From positions 310,001 to 374,000 of the forward strand of contig CM039002.1 in NCBI GenBank assembly GCA_017499595.2: a stretch of DNA of 64,000 nucleotides, given 5' to 3'. The notes under the pieces were generated by a model. That model did not search any database, was not told where the DNA came from, and saw nothing but the letters and a program-made list of their open reading frames with translations. Below, in pieces: positions 1-64,000 of the stretch. The DNA comes from Psilocybe cubensis. Lineage: Eukaryota. The translations under genes were made by a program, and so were the position numbers. How positions within the stretch are numbered: the first letter of the stretch is position 1; each line of letters opens with the position of its first letter.

Positions 1-1323
1 ATTCGGTGTAGTGGTGGTCCTTCGCTCTGAGAAAGATGGGTTCAAGCCGGGCGACTATCTATACGGATTAACGGTCTGGGAGGCATACACCGTGCAGCCC
101 TACATCGATGGTAGGCAATTCATCTTCCCCTTTTCACAACATACCGAAATCGCCGAGCTAATTTAACCCACCAAATCTAGGGCGCGTCAACTTCAAAGCA
201 GAAGAATGGTCCCCCGGCACATTCGACATGGACTCTCTTGCCCTGCAAGTCGTCCCGAATCCAAACGGTCTCTACCCATTATCGAAGTACACCAGCATTA
301 TGGGAACGCCAGGGCTGACTGCGTTTGTCGGTATGGAGGGCATCATTGATGGAAAAGAGGTAAGCGTCGCGTATCCACTTATCACTCTCAAGCTTAAATG
401 AGTGTTAGGGAGAAACGCTGTTCGTGTCGTCGGGAGCATCTGCAGTGGGAAGGTGAGTCGGCGTTACGTCAGAACGCGTTGTCATCCCCGTCCCCGAGGT
501 ACCATCAGAAGTTCTTACACAATTGTACGGCAGTATGGTAATTCAACTCGCGAAGCTCAAGGGGTAAGTTACCACTTGTCGTAAATTTCAAACACTGATC
601 GCACGTTGAAACAGGATGAAAGTTATTGCCTCTGCGGGCTCGGACGCAAAGGTGGAGTACATGCGCTCCCTGGGAGCGGACTTGCCCTTCAACTACAAGA
701 AAGTCAGCTATGCTGAGTTTCTCAAGAAACACGGTCCTATCAATAAGTTCTGGGTACGTTGCAACCCTCCGAACCGTGTTTCTTGAATTTGAGGGCTCAC
801 GTATGCGTCGCTGTCAGGACAATGTCGGCGCGGAAGCGCTGGACGCCGCGCTGGAGTCAATCACTTCCTACGGAAAGATGGCAGTATGTGCCAAAGTTTT
901 CCAAAATCTTTGCTTCGGTTGACAAGTGCCACTTTGCTTTCTCTTCTGTTTATAGATCTGCGGTACATCAGGCACAGATGCGACACCGCCTAATGAACAT
1001 TACCGTTTGAAGGTGCGCGCTATCTTACACGTATCCTTAACATCAATATCTGAAATGATATTCAACCCACACCATTTGTATAGAACGCATACCTGATCAT
1101 GAAAAAATGCATCAACATTCGTGGCTTCATTGTCCCGGACCTCATCCCCCAATTCATTGGGAAGTTTTTCGAGACCGTTCCCGCCCTCATGGCTCAAGGC
1201 AAGCTGCGCAGTGAGGAGACGGAGTACGATGGAATCGAGAGTGCACCACAAGCGTTTATCGACACCTTGTCTAGCGGTCATCAAAAAGCTGGAACTCTTG
1301 TCGTTGTAGTTGCGCGAGACTAA
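1..1323 (+). CDS. NADP-dependent MDR-family oxidoreductase (PTGR/2-alkenal reductase-like), 5' end outside window, multi-exon
   Basis: Spliced exons read ...FKPGDYLYG...MGTPGLTAFVGM...GETLFVSSGASAVG...QLAKLKG.KVIASAGSDAKVEYMRSLGAD..FNYKK...DNVGAEALDAALE...GIESAPQAFIDTLSSG; stop TAA 1321-1323. Confidence 0.85.
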
Positions 1324-1443
1324 ACGACAGAGAAATGTATGCCCGAATAACGGTATGCTTAGTGTGGAATGTAAGATATATTAAAAGAATGTGTTTTTAT
1401 ATACAATTATCTTAAGTTAAACCTGCCCGCGGTGAATCGAAGA

Positions 1444-2769
1444 TTAAGATGATCCCTCCTTAGACTTGGCCTCCATTTGATATGCGTCCAAATTTTCCTC
1501 GTCGCCTTCTGTGATGACGCTAACCTGGAACGTTCTTGCAACGGGCCTGACGGTACCGCCAGCAGTTCGGATATGATTATTTGGCAAGGGAATAACGTCC
1601 ATGGACGCAGAATGCATCTTGAGGCGTATGGTGATTGCATTAAATGTGATGGCCTTGGATAGCATCTTCAGTTAGAAACACAGACGCTATTAGAAAGAAG
1701 GACTCAGCCTGGACGTACCACAATCGGGGTTATGCACTCCAGCATAATGTACTGAGCGTTCATCTTGGTAACATACAAAATCAAAACGATGATTTCGCAT
1801 GGAAGCTGCAGTGCACCCGAGTCAATGAGCAGACGAGCGATTGGCACTGTCTTCCGATCCCCAAGTCTATAGCTTGGGGATTCCTTGTACGTGGTCCATA
1901 TCCGGTATACCAAGAGACCAGTTGTGATCGAGTTTAACACTACTGCAATAGAATATAATGCCTTTATCCACTGTGTGATGTGCCCATTGAAGATGGAGGC
2001 AGAGGGATCCACGGACGGATATGTGCCGCACAGGATGTAGCCCACAGCTATGTTGCTTTTAGTAAACTAGCACACCAAAAAACATAAAGTTTCATCGTAC
2101 CAGTATTGGTCAGAAGCATCATTGTCGGAAATACTATGATCTTCCAATCCCGATTCCACATAATCCAACACCTATAAATCTTCCAATGCAAAGCTCAAAT
2201 CACAATACAAGAAAATTGAGGTAAAAAGCAATCATACCAGTGCCGCGCTCCCTAAATTAACCTGGGTCGCATACAGCGCATCCTGTAAGACATGCTTCCA
2301 GCTCCTCAAGTCGCCTATGTAGCTTGCTGGACCTGCAATCGTAAACAGCTCGTCCGAGAAGCCATGCACGAGTCGGATGGCACCCAACATGACGTGGAAT
2401 GTAGCTATGAAGAACATGACAGACGAGACTGTGATCATCACCTGAAAATAACAAAGTAGGTTAGAAAATACGATTTCTGGAGGTAAATATGATACCCACT
2501 GTTGTAGACCGTTCGCGTTTGGATCCGATTTTGCTGTAATCAGAGGAAAAGTGAAGATACAGCGTCCCGCCGAAAATACAGAATAAAAAGCCTGTTGACT
2601 CGTAGACTCTTCAGTCTAAGAATCATGTGGCAAGGGGGCCTATGCGTACCATAGAAGATGCTCTGAATCCCGGATTATAGGTTAATTTGATATTAAAGGG
2701 GCAAAGTATTCATACCTCTATCCATGTAGCCAGAAGAAAGGTTTTTTCAAGCGAAAATTGGGCGCCCAT
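1444..2769 (-). CDS. Multi-pass (about 7TM) membrane protein, Agaricomycete-expanded hypothetical family
   Basis: ATG 2769 (MGAQFSLEKTFLLATWIE). Hydrophobic exons match ORFs 2232-2441 and 1704-2045; IYRCWIMW and LLIDSGAL motifs; polar C-tail ending at 1444. Confidence 0.75.
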
Positions 2770-3259
2770 CCTCGGCTGTAGTTGGCTGGGATCGACAGAG
2801 AAAGAGAGCAATAGGTGAAATGTCTAACCTCGAAGCCACACTATATATGACGTCTATTTGGATAAAAGTCAAAATGTTACATACATGGACCTGCCGGACC
2901 CGCATCATAAAAAGTACGCGTAGATTACAAAGCATTGCAAACCCAATAAAATATTTTTTTCTTCGAAATTCTTGCACTGCGTTACAACGCTCTTGAAATG
3001 TTGTAAGAAACCGGAAATATTGCAGCATGAATAAATTAATTTGAGGTTTACAATATTTCTGGGTATTGCAATCGTAATGCCTTTTGGAGCACACAAAAAT
3101 CATAATGAAAAATAGATTATTTATTCATAAAAATAGTACAACTATATAAGACACATTGAACTTGTTTTAGTGGGCCACCGCGGAGCGTGGCATGACGAGT
3201 CTTTGCGATTCAGCGTCACGCTTTGTAATAATATAATATATATATAATATAATATAAAT

Positions 3260-4234
3260 ATGTCCAACTTTGATGTGGATATCGGTGCAATGGACGAAGT
3301 GATATTCAGACTCCAAGGCATAGTTAGCGACAAGATGCTACCACCAATGGCAAAGCCTGCTTCGTACGTCCACTCTATTGAGGTGAATTAATTACAAATG
3401 AGGACTGTTACAGCCACGACAGAACGGTCAAGCAACAACCATATTTACGTACTGCCATTGCTATCACAGGACTCGGAGACATTGTGTTCAATAAGGTGAT
3501 GGAAAAGCTAGAAGAAGTTTTCCTCCGTTTTGCAAACAATTTTCCCGCGGACAGCGTCAGCGGCTATGACCCAGTTCTTCACAAAGACACAGGTTTCAAT
3601 GTTTTCCATGCGCATAGCCAATATTTCACGAAGGTATCCGCATATCAAGACAAATCTGACAACATAGGTTTTCATCCCCTGGTCGACCCTGATAACGTGT
3701 TGGCGTCTATGGTAGGGGACAGTTTCATCCACGCAATCGATAACAAGGTACAGTTTCTTCGTCGGGAGATACTTCCTGACGGAACAGCCAGGTATGTTTA
3801 GAAAATACCAACAACACATCACAACCAAACTAATATCATGTTGCAACAGATATTATTCTTATAATCCTGCCTCCATACAAATTGGAGACATTGTCGAGAT
3901 CAGTGTTGCCTTTGTCGCATTTCCTGCCCAAGGAAACAAGTACAAATTTGTTGTCACTCTTCGTGGAATACTTGTCTTGGACCAGGAGGCAAGAGAGGTA
4001 AGCAATGTTACATTGAACAGTCTCATAGCCATTCATAACTTCCAACAGAAAGCTGATATTCTCAGAATGCGGTCGCGCTATACTCCAGCGAAAAGACAGG
4101 TTGCTGTTTTGTGTAGGACAAAGAGGCAGCTGTACAAAGGTCAGATTGACATTGAAGACACGCAACAGAGGATGGCACGTATGCGCTTAAATGAGGACAC
4201 AGTCTACAATAGCAATACTATGTCCCAAGATTAA
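3260..4234 (+). CDS. Hypothetical protein of about 270 aa, 4 exons, possible OB-fold/ssDNA-binding-like, element-associated family
   Basis: Clean GT-AG introns 3364-3413, 3792-3849 and 3998-4048 join one open frame: MSNFDVDIGAMDEVIFRLQGIV...AITGLG...SQYFT...VDPDNVL...HAIDNKVQF...IQIGDIVEISVAFVAF...KFVVTLRGILVLD. The fold call is inference. Confidence 0.7.
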
Positions 4235-4379
4235 TACATATGTACATAGAAAGACAAGGATATCATAAATGTGCTGAACGAACAATCAATCCATTTGCGT
4301 GAACATTGTAAATAACAAGAAATAATTTGTCAAGTCATTTTCATGACAGAAATTATCTGAAGGTGTTAGTTGGCACCCC

Positions 4380-4628
4380 ATGGGAGAATCCTGCGTACAC
4401 TGTACGCAGAATATTCCCACACTCGGCTGAATATTGGCGAGGAAGTCCGTGGGAGAATTCTGCGTACACTATACGCAGAATATTCCCACACTCGGCTGAA
4501 TATCGGCGAGGAAGTCCGTGGGAGAATTCTGCGTACACTGTACGCAGAATATTCCCACACTCGGCTGAATATCGGGAGAGGTTGACCGTGGGAATATTCT
4601 GCGTACACTGTACACAGGATATTCCCAC
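4380..4628. repeat. Tandem array of four 41-bp imperfect palindromes (period 69/69/70 bp)
   Basis: GTGGGA(G/A)(A/T)ATTCTGCGTACA-C-TGTACGCAGAATATTCCCAC at 4380, 4449, 4518 and 4588, separated by a near-constant linker of about 28 bp (ACTCGGCTGAATATCGGCGAGGAAGTCC). Confidence 0.95.
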
Positions 4629-4709
4629 GCTCATCCGCAAGTCAAACTTACAAATTAAGACAAAAAGAATGAGGACGAGAACACAAGTTTATTTCGAACA
4701 AAAATTTGA

Positions 4710-7560
4710 CTAAGGATGGAAGAAATTACAAATATCCATTCCACAAGAGGCTTTGTGGTTGAGGGCAATGCAACCAAAAAATATCTGCCTTTCTGGATAG
4801 CAAATACAAAACAGTTGCATATACACGGTCATCTTTTTGCCTACATTACAGGAATTAAATTGACAAATACTAAAACTAAAGAGCACACACCTTATACCCC
4901 TTTCCCAGGATTTGATAGCTTTTTTGACACGCTTGTGTAATTGGTAAACATCTGCCGCTGTGTAGTGAAAATCTAATGCGATACCGCTGATGCGACGGAC
5001 ACCAAAATGCAAACAATCAAATTCATTGAGCAACAATGCCCACGAATTGGCTTCAACAAAGGAAGTCTGATTTGCTTTGGGTAAAAGAGGCAAAGAATAA
5101 ACCCAACAATGCCTGTCGCCAACCCGTCTAATCCCAGGAGAGAACAACTCTGGATAAGGATCGTAATCCAGCACAACGAAAACATGACCACGAGATGAAC
5201 TATACCCAACATTTACATTGCCCCTGATAGACTGTATCCTGCTTTGGATATGGCGGTCCATTTTCAAAGTTTGCGATGGAATGGAAAGAACAAATTTCAA
5301 GCCACGGAAATGATATTTTGCAAGAAATTTTTGCGCGCTTGAGGTCGGCAGAAGGTTGCAACAGAGAGACTTGATGTCCAAAGGTAGCATTTGGATACAA
5401 GCTGTACACCTTCTCAAAGGTAACAAAATTCATGACGCCGGCTGCAGTAGAACAAAATTGAAGTTAATATTGTTTTGACACATGACATTGGGGACATACT
5501 GCTATGATACCCCAAAATGCACTCTACCACCGATTGACAAGTCGTAATCAGTTGGACAAAAGAACCTTGGCACCATAGGTTAACGACCACTCCAGTGGTA
5601 TTGTAATGTCGATGAAGAGGATGTTTATCTGTGCTCGACATACATGTCTATGTCACCCGGAATCCATATATTAGCACGATTGATTACGAAACTTTATGTA
5701 AGTAAAGCAAGTTCTTTTATCCCCACAACCCACTGTACAAAAATATGTCCTTGCCAATTGTCCCCATCAGTAAATCATTGATGCCATCAAAATTGCGTGA
5801 TTAATACCGGTTTTTTACTTAACCGGTATGCTTGACTTAATAATCGGTTACTATCATAGAATTTCTGTTAGTTTTTGTTCCTACCAAGGGGATATGGAAA
5901 TTAAAATACTAGATATTAGCTAGGTAGATAGGTTAGCTGCCATATGGTAGAAAACAAAATTAGATACCATTACATTATGACTTTTTAATTGCAAGTTAAA
6001 CATTTTGACGCAGATAATCATTGCTCATAACCAAAAATTTTATAATAATGACCTCATTCAACTGATTTAAGGCCATTAATTAGTCACAATCAATTACATA
6101 CCAACTGTTTTGCATGCTTTATACACCTCTAACGGCAAGTAGAGGTAAATAGAATGCTTTATTGTTATCAAAAAAAATTTAGCATGAATGACTAGCAGAC
6201 TGTGGTGGCATAGAATAAAGAATAATAAACATTATGTATCTAGCTATTATCTTTAATGCCACTTCAAATAACTTGTCATATTAAACTTGTTGTGCTGTTC
6301 ATACTGGCCATGAATTAATAAGCAGACTGTGGGAATAACTTGCATATAGTGTATGCAAGTTATTCTCATGGTTGCCGCACTTTGCATTGAGCAACTTGAA
6401 CTTCTCTGGTAATTCCTGATATATTACTGAGATGCATTGCATATACTTTAGGTAAAATACAAGTATTTTTGGCAATAATAATTATTTTCAGTCCTAGTTT
6501 AGATGATCTTATTATATTTTACTTGCTGTGGTGTTTGTACTGGCCGTGAATTAATAAGCAGGTCGTGGGAATATCCTGCGCACACTGTACGCAGGATATT
6601 CCCACGGTCACTACACTCAATTTGCATTGAGCACTGGCCACTTTGGTCAAGAGATGGTCATTTTGAATAATGTTTTCCATGCATTGAATGTATTTTGGGG
6701 AAGAAATAATGCACTAACACTTGCAAATTATGCTTGAAATATGTTTCCACACAGCCAATTGTGTTCACAGCAACATCAAACTATGCCAAAAAGAAATATG
6801 CGCACCAAACAAATGTTTTTGCACACAATATTGTTTCACTCTTGATGCACTTTTCAAAAATAAGAAAATTATATTTATGGGAAATATGTCCCCACTTGGG
6901 CAGCCATACACATGAGCATTCTTCCATCAGTTTTCCATACGGGATTCTCCCAGCAGATCTGGAATTCTTCAATATTTAGCAGGTATGAAAATTATAATAG
7001 ACAAGTTCTTCCTTATAATTAGGCCTTATAACCTGTGCAGCTATTTTTTGTGTCTGACACAACTAAGCTTGTAGTAGACCTAAGTCATAGTAATTAATCA
7101 TAACCTTGCCCAGTATCTGGCTGTGCATTCAGAACATATTAATATATATTAACTATGTTATATAAATCTAGATTAAAAAATATTTTATACAATTGTGAGA
7201 TGTACAGTCTTGTCATGCCACGCTTTGCGTTGGACCACTAAAACAAGTAAAATGCAAAACGGTGGAACCTGAAATAACCAGGCCAGTCTTGAACTGGAGA
7301 AGACGAAACAGCAAATGTTCATTGGGTTTGAAGATAGGAGCAAATAAATTTTTGGGACGGAAGGCGCGGCGCATATAGCCCGAAACGCGGTCGTTTAGCT
7401 CCTTGCAAGTCCAAGAAAAACGGTAGAGGGTTTTCAGATCCATCTGATCCATGTACACATCGTCCATGGGAGGCGGAAAGACTCTAAAAAATAAGTAATA
7501 ACCAAATGAGATAAAACAGTGAACATACTGTTGGAAACGGGGGGATAACGCGGAATCCAT
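4710..7560 (-). pseudogene. Split and frameshifted F-box plus nucleotidyltransferase-like gene
   Basis: 5' part 7213-7560 is F-box-like (MDLKTLYRFSWTCKEL), then LQFKTGLVISGSTVLHF, truncated. 3' part about 4710-5640 reads VQLITTCQSVVECILGYHS..VMNFVTFEKVYSLYPNATF, frameshift near 5335, then KFLAKYHFRG...RRVGDRHCW. About 1.6 kb of non-coding DNA lies between the halves. Confidence 0.6.
6295..6635. repeat. Two diverged direct repeats of about 100 bp (period 236), each holding a further copy of the 41-bp palindrome
   Basis: TACTGGCC(A/G)TGAATTAATAAGCAG..GTGGGAATA...palindrome...TTTGCATTGAGCA; palindromes at 6329-6369 and 6565-6605. Confidence 0.85.
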
Positions 7561-9910
7561 GGGTAAAACAGTGCAGAGAAAAGTGCATTGTCTATACTAC
7601 GTCAATAAATATATTAACCGTAAGCCGATAGACGCCCGACGTAGGGGAAGAACAAATTGGTATGCGTGAGAAACAATCATGAATCAGAAAATCAAATTCA
7701 AATAGTACAGAACGCCCAGAACCCAAGAATGCGTAATTATTTCTATTTGAACTCTGATTGATGAAGCTACCGATATCAAGGAACGTGTGTGCCTGCACAG
7801 TTCTATTTCCAACCTTTCAGACCCATAGTTCAAAGAGTGCATTTGTTCCATCTCTAAGTATTAGTACAATATATAAGCATGTTGGCTAGACGGTTCCACA
7901 TGGTTTTAAAAATTAAACAACAACGCAAAAAAGTGAATTGAGTAGGACTATTGTTGTTGGGTATAATTAATTTTATGGAAACGCACATTCACATTGCGAT
8001 CAAAACAAATCAAAAACAACCTTTAAAGTAACCAATGGTAAAAGAAGTCGTAGAATGAATTGGAAAGGGGTTGCTTAGGGGGTCCGGTGACCGCTTAAGG
8101 AAAATACCGATAGCGGTAACGACATTGATCGCATCAATAATATTTTGATGGGGACAATTGGCGAGGACATTTTTGCTCGCTGGGTTGTGGGGATAAAAGA
8201 ACTCATCTTTACTTACGTAAAGACTCGTAACCCGCTTTATTCATAAAAATAGTACAACTATATAAGACACATTGAACCCGCATGCTAGCGCGCACGGCTC
8301 CGGACCCTCAACACCAAAACAGAACCTGAAGTTGACAATTCCCACACTCAATGACACAAAGTAGGCATGAATGGTGAAGACACACGGGAAAAGGCAGCTT
8401 CAAGCATTCGGAACAGCTGAAGTGGTACGGGAAATGGTGGACCAAAATATATGCATCAAAAAATGAATCAAAAACCAATAAAAAGCGCATATACTTACAT
8501 GTACATGCTTTCAAGTCTGTATCCAAGTGTCTGGTTGTTTGGGACCTTTCACAAGTAATGTTAGTAGTGTAAAGCACACTAAATAGAGACTAAAATACTG
8601 ACCCTTCATCCAAGTGTTCAAGATAGTTGGTCCTAGTATGTGGTGAGTACTGATGAGCACCGAGTGAGAATTATCTATTACTCACCAAAAAAGTATAATC
8701 TACTAACTTGTTTTGGTTAAAGGAAGATGTGTATGATGTTAGTTCGAGGAGGAGACATTAATTTACAAAGATGAATACACGTACCTTGCCCCCATGTATA
8801 TCCGTGGGCAGAGGATTGTGGTGGTTAGAAAAAAGCAAACAAAGTGGACGTGATTTGCTTGCAGCGGGACTTCAAGTGAGTTCAGGCTCCGCTTGATTTG
8901 ATTTTGGAGCTCCGATATCTGCTGATTTTGTTTGACCGTGCACGCACACTAGTCCGATATTGCATGCGCTTTCAATGTACACACATAACATGTCCCTACT
9001 ACTATACTCAAATGAATAAAAATTTAAATTGAATAATTATGACCACTTTCTAACCTAATAAAACTATTGCTTGACATTGTAAACCGGGCCCCAAAAATTG
9101 GGTGGATTTGTAAGACTAAAAAATTATTGTATTGGTTTACATTGTATTGTAATCTACTGACTATTTAGTTGATGCGAATGAATGTGGATTTACTTTACCT
9201 CCATGGGCCTGTTCGCACTCTTACTTCTTCCAGTTGACAGCCTAGTAAGTAGCAGGGCAAGCGAAATGTTATGGCATCGGTGGAGTAGATATGAAACGCG
9301 TTGAAGCATTGCGTTGTCGCCGGTGGTTGTCCCTCTGCAAATCATCTGTAACGACGGGACAGTATGTGCCTGGAAATCTACTCACCTGGCGGCAAATCTG
9401 AAATAGCCTGAGATCATTACTCTTTATGACCATTTAAGACTGTGACAAACCATGAGTCAGATGGCCCATTCCTGAAAAAGCGAACAAGGATTGACAATGG
9501 GGAGAGCAGACGTTTGACGTTTAGGAAAAGATCGAACTACTAGGTTTTGTCGCGCCATCAATTTCATTCAATGCGTGGGGATTTATAACCGATTTGGCTG
9601 TTTAATCATTAATGGAGCCCATTGCCGTAATTTGCTGATATGCCGAAGCTGCCGATATGCTTTTGCGGCCGGAGCACTATCCTTCAACGCCACTCAAGCT
9701 GGTAGTCTGTAGAACCCTTGCCAGTGAGTGCCACTACACTCTCATTTGCTTCTTTAAATAAACTATATTCGTAACCCATACAAACACAATTCAATGTAAA
9801 TCATTTTCCGAGAAAGCAACCCCTCTCGAAGTGGCTACGTGACTGAGACGGCACGCACTTACAAGTTATTACTGCTTGTCAAATACTCTCACTAAATATG
9901 ACACAGATTG

Positions 9911-10306
9911 CAGCTACTTTCATATCGATAGACCTAAAATGAAAATATACACATACAGGCGGACTTTGAACCTGTTGTAAGCGAGTCATTTCGGCTATGT
10001 TTCTATTTTGAGCTGATTTTGAACAGTGGCACGATCTTCAACGATGCGTCGACATATTGCCAAAGTCGAGAAAGAAATGGCCTTAAAACTTCACAAAACC
10101 TAACACCATAGCATCACCCTATAATCTACTCTGAAAAAATTATATCTTCCCCTAAATTTTTACGTGTTGTGTTCTATATATATGCCCGCCGAATATCTTG
10201 GCATATTGCCGGACTCACATCCAAGCTCCGCCCATTGAAATTTCAATTTCCGACGTCCGTGTATGTGTAAATTTTGACATTAGGCCTATCAATATGAAAG
10301 TAGCTA
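9911..10306. mobile_element. MITE (Tc1/mariner-like ends), divergent family member
   Basis: Left end CAGCTACTTTCATATCGATAGACCTAA...ACACATAC and right end GTATGTGTAAA...TAGGCCTATCAATATGAAAGTAGCTA followed by TA. Same TIR as the copies at 25870 and 52775, different interior. Confidence 0.8.
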
Positions 10307-11425
10307 TAATATTCAGAATACAGAAAATTATATCATATACTGTTTCCAATGTAGGAGGATTCCATCTCTTAGGAGTGGAGTGGGTATGTTGTCTGCCATG
10401 TTATCTGCCCGGCAGAATAGAAGCACCTTTCTTTTGAGAGTTTTTTGCCTTCAAATATAGGGGTGGGTATGTGGGCAAAAAATATACTCAAGTATGATGA
10501 ATACATATACATACTCCAGTTTTTTTACATTTTGAGTAAGAAGAGGAGAATAAGTAGAATCCGAGTGGATGTTATCTGCCACCTCGATGTTTCAACGCGA
10601 AAATTTTGAAAATTTACCTCTTGATTCACACGATGACTCACAACTTCTGTGTTTGCATTAATGTGTGTATATTTTCAAAAGCCTTGTTTAGAGGTCCCCC
10701 CATCATAACCATTACTTACTGTGACCATCAGCATTTTCCAGCCCAGCAACACAGCCACTCCCTTACCTCGAGGCTGCCTCGAGAAAGGCAGAAATTGGAC
10801 TACAGAGGCATTGCCTCAAGTTTACCTGGAGCCTGTCACAATAATAGTGTATAAGTATCTTTACAACTTTATGCCATAATTGGAACGAACACACCAGAAC
10901 TTACAACTCACAGTCAACTCACAGGCATCCACACAAATGCCAAATTATAAATTCTTAATCAACAAGTCTTCTTATCCCCTCTAACTAAAAAAAACGGAAC
11001 GTCCGCAGCAGTAATCGGACGGGTATCAAATGGACAGAAGCACATGTCGGAATCAGATCTGCGTGCATGACGTCTATTTGTGATCTTCAGAGTCATACTA
11101 CTCCGTTGCCTTTCCTGATGCGTCAGTTAAATCCAGTCTGCACGGAATCTTTTGGATGGAAACAAAGGAGAAGTAATGAGAAGCCTCGGGATTAAGTTTG
11201 GTCTTTGTTATCTCGTACATCTTTTCTGGGCTGAACACACAATGGAATCAGATATGATTTCCTTATTTGAAAATGCGCAAGCTATTACTCCATCGATATC
11301 TCTTTGTCAAGTAGCACTTAAGAAAGCACTACTAAAAAATGCGGGTGGCATTCTACTTCCTTCTGGCGAGCAGACGTATTTCCTCTCTCGAATTCACACT
11401 TAGTCAAAGCCATAGCCTTACAGAA

Positions 11426-12934
11426 ATGTCATCCAGCACAACCAACAATCTGCCTCTTTTCCCATTCGACGTTTTCTCCCAAATTTTTAAAGAGTGCGAC
11501 TTGCAAACTCTCCAGACATGCTCCACACTGAGCAAAGATATGCATGAATGCGCCTTGCCCTTTTTGTTCCAAACCATCAGCTTTAGAGCAAATCGCCCGT
11601 CGTTGGTTAATATACCTCAAGAAGAACGTGATAACATTTGTTCTGGAGCCATCCAAAGGTTCACAGAGTTGCCTAAGATGAGGGTGGCCGCTTTTGTTCG
11701 TCGACTTGTATACGAAGGTTGTAGGTTTCCGGATACCGACGCAAGGCAGCACTACCACCGCAGGGTCTGGGCTGTTTTCCGGGTCACTCTGTCTCCCACT
11801 GTATATATAGGGTTGACAGAGCTCATTTTAACGTCTGTTGATATTGACTTCCAAGATGCCCAAGGCATCAGTACTCTCGAGGCACTGCGTCTTCTCTATC
11901 TCGTCAATGTTCGCCTCTCGGACGGTGTAGTGCTGGGTGGCCGACTCCGTCCCAAGGTCTTGCACTTTTCGACACCAGGGCAACTCGTAAACACCAGCGC
12001 TAACGCCATTCTCGGTGTGTGCAAAGAGGTTCGGTGGCTCCAGCTTCATCGACTTCCAAGGGCGCCTGATATTCTGTACAAAATTTTGGAGGTCACACCA
12101 TCGCTGACAGATCTACATATTACACTCGAAAGACCCGTCAATAATGATCAGCTAGGTGCCCCGGCGCTTGAGAGCAGATTCTGTCCACGTCTATCAGTAT
12201 ACTCCGGCCCATTTTATTACTCGGCTATAATAAACGGGCGTCCAGTGTGGCATATAGATGTCCATGAATTCCCTGAATCGATGAGCTACGAGGGTCCCCG
12301 CTTGTGGACGAGCCAGGCGATACTCGAAGGCAGCAGCGCGAGTGTGATGGTATTCAAACTGAGAAAGTGGCCAGCAGAATTTTGCGAGATCTTTTTCGAA
12401 CTCGTTTGGGATCATTTTCCACACATCAGAGAATTAACAATTGAATTATCGGCGTACTACAATACAACCCCAGACGAAAACCATGCCGACAACATATCAA
12501 TGTATAATTTGGACATTGAATCAGTGAAAAATTATCATTATCTGGTAAGAAATCCATTTGATTCAACCGTGATCCCACAACGGACTGACATTTGTCGTTG
12601 ATAGTCGGTATTAAAAACCATAGGACGTGGAACATATCGCCTTCCAAGCACGATACACACCCTATCCATTTTCGGTGACTTCCATTACACACGACATTGG
12701 AGCATTAGAGATATCTCGGAATGTGTGGATGAGTTCGGTCAGAACTCAGTGGATTTCCCGAACTTGATGTCGTTAATGGTCGGTAGCACCGAGTCCTTGA
12801 GGATCTACAGACGAAGGGAGCCTCGCGGTGCATTTCAGGATATACAAATTTATGGCAATAAAAACATAAACGGGGAAGGAAGCCCGTCTCCAAGTATTAT
12901 GTATCTCGAGGACTCGGAAAATGAAGAAATTTAG
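11426..12934 (+). CDS. F-box/LRR-like protein
   Basis: MSSSTTNNLPLFPFDVFSQIFKECDLQTLQTCSTLSK...LFQTISF is an F-box; LxxLxL repeats follow. Intron about 12545-12604 joins to ORF 12725-12934. Confidence 0.75.
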
Positions 12935-13831
12935 GATTTCTATGAATTCATATGCTACAATCCATAGCCTTTGTACTTCTTTATCTTTGTATGCAATGAT
13001 TTGGCGCTGTAGCTCAGTAGGCTTTGGCCAATAAGGCCTTTCACGTATTTTTTTCTATCTTCCCAACCCTGTTTCAACTTGAGTTAGAATAATGAAATGT
13101 CATTGCTTGTTTATGGTTTTAAAGCCAACTGCCCAAATCCAAATTACGTTCTGGAATATATCCAAGGCTTTTGAAATGTCCAGCTGGCAGATACCAGTGG
13201 CAGAAGTGAAAGGTCACCAAACACGGTCGTGCGCGGGCGGAGTCTGGAGGTCGGGCACCCAAAACACACACAAATGCTATGCTCCAGGGGTTTTGAAAAA
13301 CTCTTCTTCTACAATTGCGTTGAAACTCATCGGACCTACCCTACTTACCATCCTCTCAAACGGCGCTGAAATCACACGAATCTGCTTGTACACGCTGGCA
13401 CCGCCTTTCCCGTTTCAGTGGATCCACCAGCGACCCACTCTCTTTCAAACCGACAATTCTCTGGCCGCGAGGTTGTGCCTGTTAACCTTATCGAGGTTCA
13501 TCGGGTTAGTTTTAGTGTACCTGGGGAGCGTGAATTGTCATGGTTCACTTTCCGTCCATGGGCGCTAGCGCTCTTGCCCTTTTCCATCTCATTTCTCCTT
13601 GCCCTACCCCGTAGTAGAAACAACCAAGAACAAAATGGTTTTGTTCCCTCTTAGGAAGGATAATCCTGCTAGTACACCTCTACCTGCTTTCCAGCGCCTA
13701 CACTTCCCGCCGAACGCAATGTGTGTTGTACCGATGCCAATGGCACATATATATGAGAGCGTGTGATAGGATGTACGATGCTTGTGAGCGCGCTGCACTT
13801 GAACAGTTATATCTACTAACCTCGATACAAC

Positions 13832-14580
13832 ATGTCGTCGCATGGAGAAGTTCGAAGCGTCGCTTCAACACTACTTCCTCCTCTCCCGCACCGCGTATCC
13901 TACCTAACACCCTCCCAACTCGCTTCATTACCCAAGCTTACGCCGTGTAAACCATTAGCAATCAAAAAACGCAGAAGGCACAGCGTCCGGAACAAACCTA
14001 TCACGAACTGTGATTTCGCCTTTGCCTTCTCCTTCGCCTTGCACCCGTTGTATTCCCCCAGCGCGACCGAAACGCCATTCATCGGCCCGCGCCGTCGACG
14101 GTCTAAAGTCCCATCAGACAGGGATTTACGGAAACGATGCCCTTGTTCCCCGCTGTCGTCCCTATGTGCACCAGAAGAGGACGCACGGGAGGTCGAGAGG
14201 GTCATTCGCGAGCTAACCGCGTTGTCATCATATAAGCCGCGGGTCACGCCTGCTTCAAGTTCCAATGACGGTCGCGTCCCGACACGAACGCCGATACCGA
14301 TACCGCGATCCCAACGTGAATCGCATGGCACCACGTTGGGCAGCTACTACGACTGCAAACGTGCACCGAATGGAAAGGCTTCCGAGTCGCTTGGAATTCA
14401 AAATTGGGGCAATTGGATAAAAGGTGCGGTGCTTTGGATGCGTCTGGATTGCTCGCAGCTTATCGAAATACTCTAGGTCTTCCGTCGCGGCCGTTGTGCG
14501 TGAAAATGAACCATACGCCCAATGTTCTCCTTACGAGGAGGGTTTATAGCTCTGTGCACCTTCCCGCACCAATTTGTTAG
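13832..14580 (+). CDS. Hypothetical Pro/Ser/Arg-rich protein
   Basis: 214-aa ORF from ATG 13832. A probable intron 14424-14476 extends the frame to TAG 14578-14580. No recognisable domain. Confidence 0.45.
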
Positions 14581-14885
14581 AGACTCTTGGACTGCTTTTG
14601 AGACATTCAGACAGACATTTTATTTATATGCACGTTCGTGAAATGGACTAAACTCACAGACATTCACTTTACTTTTCTTCCGTACGACATAACCCATCCA
14701 ACCTCTTCACATCGGACCTTCGCGTAGGTTTTTCACCGCCATGCATAGCCCCTAAGTCCCAAAATTGAAAATGTAGTCATTTTTTCCCGCTTAATGGCGT
14801 TATGACGTGAGGCACAGCCATTGCTATTAATCCCGGTTATAAAACCCACGATGATATCTTTCTCTGTGTTCACGAAAAGGCCGCA

Positions 14886-16256
14886 ATGTCCAGACATACC
14901 CAGCAGCGCACATCGTCGCAGCTGTCGGAGGAATACATCCAGGACAGCTTCCACAGCTACCTCAAGTCGTCACTGAGCCAGGCGAAAGCGGAGCGCCTGC
15001 TCGATGTAGATGTGTTAGCGAGTGCAGAGGGAGACTTGATGATTACAGGTGCGTTCGATTCGATTTCCTTCAAGACACCTCTTACAGTTTCTTATGAAGG
15101 TCCTGCGCTGTGTTTGTACTTCGCGGCGTTGAGATGCACAACCAACCCCCCATCCGTACCGCTCCCTCGATCACCCAAAGCCACTTCTCCTTCGTCCTCG
15201 CAGCCCATGGAGCTTTCGTACGACAACTGCCCGCCCGCATTCGTTTCCTTCCTGCGCGTCTGGGCAGACGCCGTGCCGGGTATCCAAAGTCTACCGCCCG
15301 AGTCACAGCACGACCTCGCACGGGTGATCTGCGGCCTACCCCCTCTCCTCCAGCAGGACGCCCCGACGATCCACGGCATCGCTGCGGACTTGCGTGCAGT
15401 CGCCATCGAAATCAGTCAGCGGCGGTCGTTCCAGGATAGATATGCCGCGGACCTGCAGGCGGCGTTGGATGCAGGCGGTGCACCGAGCCCGCGAAAGGCG
15501 TCGTTCGTCCCCCCACCGGTGTACGATGCAACGCCACCAGAGTCTCCACGGACATCGATCGAGTCCCGGCGCGACCTACCCCCACAATCCCCAGGTCTGC
15601 TTAGCCCGTACGCATCAGGTCACTCGACGGCCTCGACCTCATCGACATTCTCCCGTTCCTCGTCTTCGTCTTCCACCCCATCAATACTAACCCAAGATTC
15701 CCCCGCCATTGAATTTATCCGTGAAACCCTCTACGCCTCGCTCGCCGACGCACTGGAGCAGCACCCCTCCCTACGCCAACTCCTCGGGCGTGACCGTACG
15801 CGCGCCTACTTTGCCTCCGTTGCATTCGCTATCCTCGATGTCGCAACCCACGCGGTCACACCCGACGGCAACGCGATTGTAGGCGTACTCGGCAAGCCGC
15901 TGACAATGGAAGAATGTCCCGTGGCGCTTCGCCCGTTTATGAGCGAGCTTTCAACAATCGGGCGGCTGGCCAGGGAGATGGAGGAGGAGGACAACGAAGT
16001 GGCAATGCGTTGTGCGCAGCGCGGAGAAGAGGTGCCAGTACCACGGCTAGAACGAGTTCGCATGGTGCTGGAGGAAGGTGTTGGGTATGATCGGGAAAGG
16101 AATGGGGCGCAAAGGAGTGGTCGGCGGAGTGTAGAAGGCCGTGCTGTAGCGTTTGCCAACCGGATTAACGCGCTCAGTCTGGGTATGACCAAACTGCGCG
16201 CGTTCAGGGAACGGCAGGACGATGTTTTCAAGGTCCTGGCTGGGATTGGATCGTAA
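14886..16256 (+). CDS. Hypothetical fungal protein
   Basis: 456-aa GC-rich ORF with a probable in-frame intron at about 15049-15099; helical segments (GPALCLYFAALR, IRETLYASLAD, GRAVAFANRINALSLGMTKL). Confidence 0.75.
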   Translation: MSRHTQQRTSSQLSEEYIQDSFHSYLKSSLSQAKAERLLDVDVLASAEGDLMITGAFDSISFKTPLTVSYEGPALCLYFAALRCTTNPPSVPLPRSPKATSPSSSQPMELSYDNCPPAFVSFLRVWADAVPGIQSLPPESQHDLARVICGLPPLLQQDAPTIHGIAADLRAVAIEISQRRSFQDRYAADLQAALDAGGAPSPRKASFVPPPVYDATPPESPRTSIESRRDLPPQSPGLLSPYASGHSTASTSSTFSRSSSSSSTPSILTQDSPAIEFIRETLYASLADALEQHPSLRQLLGRDRTRAYFASVAFAILDVATHAVTPDGNAIVGVLGKPLTMEECPVALRPFMSELSTIGRLAREMEEEDNEVAMRCAQRGEEVPVPRLERVRMVLEEGVGYDRERNGAQRSGRRSVEGRAVAFANRINALSLGMTKLRAFRERQDDVFKVLAGIGS

Positions 16257-16727
16257 CATCTGCTGTGGATATCCTTTGGTTATGCTTTCTAGTTAGTTCA
16301 TACCACATATTTTAGTTAATAATAATCGTAATATGTACCATAGCAATGAAAAGGAAGTGAAGCATGCATTCTACTCGTCATTTATCGTTGTGGAATCGCT
16401 GAGGCAAGGAATGCGACGCGACCTCCATCGGCAAGTCGATCGGCCAGATTATAGAGGAGATGAGAGAATTGTGAAAGGAAGGAAAGTGGAGAGAAGAGGA
16501 GAGAATGAGGCAAAAGTCAATTCTATGGGAGCTTGCTGCTATCGAATCTTCGGTAGACTTCTTTTGGTTCATATTTCCTTGTTTTTAGATACTAGGGGTT
16601 GTAAATAAGAGCAATTGTAATGTGTACTATAGCAATGAAAACAAAATAAATAAATACCCATGCGCTAGAAAGTCTGAATATTAGGAAAAAATGTCTTGCG
16701 CGGTAAGTCCCTTCGTGCCATCAAACT

Positions 16728-18569
16728 TCAACACTTCCAACTGGCCTGTTCAAGCGATGATCAATGAGAATACGGCATTAGATATGAAGCTAGCTCACAT
16801 CGCGCTTTTCAGCAGCTTCGACCTTTAAATACGGCGACGTCCCAAGGCATTCCGACAGAGTGACGAGCCTATACCCCGCCGCTTGCATCTTAGATATGAC
16901 GTAAGGCAGAACTTGATGCCTGAAATTTCATTTGAGGGAGTCGGACTCTCGGAGGACGCGCATTGCATGAATGTGAAGTGACTTACGCTGTCGTTTCTAC
17001 TCATCGCGGGTTTAGAATTAGAACCAGTGCGTTGAATAGGATAGCTGTGAGAAAGTGAAAACGAAGAACGAAGAAAAGGGCTCACCATAGACTTCATGCT
17101 CCAATGACAACACACTCTTAGGGCGCTTCTTTACGAGCTTCTCATACGCCTGCTTCTGCTGTTCAACCGTCGACCCAGTAGAATCTCCAGAACTATATTA
17201 AATTAAATTACACAACAATATATCAGATTCAAAAGGGAGAGAAAAGCAAAGCAGAGATGATACGCACTCAAAGTCCCACGTCACCAGCGTCTGCCCCCGC
17301 GCGCCGGCAGTGGTATATACATCATCGTTCACGTTCCCGTACGCTAGTTATTCGATAGGGTTTGAGTAAGCAGTGCGGTGAAAAGTCAGGGTAGAAAATA
17401 AGAAGTAGAATATAAATAAACGAGTATTATGTGGGACTTCATGAGTACAGAGGAGGAAGGGAAGGCAGAGGAAGAGAGATGAGTCTAAGACGTACGCGGA
17501 CGGGTGTACGCAGGCGTTGCGCCTGTGATCTTTCGGATTGCCTCTAATTGTTGAATTCGAAATATTAATCCGGCAAAAGACTATGCAATTTGTTGCGCTA
17601 GCGTACCTTCAGTGCGCGACATCTCCGAGTTAACTGGAAAAAAATAAGAAGGGAAACAGCATCCCCGGGATAAGGTCAGCATGATTTTGATATCGACACC
17701 ATCTTTACGAAGTAGAGCGCTACGAAGCCCTTTTATCACGAAAAGACAGAGACAATCTATTCAAGAAATAGTGCTCACTTTGGTCGTGGTTCAGCGTCGT
17801 AAGATCTTTGTGCGCCCAAGTATGCGATGCGACCTGGAACCCATTATCGTATGCATACTGCACACGTTTGACCATCGCGGAGTCGTATATGCATCCGTCT
17901 GGGTTTCATATAACATGTGTTACCGACAATTCAATAATAAATGATTGAAGATGGACGTACAGTTGTTACCGTCTATGCCACCGCGGCGGGAGGTATCGAA
18001 GTGCGAGCATAAGTAAAAGTATGGTCATAGAAATAATAAAGCGGACGAAGGTAAATATTTCCACACAAAGGCAAAAAATCAAGTTCGTCATGGATGTTGA
18101 TTTTTAGAGGTAGAGCGGAGCAAACAACGGATCAGAAGAATTTTACTGACTGAAGAAAAATGTCCCTTTCGCATCCACTTTTTTGAGCGTATCGACAACG
18201 TCGTTCCTGTCAAAAAGGTAGGTTAAGTGGGATTGTCCACCCAATACGAATAGGGGATATAAACAAAGTGCGGAATGGTACGCACAGGTATATATATGGC
18301 CCATCGTCCTTAACGTCACAATATCAACCCAAGGATGGCACAATAAGGCGACAGAACACAATCAGTAAAACAAGAACATAGAATGACGGTGGGAGAACGC
18401 AAGGGGGACGCACAAATGTGAGCGCCGCGGTGTTCGCGACTGTACATTTTGTGATTAACTTTGCTTTGACGCTTTGAGCCGTCTCGTCGGGCGAAGGTGC
18501 AGGAAAGGGAGTGGCGAGTACAAAGAGTGCTGGGTAGAGAGAAAAAAGAAGGGATGGGCGAAACAGCAT
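16728..18569 (-). CDS. Secreted CE4 polysaccharide (chitin) deacetylase, NodB domain
   Basis: Signal peptide. All five CE4 motifs assemble across many small exons: ALTFDDGP, SHTWAH, RPPYG, DSGDS, LEHE. C-terminus HQVLPYVISKMQAAGYRLVTLSECLG...ASWKC*. Confidence 0.9.
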
Positions 18570-19561
18570 ATTCTATTTTTTAATGTAAATGAATGGTTGG
18601 GAGTGGACGTGAGAGGGGAGTAAGGAGGAAGAACTTAGGACTTGTAAGAGCAGGGGAAAGGAATGTACCAAATAACCCGGCGTCTGTGTATTTAAGCAAG
18701 CATGATGCCGTCCAGCCAAGGTGTGTGTTGTTTGCCCATCCGTCAATGGGTTGGGTGTTAAACTTGGAATTTGCTTCTATTTTATCCGTTGTTTGTGCAG
18801 TACAGGTTCCAAGGATTCAGTCTTACGCATGTAGCGACCGACATGACATAAAGGCGCTAGCCTGAACGCGAACAGACTAAACCACTACAGTAACTTCAGG
18901 ATATATCATTGTTCTGGTATAGTATTCAAATGTGCCTACCGTACGTCATTGGGTTTTTATTACGGTATCTTCCAGGTTTCATACGAGCCATCGCGCTGAT
19001 CGAGCCGTCAGAAAATTTGTACACAGGGATAGTGAAAGACGGAACGGAACACGCGTAAGCCTGAGGTGAGTGACTTACAGCACAGTGCACTGATTCTCGA
19101 GACTTGACGTCGGCAGGGGCCCGAGCTTCAAGCTGCGATGCAATTATAGATTTGAAAGCATCTCGTGGTGTTGAAATGGTAGAGACTATTATCAATATAA
19201 ACGTTGATTGTGAAGATTTTCGCCATCTCGACGAGAACAATCGTTGTATGATATTTAGGAAACAATCCTATCTGTGAAACATATAATGCGCAATTATTAA
19301 AAACGTGACGACTTCGTTGAAAAGTTGAGAATCTAGCGTAACCTGCGATCATAGTATTGCGTTGAAAGATTTTGCGGTCATTGTCATAGAGGTGTATGCA
19401 AAAATGGGGGTTGATACATTGCTGTTAGTATGATATACAATTTTTGACATGTCTGTGAAAAAAAATGAGTTCAACGTAAAAGAGGATATGAGCAGAAATA
19501 CACACACGGGTACAAAATTTGACTAGTTGCTTCATCGTCTCGTATATTCGCTTTGGAATAT

Positions 19562-21163
19562 TCACCACAATTCATCGGCGTCCGGGAAATATACCATCGG
19601 CACCATATCGCTCCCACGGATTTTGTTGTTCGCTAAGAAATAGAACGTCGAATGAGACGCAACCGGCTCGTGGATGGACACCAAAGTACCATCCTGCTCC
19701 AACCAACCGAGAGTCAAGCAATCCCGTGGTGCTTTCTCTGCTTCCATGCATACTTGCACGGAGAGAAGCTCTTTTCGCCGTGACCAGATGACATCTGCCA
19801 ATGTGCCGTCCTCCAGATAGCAGTTATGCAAAATGAGATTCCGCAGACTTGGAAGGACATCGATCTCCCCAGGCTCTTTCATCAGACGCCGAAAATCGTT
19901 GGCACTGGTGATGTTGGAAAGGATATTCAGGGTAATGACTTTGGTCAGATGTTCCCTCAACTGTGGGAAAAGCTCCAAAGAACGCCCGTCGATCGAAAAA
20001 GTCGTAACATCGCAGCCCGAGCGATCGATGAAGTCGGTGAGAGCCTTGGCATCGCCCAACGTGAGCGCTTTCCTGTCGGTAATCTCCAATTCTGAAAGCA
20101 TAGGGAGCGTAAAAGCGTTGAAAATTATTTCAAAGTTATCTGGACGGTCGCAAATCAATCGGGTCAAGTGTGAAAATATGACAGGGGACGAAACCGGTTC
20201 ATACGACCTTCGTATGCGACGCATCCTCAGAGTCTTCAGGGATTCACACTTGGAGAGTGTGCTCATCGTGGACTGTGACAAGTCCATAAGATGGAGGGTG
20301 ATTTCTACGAGTCGTGACCATGAGACGTCCTCTGGCATCGAGGCATCCAATGATTTACCCCAATCCACGGTATGCAAAACTGGTGACGAATGAAGCACTT
20401 GGAAGAAAGTCTCTAAGCGGTTCATATCCCATGAATGGACGCGAACGCGATAGGATTCCAGTGCCCCCACGTCGCCAGGTCGCATGCTCGAGAACGCCTC
20501 CTGGACGTAGCCAAATAATGTAAATGTGACGTTCTTCCACCTGCTTGCTTTGGAAACAAACAGTTGCGCGATGTGCAGCGACGCCGGATCAGGCGTCATG
20601 TACTGTTCCAATTCGAGTGTCAAAGGACAGTCGCCTGTCATATCCAGAAGGAACGAAACATATTCAACATCCGTCATGACTGGACAGACAACCTTGATCG
20701 TTGACCACAGCGTCGGGGTGTTGTGAACGGTGTCGCGCCAGAATTGACAGACATGGGTTAACACAATAGGTGTAGTTGGCGACGAGCCGGAACTTATACG
20801 CCTCATTATCTGACGACAGAACCGGTCTTTCGGACTGCTGCTGTCGCTATGCAAAACATGGGAAAATATCTTGGTCAAAAGTTCATTTGGGAGTCGATTG
20901 ATGAAGTCGGTTTGGGGAATAACACAGTATGCCGGGATGGTCAGCCACTCGAGAGCATTTGAGGTGTCGATGGGGGAGAAATGGTGCTTCCACAATATCC
21001 ATTGAATGATGTGGTGGGTTTCATTTAAGATGATTTGCAATTTGGACTGGTTTGCTTTCAACGTATTCGTCGCGTACGACAAGAATGTGTTCCAGTACAG
21101 ATGAAATGCACCGTGCTTATTCTTTGGAGTGTATATCCATGGCAAGCTGCCTTGAATAGACAT
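19562..21163 (-). CDS. F-box/LRR-like protein
   Basis: Single long ORF; INRLPNELLTKIF...PIVLTHVCQFWRDTVHNTPTLWSTI; C-terminal LPSLRNLIL. First ATG at 21163. Confidence 0.85.
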   Translation of the reverse strand: MSIQGSLPWIYTPKNKHGAFHLYWNTFLSYATNTLKANQSKLQIILNETHHIIQWILWKHHFSPIDTSNALEWLTIPAYCVIPQTDFINRLPNELLTKIFSHVLHSDSSSPKDRFCRQIMRRISSGSSPTTPIVLTHVCQFWRDTVHNTPTLWSTIKVVCPVMTDVEYVSFLLDMTGDCPLTLELEQYMTPDPASLHIAQLFVSKASRWKNVTFTLFGYVQEAFSSMRPGDVGALESYRVRVHSWDMNRLETFFQVLHSSPVLHTVDWGKSLDASMPEDVSWSRLVEITLHLMDLSQSTMSTLSKCESLKTLRMRRIRRSYEPVSSPVIFSHLTRLICDRPDNFEIIFNAFTLPMLSELEITDRKALTLGDAKALTDFIDRSGCDVTTFSIDGRSLELFPQLREHLTKVITLNILSNITSANDFRRLMKEPGEIDVLPSLRNLILHNCYLEDGTLADVIWSRRKELLSVQVCMEAEKAPRDCLTLGWLEQDGTLVSIHEPVASHSTFYFLANNKIRGSDMVPMVYFPDADELW

Positions 21164-21791
21164 CTGTATACCTGTGAGAGGTGCTTCCAAAATGCAATTA
21201 GCGACCGAAACTCACAGTCCTCCAGAATCCTGAACAGGGGGAAAGAGGAACACACCTTTTCCAAGACCCGGTCTAATATACCCCACAGGCACTGCCGGGC
21301 TCCCAGGTAATTTAAAACCGAGCCGTTCCTTCTTTCAATCACGAGTAACGACAAGCACTCGCCGTAAGTCCGTTTATGCTCCAACGCATTTGAACTGTAT
21401 AGGGAAAATATCAACACGTTGAACACGAGGCACGCTTGCACGCTTCAGAGTGCGCTTCAAAACCGTTCGGAGTAGAATATAGCGGGTCACACGATGCAAA
21501 GAACGCTTACCTGACAGCCGCTTACAGGTCAGGCTTATTACAAAAATGATGAAAGACAGTGTACAGGTTGTCTAAGGCGGAAGCGCCTTTTTATAGTTGT
21601 TAAATGTTTGCTTGGCAGTGGGATTGAAACCTGCGAGTATGTACTTCAAACTTCGAGTTGTAAGGCGGCGGCGGCGGCTTGAGCAGGCAACCTTGCTGAT
21701 CGGGGATCCTGAGAAACATTGATAATAAAAGACGGAGTTGGAAGCAGTGCTATTGATAGAATGACGAACATTTGTTACACCCAAATCGACA

Positions 21792-23854
21792 ATGCCCGCC
21801 AGCGCCGGGGCTTATCCAGAAACTCGCTATGTACTCAGATCCCGCACCAGAACGGGAGAGTCGGCAGAATGGCGGTCTCCAGATATTGGCTATGTCGCTT
21901 GTCGAGACACGGGAAATTTGCACTGGATTTCTAGACTAAAATGGCGTTTCATCCAGGCGACACGAATTCGGGCTCGTTCTACGCTGGTTCGGTTTTTCTG
22001 CCTGATGTTGTGCATAACATTTCTCTTCCGAGGTTATATGCACTTTGAGAGGACCATTACAACTTTTCTATCTAGGCGAGATGATCATACAAGACCCCAT
22101 ATTTTAAATCAGGATGGATCGCAGAACTTTCAGGACGCAAAAACATACCAAGGTGACTTTCCTTCCACGACACAGCAAAGTACTCCTCTTCCTACTAGCC
22201 AACCATGGAAGTATCCAATGATTGATCGCACGGTGTTGGACAAGCTGGACCTAATGCACGATTTCTTCGCGCAAGACCATGGCCCTTTTCACGACCAACA
22301 AAAAGACACGTTGCGAGAAACTCGTTTGCGTTGGCCGCCTGTCATCACACGCATCCCCGAACGCCCATCTCGCCCGCCTATCAGCATTGGGGTTGGATCA
22401 CCAAATGGCGACGGTCAGACTCGCCCTCCACAGGCTTTGGCCAGCGACGAGCCAGCAATCTGTGACTCTTCCGGACATCCACGCCCATGCCGTTTTCTTC
22501 TCCCGCTGCGCATCGCCGAACAGGAGTCCAAAGCGCGGATGCACATCACACAGCTTGCCGAACTTGCACGGCGGCTCAACCGCACACTTGTGTTGCCCAA
22601 CGTCGGCAAGAGCAAGATCGGCGCGTGCTTCAGATGGCCGTTCTCCGTGTACTATGAGCCTTCGTCGATAAATTTGGACGATGCATGGCGGGCGGGCGTG
22701 GACGCAGTTGTAGATGACGCTCACGACAAGGGAAAGGAATCGTACGTCGAGCTGGAATCGTTCCACGCTTGGATGGAGAGTTACGCCAGAAACAAGCGAA
22801 GAGAGTCACTAAAATCCCAGCTCGTATCCATCGCACCGACAATCCTGTCCTCAGGCCTGCGCGACGAGACGATCTACGCCAACACCGACGTCGCAGTGCA
22901 TGCCTATAGCACCTTCGGTGCATGGGAACGCGACCTACCAGGATGCTTCTCCACCAAATTTCACCACCTCCGCCTCGAAACCAGACCAATTTACATTTAC
23001 CCAATAACGGCGGCCCAGCCAGCTAAAAAAGACGGAAGAGATAAATTCCTCGGCGACTCGATCGTAGACGCGTTATCTACCATTTCTTCAGGAACCTCGG
23101 GTGAACCACCGGTTCTAGTCGTGAACTGGGACATGCGCTACCCCGTCTTCGCGCCACCCCCACCGCACGCCACCATCATCAACAAAAACGCATACTCCTC
23201 TCTACAATATTCAGCCAAAATGCACGATCTTGCCAAACAATACGCACCCGCAGGACCCTATCTCGCCATACAATGGCGGATGGAAACCGTCGATGTTCAC
23301 CTTCTCCAAGATTGCGCCCATGCCCTGGTCGACGTCCTTGTTCGGGTCCTTCATGATCCATCTCTGTCAGAGAATGTTACCACTGTGTGGTTCGCAACTG
23401 ACTATCCGTACCCTATTGCCAGACGTACAAAGGCAGGTTCACGTCCACCAATGATATCGGCAAAGTCTGGGACATTTCGGGATTTTGACATATTGCATGA
23501 GAATGCCATTGAAATTCTAAGGAAAGCTTTCGATAAGCAGGGAGAATTGCATGAATGGAAATTGACAGACTTTGCCGAAGCAATTGAAAACGACTCAAAA
23601 CCGCAAAATGAGCTTTTGCATGATACTGGAGTTCTTGGAATCCTAGATAAACTGGTTAGTACAAACGCTGCGATATTCGTTAGTGGGTCAAGCAGATGCA
23701 GTCGCAAAAGGTGTGTCTCAGATTTAACTTCAAGTTTAGTTGGAGTACTCATGTGAACAGCTCGTTCACAAATCAAGTAATCGATGCGAGAAACCGAAAG
23801 GAGCTCGGAAGAGGGGAATCGCATTTGAGAAACGTAGTCGACATATTTGGCTAG
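21792..23854 (+). CDS. Type II membrane O-fucosyltransferase-like (GT-B) glycosyltransferase
   Basis: N-terminal TM (FFCLMLCITFLF); LARRLNRTLVLPNV, YLAIQWRME, VWFATD, GILDKLVSTNAAIFVSG...SSFT. Intron 23711-23760, stop 23852-23854. Confidence 0.75.
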
Positions 23855-24059
23855 AACAAAATGACGAGCGTAATCTTGAGAACGAGATCGAAAGATGTTG
23901 TTTACTCTGCTGACATTCGGCAGACAATGAGGAAAGCGAGAGAAAGAAAAGTGATTCCTGCATGGCGAGAGTGACAGCATAGCATATGATACATGACATG
24001 CTCATCCCACAACTTCCAATCGTTGTAAGGGCATAATATAAAGAGATCGTACCCAACGT

Positions 24060-24622
24060 TTACTCCCTGGGGCCACCACGTCCAACACCACCGGCAAACG
24101 AAGGCCTGAACTCGCCAGGGGCACCCTCCTCCTTCTTGCTTCGGTATCCATCACGGTCTCCACGGGGGGCACGGTAGGCACCCTCTCCACCAGCACCAGG
24201 GCGGACGGTGGCAGGGCGAGGGGGGCGGACGGCCTTTTTGTGTGTGGCAGGAACAATTTCGGCGGGGAGGTGGAGCCTAAAATAGACGTGTTAGATAGTG
24301 TATGGATTAAGTCGTTCAAACGTACCACTCGCGGAGGAATTCAACGCCCTCGGGGGTGAGGACGTAGTAGTACCATTGCCAAGAGAACTGAGTCTTGACA
24401 TAGCCCTTGGAGGTCAAGCTCTGGAGAGCCTTGATGACCTGAAGGTTGGGAACATCGAGCTCCTCGTGCTTGGGGGCGTTGAAATCTTTTTTGGCGACGA
24501 GAACACCCTCTGCGATAAAGACAATTTTTTCAGCACATCCAACCCAGACCCCATTAAACTCCCAACGCACCCTTGAAGAGGTTCTCGTAGATGATTCGCC
24601 TATTCTCTTTGGGAATGATCAT
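24060..24622 (-). CDS. RPS10: 40S ribosomal protein S10 (eS10)
   Basis: [93 protein letters not shown]; two introns. Confidence 0.97.
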
Positions 24623-25869
24623 GCTGGGCCGATGGATTTATTGAGACGGAAGCTATGAGCGCAATGAGCAGGTCGTTCCTTTGGAGAAGAGCGCTTTCGA
24701 CATACTGCGATTAAGAAATTCGCACTTGATTCCGGCTGCAAATACAAGCGCAAGTCAGTCGTCATCCAAAAAATTTCGATCCATCCACCCAATTCCACCG
24801 CTCCAAATGAAACGAAACGACTGTTCATAGGTTCTGGAGATCGTAGAGGGGTGATTTGACGGACTTACAGCACGGATTTTGAGGACGGGTCTTGCAGGGA
24901 GTCTTGACGTTGACGAGCGAGGCGTTCTACTCGCCTCTCAGTGCCCGGTGGCTGTTGATGTGGTTGTGTTTGGCAACGGCTTTACATCACAAGCCCCTAT
25001 CTTCACGCCTGTGGCTTCATACTCTACCTTTGCCACTTTCTCCACACTTCCCAAAGTTCACCTGAGAGTATTGCATTCAATTCTTGAGGATCATAAGCTA
25101 CCTTGATAATTTCATAGATGTTATGGCATCCTCTACCTTTTCAAAACTGCAAACATCTTGACGATTTCGATCATTTCTTCAGAGATTGATGCTCCAATCC
25201 CTTTTATGAATTCCTCCCCACGCGTTGAGATTTGTCTTATATTATAAGGACAAGTGGGACGTCCTGGAGGTTGAAAATTTCTCCAGATTCTCGACCCTCA
25301 CTCCACGTCGTAACCTCTTTCCAGTGGCACTGAGTGGCTACCTTTCGACATCTAGTATAGTAATAAGAACATTACGCTTCTGTATTCATATCGGTTTGAT
25401 AGATTTCAATTCGATTACCTGTTCATTACCTGTGAAGGTACTACTTGAGTTGTCAATGAAACTGTTTGAAAGAGGGATATCTACAAAATCTCAAACTGCT
25501 TTAATATTCACTGTCTCTTCCCCAATTTCGGGAGTGACACCTTTGTTCGTGTTTTAGTTGCTTAAGGATTCACTATATAGCATTGATCAATATTCACTTA
25601 TAAAAAACATACAGTAAGTATTGTGTCTTTCAAAAAGCACTTCATCGAAAAGTCTCTTGCTTTTCACGGCGAAATTCAATCATCACACGAGATACGACTG
25701 TAACAATCACTGGTTCTGCGCAGTGTTCATGATAAATGGAATCATAGACTTAAAATAATATCTGCAAAGCTATGATGCGACACCATCATTTCGCAAGCGC
25801 AATTTCAACGGGAACCGGAGGTGTCAGCTCAATTAGGATCACTTTAACATCTGGAGATCGACATAATTA

Positions 25870-26230
25870 CAGCTATTTTCATATCGATAGGCCCAACCTC
25901 AAAATATATTCATACAGTCGGCCTTGAATTTTTGCGTAACCGAGTTACATAAGGAATGCTCCGATGTTGAGTTTATGTCAAACTATGGTACGATCTGGCA
26001 GCAAAGCGTCGACATGCCTTTCAGTTTGAGAAGGGAATGGCTTTAGGCGTGCTGATAATGTGGTGGTATCGACATTTGTTCTCATAGTTCAACTTTTTGT
26101 AAATACTCATTGACGATTTTGCGAGTTTCCGTGATTTTGCCGTCTTCAAATTTTATGTTCCGCTTAATAAAATTCGTTGTCCGTGTATGTGTAAATTTAG
26201 GGAATAGGTCTATCGATATGAAAATAGCTA
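25870..26230. mobile_element. MITE, 361 bp, TA-flanked
   Basis: TA|CAGCTATTTTCATATCGATAG ... CTATCGATATGAAAATAGCTA|TA; collinear along its length with 52775-53146. Confidence 0.9.
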
Positions 26231-26635
26231 TAACACATAGCGTAATAAGTAGCCACAGCGTTAGTACACGGTTTAACTGGTCGTTTGGGTGCGTGCTCCT
26301 AAGTCTCGACCCAGGTTAGAGTTAATTATTGCCATCACGGTATTTGATTTTGGGTCTAGGTACCCCCCGAACATTAGATTTTCGGAAAACATTATTGGTC
26401 CAAGTCAACAGCCGTCGCGTCGGCCCGACGGGGATTTGTACAATCAGAAGACCGTGATTGGTTCCCGGACCAAACCGGATGGTCACATGACATTGCCAAC
26501 GCTCAAAAAGTTGACGGAAACCCGGCGTTAACTTTCAAAATTTACCTCCACCTCCACCTTCTTGCCCACTCGTCCATTGAGGCGTTTCTCCTGTATTTCC
26601 TTGTATAATCCTCTTTCTTATTCACTTCTATAGAA

Positions 26636-27204
26636 ATGCCTTTCTCTGCTGGTGCGCCTTTACCTCGTTATGGTGAACAACGGTGGCTAACATTGATGAC
26701 GGTGTTCTAGGTGACGCTTCCAAGGGTGCTTCCCTCTTCAAGACCCGCTGCGCTCAGTGCCACACCGTCGGCGCTGGTGAGCCCAACAAAGTCGGCCCCA
26801 ACCTTCACGGGTATGTGTTGCATCCTCCTTTTCTTCGCTAAGACCGTCAGAAATCTCATCCCGACCTTTCCGATGATTAGCATCTTTGGTCGCAAATCCG
26901 GCCAGGTCGAAGGCTTCTCCTACACCGCTGCTAACGTGAACAAGGGTGTTACATGGGACGAGGAGACCCTCTTCGAGTACCTCGAGAACCCCAAAAAGGT
27001 GCGTTGTCTCTGGTGTTGGCAAGAATAATAATACTCATCCCGACTTCGTCAGTACATTCCTGGTACCAAGATGGCCTTTGCTGGCTTGAAGAAGGACAAG
27101 GACAGGAACGACCTCATCACCTGGCTCAAGGAGAACGTATGACGCTCTTCATTACACCCCTCTCCGCTTTTTCTGACGTGTCAATCCAATTGTAGACCGC
27201 CTAA
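26636..27204 (+). CDS. CYC1: Cytochrome c
   Basis: [47 protein letters not shown]...[37 protein letters not shown]; CxxCH haem motif; four introns. Confidence 0.98.
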
Positions 27205-27822
27205 ACCGGACATTACCTTGACCGTTAGACATTATCATGGACCTGCAGCAAAATCCACGCCTAATATATTGTCACTATTTTATCTGATGACTCTAGTTTA
27301 TTCTGTTTGTTTCGTTGCGGCGTAGGTCTACATACATTATACCTAGAGGACCTTCATGTTAGTGTCGACGCGGACTCTTCTCCCCCCTCATTTTGGATAA
27401 TATTATTTCACAAAAACATTTAAAAATCATCATTGCGGAAGTTGCAGGAGCGGAATGAAATTCTACGTCACTTCACTGATGTCATTGCTTTGTCAGCTGA
27501 AGGGTGTCCTTGATTCCGAAAGTCAGCCGCATTTGGTTTGGAGTTGCCTCGAAAAGGTTAAGATAAATACACTCCAGCAGTTGCTTCAGTAACACTGCGA
27601 TGTTCCTGATCTTGAAGAAGAAATCCGGCGCTTATTCTCGGTAGCGAACAGTGGCAAATTGTGTCTTCCTTTCCTCCATGGAGCCGGAGACTTGAGGCGT
27701 TTAAAAGCTTAATTAATACTTGTTCACTTATGCCCATTCCCATCTCAATATTTCAAGCTTCCGCATTTAATGCTTTGTTTATTCAAAGGTATAACTATTA
27801 CAACGCATAGTTTCAGTGATAG

Positions 27823-29646
27823 TCACATTTTATCTAGATTGATCCGTTGGCCATACGTATACCTGACCTGCAGGTTCTCAAACTCATCCAGAAAAGACAG
27901 GTCGCTCATCATCTTGTTCTCAGCTTCGGAATCGACCATGGGTAATGTACATTGGAATATTTTGATCGCTAATCCCCTCATATCCCGCAGATTCAGGAAG
28001 CGCTCGAGGACGACAAAGTCGACGGTGCATATGTCGGACAAGATCAGTGTGTGCAGTTGTGGCATAATGGCGGCCTCGGAGCTGGCCATGACGGTATTGA
28101 GCAGGCTGAGTGTCTCGCCGGAGGCGCGGAGAGTTTCCACTAACGCGAAAGATCGTATAAACTGGACAAATCCCTCGTCTAGCGGGTCGAATACGGCGGG
28201 AGATAGGTATAGAGTGGCGTCGAGCACGCTGATGGATTCTACACCGTAGAGCAGGTGTCTGAGAAGGAAAGACGATATTGGGCCGACTGGATCGTCTTTC
28301 TTGGGAGGTCTGCTGCTGCCTACTCGGAGCTCGAATGTGGTGTTTCCGAGGGCGAATGGGTTGTTAGTCCGACACGGGGTGATGTTATATACGATGTTCA
28401 GGCTGTGCAGGTTGGCTGATATAACGAGAGAGGAAGGGAACAGACTCGAGCAGCATCTACTCAGGTATAACGCAAGAATGCTGAGTGAGCTTTTCGCCAG
28501 CATCTCTGGGCTGTAGATGCTGGCGCTTAGGATCAAGGTACGCAAATAATCGAAGTCGAGATTGATATCCCCCAAGAACCCTAGTACATCCCCCAGTTGT
28601 TGGTTCCCCGTTATTTCCATATGCCGGACTCTGCTCAGGGAGTTCCGGCATGTTGTTACGTTTTCCATATTCACATCTTCAGCTTTTCGATCTTTGGAAG
28701 ACACCAGCTGCCGTCTAACCACCAATTTCTGGAGGTTGATCAACATGGGGTTGTACACCATGTCGATTAACTCTGAAATTTTCAGATTCGTTGGCTGCGA
28801 CCCAGAATCCAGCGTGAGTCTTTGTACAGAAGCTGGAATCCAGCTCAAAGACCCACAATCAAAAGACAGGTTACAATTGAACTCCTTCAGCCTCGGAGCA
28901 CAAGATGAAAACGGGACTCCACTCAAATCTTGTTCACGTTGATGGTCCAACAAATCCTCTCTGCGCACGGGGAACCCGCACACAAACGACTCGAGTAGAG
29001 GCGCCGGACGGAAGAAGAACTCGAAGAGACGCAGATTCTCCTCTGCTCTCCATCCCACCGGCGGGGTATTCAAATTTGTCGCTGTAACATCCCGATCTCG
29101 CAATGTGTTGCTCCGGCACATACTAGAGGACGTAGCGACCAACTCAAGCTTCCGCACGCGGGCCCAGTTCTCTTCGAAGAACGCGCGCATCAACTCAGCC
29201 TTGTTCGGTCGGACAGGGTGCCATCGCACCGTGAGCGGTGCGTCGCCCGTGCGTGCCAGAACCTCCTTCATCCACTGAGTGTTTCCGAGAGATAGCAGAA
29301 AATCAGCGTCGATGGTGTTAGCCCAGAGCGAGTGCGCGCTGAGCGCGGCGGTGCGCCATGCGCGGTTGACCTGCGACGCGGAGCGCAGGCACTCGATCGC
29401 GCGCAGGGGGACGTACACAGCCTGTGCAATCGGCGCGTCGTCGTCCATGTTATTGTTCATCGCGAATATATGGAGGAGGATGTCGTCCGGGATCCTGTGC
29501 ACTGCTGGTGGTATAGGTATAGGTGTAGGTATAGGTATAGGCGTAGGCTTAGGCTCCTCTGCTAGCTGTGTGAGGGGCTCCCATTCGATGTCGTCGATGT
29601 CTGAAAGCGGTTCCCAGGATCTTCGGGACTTTAAAAATTTGAGCAT
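27823..29646 (-). CDS. F-box/LRR-like protein
   Basis: About 607-aa ORF; VHRIPDDILLHIF...ASQVNRAWRTAALSAHSLW...EVLARTGDAPLTV...PAPLLESF; C-terminal MPQLHTLIL. Confidence 0.85.
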   Translation of the reverse strand: MLKFLKSRRSWEPLSDIDDIEWEPLTQLAEEPKPTPIPIPTPIPIPPAVHRIPDDILLHIFAMNNNMDDDAPIAQAVYVPLRAIECLRSASQVNRAWRTAALSAHSLWANTIDADFLLSLGNTQWMKEVLARTGDAPLTVRWHPVRPNKAELMRAFFEENWARVRKLELVATSSSMCRSNTLRDRDVTATNLNTPPVGWRAEENLRLFEFFFRPAPLLESFVCGFPVRREDLLDHQREQDLSGVPFSSCAPRLKEFNCNLSFDCGSLSWIPASVQRLTLDSGSQPTNLKISELIDMVYNPMLINLQKLVVRRQLVSSKDRKAEDVNMENVTTCRNSLSRVRHMEITGNQQLGDVLGFLGDINLDFDYLRTLILSASIYSPEMLAKSSLSILALYLSRCCSSLFPSSLVISANLHSLNIVYNITPCRTNNPFALGNTTFELRVGSSRPPKKDDPVGPISSFLLRHLLYGVESISVLDATLYLSPAVFDPLDEGFVQFIRSFALVETLRASGETLSLLNTVMASSEAAIMPQLHTLILSDICTVDFVVLERFLNLRDMRGLAIKIFQCTLPMVDSEAENKMMSDLSFLDEFENLQVRYTYGQRINLDKM

Positions 29647-30579
29647 GATTCGGATATAGGTTATCGTTGTAGCAACTTGGACTTGTGGGTGTAGCATTAA
29701 ATAAACGAGGTCCCTTTTCTCGGGGCGGGATTTTTATATGTAAATTAATTTTGAGTGGTGGCACCTTCATTGTGTTTAGTGTGCGCCCGCTTTGGGGAGG
29801 ACGCGATGGGCCGCCATGCACCGGGCCACGGCGCTTAATGGCCACACTTACTATTACTAGTCAGGGGTATACATGAAGCGTATTTGGAATTGTGCCATTG
29901 GGTTATTGAACAACGCTGTCGTTCAAGGGAGAATTCCTTACTTTGGATCTGAATGGCGTGTTTTCAGTAATTAAGCGCCCCGGACAGCAAAGCGCGGCAG
30001 CCGCTGTATTTCATGGGAGAGAAAGTACTTGGTCGATTCCCTGTATCCAATTATTTTCTACTTAGGGTGTTGATTGGTCTCGCTGGCAATGTATTGACCT
30101 GAGGAGGTTCAATGTTGAACGTTGAACCTTAACTCACCGATTGTATACTCATCATGATTCCACTTGGCTAAATCTATTTTTCCGGATATAAATATATGTA
30201 GTCTCGAAGTCCTCTTAATCGCCAATTATCCCGTCACCGCGTGGTTCTATACAATTGTGGATCGAGGACGAAGCGTCTGTTCTTGGTATCGTAGTACCAT
30301 TGGAAACCATTGATTGTAGTATATCTCTATTTTGAAGAAGACATGATCAAGGTACCTTGGTGGAAGGTCCTACCTTGGTGGAAGGTCCTACACGCTCTCT
30401 CGTCATTTATGCGACCGATGTCAGATTTTTAGGTTTGATACTGTAATCTGCCAAGTGGCAACGCAGCTTTTCACATTTGGACACGCGTCTTTGTTCTCTT
30501 CTTTACTTACGAGATTAATTGCCTCCAGAATACGCATATAAGCCAGCGCGGTTGAAATGAAGCCCCCAAGAGTATCAAA

Positions 30580-31143
30580 ATGCGCTCTTCGCTCTTCTTG
30601 TACTCCGTTTTTGCATTCGCGTATGCTCTCCTGCTAGCATCTGCATCTGCATCCGTTCCACCCAGGGGAGGGTTCCCGCCAAACTTTGTATGCAACAATC
30701 GCACACGAGGCCCAGATCTCGAAAAGCAGCAGCAAGCAGCACTCGCAGACTTTGCGCATCTGTACGTGGATTTGCAAGACGTGCAGACTGCATTTGATCG
30801 CTGGGTTCCGGGGTGAGTGGAATGAGGTTCAGGGCTTTAGGACCCTGTGTTGACGAGGCTACGCAGCGAGTACATCCAACACAATCCGAATGCTGGCCAA
30901 GGTCGCGATGCTGCGATTGCATTCTTGACAGCGGGATTTGCTGACCCGCAGGTCACGTCCACGAACAAAACCGTCTTTGGAGGACAGGGATTTGGCGCGG
31001 TGCACTTTAAGCTTTCGGTCAACCCGCAGACGGTGTTTGCTGTGGTGGATTATTTCCGATTCCAAGGAACGTGCATCGTAGAGCATTGGGACGTCCTGCA
31101 GCAGATATTTGGGAACGAGACGAATCCGATAGCATTTTTCTAG
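30580..31143 (+). CDS. Secreted SnoaL/NTF2-like protein
   Basis: Signal peptide; one intron (about 30813-30867); EYIQHNP...GRDAAIAFL...VDYFRFQGTCIVEHWDVLQ. Confidence 0.85.
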
Positions 31144-31556
31144 GTTTTCATATTTCAAACCGGTGATTGCTGGAGTCTGTACTTACATGTAGCCATTCGT
31201 TGCAAAGGCGGATGTTGGGTCCTTTTCTGTCCAAGTCGTTTGTATGTCATCCATAATAATAGCGCACACCAGATCAGATTCATCGCGAGAGGAATCTGGA
31301 AGGAACTAGGCAAAGGCCCGCTGCAATGGGAAACGAAAGTTGAACGAAAGGCATGGAAAAACGAACGAGCACCAGGTCACGTGCGCTTCAATGATCAAGC
31401 TCCGCTCGGACGCTGTGTTTTTGGTTATACTTCTATCTTCTAAACCATTACATCTAAACCTTTTCACAGCCTAGGGCATCTTATCTCTACCCGGAATCAT
31501 CTAGATCGATTAAAAACCGTTAAAACTGTAGATTTCGAACACGAAACAATCACATC

Positions 31557-32164
31557 ATGCAAACAGCTGCCAGATTCCGTCCATCGACTTCCGCTCCTGG
31601 AGATGGTTCACGTACCCAAACGATTACCCGCGATCCTACACGAGAAGAGGATGACTACGAGGGAGAACGGGACGAAGACAAGGAAGAAGGTGGAAGTGGT
31701 AGCAATGTGGTGGGCTCTTTGAGGCTTAGGGGTGGACCCAAGAAGAAGAGCCGACAGCGGGTTGCCTGGGGAGAGGAGGTTATAGACAACGAAGGCTGCG
31801 GAAAAAAGAAATCAAAAAGTGCGCCTTTTCTTCCACTGTTATATGTAACCACTGAGTCAAGTTCGGATTGCAATTTCTTGGGGGTATAGTTTGTTGTATC
31901 TACCACAAACCACGCCGATTTGACGAGTCGTCGGACGAATCTGATTCATCTGATTCTGATTCTGACCATGACCACTCTTCTCATAATCATAATCATCACC
32001 ACAACCACAATCATGAACATCAACCGAACGGGGGTTCCAGTACGAATGGCCAGCAGTCCCATTCCTCAGTGGTGCACGAGCTGGAGCATCCTGAATATGA
32101 ACCCAATGCGTATGAGAAGCAGCCCAAGAGCAATGGGAAGCGTAGAGAAGGTACGTTTCGTTGA
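31557..32164 (+). CDS. YPI1: Protein phosphatase 1 inhibitor-3 (Ypi1/PPP1R11 family)
   Basis: GSLRLRG, PP1-docking RVAW, VIDNEGCGKKKSK/CCIYHKPRRFDESS, PNAYEKQP; one intron. Confidence 0.92.
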
Positions 32165-33501
32165 ATGTCTATGGGACCTTGAAGGCTGATGCAGGTTTCA
32201 GTATGATTTGACTCATTTCTTGGATACCACGACACTTTCCACTGTACGCAGCTATACATTATATCGGTCTCTCTTCGCGAATAGAAGCATATTTTACGCA
32301 TCCCATAATCCATTAATGTTTCAATGCCTTAGGTGACTATGTTCGCTCTTTCGGTCCAATCATCACCGCATTTTCTTGCTATGGCAATCTAGTACCAAGC
32401 CTGAACTCCATATACGTATACACAGATTCAATTCAAGTGAGTCAATCTTCGTCATTCTCATAGGATTGACAAGATTCTTCTTTTAATCTTCCCCCGCCAA
32501 CCGTTCGGAACTTTAATTAACGTCCCAAAATCATACTTCCCAGTAACTTTCAAGCCTATGCCTTACGAGTAGTGTCAATAAATCTGCCCGGTGTGTTGTT
32601 GTTATCTTCATTTTCATGGCGACATAGCGGTCGTCAAAGAATGGCCTAACACATTTGAACAGATGATCTAAATGCACCGTCTTGAACATCTATCAGCATC
32701 GATGTGCATTGATTACAATCCGGTTCCACATTCCATATTAACGCTCTCTGTAATACAGTCATAAACGTCGGATATTAAAGAAATCACGTCGATCTCACCC
32801 CTTTCCATCGGTCACACAATCGCATTTTGAACTGCATCCTCATGACATGATCGATGCGAACATGGACAACGACTCTCCCTCTATCATCATTGTATCCCCC
32901 TAACCTTTACAGAGGTTCAATCAAACTTCCTCGAGTAAGTCGATAGCGTCGCCTGCAATACACAAAGTTTTTTTTGAGGGTCTTATCATCTGTCCATTTA
33001 CCATGACCCGCCTCTGGCCTTTTAAATATCTGGTTTGCTACATGATATTTGGCGGAAATACTGACTTGACCGGCTTTTATCTACGCTAAGTTCTGGATTC
33101 CGGTCGTAGGTCATTGTTATACGCGTACCGGGGCATACGGAATGAAGTATGGTTTTAATTGACAATATGTAGATTATTCAAAGCTGTCTCACTGCCCTCA
33201 TTTCGATTTTAGAGCTCTTTGCAGTGTTTGTACAGGTGAATTCAATGACCTCGTTTTCCCGCCCTGCGGCAAGCTCACTCGGCTTAACAACCCGAAGATT
33301 TTGTGCACGGCTTTTGTTCTAGATCTACAACGCTCTCGCTCCATAGAAATGCGCCAAAATTTTCGGATCTCTACGGCCCCTATAAATAATCTGATAAGAT
33401 CATGCGCACATGTTGCTGACTGAACATTGCAATTTGAAAAAGACATAGACGGAGCGTTAGTTTTTCATAATCATCCTCTTTCCACCATCAACCCTGCGGA
33501 G

Positions 33502-35027
33502 ATGTCTCAGCTAGGAGCTGCTCATTTTCTGTCACTCCCTCGTCCTGATATCTTCATTGGGCCCCCAGTAGGCGTTCCAGATACCACTACTCTTGCTGCA
33601 CATGATTTCGATGTGGACACTCGGACCGGGTTTATGCCACCTCAAATGCCTCTGAGACGTCTTTCCGCTGACTGGGAACAATGGGAATTAACGTTAGAGG
33701 ATGCCATATCAAGCCGATTGCAATTGGGTGATAGGTCATTTATCGAGGAAGTTGATAAAGAAAAATCAAGATCGTGGAGAGATCGTGTCCGAGAGGTGCG
33801 CTACATTGTACTGCTTCGATGAACATCTTTAATGATTTTACATAGCTACCAATTCTTTCAATAGAAGGATTAAAATCTTCAGAAACTACACTCCGAAGAG
33901 CACATCTGGTGTTAGCGTGGATAATGCATTTCTACGTCCATTCACTTCCTGTGTCGGAGCCTGTGCGGATACCCCCGTCGATTACACTTCCTCTACTCCA
34001 AGTTTCGGCTCAGCTTCAACTCCCTCCTGTTTTGACATACTCCGACGATGTCCTTTATAATTGGTTTCTCGAATCCTCTCAAGTCGATGAACTTCCTACT
34101 GAAACAACAATTAAATGTCAAACTTCGTTTACTTCCACTAACGATGAAGCCGAATTCTACCTGACATCCGCGCGTATGGAACTTGCCGGAGTGGATGCCC
34201 TCGAACTGATGCGGTCAACAATGGACGAAGCCTTCGTAGGCGACGATATCGCTATCCGACGAATAACTGATTACCTTTGCCAACTGGTGGACGTTATCCA
34301 TCGTCTGCGGGCCATGCTGCTCGATGTAAAAAAGGGCTGCGATCCACAGGTCTTCTACCATGACGTGCGACCATGGTTTCGCGGGGAGGATTCCCAAAGT
34401 GGACGAAAATGGGTTTTTGAAGGGATTGAACAGGATCCCACTCTCGCAGAGCCTACAGAGCTTTCGGGTCCTAGTGCAGGCCAGAGTTCTTTGATTCACG
34501 CTCTTGACATCTTCCTCGGCGTGGATCAGTATTCGCACGAACGAAGCCTTACTGGACACACTGTCGACGAAGCTCAGGCTACCACGGCGGCGCAGAAATC
34601 GGCCTTTTTGGAGCGTATGCAACTGTACATGCCCCGCCACCACCGTACTTTCCTGAACCACCTTTCAAACAATCCTCGACCATTACGCGCTCTTGTATTC
34701 GACGCTGCTACCTCTCCTGAATCTTCCAAAGGAGGTACCTCTGTCCTTGAGGCTTACAACGCGGCCGTTATGGCACTAAAGGAGTTCCGCGATGCACACA
34801 TGATAATTGTGGCTCTATATATCATCGCACCGGCTCGTCTTTATGAAGCAGAAGTTAAATCACGCTCCTCTGTTACACAACCTCCCACTCGACCCGGCTC
34901 GGAATCCGAGTACGTTACTGAAAAGCATTCAGATAACGAGCCTTTGAAGGGTACAGGTGGTACCGACCTTGTACGTTTCTTAAAAGGAGTACGCGATCAG
35001 ACGAAGGGTGCGTTAATGACCCTTTGA
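33502..35027 (+). CDS. Indoleamine 2,3-dioxygenase (BNA2/IDO family)
   Basis: GFMPPQMPLRRL; intron about 33796-33845; RAHLVLAWIMHFY, PPVLTYSDDVLYNW, FYHDVRPWF, GPSAGQSSLIHALDIFLGV, YMPRHHR, proximal His in FRDAH, GTGGT loop. Confidence 0.93.
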
Positions 35028-36861
35028 AATATCTATGCATAAAGCCGTGTATAATTATTTATTTGTATTCGTTGTATTTGTCTTCTCCATCCAGTATACC
35101 ATTAGACACGGATGAATAGACACAGGATTTCTATTGCTTGATTGATATCTATTTCTCTGATCTATCTAGTAGGTTATTTACTTTTATCTCATCATTGTGG
35201 ATTCCAACACATAGTACATCACAACTTCTCTAAACACTGCTGTTCTAATTATATGATTCGCTGAGTTATTTGGGGATTGCCGATAAATCGTCCTTCGAAA
35301 GATAATTAAAGTCTCACAGTACCTGGTGGTGCAACGTGGAATTAGTCCCGTCTTTGAGAACCTTCGCCTTGCATCATTCACAGCAGCTTTACCTGATACC
35401 CGTTCTCAAATTATCCTCCATTTGCTGACAGAATTTTCCGAATTGAAGCCCTTTGGTCGCTGGTGCTCTATACAATCGTCGTTGTCCCAGATAGCATGAT
35501 AGCGGGGTTTTATTGCATTCGCAAAATTATCTGTAACTCAGTGTACTATGTGCACGTTTGCCCAGCATACGGGCCCGGGGCCAAGAGTAACACCGAGTTG
35601 CCGATTTAAAGCGCTTAAATGACTCCCGTTTTGACCCAACAATGCGTGCGATGCAGACTTGGACGATTATCTCATTCTGAGTCATTTATCGAGCTCATTC
35701 TCACGCGACAGGCGGCGTGTAATTATACCAATGGTGCTCTCACACGGGGCAAAGGGTAGATAACCTCTGTACGTATCATGATTCATCCCGACTCAACAGA
35801 CAATGCGCTCATCACCATTGTGCGCTATTTTTAGGACGGAAGGAAGCGTAGAAAGTACATTGCCCGAAACATAGTTTTTCATAGTTCAGACCCTTATTAG
35901 GCACTCCCTTTATACGATGATCAGTAAGTATTTTAGTTTATATACTTCCGGATAAAGCTTTGGGGTATACCACCGGTTTTTGAACTTTGCGACACTTCTA
36001 TCGTCCAAGAAATGGGGCACAAGTAGCCAAGTACACTTGGAAGCGCTGGGACATGGAAATAGACCTGTCAGTAGCTACATCGAGTTGCGCTTCAACTCCG
36101 TCTACCATGGCTTTTCTCTATAAGCTAACGCTCTGGATGATCATGGGATGACTTATATATACGTAATGCTAGCGAACTGCAGTTGGCCTTCTCGCCGATA
36201 AACTCCATCTTATTGGTTATTCTAGCAAGGTGCGTAGCGGGCACAGCACAGTCATATACTTAGCTGGAATAAGTCCTTGATACACATCACACATAAAGGT
36301 AGACGTCAAGTCGTGATCATTGTTGGTAGGAAGTGTGAACATCGAAGCTAGTTCGAGAGTAATGATACTTGTACACGGAGAAGTTGCGAATAGTACGAAG
36401 AAGTGAATAATGATAGTAATGCACAGTAATTACTAGTGAAGCCCGAAGACTAGAGTATTGGGTATTTGGATGCGATTGGTGAACGAAATTCGAAAGCTGG
36501 GATAATGATGATGGCACAGAATGAGTGGATGATGAGATTGATGATGATTAGATTGTGAAATGCATTGTGGAGGATCGAAGGTAGAAAAGTGGAGTGTTGA
36601 TGTGAAAGGGCCCACGTCACCAGACGAGGGAGAAAAATCGTGAATGAGCCAATCGTGGGCAGCGTTAAAAGAGGCAATAGCCACAGTGAGGATATCGAAA
36701 GAAAGCGTCGAATGATGAAATCGTGCAAGTCGTATGTGTTGTGAATATATGATGCAGGAGGTTGCGACGTTCCACGCCGCGGGTATGTGGATGCAGTTTT
36801 GAGGTGAATGGATGCAACTGGTGGTACAATGTGGAGTAACTTCGTCGATCTCGTCTAATGT

Positions 36862-37755
36862 TCATCCATAGTACACCCTGTACATTCGTATGCATTGTAA
36901 GCAAAACTCCACAAAAATGAAAGACGGAACTAGACTGACCCTCGCGAGGTGGTGCAAATGGGTTTAAAATCGGTGCGACCGCTTTCAACGAAATGTGAAA
37001 GTGTTTGGCACCAATCGTCACGGATGTCCCAAGCAATTTTTGAGGGAGGGTCAACTTCGACAGGCATCACTTGCGATGTGCTTCCACATTGAATGATGAC
37101 GACAAGAGTGCCAATGCCGCCGTTTTGTCGGCAGCGTTCTTCGCGCCGCTGAATGTCAGCAATGACAAGAGGATCGCGAATGTAGGTCCGGGGAACTACA
37201 TGAGTCGATGAAATGGAGAATCTAGGAACGTGGAATGATGAATACTCGGGATCGGTGGGGCATTACGGATACTGCTTACCGACGATTTGAGTCGGCATGA
37301 CTGTTATAGGTCAAGTCGATGAGTAATGCATTCTGCCTGACATTGGCGGGAACACGTTTGAGTTGAAGGGCTTGGAAGCCTGCCCATCCAAGAAGCGCGC
37401 AGTGGGTGGAAGTAAATTTGCGCAGGTATTTTGTGATGTTCTCATCTGGGTGAGCAGCATTGCTCGCTGCCTGTTTGACCTGGGAGGCGGTATGCTGGCA
37501 AATAGCTCTGTGCGAAGGCCAGTGGACCTTTTGGCAATCTTGTGAGCAATATTGTGTAGTCATCTATGTTCCGGGCGTTAATCAAGTTGTTGAGAACCAA
37601 GGTATTTCACGTACGCATCCCCCGCATAGTCTAAATTTTACAGCTGGAGTTTCGACCGTCCCACACTGGTCGCAAATCCTGTATCCTCTCTGGCGTTGAG
37701 AATGAAGTGGGGCCGAGTTGTAGTTGGCGGCGGCGGGTTGGGAGTAGTAGCTCAT
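36862..37755 (-). CDS. MYND-type zinc finger protein
   Basis: Spliced: ICDQCG...FRLCGGC/MTTQYCSQDCQKVHWPSHRAIC; three introns; ends VYYG*. Confidence 0.88.
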
Positions 37756-40700
37756 GATGATGTGTCCCGGTGGTCCTGAAGAGGATGTATGACAAAGGAG
37801 GGCGGGAGGGGATATGAACGAAATCCAAACCGAAGAGGTTCGAGTCAGAAACCGACGAGCATTCGTTGGGATATTATATAGGATGGTATGAGATGTGAAG
37901 GAATAGCAGAGGAATTGGCTGATACGGTTAATTTAGACGTAGATAGATCTGAAAGGATGGATCTGGGAAAATTGCAGATCTAATCTGGAGAGACTGGAGA
38001 AAGATGAGTCAGTTAAACAAAAAGAAAAGACTTCTCGAGACCTACAGTCGGAAGTGACCCCCGGGAAAGTGTATACTTGACATTTGGCGGCCACTTTTCT
38101 TTTGTTTCGGGCAGTCTAGGCGGGATAAAGGAAGCCAGCAGCGCGGCCGGAAGTTTTGTCCTTGTTGTTTCTCGGTGCACAGCTTTTTTGTTGTTTTTGT
38201 TGTCACTCTTTTGTTGTTGCCGAATCCGAACCGACGTTGATGGGTGATACTCACGGTCTGCCTGCAGGCAATACAGAAATGAGAAGGAAGGAGGGAAACT
38301 ATCGGCTTTCTATCTTAATACGTGCAAGACAATAGGCTGTCCGCCAATTATGAACCCAATCATGTGCTACCGAGAACAAAAAGGGCGGGATGGTGGGAAT
38401 CGGCCACATTCCCTTTCTGGGATTGCAAGACAATTAGAGATACTGGGTGTCGTATGGTTTGGCGCTTACATTCACTCGTAGACAAAAGACAGAGGAGTAT
38501 CAATCTACACTCTCGAGGAAAACCGTGGGTCTGATATTAGGATAAGCATTTGCCCTGTTTTCCCCCACTAATTCAACTTGATTCGTATCATGTTCATGGC
38601 ATCACTCGACGCTCGATTCTCTATTCTTGTTGGGTTCGGAGCCATGAGCGACGGAATATGCCCTGTAATCTTATTTTCTCCCTGAATACCCTGGTCGTTC
38701 CTTGCATTTGATGACGTTTGGTACCCGACGGCTATTTTTGATACCCCAGCATGCTCGCCAGGCGCCGGCGAGCCCTGAGATCAGTAACAATTAGTCGCCC
38801 ACGTCCACAGGACCACATTCTACTACTTGCATCCTTAGATGTTAGCCTATCCAGTGACTCAATGAGGTATTCTATGAAGCGATGTATTTATGCGACCATC
38901 TCCTTGTGTGACGAGTGTATCGCCCTATTCCATCACATCCACAAGTCTTTGATCCACGATTATGTGACTTAACAAAAGCCAACAAACATAGCCAGTGAAG
39001 CATTCCTTCACCGTCAACCTTACAAAAAGGGTGAAATTGGACAGTCTTCTGACTGCCGAGTGCAGTCTCTTGATTGGATGCTTATTCAATGCACTGATAA
39101 TGTCGGATAATGATTGTGAAGTGATATTATTACCCAATGATGAGGCGCATTAAAAATATCGTCTTTTTTGGTACGTCACTGAGCAGTGAAAATACCCGAA
39201 AGCATCGCATACACGTTTCATTCAAGACCTGAGAATCATCATCAGAGGTCTGTGCTTTGTCCAAGAATGTGCTACTCTGTGGACCGGGATATACACGCCA
39301 CTGTGACTACTATGATCGAGGACATACAAGTTCCTCACCTTTCATGGATGGTGCCCTTAGTATCATGCATAGCCGCATTGTCCTAGTCCCTGACAGAAAG
39401 GCGCCGATATGAGCCAAAAAGGGGCAAATATGGAGGGTAAGTTCCGTCGGAGCCCTTTGGATGCCGGTCATCATTTAATGGACCCACAGATATCGTAAGC
39501 TAATACGACCGTTATATGCACATCGCATGTAGTGCCCCGCCGTTGTTTTTAGCGTTGTGTGCTAATCACACACATTGTTAAAAAAAGACAGCGTCGACAA
39601 TGCTGCGCTGATGTATAGTAACTACCGCTTTAACCTCTCTCAGCGTCACGGATTCTGTGATACGATATACTCGCATTCATCATCTCAAAACTTTATGGAT
39701 GTAGCTATGCAAGCTATGCCCTGGGGATCAAATAACTCTGCCTCAGATTAGGAAATACAGGCACAAACCGAGCATGATTCTTTACTCGTAATCCCCATTC
39801 GGTTGGTCAACGGCAGTGATCTTGAAAATTTTGATGAATTTTAAAAATTCCTGCTATGCCTTGTTCTCGAATAGGATAATTAACACCTAAGACGAGAGAT
39901 GCTCTATCTTATATATCAGGCCCACAAACTATGAGGAGCACTGTGGATCAAAGAAAAACGCCACTGGGTCATCTTCATCGGGGTTCTGAAATAACTCATG
40001 ACATACCACAGCTTTGGGTCCCTAATTGAGCTTAACGTCTCCTTCAAGATAAATTGCCTTTGATGGGTTGAGTGAAAACTCCATGAGGGGATAGCAATAC
40101 GGAATTAAGTTCTGTGGCACCAGAAACGCAAGTTGGCAGAAACCAATAAAACTTAGCCAATTCGTCTCCGGACCTGCATCAAATTGGGTAAGAAATACCG
40201 CCTCGTGCAGTGTATGTCTTTGTTCTCAAAGCGCTTTGGCGCGATTTATATCAACCCACGGTGTGAAAGAACGACACGAGCGCTCAAAAGACGCCCAAAT
40301 TCAGCGTCAAAGTGCGAGGTTTACAATTTTATCGCAGCTTCGAAACGCAGCAAGCGCTAGAGAATAGCTTCGCTTGTATGTTTCGCATCATTTTCTCGTG
40401 CCAGGGATTTATATCGGTTCGTCACAGTTTTAAACTTGAAACCTTGTATTGTGATCTCCCACCTCTCCGGATCCAGCGTCAACGTGGGTACAAGAAAAGA
40501 TCGCATTGGTCTGTCAATATATGACAGTATATTTTGATGAAAGTTAAACAAAGAACACTCCTCGCTTAAAAAACTATCAGCCAACAATTCAGGACATAAA
40601 ATTGTAATACGAATATTCATAATCAGCCCTTATTGATCTGGAAAGCTCATGATCAGGGCTTGTCGTTGTACAAGTACCCCTGAGTGAAAACAAACTACTT

Positions 40701-42695
40701 TGGACACTTCAGAAATTTATGTCTTCTATCCGTTTTTACCTTCATTGCAAAGATGAAGTTCAATAAATTCCCTCAAAGCTGTTCAGTTTGAGGAGTCGTA
40801 TATTAGTATTAACAACGATACGTACAAAGTTACAGTCTAGTGAGAAAAAATTGTGTTGTAAAGTGGCCACATCAACGCGTAAAATTGGGAATCAAAATAC
40901 GAATCAAATATCAAACTTGGGTCTAGCTAGCCTCTCGATCAGCACTTATGATTGTCGTCCAATTGATGAGAGAAATTCCATCGACATCAACTCAAAACAT
41001 GATTGAAAAACTAGATCGACAACAAGTTCCCATCTGGACTCACATTCGTCAGGAATAGAAAGTCAAACCTACGTCCGGAGACGATCTTGTGGTTGTTTCC
41101 AAGTCTTCTCATACCAAGCCTTGTAAAATTATATGGCTCCAGCGAAGACGAGTTACATACAAAAGAAGATACTGCCATTTGTAAAAAGAAGCTTTTGAAG
41201 GGCTGGAAGGCGGAGAGTTTTGAAATGGGTTCAGAGAGCGCGCGGCTGCGCACGGCAGTATACCCGGTGATAGCCGTATTACGTAATTTGCTCACCATCT
41301 CGTCGAGCTCACGTCGCGGGGTGCCTTTTGACCTCTCCTCTATTCTCGACGTCTTCATACCAGTTCCTGTTATTCCACTGCTCCACATCATCAGGTATGT
41401 ATGACCTGGGCCACTTTAACAGCTCGATTGTGTGCTCTGTTGTTGACAGACGACAACTGTTGTCGCTGGCTCCCCTGAACGAAGGACACAAAGATGTAGA
41501 GTTGAAGCACAGAACTCCATGACGAATATCACTCAAGCTCAGTGCATCTGCCCGACAAAGTTGATAAGTGAGTACACTTGTCATTTTTTTTCTCATCGTT
41601 TGGAATCGTTCACGGGTTATCAACGTAGTAGATTTTCAATCGGATATCCTGAGCTTTTGCTTGTTGGATCTTGGTATTTCTGGCCAGGCCTTTCCAGAAG
41701 AGTGTAACTTTGCGTTTGCATCAACGTACAAACCACACACCATTTTTTAACACTCTAACCACCTAGATGAAATAACTGATTGTTAGGGGGTATGTGGCAA
41801 TGAGCGGGATCTTCGACGGGTGACCTTCCGATGTAAAGCATTACTTGCGATGGCGATGTGAGGTAAGTTTCAAACTATTGTACGTAACCCCGCTATATAT
41901 GCTAGACCTGTCTTCCATTGTCGATCTCCCTCATCAAACTATATTCCCCCCAAGTCAGATATTGCCAGACTATACGAAATATCTCAAGGCCTGTGTCACA
42001 AAATATGAAAACCCGCCTTCGTCGATACTTAGATGTCCAGAGGAAATGTTCTGGTGAATTTTATCTCTATCCCCCCCGGTGAGGCTTGCAATTTTGTTTG
42101 ATGACTTCGAGGTGAGTAGATATACTAAAGCTTCGCATTAGTTATTAGCCCGGCTGCCATTGTAGAAATTAGCTTTATCACATAAGCGGACTATCAATTT
42201 TTAAACTCATTATTGACTTCAAAAAGGAGGCTTACGCCAAGGATCAGCATGCAAAGAAACCAAGCTTTCGATTTGCAGACCATTTGAAGGATCTATTCGG
42301 GAGAATGAAATTTGGCGTTTACAGCAAGACGATTCGTGTTACCGTTATTCCTTCAAACGCTACATATCTTCGAGCGGAGTCTCTAAACGCCGGATACAAA
42401 TTCTTGCATACAATTCTAAAGGTTGGTTCTGAACTATCTTCAAACTATTCACGCACACTTTAGCGTAACTTTGTACCAGCTGGCAGTGGTCTTTTTGTTA
42501 GATTGGTACTACAAAATGACATGGAAATACGCCGATACTCATGGAGTTTAGTATAATTTAATCACGTTCGTTGGAGACATCTTTGGAGACAGAATTGCCA
42601 GAACGCATATATAAACAGTTCGACACTGGCGGAAGATTGCAGTGAAAAGACGACTCCCAACAATTTCAACTCTTCTTTTCCTTTGCGCTTCATCG

Positions 42696-43539
42696 ATGCA
42701 ATTCTTTACTCTCTCGAGCTTTGTTGCTATCAGCAGCATTATTACTAATGTCGCCGCGCATTATGCACCTGTCAACACCACTGGATCAGACCCTATCTGG
42801 AGCTTTCCGTATCAATTGTCGTTAAAGTTCGTAGTGGTATAAGCTGAAATAATTTTCTCGTTACTGACTTGATTTTCAGTGGAGGAGCATTGAAAACAGA
42901 TCCATCTATCAGTTTTGTGAACGACACACTTCACTCGACTTTCAATCTCACCGACTCCTTCACGGTCGCAGGGTGGCTTAGGGCCACCGGCACAACCGAT
43001 TGGCGCACTTTTTTCGCATTCGAGTCTAACGATATCAATACATCGCTCCTCAACTTCGCTCTTGCACCTAACACCATGCAACTTTACTTTGCCTACATGG
43101 TGGATAATGTAGTGAACAATCGCATCAATGTCTTCGCCCCAGTGACCGCGCCCGGACCCAACGTCGATTTCCACTTTGCGTTAGCCAAGGATGGCAACCA
43201 GATTTACCTCTATCTCAACGGTGTTAAGGTTTTCAGTTACACCATGACCGCTCCGATCTATGATTCACCTATGGCAAGTCGCTATTTCGCGTTTTCTGTT
43301 CATGTTTATGACCTCTTGAGCCAGAAATACATTATTTTGGGAAGAACGAAATTCAACAATGTCGGCCAGGCTCAGTGGGAAGGGATAATTCACGGGGTCG
43401 ATGTATTCGACAAAGCACTGACCCCTGTAAGTGTGCATTATCAGATTAAATCGTCCCAACACCGAAGCTGAAGTTTTATTGCGTACAGTTTGAAGTTGGA
43501 CGTGAAATGGCTTTGACCGAGCGAGCAACATATGTGTAA
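42696..43539 (+). CDS. Secreted LamG/concanavalin A-like (Laminin_G_3) domain protein
   Basis: Signal peptide MQFFTLSSFVAISSIITNVAA; SFTVAGWLR...HFALAKDGNQIYLYLNG...IILGR...WEGIIHGVDVFDKALTP. Introns include a probable in-frame GC-AG intron 43274-43324 and 43427-43488. Confidence 0.8.
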
Positions 43540-44518
43540 AAATTTGCACACACCGGAGTTCCCTTGCGTAAGATTTTACGTTGCCAAGTAGATTTGTACC
43601 GAAAAGATGTGAGAAAATAACAGAAAATAACAATGTTGAGAATCTGAATGGGTTTATAGTCAGTTGTATTGAGAAGTATATCATCCAGTGCAGGTTCTCA
43701 GAGATTGAGAACAACGTACCAGCCACATGTCTTCCGTCACACTCACGCAACCTTTGAATCATGGCTGGGAACCGTGGGTACACAAGAAACTAATAAATCT
43801 GGCAGTCCGGACGGCGAGAAAACTTTCCGTAGAAAATGGCTTATCATTAGAGGGAGAAAGTGCAAAGAACGGCACGCCAACACTGGTCACGGTCACACCT
43901 GAGTAAATGTATTATGTAATCGCGCAGCACTGGTCACGTCCGCTCTTGTTTTGGTTCTTGACGGTCAAACTCAAATTTGGTGCTCACTCAGTACTCAAGT
44001 ACTCAACTTCGGCCTCGTCAGTATCTATGCTCGTCGTTCGAGGTATTTAGGTGAGTCTGACTGTATATATTGATTCACTCAAAGTTACACACGTTACTCA
44101 GGATCATACCCAACTCTAGTTGCAGTGGCACGTACTAGTCTGTGGCGACGCTGCTCAATCCAGATTCCCGCATAATGCATAACTGGATGTGTACACTTTC
44201 CCGCTGCAACTATATCAAAAGATCTTATTTTGTATCTGCCATTCAGTAGAGGCTGATTCCCGGTATGTGGTTTTGTGTCAATGAAAATCTGCATTTTAGT
44301 AATTTTCATTTTCTACGCCGACAAGCAGGGGTAGCTATCGCTCAGAGTATTGTCCGCCTAGCCAGTTTAATCGAATAACTCAATTGGTCCCAGAATCTAC
44401 TGAGAATCTAGATCACCATATACAATGTAAGAAACATTTTCACAAATTTACATCTTGTTAGGAAATTATTGAACTTTGATAGATGGCCGCTGGCACCTAT
44501 AGACGAGAGAAGAGATTT

Positions 44519-47188
44519 TCAAACTAAAGATATGAAGGCAATCACACATGATGCACAGACAACAAGGAGCACTACCGCATACCGTTGATACCGCTGGATA
44601 GCAATTTGCATGGATTGTAAGTCTTTCACAGATCTCTCTGCTTCTTTTGATGACAGCTTGCTGAGCAGAGAAATTGCTCTATTATACGCTTCTTTACCCT
44701 TGTTAAAGCGTAAAAGGCAGTAATGGATCCTACTTTCTTGCTTCAAACACAATCCTTCCATCAAATTGTTGTCCATATGCGCAAACATTGACTCTGCGCG
44801 GCAGAACAGTGCCAATGCGCGGCCCGCCCTCCAGCGTTTTGCATTTGTTAAGGCGAGTTGGTATATACAATATCCCATCTGTGCGTCGTTCCTTAACGTT
44901 CGAAAACTCTCAAATGCTTCCATTATGCCTTTTTCAGCTTCATCGAATTCGCCTTGCATGTGATGCGCAATGGATTTCTGGTAAATCGAAATCGCCGCCT
45001 CTCTGAGTGGGCCATGTTTTTTATAATATTCTGCTGCGTCTGACAAGAGCAGGATTGCCTGTGCCGGGTCGCGATTTCTGAGTATTCTCCCCAATTCCCG
45101 TTTGTAATCCGCCTCGCATGAGGGTACGTCGTTGGCCGAGCAGATATACTTGATTTTGTTCAGTTCATTCAATGCTTCATCGAAATCATTCTGCTCAAAA
45201 TGCACGATTGCCAGCCCGCGCTGGATTGCTATTCGTCTGCGTGGCTCGATTCCAGAGTGGCTCTGTGCGCTGCGATAGAGGGCTATTGCTGCCTTGTGAT
45301 TAGCTCGATGGATGCGATAAATTTGTGCCAGTTCACTTTCAATCTCGGCAGTCCAATCTGGTAGCTTTAAAGGATCGCAACTCCTCAATGCCTCCTGTAG
45401 CGCGTTCTCCGCCTCTGTGTAGTGGTCCAGTCGACAGTGCAATACTCCCAGACGAAGCAACGCAAGTGGATACATGGGATGTTGTATGATTTCTTTGTCT
45501 GCCTTGGGATTCGCGTCTGGTTCAAGAGATGTGACCTCCAAACTCTCACGCATCACTGGCTTCACTGGCATCCCCAAATCTCCACGGCCACGATGATCCT
45601 GCCGTTTTTGCATGAGATCGACTATCTTCTGTGCAATCTCTGTCTTCGGCGTATTCCATATGAGATAATTACAGTATCTCAAACCAATTTCGACTGCTGT
45701 ATCGAAATCCCTTTCTTCCGCATCTTCGTTTAGCATCCCAAAAAGAACACTCTCTGCATTGGTATATTCATTCGATAAGCGCTCAGCACACTCCAGGAAA
45801 TTCGGGTTTCCGGGGTCATTTCCTGCAGCGCAGATAAGTTGGAAGTAAAACGCCCTAATGTTCACTTCGTGCTGTGCATTGAGGGGGTAATTCTCTACCA
45901 TATGCTTGCGTACAGTGGAGTGCATTTGCAGAACTCGGTCATCCGGTTTTCCTGTGGGGGCGTTTTCTTCGTGTAACAAGTAAGTTTGTCGGAGAACATC
46001 TTCAACGTCATCCACATTCGGGATTCCAGGAGCTATTTCTCGAATATTTTTTATTCTTATCCCCCCAGGCAGACATGCGATTATCCGTAGGAGTGCGATC
46101 GCTGCGGGGTGATGTTTCAGCAGGGGACCTTCGAGCGACATTTCGATCGAAGTGGCAAGGCCTTTTTTTACTCGGTCACCTCCTAGAAGTAACTTCCTGG
46201 CAGGGTTTACGCTTTGCTGTCCGTTCCTCCACCTTTGCAAAATCCTAGAGGTGGTATACGATTCCTGTGCCAAACTAGCCATAAGAACAATGGGTAGAGG
46301 TAGATAGTTGATAGCTGCAAGCAGCTCATCCAAGCTGTCATCGATGGCGTTCTTTGGACACTTGGACTGGAATAAATCTCTAGCTGCCTCGGATGATAGT
46401 GGCTGCAGTGTATCGAATGGTAGCCACGAGACTCCCAAGTGGACAGCAGGGGGGTAAGCAAACCGTGTGGTGATAATGATAAGGAGCTGCGTGTAGCGGG
46501 CTAAAACCTTTATAATATTGGCAACGTCTTCTCCTGCCTCCACGGGCCCCCACATAGTTTCAAAATTGTCGAATACGATGATGCGGGGTATGCAGTTCCT
46601 CTTCAGGAAGTACTCGATGTCGTTTAGGCGGTTATTTGAAGCTGAAAGATCCAAATTCAGGCTTTTTGACGTGTACTCCAGTAATGTTTGACCCTTGAGG
46701 TTGTGTTCGATACTTGATGCTTTTTGACAGCTCACCCAGTGCCTTGCGTCGCCGAAAAAGTCAACAATGCGGGAGTCATGAATAATTTTGTTTGCGAGCG
46801 TTGTTTTCCCTAAACCATGGCCACCTTTGATGGGTATATGTTTTCTAGATTCGGATTTTGACTTGAATTGGGCCAGGATTCCGTTTACAACCAGTTCATC
46901 GACCAGTTCATCACGACCGTATACATCGACAAGTGGTTCAGGAAATATTGGACCGGAACGAGAGGTATGATTTTGTTTGGGCCGGCTGACGGCGGCGTCT
47001 CTCAGACGCTCGTTTTGAAGGCGCGGAAAAAAAGTGATGTTGAAAACGTTGGTTGTTTGTGGACCATGCTGAACCTGTGAGTGTTTCAGTTAGAGCAATC
47101 GAGGAGAAGACTTGCAACAAACCGTCTTAGCTACAAACTCGCCACCCTGTATAATTACGTTTTTAGCCCCTTCAAACATATGCGCCAT
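44519..47188 (-). CDS. Fungal NLR-like STAND NTPase (NB-ARC-like plus TPR), about 873 aa
   Basis: ATG 47188 and a 48-nt intron 47075-47122, then open to 44519. YGRDELV, Walker A GGHGLGKT, Walker B IIVFDNFET, IIITTR, YLPLPIVLMA, QMHSTVR (MHD-like), followed by TPR-like repeats. Confidence 0.9.
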
Positions 47189-47941
47189 TGCTAGAATTGA
47201 GACTGTTGGGGAAGAAAGTCTACCCTACCCTAATGGTGTCATGTTTTTATTGTACAGTGTTTGTTGTTCCCACCTCGTTGGAGACACGCTCTCCGAAGTA
47301 TATATACAAGCTTCCTCTATAAGCTTAGACTGTTGAAGAACTTGACGTGCAGTGCCAGAGAGCTGCGCACATCAAAGCTCCTCGGCGGAAATGAATGCGA
47401 ACAGAACTGGGCTCAAAAAGAATGTTCCAAGGATGTACATCACATTGATTTGCTATTTTTATTTGGAAGCCTTATGAGCGTTGTTTGCTCATTATTCGAA
47501 AGCCTTCGTCATTGTGGATTATGTCAAGTCAGAAAATACTTAGTTCTCTGAATCTTTGTGATCCCGATACTATTATCTATATACTATCATTACCACGTTT
47601 CGCCAAATACCGACTTAGTTTCGGAAAAAAATTTACTCGCATTGCTCTCATCTTTCCGTATCATACATCCAATGTGAATTACTTAGGCTCGGACAATAGT
47701 ACAAGCTCAAGTTTTACTTCTCTGAAATTATCACAAGTTTTTTAGGTGACATGATCGGCCCAGATTGATCCCGGATACATAGCCTCTCGTATCAAGAAGA
47801 CTGAAGAGGCCTACTTATGTATAAAGGGACGGGAAAATTTGGTCAGCAGCGGCTGAAAATCAAACATTGATTGATAGTAAACAAAGATAAAGGTCCTTGT
47901 TTTCAACTCTAAGCAAGGTTTGAATAGTCCATGCTTGGTTC

Positions 47942-49286
47942 ATGCCCGAGAACGCTCAAAAACCTGCAACAACACATTTCCCACCCGCCGGGGCAATCCT
48001 CGATAATGGGGCTCTAAAACTTGTTGAAGTACAGGGTCTTGGCATCTACCGAGCGCAACTAAGCCCCAGAGACAACAGACCGTATGCCGTCAGATGCCTG
48101 GTATTTCCTGACTCGCCTGGACATTGCAGGCAGATGCTCATACGAGGAGTTCTACTGCACCAACTTGCGTCGGATCACATTGGCATTGCTACCTTACATC
48201 GCGCCTTTAAGCAGGACGGCATGTTATGCGTGCTCTTGGAATCTGCTTCAGACGACTATATGTCCACCCAAATTTTCCAACGTGGCCGTTACCTTGGAGA
48301 CAACTTTCTCATCAAAGACATATTCCTCCAGTTAATAGACGCAGTCGAATACATCCATTCTCTCGGTATCTATCATCGAAACCTAAACCCAGCAAGCATT
48401 GTCACTTTTGAAGATGGCTTTCGTGTTGCAATTACTGACTTTGGGCAATCTACTACGTGGGAGACCCTTAGTGAGGAGTTTAACGTTGGCAATGTGTTCT
48501 ACATGGCTCCAGGTACCAATATTTAGGCCTGCTCACAGTTTTACGTATATAAACTGATTGCATGTTCAGGGTGCCATGGGGGACAGTTAGCACCAGAAGG
48601 TAGATACTACCCTCGGTTCAGCGATATTTGGTCTCTCGGCATCATCTTTCTCAACATAACGACTGGTCGTAACCCGTGGCGGTCTGCTACTCTCGATGAC
48701 CCCGCTTTCGCAGCTTACTTGCAAAACCCTTCGGGCTTTCTGGCATCTACCCTCCCTGTCTCCCGTCAGTTTATGGAACTGCTTGTCGAGATTCTCGCCA
48801 TTCACTCCGAATATGGCCAAACCGTGCGTGAACTCCGCATAGCCATTAAAAAGTTTCATAATTTCTACTCGGACATAGTCATGTTTGAAGACTGTATAGC
48901 CACTCTTGCAAGAAGGTCTGAATTCCCAGTATACATCTATGACGAGTTTCTTGATGTAAAGATGAATTCGTACCCCCGCACAAATTTGATACACAGGATT
49001 TCTGCCGCTGAGGTAGCTGCAAAGCTTGACTCAAGTGCTATGAATTCAAAGTAGTTGTCTCGAGCACTTGGTTGTTACTTCCGACTGATTTCACTATTCC
49101 AGTCAGACAAATTTGGCAGTTCAACGGGGTCGCCATACTACTCACTCAAATAATTCAATGCTCTCAATTGAGACAAACTTTTCCGACCCTTTCTCGAGTG
49201 TCGAAACATCCGACTACGGAATGTACTACACAAGACATGCGATTTCAGAAGATTCGATGGCACCTAATTATCCACGATTGACCTAA
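47942..49286 (+). CDS. Ran1/Sks1-like Ser/Thr kinase-fold protein, predicted pseudokinase
   Basis: IKDIFLQLIDAVEYIHSLGIYHRNLNPASI, ITDFG, DIWSLGIIFLNITTGRNPWRSAT..DPAFAAYL. Intron 48513-48569. The stop is 49054 if unspliced, or 49286 with a second intron about 49051-49101. Confidence 0.85.
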
Positions 49287-49365
49287 ACGGCTCAATATTA
49301 CATAGAGGGTTTAAAAATACATAAATAAGAGATATTACGTGTGTAGTACTAGTAGCCCACGTAAT

Positions 49366-50687
49366 TCAGACCATGCTTTTATTGTATTTATCCCCTATAT
49401 CATCTTCGCTGCGTTCCATCTTCAAAGTACTAGCAGCTATTTTTGATCCCACATCATCTCTACTTGACGAAGCATCAATGCCGAGGGTAGTAGCTGTGGG
49501 ACCCGACGCAGCGTGGAATTCGGAGTCGCCAATGACACTAGAAATGCTGTCGCGCGTCCCTGGTACAAGCTCGTAGTGGACAACAAGAACTATGAGGGTC
49601 GGGAGGATACCCTGAATGTAATATTCGTAAGTTATATCACTGTCCCATCTCATACCAACATCACGTACAGTGAGAGGGACTGTGATGTCCAAAATGACGT
49701 GAATTCCGGGACTGTGGACCTTGTCGACGACAATGCACACCATCTAGGTATTTTCGCATCAGTAGTTTAATAACGTATGTATAGTGTTTCTTACCATTGA
49801 CAATGCATAAAGAGCTCCAGACTCAATGATCATAAGGAGTACACGCTCGTATACATTCTGCTTCCCTCGAGGACCCAATGCCGACGAATCTTCAGCTGAA
49901 CTGGACCGTAGGTAACTGTAAAATGACATATTAACCCAAGATTTTAATAGCATCTGTAAAAGTAACTTGCATAATCCTTCCTGCAATGAGTGCTGTGCAA
50001 TATGCCGTGTTTGCAATGATAATAAAATTGGCGGGGTCCGATACGAATAGAAGTACTGCCGTTCCGTTAGAAACAACCGAAAATCGTACGGCTGATATCA
50101 CGATAGGTCATCAGAGAACTGTAATAAAAAAGGGAACAGATAACTTACCGGCTGCACCGATCATCAAGATGAAAGGGATAATTGTGGTCCAGTAGCTTCT
50201 TCCCCATACAGCGTAGACACGCCATATGAGAATAACATCACTGATCATAAACTATCACGAGAAGCCATGTCGTTAGAAGTTTAGCTGTACGCAGGTTGTC
50301 GTAACCCTACCTGTAGAGTAGCGAGAGATACGGCTGCCTTTGCTTCCCAAAGCTCAGTTCGTCCAAGTGACAACCTCTGAATAAGAGCAGCCAAGTGCAA
50401 GGTTGAGACAATCCACATCAGGATGCTGGCCCCAAACATAACTTGCATTATCCTGGCTAGCTTCTTAGCAGTTCTACAAAATGATTCTACATTAAACGGG
50501 TCTACGGCGAGAGCAATAATGCTTACAGCAAAATCCAAATGACGACAAGAATCAAGAGCGACAAAGCGCCTTCAAGCTTCATGTTAATTTTTTGACCGAA
50601 GTGAGAGAAATTCAGGGACTCGCCATAAAGTGCAGCCTCGCATAGATCTGCAACGTAGTTGAGCTGGTTGACGTTCATGGTACCCAT
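49366..50687 (-). CDS. Multi-pass (about 7TM) membrane protein, same broad family as 1444-2769
   Basis: MGTMNVNQLNYVADLCEAALYG, probable GC-AG first intron, STLHLA, SDVILIWRVYAVWGR, MIIESGALY, GILPTLIVLVV, polar tail. Confidence 0.78.
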
Positions 50688-51316
50688 CTTGAGGTCTAGA
50701 TCTAGGAAGGAGAGTTTCCTCTGGGGTATTACGTAGAAAAAATCTGTCCTATTTATCTAGAAGCATCTCATTATTTTGAGGAAACTCTAAACTGCGCAAT
50801 GATTCGCGTCAGTTCAAGGGGCGAGTGCGGGAAGAAAGTCAGTGTTTTAGGAACAGGATTTGGAGGAGTCCTAAAGCTCTGTTTCCTGGAGTATTTTTGC
50901 TGGCTGGTAGGGCGTGATCCAGTACCTGATTTCATGTGAACCTAAAACCAAACTAAGGGTAAGTGTGGCCATTTTAACGCCTCACTTTGATGGAGCTCAA
51001 CAGAGGGTGGCTTTAAACGCCAGCACATTGAGGAGAGTTGTGGGCGCATGAGGGTTACTGTAAGACCTCGGCGTTGTCCTGGGCGTCTCGCTTAATCCTC
51101 GCAGTAACAGTGCTTCGCTAACGATCCACTGACTGTAGGACTGCAATGATGATTCGGTACAGGAATAACTTGGGAATAGACTTGAAACTGTACCTTTCAA
51201 GTGCAATCAGGGGTCTTATTGCTAAGAATAAGTGGCGTGTACAAATCGAATTTGCAGGTCACAGGGACTTTTTGGATCGACAGTTGAACGTGAGCGCTGA
51301 ATATGAATGATATTGA

Positions 51317-52105
51317 TCATCTTGAGCGCGTCAGCAGCTGTAGTTCTATTGACAGAGGCCAAACATCAACCGGCATATACGAGACACAGGCGGAGTCCGG
51401 ACATCCAAAATAGAGAGCTGTGGTGAGTCGCGCCTGATAAGTTTGATAAGATAGGCAGATTGATAAAGAGGTCGAGGGATAAATGAGGGAATCTGATGAG
51501 TTGCATTGAGGTATTGTTGAGGTGACATTGCAGGGTTGGCTTGTCATCCTCGTGCCCTTGAATCCAGGAAATATTAAACTTGGGATCGTCTGTAATATTC
51601 GAAGACGTGCGTAAACACAATCAATAGTACAGAAGATCAAGATCCAACGTGAACTATACAAAAGATTATTCAACACGTGTCTGATTGATTTCGCAAACGA
51701 GGCGCGCAGAGACCTGATCCCCTTATCTTCTATACCTATCGATAGACGATGGTATGAATTTTGCGGTGAAACACTTGTTTTGAAGTAACATGTTAGGGGT
51801 AGCGACTTCGGAGACTCTTTCTCGCCTGAAGGCTGCTTTGATTTGGTCTTCTCGGAGTGTGATGAATAGTAAGATAAGAGATCATAATGAAGAGAGAAAT
51901 TTGTGGACGAACCAAGAAAAGATGTTTTTTCTCTGATCTCCATTGGATCCTTCCGCCGCTTAGTGAGTTTCCGGCGCATAGAAACCTGCTTTGTAGGTGA
52001 CTCCAGTCTTACTTCGGCATCTGAACCTACTATCGCAGAATTGTTTTCATTATTGGCGGTAGAGAGGCACGGAACAGGAACGTGAACTGGAAGATTCGCT
52101 GGCAT
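51317..52105 (-). CDS. Possible hypothetical protein (unsupported ORF)
   Basis: Open frame of about 260 codons from MPANLP; no recognisable motif. Confidence 0.25.
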   Translation of the reverse strand: MPANLPVHVPVPCLSTANNENNSAIVGSDAEVRLESPTKQVSMRRKLTKRRKDPMEIREKTSFLGSSTNFSLHYDLLSYYSSHSEKTKSKQPSGEKESPKSLPLTCYFKTSVSPQNSYHRLSIGIEDKGIRSLRASFAKSIRHVLNNLLYSSRWILIFCTIDCVYARLRILQTIPSLIFPGFKGTRMTSQPCNVTSTIPQCNSSDSLIYPSTSLSICLSYQTYQARLTTALYFGCPDSACVSYMPVDVWPLSIELQLLTRSR

Positions 52106-52774
52106 GAATGGCAAGAGACTTACTTGTCGCCCCGATATCCAAATCCAAGTCTTTTCTGTACGTCGGACCTGCTTTGTCGAGCCCAATGGGAGACATGGAA
52201 ACGTTCCCTGGAGTTGTCGGATTTGCCTTTGAGAGTCACTTCTAAGTTGTGACGAAGAAAGGAGAGATATTCATCCGAAAATCATGACGCTAGAAGGAAC
52301 GCGGAAGGAAGGTTGGATATTTTAGGTGAGCCTCGTGCATCCCGTCACTGCCAGCAGTGACACCGCATAAAGCCCGCATTCAACATTGCGTCAAGAAGGA
52401 CATATGCAAAAGGAAATCCAGCGAGTACGGTCATCGTAGTATTCATGATGCCTCTTGAGTTGACGAAAGGACAAGAAAGTTAGAACTGAAGCTGAAGGGT
52501 AACTGATTGTTTGTTGAACCGTTATAACATTAAAGTTATGATCGTACAATTTTAAATCTCCGACAAGTCAGGCCGACGGCCGTGTCGCACTTCTCACGAC
52601 GGACTTTTAAACTGTCATGTCGGCCCGGAAATTGTTCAGTCCATGCTGTTAGGTAATCTGTCATTTCAGGAGCGTCACGGGTAGCACTTTTCAGTCCTCT
52701 GTGAAGGCTGCCTTCACATACACTGCTAGCGCCCATTGGTATATATCAAATAAACACGAGTTAAATACACGTTA

Positions 52775-53146
52775 CAGCTATTTTCATATCGATAAGCCCA
52801 ATCTTAAAATATATTCATACAGTCGGCTACAGTCGGCCTTGAATTTTTGCGTAACCTAGTTACATAAGGAATGCTCCGATGTTGAGTTTATATCAAACTA
52901 TGGTACGATCTGGCAGCAAAGCATCGACATACCTTTCAAGTTTGAGAAGGGAATGGCTTTAGGGTTGCTGCTAATGTGGTGGTATTGATCTTAGTTCTCA
53001 TAGTTCGACTTTTTGTAAATACTCATTGATGATTTTGCGAGTTTCCGTGATTTTGCCGTCTTCAGATTTTATGTTCCGCTCAATAAAATTTGTTGTTCGT
53101 GTATGTGTAAATTTAGGGAATAGGTCTATCGATATGAAAATAGCTA
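52775..53146. mobile_element. MITE, 372 bp, TA-flanked
   Basis: Same TIRs and interior as 25870-26230, plus an internal ACAGTCGGC duplication at about 52819-52837. Confidence 0.9.
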
Positions 53147-53311
53147 TAAGTGGTTGATTGTGTGCTTTTTGTTGGCATTTATGTAACTCGATTTCCAAAT
53201 GCAAAACGTGTTTCTAGATCAAATAGCCACGAATCTCGGATTTAGCCACGGAAAAACTACAGATTCACGTGAGGGCGAGAGGATGATTGTAGCTCTTCAT
53301 CCACGACCACG

Positions 53312-54610
53312 ATGTGGACAATACTGAAGGTAAACTTTCAGCTTTTCTGCAAAGACGGAACATACCCAGTACTATCTAGGCTATTTGGCACAGCCAAAGG
53401 ATGCTGGTCTATCCATCGGGCTTTGATGCATATCCACGAAGTACATTTTTGTTTGCTCTTTCTATTTCACTTGCTAACGTTTTTACTCCATCCAAAGTCG
53501 TGGATACCCCAGCAGAGTACTCTATGCCATACGAAGATGTTCAACTCGTCACGAAGGATAAAGTGACTCTATACTGTTATCTCGTCCGGAAAGACAACCT
53601 CGTGAGATAATATCAAGTTTTTCAAGTCACTGTCGACTCAGCTTCTCGCTTTAATCCAGGAAAAAACTAGGGGTACTGTGATACTATTCCATGGCAATGC
53701 AATGAATCACGGGGACATGCTGTCTCGAGCGACAAAATTCTTTTATCAAGGTTTTGCTGTACTGACACTTGAATATCGCGGGTTAGTTTGAATTTCATGG
53801 AGTAATATCTGTAAATTGATTATCCTATAGCTATGGCCATTGCAAAGGCGTGCCATCTGAGCGAGGTGAGCGGCGTAGCATCGTTCGGACGGTATTTCAA
53901 ATCCTAACGGAGCCTCAAACAGGTCTTTGCCTCGATGCGCAGGCCGCGGTAGACTACGTAACGTCCCACCGCACGCTGCGTGATTTACCAATCGTACGAT
54001 AATTTTACCAGAGTGCAGCCGTTTATGCTCAGCCTCACGTCTTTAGATTATATACGGGCAGTCATTGGGTGGCGGTGTAGCCATTTATGCCACATATAAA
54101 AATATTAATAAGGTACGTACTCAGTCAAACTTCATGGGTATGGATGGTATCTCAGGGAAATTTATTACAGGTATCCGCTCTGATTATAGAGAACACCTTT
54201 ACATCCATACCAGATCTCGTGAAGGGCATGCCGCTCATCAGACATTTTTCCTGGCTGTGTACTCAAAAATGGAGGTCTTTGGCCAAGTTGTCCCGTCTCC
54301 CAACGTCTTTGCCTATATTGATGCTTAGTGGTCGAAGCGATGAGGTGATACCTTACACACATATGGACAGATTATGGGCGGTAGCCCAAACTAGAGGTTG
54401 CTCAAAGAACAAAAAGAACCCTTCGAATGAAGAGTATCAACCTCCCCAGAAGGATCTGTACAAGGTTTTTCTTTATGGATCCCACAGTGAGTAGACCCTA
54501 CAAATTACATGATAAGAGTTCCTAATTGATCATTCCTGGTAGATAATACATTTCTACAGCTCGACTACTGGGAGACTATCTTTCATTTTCTAGAGACCGT
54601 TCTCGAATGA
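53312..54610 (+). CDS. Bem46/ABHD13-family alpha/beta hydrolase, copy 1
   Basis: QRMLVYP, ILFHGNA, EYRG/YG, GLCLDAQAAVDY, YGQSLGG, IIENTFTSI, LSGRSDEVIP, GSH; many short introns. Confidence 0.85.
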
Positions 54611-54876
54611 TTCATGCTTGTTACCCGCATCACCTATTTTAATCGCAAACCCGTCTTCCGGGTATATCTTTATATCTGAAAACATGCCGCGTCTGGCAGT
54701 TTCATTGCCAGTAAGACCTGTGCTCATCGCTCTTTTGATCACCAGAAAACTGCACAAATTTAGAGGCGACGGCTCCGCGTAGCGTGCGAAAATGTGTACG
54801 ACATGATATGATTCAAAGCTCGCAACAGCGCTCAGCGCTGGCAATCTGTTGGCTAGTGTCTACCGACACTCAAAGC

Positions 54877-56288
54877 ATGCCCTTGGTGATCCATGTTAAA
54901 ACTTCAACTGTTCAAACTGGTCCGTGTTGTTTCCATTTCTTCGACCGCTGAGTAATTGATCGTTGACGCTGGTGGTGGCCCGGCCGCTTTTTGCGCAGCT
55001 TTGTAAACATGGCCGGCGCTTGATCATCTATCCTCTGGGATTTGAAGGAATGAATGATGTACTGGAGCTTGGTATGCTATTGTAATTGTTTCGTCGTATT
55101 TTTTTCTAAGAAATGCATTGAGGACAACCCGTCACCCCACAGCAGTTGAAAATGGAGCCTTTTGAGGACATTACGGTGGTAACGGAGGATGGGATAAAGA
55201 TTCGCTGCTATCTTATTCAGAAGAAAGACAGCGAGACATATGTTGGTGGGCGCTATGCTCTCTATAGCATACTAATTCACTTTCTCGGACTTTTCGCATG
55301 CTAGGCTGATGCCCGAGGTACCATTATTCTATTTCATGGAAACTCGGCCGACCGCGGGGATCTTCTTGAACCGTTTGCGTCTCAGTGGTGGAATGAGTAC
55401 AATGTTCTTTTAGCCGAATATCGTGGGTAAGATAAGTACATCCAAATTATGTCCATGTTCACTGATAGTCCGTGACAGATACGGATTGTCAGAAGGAACC
55501 CCAACTGAAAAAAGGTGCCGTTCGACCTTGTGTGTGCAAGTCAGTGAATGAACGTACTCAGGACTGTGTAACGACGGGAAAGCTGTAGTGGATTACGTCC
55601 GCCACCATCCTCTCTTATCCGTACTACCTATTGTAAGATTTTCTGAATTCAATGTTACAGCACAGCATCGATAAGATTTTTCGTAGATTTTATATGGGCA
55701 CTCTCTAGGAGGCGCAGTGGCAATTCATGTTGCGAGCGAGAATTCGGACAAGGTATACTTCTTATGTCCTAGTTTTGCTCCAATTCCTCTAACAGGTCTA
55801 CACAGATAGATGCGTTGATCCTCGAGAATACCTTTGCGTCTTTGGCAGCTGTTGTACGAGATATCCCAATTGTGGGATGGCCCCTCTCAGTCTTTTGCCC
55901 AGATAAATGGAATTCAGTGGAGAAGATATCGAGAATACCCCAAGATATACCCATTCTACTTCTCGGGGGAATGAAGGATGAGGTGCTAAAGCTGCATCAT
56001 ATGAAATCGCTTTGGCGTGCAGTGAAGAAAAGGAATGCAACAAAGAGTCTGCAGAATTCTTCACAAACGGGCGGGGAAGAAAAAGAAGCAGGTGATCTAT
56101 ATGCTGTCCAAGACCAGTTTATTATCTTTCCAGATGGCCTTCACAGTGAGCAATCGATCAGTGTTATTGGCACTCCCTCGTGACTGATTCTGGGTTGTAT
56201 AGGTACTACACACGAAGAAAGCGGCTACTGGACTGTGACCTTTGGATTTCTTGATAGTGTCCAGAATTGGAGGTCAATCCAGAAATGA
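54877..56288 (+). CDS. Bem46/ABHD13-family alpha/beta hydrolase, copy 2
   Basis: RRLIIYP, ILFHGNS, EYRG/YGLSEGTPTEK, YGHSLGGAVAI, ILENTFASL, LGGMKDEVL, FPDGLH. The start codon is uncertain. Confidence 0.85.
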
Positions 56289-56394
56289 TATATACCATAC
56301 TTCCAGCATACTACCCTTCCGTTACTTCAACTTTCGCCTACTGTATTTATGCACTGGTTCTTCAAACTATATGTATCAAGAGGAGTCATGGCAC

Positions 56395-58061
56395 TCAATA
56401 ATCGAACTGTTGAAAGAAAGAGCGACGAGGAAGTCCAATGCGAGGATTACTGTATAGATCTTGGGATAGTATTGGGACAACTTTAGGCTCTCGATATTGT
56501 ATATTGATATTGAAGTCTTCCCCGTTGAGGTCGTTCAGGGCAGATTGCACTTTGGGATCGCCCGGCTCACAAAGCAAGCGTACCGCGACAGCCTTCAGCT
56601 TTCTAACCTCCGGGTGCAGTCCATCTCGCCGAAAATGCACGAATTCCAAAAGCTTCTGGTCGGAAAAATCTGCTCCTGTAGTACACTCTAGAACCTCTAA
56701 ATCCGGTAGGAAAATGCTCCCGGCTGTATCTGGAGTACACAGGAGGTCCAACAGGTTGTCGCTGAAGTTACAAGCTGGTTGGGGTGCCATATTCGTGAAA
56801 TCTGCATGGTGAATCATACCACTGAGATTTGGCAAGCAGGATAAGCGGGAAAGATTGGGGCAGAGATGGAGACACGTAATAAACTCGTCGTTCGACAACA
56901 TTGTGCAGTTAGTGATGAGGGTTTGAAGGCTACCCGGGATTCGTCGCAGAAGCGAAATTAGAGAGATTTTTGTGGCAGAGTGGCAGCAAAAAAACTGTAA
57001 ATGGGTCAAGGATGGAACTTGGAGACAATTTAAAAAGCCACATCCGTTATCGTGAAGGACCAATGAGCGAAGATCTCTAAGAGTAACTGTTTTTTCGATG
57101 GGTGCGTAGTTGAAGATTTTCTGGGGGTCAATCTCAACATGGAGTTGCAGTAGTTGCCCGCACAACTCAAGAATGTGCAACAGGGCGGATACCTGCCTCG
57201 ACTTACATGTTTCTCCTTCCAAAGTCAGTGTGGTGAGGCGTTCCCAGTTCAAAGGTAACTTTGAAAAATCTTCAGGAATGTTTCGAAGTGAGATGGCGGT
57301 GAGATTCGGTGCCTGAAAGATCCCGCTATTCTGACCCGAATATGGATGATTGTGCGACCGTAGATCCTTTACAGGGCATATCCTCAGAGATTTTAACATA
57401 GGAAAGGCCGAAGAAGGCATTTGAAAGATGCGTGCGATGTCACTTTGAGTTAAACAGAGGTCCACTTCTTTCCAACGCCGAGTGAGATTGACAACACATA
57501 CCAATAACCTGTACCCGTACGCAGAGAGGGAATAATAGTCGGGCCTGTAGAAGGATATGTACAATGGACATGCTCCTGACATAGCAAAGCAATCCAAGGT
57601 CAGTTTGCATCGCTTGTCTATGCTGTGCATCCAGGAATCAGCGACATGGATCGGTGGTGCAGGTGGGGTGGCAACATGGATTCTGGACCAGATAACGGGA
57701 GTCGTAAAGGCAATATCGCGCCAACCACGGCACACGCGAGTTAACAGGATTGGAATTTCGGTCGGGCATATTACTGCATTTGTATCAGTGGGAAGGCAAC
57801 AGAAAAAAATATGTCGTAGGACATCAACAGGGATCCGTCGAATGGGGGACAACAGTGCTTCATATTCGCTTCTTGTGGTGAGCAGCGCGTCGTATTGTTT
57901 GCGAATATTGTCGTAAATTGTGAAAGCGGCGTCCATCTCCTCACTTTCAACTCGTTCAGCTCGATTGTTTGTTGGGAAATTTGCTGTTTTATTTGGAAAC
58001 ATTCTTGATCACTGGGAGTATAATTTGTCCCTAATTCTGAAGCCAGGAAAATCTCTGTCAT
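56395..58061 (-). pseudogene. Coiled-coil F-box/LRR gene with one frameshift (pseudogene or assembly error)
   Basis: The family-typical N-terminus MTEIFLASELGTNYTPSDQECFQIK (ATG 58061) is in a different frame from EEMDAAF...LLSPIRRIPVDVLRHIF...ILLTRVCRGWRDIAFTTPVIWSRI. The shift is near 57945. Confidence 0.75.
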
Positions 58062-58394
58062 GGTTAGTCTGTTGAATGATATTAAGGCTGTGTGTGGATT
58101 GCAGAGATGTGGTTTGGACGTGATCGATTGGTGATAGTTGGTGATCGATGAGAGTTTTTGGATAGAAGTTTTTGAGAAGGAGTTCAATCTTGTTGAAATC
58201 TGATTGGCCAATCGAGAATCACGTATCACATGTGCGTGTCGCGACTTAGCGCGAAAGGCGACGCGCGTTACGCTCTAGGTTTGAATCCGACCACTCCCGC
58301 CAATAGACTATAGTTTAATTTGACGGACTCACTTAGGCATTAACTGCAGTTTATTCAGAAACCCCACGCAACCATCCGAATTCGTAAATCGAGG

Positions 58395-59565
58395 ACAGTA
58401 ACCGTCATGACCATGACCATGACCTGACCGACTTTACCATAAAAGGAATTTTCTCAGGGAATTGGACTGGCTCTGTAGCAACAAGATAGATTAAAAACGT
58501 CTGTAAACTATCTAGTTCAATAGAATATCTTCGGTCGTGTTATCAAACTCGAGATCTTCTTTGCCATCTGCATCAAGTTCTAATGAATCATACAACGCCA
58601 ACTCGTCTTGAAAGCTAAGATGTGCAAAATGGTTAAAGCGGTCCGTCCAGTGTTGAAGAAAAGTCAAAAAGAGTTGTCAAAGCCATCTGTAAAAATCTAG
58701 ACGAATGCCCTACTGGTTCATTATCCAGGCTGTCTTCTTCAAGCAATTGGGAATGCTGCTCTATGATGTTCCGGAATGACAAAGCGCGAGAAGGCTGCAT
58801 TGGTGTCTCTAATGACCCTGCCTTGGGTTGTCCAGACTTCAAGGGTCCAAAGGTACTAGTAGTGAGTGTTGGGGTAAATACCGGGACAAAGGACACTCCA
58901 ACAGACGGAGAAATTGTGTTACAAGCACCAACTTAAGGTAATATTAGCCATAGATAATAGAAGCAAACTAAAAAAAATATCAACTGTACCGTTGCTAGAT
59001 TCAGCTGCCAACTGCCCGGCTTGAGTCTCCAAGTCAAATTGAGAATTGCCTTTGTCTTTGTGTTTTTGAGTTGCTTGGAATTGTCTTTGAAGTCGAGGCT
59101 TTCCTTCAGATCGAATATAGTTGTCGCGTACATGCATTTTGAGCTCGCTCAGGTCGACAAGGGTACTGTTTGACAAACGCAATCGGTTGGTTAAAATATT
59201 CCCAAATACACTGAAAAGTCTCGCAGGACGCTGCATTGGCCCAAACCAAGAAAAGTTGGGATGCAAAGAGTAAAATATGGTACACAATTAGCTAAGAATG
59301 CTATCAGGCATTGTCAGTTGACTTCATTAGCAGCTATGGTCCTCCCAGGGCCCAGAGCCCCAACACTCTAGTGGATTCCATACGCTAAGTTCATTGATGC
59401 CGTGGTTCAATTTTGGAATAGCGCAGATGGCACTGAGTCAGCATTGAATATTGACAGCCAAATGGGTAACGTCATGACCGCTATGAACAGTCACTAACTG
59501 TCTCTGACTTTGATGGTAACCGTAACTTTTATGACCGTCATTCATGGGCTGACCGCCCACCACTG
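58395..59565 (-). mobile_element. hAT-superfamily DNA transposon relic
   Basis: Frameshifted ANAASC(E)RLFSVFGNILTNRLRLS...LSELKMHVRD matches the hAT C-terminal dimerisation motif. A terminus-like CAGTGGTGGGCGGTCAG starts at 59565 on the minus strand, and (A)TGACC subterminal repeats occur at about 58405-58430 and 59470-59555. The left boundary is uncertain. Confidence 0.65.
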
Positions 59566-60034
59566 GGTCATCGGTCAGAAGCGAAATTCTCTCCTTTTGG
59601 AGTTAAGTATTCGCGTTTTAAGGCTCAATAACATGAAGTGACAGCGCACTTCTTTTCCCAACACAGTATTTTGCCAAATCTTCAGCTGGATTTTGAATTG
59701 TGGGTCCTAGACTCCGTCATTTGAACTCGCCTTCATTTTAAATCCTCCTGTTTGCATTTTATAACTCTGGAATCTCTATATTCTTTCTCTCATTACTACT
59801 ACATAGCACAAGGGCCGCCAACTGGCTCCGGTAAATGGCTTCTAACGCCCCCTGTCAAATACTAGTTACGACATTAGAAGAAGGCTAGCTTAATTTGTCG
59901 GCTTTATATACGAGAGGTGAAGCTTACATGCATGCTTAGTGTATCTTTTTCAAGTTACCTGCCTCTTCACAGTCGTTTCTCGTGTCCCGTACCAGTCACT
60001 CTTTTAACCTATTCCAATCCAATCGCACTTAAAG

Positions 60035-60985
60035 ATGTTCAAGCTATCTGTAGCGTTCATCACTTTTGTCCTTTTCCAAAACATACTGGCCGCTCCGGTC
60101 CTGCTCACAACCTCCCCACTGGGTACTACAGAAGTCAATGCGGTAAACCGTAAGCTTCTTTGTAACATACGTAGACCTAACCTGACGCTTTGATTGACTG
60201 CAGGTCGCGCCAACGGTGATCCTGGACAGGCGCATGACATATACAGCAATGATATCTCTGTCTTGGACAATGAAGACGATATTGTCAACCGTAGGCAGAG
60301 TGCAGGATCTGTTATAGCGACCCTGCCACCTCATTTGCAGGGAACTACGACAGGTGGTTCTCTCGGCCCATACACTGGTGTCTTCAACACCGTCGGAGAC
60401 ACTTTCGACCTCCCGCATGCACGCGAAATTCGACCTATCCACATCTTGCCTAATCCACTCGAAGCTGTTCATGGAGTCTCTGTCAGAGAACTGCCTGACA
60501 CTTTGATTGACCACACAGACGATGATGGCTCGCTTCTCGACCCTTTGTCTGCCCCAACTTCACTTGTAAGCCACGATGGCCTGGGAGACGGTGGTCTTTC
60601 GGATCCCGCGGCTTCATTGAACTCCCTCGTTGACCCCGATGATGATGGTGAAGATGGAGACGATGACAATGATGACGACGACGGGAAAGATGACGGTGGG
60701 GACGAAAGTGAAGGTGGGGACGATGACAATGGGGCCGATATGGACAATGATATCGGTGTTGATAAGGACGGGGAAGATGATGAATACAGTAGTGATGTGG
60801 AAGACAATGACACTAACTTGGACAACGGAGACGATTCGATCGAAGGGGAGCAGAACACCGCCGACAACGAAGACAGCGGTGACGGAGGCGAGGACGATGT
60901 TGAAGGTCGCACTGAAGATATACCCCGCCGTCCGTTCAGATTACCGCCACCCTCCCGACTCTCCAGGTCGCTTCCTCCTTGTTGA
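60035..60985 (+). CDS. Secreted Asp/Gly-rich acidic low-complexity protein
   Basis: Exon 1 MFKLSVAFITFVLFQNILAAPV (signal peptide); intron about 60150-60203 joins in frame to ORF 60194-60985. Confidence 0.75.
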
Positions 60986-61189
60986 ATCACTCTTGAATAT
61001 TATTCAACGGTAGATGTGTCGAATCCGCAGTACCTGCTGTCCGTTTCGTCTTCTACTAGTACTAGCTAATAAAATACTTTTTTAATTTAACCAAAATCTG
61101 CAGAATCTACCCTTTTCATCCTAAAAAACATTGTCTATATGTATTTGCGATACAAGACGCAATTTTCCAACAAGGAACTGCGATTGACG

Positions 61190-61905
61190 AGGACCCGGGA
61201 AGCTCCCGTACAGGCATGTCCGGATTTTCGCGGATTTCAGGCCAAAAAATGGCAATTTCTTTGTCCAGTTCTCGCCGATTTGAGGGCGCCGCAGGCAAAA
61301 TTTTGGCCAAAAAAAGTCCGGTTTGGCGGATTTGAGGCCCATATTTTAAAAACCTTCTGTAGTAATTGTTCAAAGGCGGCATGCCGCAACCATTTTTTCC
61401 CAGATGCAGCTAATTGTTGGCCAAATTTGGGGCTGGGATCCCGCTTAGATTGCAATGATTGGCCAGCGTCTATTATCTAAGAGCGGTAGACGATGTAAAT
61501 CAACGGAAACGCACAGTAGTAAATCGAAGCAAGGTTACATTTCCTATATACAGCATATTGGTGAAACTTGAAGACGTCTTTTCTCTGCTACCCTGACATA
61601 TTTCTTCACTATCCTGATAACTAGTAATAGAGGTTCCACCTCCTCAAAATCCTTCCCCTCGAGGCCTGTAACACCTAAATATTTACTCCATATGTTTCTT
61701 TTGCAATCAGTTAATGACTTGTCGAGCCGTCGAGTGGTTTTGCAAGCTCGCCCCGCAGGGCTGAAAAAAAATTCCTAATCGGGAAATCCCCTATCGGGCA
61801 TTGTCCGGTTTCGCGGATTTGAGCCCCAAAATCTCGCGGATTTGAGGGCAAAAATTGGGATCCCAGGCGGACATGCTTATAGTTATAGGGGAGCTTCCCG
61901 GGTCT
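61190..61905. mobile_element. Non-autonomous TIR element, 716 bp, 8-bp TSD (hAT-like)
   Basis: GATTGACG|AGGACCCGGGAAGCTCCC ... GGGAGCTTCCCGGGTCT|GATTGACG (TSDs 61182-61189 and 61906-61913); repeated subterminal (TC)GCGGATTTGAG motifs. Confidence 0.9.
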
Positions 61906-62175
61906 GATTGACGCCAAGGACACACCTTGTCAATTGATTGAATCACAATTTTAAAGCTCCGATAGAAATTTGCATTCCGAACCAACCAGGTAGGTCTATA
62001 GACTATTGTATTTGTTGTACCACAACCAACACCAACCCAACAGCGTTCATTGTACATTTCAATTCATTATATTGAAGGAGGTTATCTGGTTGAAACTTTT
62101 CACAAGCTCCGATAACCGCAAAGCTACGCGCACAACGGTGTACAAGAAGTCGAACAACGTCTTCAACTTCACGGA

Positions 62176-63399
62176 ATGGACGGTGCCATCGAAGACGAAA
62201 AAAAGCCATTTGACGCCGAAACAGCGCAGGACGATGATGCGCAGCCTGATCCCGATGAACATTTGATGCTGAATCAGGGCTCTGGAGCTGTATGGATTGT
62301 CAAGGTGCGCTTGAGTAGACAGACCCTATCTTCACGCGCTTGAGCTGGCCCCCAGGTTCCCAAATTTTTGATGGAACGCTGGTCTGCGGTGAACGCAGAA
62401 GATGTGCATCTCGCTACGATACGCCTATACCAACTACCAGACGGGAAGCAACGCGTTGTGTTGTTCCTACCACCTAACCGAGATCCTTCCATACCACCTT
62501 CTTCTCAACCACCACCTCCGGAGAACCCCAATAGACCTACCTTTGACCCCTCCGCGTACACAACCTATACGGCTTTGGGTTCGGAACCGGATTGCTACGA
62601 ACTCGATTTGGTCATTGAGGATGTTCAAAACCAGGTCGTGGTCGCCGAACGGCCCAAAGATGCCTCCACGTCTGCATTTTCATCTTCCTCCCAACCCACC
62701 CCTCCAAATAGCCGTGCGCGTACGACGATCTTGACTGGGAAAATAAAAAACGAATTCAACATGCGTCCGGCTCTTACCGCCACGTATCGCAAGCAAATGA
62801 GAGAGCGCCATAGAAAGGCCAATACACCGGCGAGGCAGATCAGGATGATTGACGAGGCTGGAGTGCCAGGTGGCAGAGGAGGTGTGAACAGACTGAGCAG
62901 TGGCGTTGGCGTGGGGTCTGGGAATGCATTTGGGGATCTTATTGTGCGTTCTTTCATCTTGATATTTTTCCTTTGTTTACATCCCACAGCGCACAAAACC
63001 AAAACCTGCCAAGGGTGCTTTCGAGCGCATGGCCCGCATGCCTCGCAATCAACTTCTCGACGCTCTTTTCTCACTGTTCCGAGAGTCTCCACGTTGGTCT
63101 ATTAAACCTTTGCGGGATAAAACACAACAACCAGAGGTATACCTGAAGGAGGTGTTACAAGAAATCGCAATGCTGCATAAGAGTGGCGAATATAATGGCT
63201 TGTGGGAATTGAAGGATGTTTTCAAAGAAGAAGGAAGCGTAAGTTGTTTGCTTTTGATGGAAAGCGATTACGCTGATACTTGGCTTAGATGAAAGCGGAG
63301 AATGTGCCTCTCACAGCTGGGACCAGTGGTGATGTCAAAATGGAAGACGATGATGATGACGACGACGACGAAGACGATGATATGGAGGAAGTTTCATAG
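62176..63399 (+). CDS. TFG2: Transcription initiation factor TFIIF beta subunit (RAP30)
   Basis: VWIVK/VPKFLMERW, TILTGKIKNEFNMRP, ARMPRNQLLDALFSLFRESPRWSIKPLRDKTQQPEVYLKEVLQEIAMLHKSGEYNGLWELK, acidic tail. Confidence 0.93.
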
Positions 63400-63901
63400 G
63401 TCATTTTTCGCATTTTATTCTATCCTATATCACCAGTGCACTTGTAAGTAATTTGTATCAACTATCACATTTCTCTTTCTGTCTGAGGCAATGCTCTCTC
63501 GGTGTTGTATGGCATGTTTCGGGCCGGGGCTCCAGGTGCATGGACGAAACACTCTCTGTTCCGGGAATCTGTTAATTTCTTCATCACCGTGAAGCTAATC
63601 TGTTCATGGCAATCATATTTTCCACTCTCGCGCATGCACCCTTTAGCACAGGCATCGATATCAGGTTTTCGTTTTCTCATGAGTTGCTGATGGCTTCTGA
63701 TGCGGTGTGTACGGGTTGTACCCAAGTACGATTGTAGTTGGCCACAACGCAGTGTCCATCTTATATGGTACCCTCTTTGTTCCTTCAAGAAAACATCTAT
63801 CTCTATGGAGACAATGGGGACATGTATGAGATATAAATTGGAGGTGTAGGTCGAGCTCAAATATTCATCTTCAGCTCTAACCACTTTTCGACCTCATAGA
63901 A

Positions 63902-64000
63902 ATGCTCTCTCCTTTTCAAGAACCTGTTAAATGGGATCACACCCCTGAAAGCCTCAGCGAAGAGGCGGATGCGGCCATTGCGCGTTTCAAGCGTGCGCTG
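63902..64000 (+). CDS. Probable N-terminus of an M3 metallopeptidase (thimet oligopeptidase/saccharolysin-like), runs off window
   Basis: MLSPFQEPVKWDHTPESLSEEADAAIARFKRAL resembles fungal M3A N-termini; only 33 codons are visible. Confidence 0.45.
   Translation, partial: MLSPFQEPVKWDHTPESLSEEADAAIARFKRAL

Follow-up and report, generated by a model that had tools for sequence, protein, structure and literature searches.

The wider question of which signals most fungal NLRs detect, and by way of which partners, lies behind a locus of Psilocybe cubensis at which a minus-strand NB-ARC/TPR NLR gene stands head-to-head with a three-exon plus-strand kinase-fold gene. To our knowledge, neither a ligand nor a guardee has been identified for any basidiomycete NLR. 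A preliminary description of a 64,000-nucleotide stretch containing this locus (here, the window) proposed that the kinase is dead and serves as a decoy or adaptor monitored by its NLR neighbour. Here we present an analysis of both genes, of the gap between them and of the evidence for a link. As it stands, the locus offers corrected gene models and a pseudokinase that is species-restricted, kept by selection and traced to a conserved developmental kinase; the pairing itself we lean towards explaining by chance.

The NLR gene and its relatives

The NLR reads on the minus strand from an ATG at 47188 to a stop at 44519, as had been described, and its NB-ARC and TPR domains both score above the Pfam cut-offs. 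Exon 1, of 22 codons (47123..47188, minus strand; ATG 47186-47188), follows from the sequence together with NCBI model P0070 and holds the N-terminal motif MFEGAKNVIIQGGEF (47135-47179). A 48-nt GT..AG intron (47075..47122), deduced from the sequence and the P0070 protein, would separate it from the main exon (44519..47074, with the stop at 44519-44521), which carries an 856-aa open frame. On this ORF, NB-ARC (PF00931) scored 33.6 bits (cut-off 23.5) over residues 77-293, and the repeats scored 50.2 bits for TPR_12 (cut-off 30.1), 31.7 for TPR_2 and 31.3 for TPR_19; in the main exon the NB-ARC domain spans roughly 46211-46861 and the TPR region roughly 44900-45643. The protein thus has two features of an NB-ARC-type NLR, an NB-ARC domain with the P-loop GGHGLGKTT and C-terminal superstructure-forming repeats. 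It also contains IIVFDNFE, LPLPIV and QMHS; we take GGHGLGKTT to be the P-loop and IIVFDNFE to be Walker-B-like.

About 70 residues lie ahead of the NB-ARC match, and no Pfam match was obtained there. The motif ..AKNV.[IV]QGG.F.. opens four of 21 family proteins (P0070, P0071, P0073 and P0077), starting the NLR paralogues P0071 and P0073 and the Laccaria protein P0077; a scan of all six frames of the window gave its strict form a single time, in the NLR. The unspliced frame ends in AVVLLVVCASCVIAFISLV, the last 20 residues (44522..44581, minus strand) forming a hydrophobic tail. A hydrophobic C-terminal stretch, often followed by basic residues, was seen by eye in 15 of 20 homologues; a crude automatic scan picked out eight proteins among 21, and the window ORF as well. 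As far as sequence alone can tell, the tail is likely a membrane anchor, and the corrected NLR model probably ends in a membrane tail. The NCBI model splices the tail out. The Agaricales family to which this NLR belongs is flanked by hydrophobic segments, and in those parts of the fungal NLR literature that were consulted TMH appears as a domain label only.

The searches for relatives of the NLR and of the kinase covered 5.8 billion clusters and 1.84 billion representatives. The closest relative of the NLR is the P. cubensis paralogue P0071, with 55-56% identity and on the same contig; JR316_0005611 and JR316_0007395 are paralogues in this species. The gene is a member of a fast-diversifying Agaricales family. 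Sixteen within-species differences were listed, 11 synonymous and 5 nonsynonymous, against a random expectation of 22% synonymous, and the NLR shows signs of constraint. In organism C, an isolate diverged by about 2%, three contig pieces fall on the NLR with no gaps, and the intron carries three differences.

A spliced pseudokinase of probable Ran1-like origin

The kinase-fold gene begins, as reported, with an ATG at 47942 on the plus strand, and its Pkinase match (PF00069) exceeds the cut-off on exon 1 (55.4 bits; cut-off 31.7), exon 2 alone remaining under it at 19.7 bits. Exon 1 (47942..48512), which encodes the N-lobe, the catalytic loop, DFG and the start of the activation segment, matches P0001 at 100%. 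Exon 2 (48570..49050), with the C-lobe, DIWSLG, GRNPW and a unique tail, also matches P0001 and is covered at 48567-48857 by contigs of X10, one of two runs guessed to be RNA (X10 and X14), of which only X10 is informative. Exon 3 (49103..49286), with 60 codons and a stop, has an open frame and an X10 contig (49101-49600), and gave no Pfam or family match.

Both introns are missing from contigs of this one RNA-like run, which speaks for a transcribed and spliced gene and against one of the refuting conditions set in the preliminary description: intron 1 (48513..48569, GTACCA..TTCAG) corresponds to a 57-nt skip and intron 2 (49051..49102, GTAGTT..TCCAG) to a 52-nt skip. The latter supports the proposed gene end at 49286. 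In X10 the intron-2 joint is given as 49048->49101; its ends read AA..CC and its shorter side spans 24 letters, and it would be a GT..AG intron if the strain has one base change at 49050. The NCBI model keeps intron 2 and stops at 49054 (351 aa); the corrected model has a third exon and encodes 411 aa. The ORF had been called uninterrupted, and it does encode 411 aa with no internal stop, but only once the two introns are removed. X10 differs from the window at 2 of about 636 covered coding bases of the kinase. Five further X10 contigs lie on the NLR at 45642-46849, and 46992-48113 and other bins are without cover; X14 covers only the flanks, 44187-44560 and 49236-49600, and the contrast between the two runs is unusable for expression or co-expression.

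Domain and fold alike place the protein in the protein kinase superfamily. Compared with seven intact Agaricales Ran1-like kinases, it has lost the glycine loop through a 4-residue deletion and carries K51R (the VAIK Lys), E69G (the alphaC Glu), D147N (the HRD Asp), K149N and N152S (the catalytic-loop Lys and Asn) and E191G (the APE Glu). DFG166 is the sole catalytic motif retained. The residues expected of an active Ser/Thr kinase are not there, and the kinase-fold gene therefore encodes a pseudokinase. Also missing is the Ser/Pro-rich tail of about 400 aa found in the intact relatives, the protein measuring 411 aa against some 700-770 in Agaricales Ran1-like kinases.

The gene nevertheless looks maintained, and not like a decayed pseudogene. 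Its spliced frame of 1236 nt is free of stops, whereas simulated neutral drift left the frame open in 0 of 300 runs at 30% or 50% amino-acid divergence and in 3 of 300 at 20%. Of 129 columns conserved in at least 95% of 32 relatives, the protein retains 87; the 42 at which it differs include every catalytic one. The AlphaFold2 model is well folded (pLDDT 81.5, pTM 0.79), with order over residues 5-300, and 854 PDB kinase sequences match the protein at E<=1e-5. On these grounds, the check for neutral drift spoke for retention of the gene.

The closest relatives are Agaricales Ran1-like Ser/Thr kinases, with 44-52% identity over the kinase domain, and no relative closer than 55% was found in the 5.8 billion clusters and 1.84 billion representatives. 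The source label of these relatives is "Negative regulator of sexual conjugation and meiosis", and an Atlas structure neighbour (TM 0.82) is labelled "Putative ran protein kinase"; the Ran1-like assignment follows these labels and is provisional. Together with the catalytic changes, these matches support the description of a dead Ran1-like kinase. The window protein and the Agaricales kinases have in common an N-terminal lead-in and C-lobe motifs; the window protein differs in having no glycine loop, none of the catalytic Lys, Glu, Asp and Asn residues, and no tail of about 400 aa. By sequence comparison, the pseudokinase is a shortened duplicate of a conserved Agaricales Ran1-like Ser/Thr kinase. 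Its terminal branch is 3.99, about 19 times the median of 0.21, and the tree gives it no firm place. A separate, visibly degraded copy of a Ran1-like kinase is present in Psilocybe cf. subviscida (P0129).

Evidence for and against a link

The two ATGs are separated by a divergent intergenic region of 753 bp (47189..47941), and reading the sequence reproduced both this gap and the TATA-like boxes ascribed to it, TATATATA at 47299-47306 and TATAAAGG at 47820-47827. There is thus such a box about 110-120 nt upstream of the NLR ATG and of the kinase ATG. TATAWAWR matches the 64-kb window 43 times, with 17.7 expected, and because such boxes are common in the window, their presence in the gap is unremarkable. 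In organism C the intergenic region differs by several insertions and the replacement of 50 letters. In this isolate the pair is intact, but at about 2% divergence it is too close for the retention to weigh much. From organism D (run X11) came no more than short conserved fragments and two 151-nt pieces of low depth, and a search for repeats around the pair found none.

No kinase was found near the related NLRs at nine metagenomic loci of the NLR family, a small test, as only about four of the loci (L001, L004, L005 and L009) have at least 3 kb of upstream flank. In this small sample no recurrent NLR-kinase association was seen, the pair occurring only in near-identical isolates. None of the 69 + 38 listed kinase relatives has NB-ARC, NACHT or TPR fused to the kinase, and none of these domains was found in the 10 long kinase relatives scanned. 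Nor is the kinase integrated into the NLR polypeptide at this locus: the two are separate genes on opposite strands. A common motif of the NLR N-terminus and the kinase was likewise sought; the local score was 25 and the shuffle mean 27, with 345 of 500 shuffles reaching 25, and the locus does not present a same-motif pair of the HET-S/NWD2 type. No second related pseudokinase that would match the NLR paralogue P0071 turned up in the relative searches. A complex prediction that combined residues 440-845 of the NLR and 1-350 of the kinase scored 0.00 without controls and is neutral on binding.

Agaricomycetes genomes carry a few hundred kinases. A mean of 72 NLR hits per species is given for this class in the part of the survey consulted (PMC4986451). 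From these figures we estimate that chance alone would set an NLR gene beside a kinase gene roughly one to three times per genome. The caution in the preliminary description that adjacency alone may be chance was well placed, since the adjacency is not beyond chance in this analysis.

The explanation we lean towards is chance adjacency of two real, fast-evolving, maintained genes which do not form a dedicated sensor/decoy module. The NLR would then be membrane-anchored and signal via its own N-terminal motif, as proposed for Agaricomycetes NLRs with short N-termini. The pseudokinase, which keeps its kinase fold, DFG and C-lobe surfaces while every residue needed for phosphotransfer is lost, may act independently by binding without catalysis, competing for the partners of the active kinase or serving them as a scaffold. 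The family-level test of loci behind this explanation is small and its flanks short, and two species-restricted genes side by side would be a coincidence if unrelated. Divergent genes only 753 bp apart also favour shared regulation. A bidirectional promoter, for example within a developmental or stress programme, might accordingly drive both genes in separate pathways with no interaction of the products, as the short gap, the box about 110-120 nt ahead of each ATG and the occurrence of NLR and kinase contigs in X10 would allow. The contigs, however, give no expression levels and come from one informative run, and the gap is so rich in indels between isolates that no conserved shared element is evident; we consider co-regulation of this kind distinctly unlikely. 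It is very improbable, in our view, that the kinase is a recently disabled duplicate heading for loss, functionless and transcribed by read-through of a still-active promoter. The loss of all catalytic residues and of the C-terminal tail would suit such a fate, as would the long terminal branch (3.99 against a median of 0.21), and the degraded P0129 of Psilocybe cf. subviscida implies that duplicates of the Ran1-like kinase do decay. Against decay stand the 411-codon frame, open over three exons with GT..AG sites intact, the 0 of 300 neutral simulations that stayed open at divergences of at least 30%, the 87 of 129 conserved columns kept, the confidently predicted fold and just 2 differences in about 636 coding bases in X10.

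That the pseudokinase is under selection with its partner-binding surfaces kept, as a decoy or adaptor would look, counts against mere adjacency and leads back to the guard/decoy proposal. Here the dead kinase would mimic a Ran1-like kinase targeted by pathogens, and the TPR domain of its NLR neighbour would bind it; if a bacterial, viral or fungal factor modified or captured the pseudokinase, NLR oligomerisation and a membrane-directed response might follow. The head-to-head arrangement across 753 bp, a pseudokinase that is transcribed, spliced, open and folded with C-lobe surfaces retained, the rapid evolution and species restriction of both genes and retention of the pair in the isolate diverged by about 2% all fit, and precedents exist in plant ZAR1 with its RLCK pseudokinases (PMC7475706, in part) and in the Sordariales kinase decoys (PMC12258605, in part). 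We nevertheless hold the proposal unlikely: adjacency is its sole support, none of the nine related NLR loci showed a kinase and no fused forms were found, the presumed guardee, an active Ran1-like copy in P. cubensis, is hypothetical, the paralogue P0071 has no matching pseudokinase paralogue in our searches, and the N-terminal motif and membrane tail of the NLR point to signalling that does not depend on the kinase. Unlikely, too, is the most specific form of a link, a first unfused fungal NLR/pseudokinase sensor pair in which a membrane-anchored NLR and a dead, shortened Ran1-like bait or adaptor would share a single divergent promoter and undergo rapid evolution jointly, as a convergent counterpart of ZAR1-RLCK and Pto-Prf. 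If the link were true, it would carry the decoy-kinase principle of plants over to mushrooms and make available, in a transformable species, a compact pair of sensor and bait open to genetic work.

Comparison with known NLR-kinase systems

By title and abstract, the literature on Psilocybe cubensis and NLR concerns human pharmacology only, and in the fungal-NLR literature, where checked, "pseudokinase" refers to MLKL only. NLR/effector pairs of the HET-S/NWD2 type have common amyloid motifs, and for the short N-terminal amyloid-like motifs NLR05/08/22/29/44 of Agaricomycetes the consulted part of the same study reports no neighbouring effector (PMC9815663). The NLR of the window resembles the latter in being an Agaricales protein with a very short N-terminus and a conserved motif; it differs from HET-S/NWD2 in that its N-terminus and the neighbouring kinase are without a common motif.

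In tomato, the Pto/Fen kinases are clustered with the NLR gene Prf that monitors them, and the interaction is proven. As with Pto/Prf, a kinase gene is here linked to an NLR gene; in contrast, Pto is an active kinase, and homology to the window pair exists only at the level of domain class. Plant ZAR1 has LRRs and a coiled-coil N-terminus, it and its pseudokinases are not known to be neighbouring genes, and their binding has been shown. ZAR1 with the RLCK-XII pseudokinases RKS1/ZED1 is, in the part of the source consulted, a combination of an NB-ARC NLR and an inactive kinase-fold protein (PMC7475706), a protein which, as at the present locus, could be the sensor or adaptor. The window NLR has TPRs rather than LRRs, the kinase gene adjoins it, and binding is only putative.

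The preliminary statement that no fungal NLR-pseudokinase pair has been described has to be qualified, since Sordariales NLRs with a fused C-terminal Pkinase from CHK2/PRD-4 are proposed, in the consulted part of the report, as integrated decoys (PMC12258605). In those proteins, as at the present locus, a fungal NLR is associated with a kinase domain that descends from a conserved kinase with a housekeeping role (PMC12258605, in part). Whereas the Sordariales example, from Ascomycota, joins the kinase to a NACHT NLR in one protein, the kinase of P. cubensis is a separate gene derived from a Ran1-like kinase, beside an NB-ARC/TPR NLR in a basidiomycete.

A divergent and degenerate kinase gene

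The plus-strand kinase gene consists of three exons, 47942-48512 (571 nt), 48570-49050 (481 nt) and 49103-49286 (184 nt, a third exon of 60 codons), separated by introns of 57 nt (48513-48569) and 52 nt (49051-49102); the spliced frame of 1236 nt comprises 411 codons with no internal stop. Contigs from sequencing run X10, whose RNA nature is a guess made credible by its intron-less contigs, skip the 57 nt of intron 1 with GT..AG ends. At intron 2, 52 nt are likewise missing from X10 contigs; the joint was placed two bases leftward, with non-canonical ends and only 24 letters on the short side, and we infer canonical splicing at this site as well, which would require one base change at 49050 in that strain. 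The third exon of the preliminary description is supported by this 52-nt skip, and the NCBI model of 351 residues with a stop at 49054 (P0001; P. cubensis, 100% identity to the window, labelled "Negative regulator of sexual conjugation and meiosis") probably results from artefactual retention of intron 2. Pfam Pkinase matches exon 1 at 55.4 bits and exon 2 at 19.7 bits, alone below the cut-off, and exon 3 has no Pfam match. The designation Ran1-like, taken from source names and an Atlas structure neighbour, is used here in a putative sense.

The closest relatives are conserved Agaricales kinases of ~700-770 residues with 44-52% identity, and the motifs are intact in all five full-length relatives inspected. 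Alignment with seven relatives bore out the earlier claim that this kinase-fold gene lacks its catalytic machinery: the glycine loop has lost 4 residues, K51R, E69G, D147N, K149N, N152S and E191G are substituted, DFG is retained, and the long Ser/Pro-rich tail of these relatives is absent. Among the 129 columns conserved at 95% or more in 32 Agaricomycete relatives, 87 are retained in the window kinase and 42 altered.

Neutral evolution or lack of expression of this gene had been named beforehand as grounds for abandoning a functional pairing with its neighbor, and neither was found. Spliced X10 contigs indicate expression. Neutral-substitution simulations kept an open frame in only 3 of 300 runs at 20% amino-acid divergence and in none of 300 at either 30% or 50%, a conservative result since indels were left out of the simulation. 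AlphaFold2, run with a 34-row alignment, returned a folded model (pLDDT 81.5, pTM 0.79) that is ordered over residues 5-300 and disordered from 305. The pseudokinase is thus real, expressed and constrained. It is also isolated: a quick 34-row tree gives it an end branch of 3.99 (median 0.21) but no firm position from which to date the duplication, and the best non-self identity is 52% to longer proteins and 54%, across half of the query, to fragment-sized ones. Among 1.84 billion cluster representatives, identities do not exceed 55% and the pseudokinase is its own representative; the databases searched contained no closer relative.

Second copies of the Ran1-like kinase were observed elsewhere. 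In Psilocybe cf. subviscida, a 153-residue protein (P0129, D9619_008229) is a degraded second copy, scrambled past the glycine loop as if by a frame-shift and ending in HSLGIYH, on the same contig as the intact copy (P0011, D9619_008165), which indicates that duplicates emerge and decay in the genus. Independently of the window pseudokinase, the kinase tree contains a distinct, well-supported clade of second copies (a second Flammula alnicola copy, three metagenome proteins, and copies from Agrocybe pediades and Cyclocybe aegerita), with motifs intact in the member P0010.

The NLR gene and its hydrophobic tail

The minus-strand NLR gene has a short exon 1 (47188-47123, from the sequence and the NCBI model P0070), a 48-nt intron (47122-47075) and a long exon running from 47074 to the stop at 44519-44521. 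Its description as an intact NB-ARC/TPR NLR stands, with an open frame of 856 residues in which Pfam recognises NB-ARC (33.6 bits against a cut-off of 23.5), TPR_12 (50.2 against 30.1) and further TPR models. The frame contains a P-loop and a Walker-B-like stretch together with LPLPIV and QMHS, the motif names being those of plant NB-ARC work. The N-terminus has no domain and only a short motif, MFEGAKNVIIQGGEF, which is also found at the start of the family proteins P0071, P0073 and P0077 (Laccaria), making 4 of 21 family proteins including P0070, several of the others being ORF-called or partial models that possibly lack exon 1. Among the coding differences listed, 16 fall in the NLR, 11 synonymous and 5 nonsynonymous, with 22% synonymous expected at random; the gene is intact and under constraint. 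Five X10 contigs lie on it, within 45642-46849, and as none crosses an intron they suggest transcription, short of proof.

The public model P0070 (JR316_0005596, 862 residues, P. cubensis, 100% identity to the window, labelled hypothetical protein) differs at the 3' end (44494-44581), where a predicted intron takes out a hydrophobic tail that forms the last 20 residues of the unspliced frame and that most homologues have. By eye, a C-terminal hydrophobic stretch, often followed by basic residues, is present in 15 of 20 homologues, the other five being shorter or partial; a crude automatic scan was positive for 8 of 21 family proteins and for the window ORF. Four isolate differences within the tail, two synonymous and two hydrophobic-to-hydrophobic, weakly favour its coding status. 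From its sequence, the window NLR is probably membrane-anchored. Most homologues have another hydrophobic segment immediately ahead of NB-ARC, absent from the window NLR and its nearest paralogue. Across P0071-P0089, the NLR core is in most cases flanked by putative membrane segments, one pre-NB-ARC and one at the extreme C-terminus with basic residues, a bracketing for which no description was found in the literature searched. The nearest relative of the window NLR is the P. cubensis paralogue JR316_0005611 (55-56% identity), on the same 3.68-Mb contig, and the best P. cyanescens proteins reach 43-45%; judged by such comparisons, the family is quick to diversify.

The shared intergenic region and the neighbourhood

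The two start codons are separated by 753 bp (47189-47941), and both this gap and the TATA-like boxes reported in it were confirmed, as TATATATA at 47299-47306 and TATAAAGG at 47820-47827; such words are common in the window (43 vs 17.7 expected). Nine runs with at least half of the stretch's words are listed, four of them possibly from the source sample. In organism C (run X8), a single 8,890-nt contig across 46448-49600 holds the 5' part of the NLR, the intergenic region and the entire kinase gene, and the remaining NLR lies on two further, collinear contigs; the three pieces show no gaps on the NLR, and indels are mostly intergenic. At 47558-47789 this ~2% diverged isolate differs from the window by numerous small insertions, one insertion of 25 nt and the replacement of 50 letters.

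The surrounding genes are of ordinary Agaricales types, among them indoleamine 2,3-dioxygenase, O-fucosyltransferase-like and TFIIF-beta genes, and the 64 kb contain only a single locus each for NLRs and kinases. Three F-box-like genes, all on the minus strand (19565-21211, 27826-29733 and 56398-58008; 24.8, 26.4 and 23.2 bits, cut-off 24.3), represent a further expanded, fast-evolving family in the same window, and one of them has weak LRR matches. A spliced plus-strand transcript (44047-44557; runs X10 and X14; GT..AG joints 44047->44117, 44261->44328 and 44426->44483) extends into the 3' end of the NLR gene. It is probably part of the upstream ConA-like lectin/glucanase domain gene (42848-43468; Laminin_G_3, 48 bits), in which case this gene and the NLR would be convergent and overlapping.

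Chance adjacency and the guard/decoy proposal

An Agaricomycete genome has a few hundred kinase genes among ~10-15 thousand genes, and we estimate that ~4% of NLRs would have an adjacent kinase by chance. The mean number of NLR matches per Agaricomycete species is 72 (PMC4986451). Our corresponding estimate is 1-3 NLR-kinase neighbour pairs per genome by chance, part of them divergent, so that a single pair from scanning many windows is unsurprising alone. The reading with the best support is that the two genes function independently and are neighbours by chance, and we lean towards it.

The preliminary description had proposed that the dead kinase could be a decoy or adaptor monitored by the TPR domain of the neighbouring NLR. 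When metagenome contigs were scanned with an alignment of 13 NLR-family proteins, nine loci of the family were obtained, none with a tblastn match (E<=1e-3) to the pseudokinase or an active relative, while the same queries recover the window's kinase; only four loci (L001, L004, L005 and L009) have at least 3 kb of upstream flank, making this a weak negative. NB-ARC, NACHT and TPR are absent from the precomputed domains of the 69 longer and 38 fragment-sized kinase relatives, and from the ten long relatives scanned. The NLR N-terminus (60 residues) scored 25 locally against the 411-residue kinase, a score reached by 345 of 500 shuffles, with no shared motif, and the strict N-terminal motif pattern occurs in the NLR only across six frames of the window. 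Searches returned no second related pseudokinase, though the NLR has a nearby paralogue at 55-56% identity. Guard/decoy coupling gained nothing from the association, fusion and shared-motif tests and, adaptor variants included, we regard it as unlikely.

The original observation of the pair is correct, and the public gene models can be improved at kinase exon 3 and the NLR tail. The limited set of literature searched contained no fungal NLR paired with a pseudokinase encoded by a separate gene. In Agaricomycetes, each strain has dozens of NLRs described as carrying short amyloid-like motifs at the N-terminus, for which neighbouring effectors were not found (PMC9815663). Other reports discuss guardian-guardee pairs for fungal allorecognition NLRs (PMC10197012) and describe Sordariales NLRs with fused, CHK2/PRD-4-derived kinase domains, proposed to be integrated decoys (PMC12258605).
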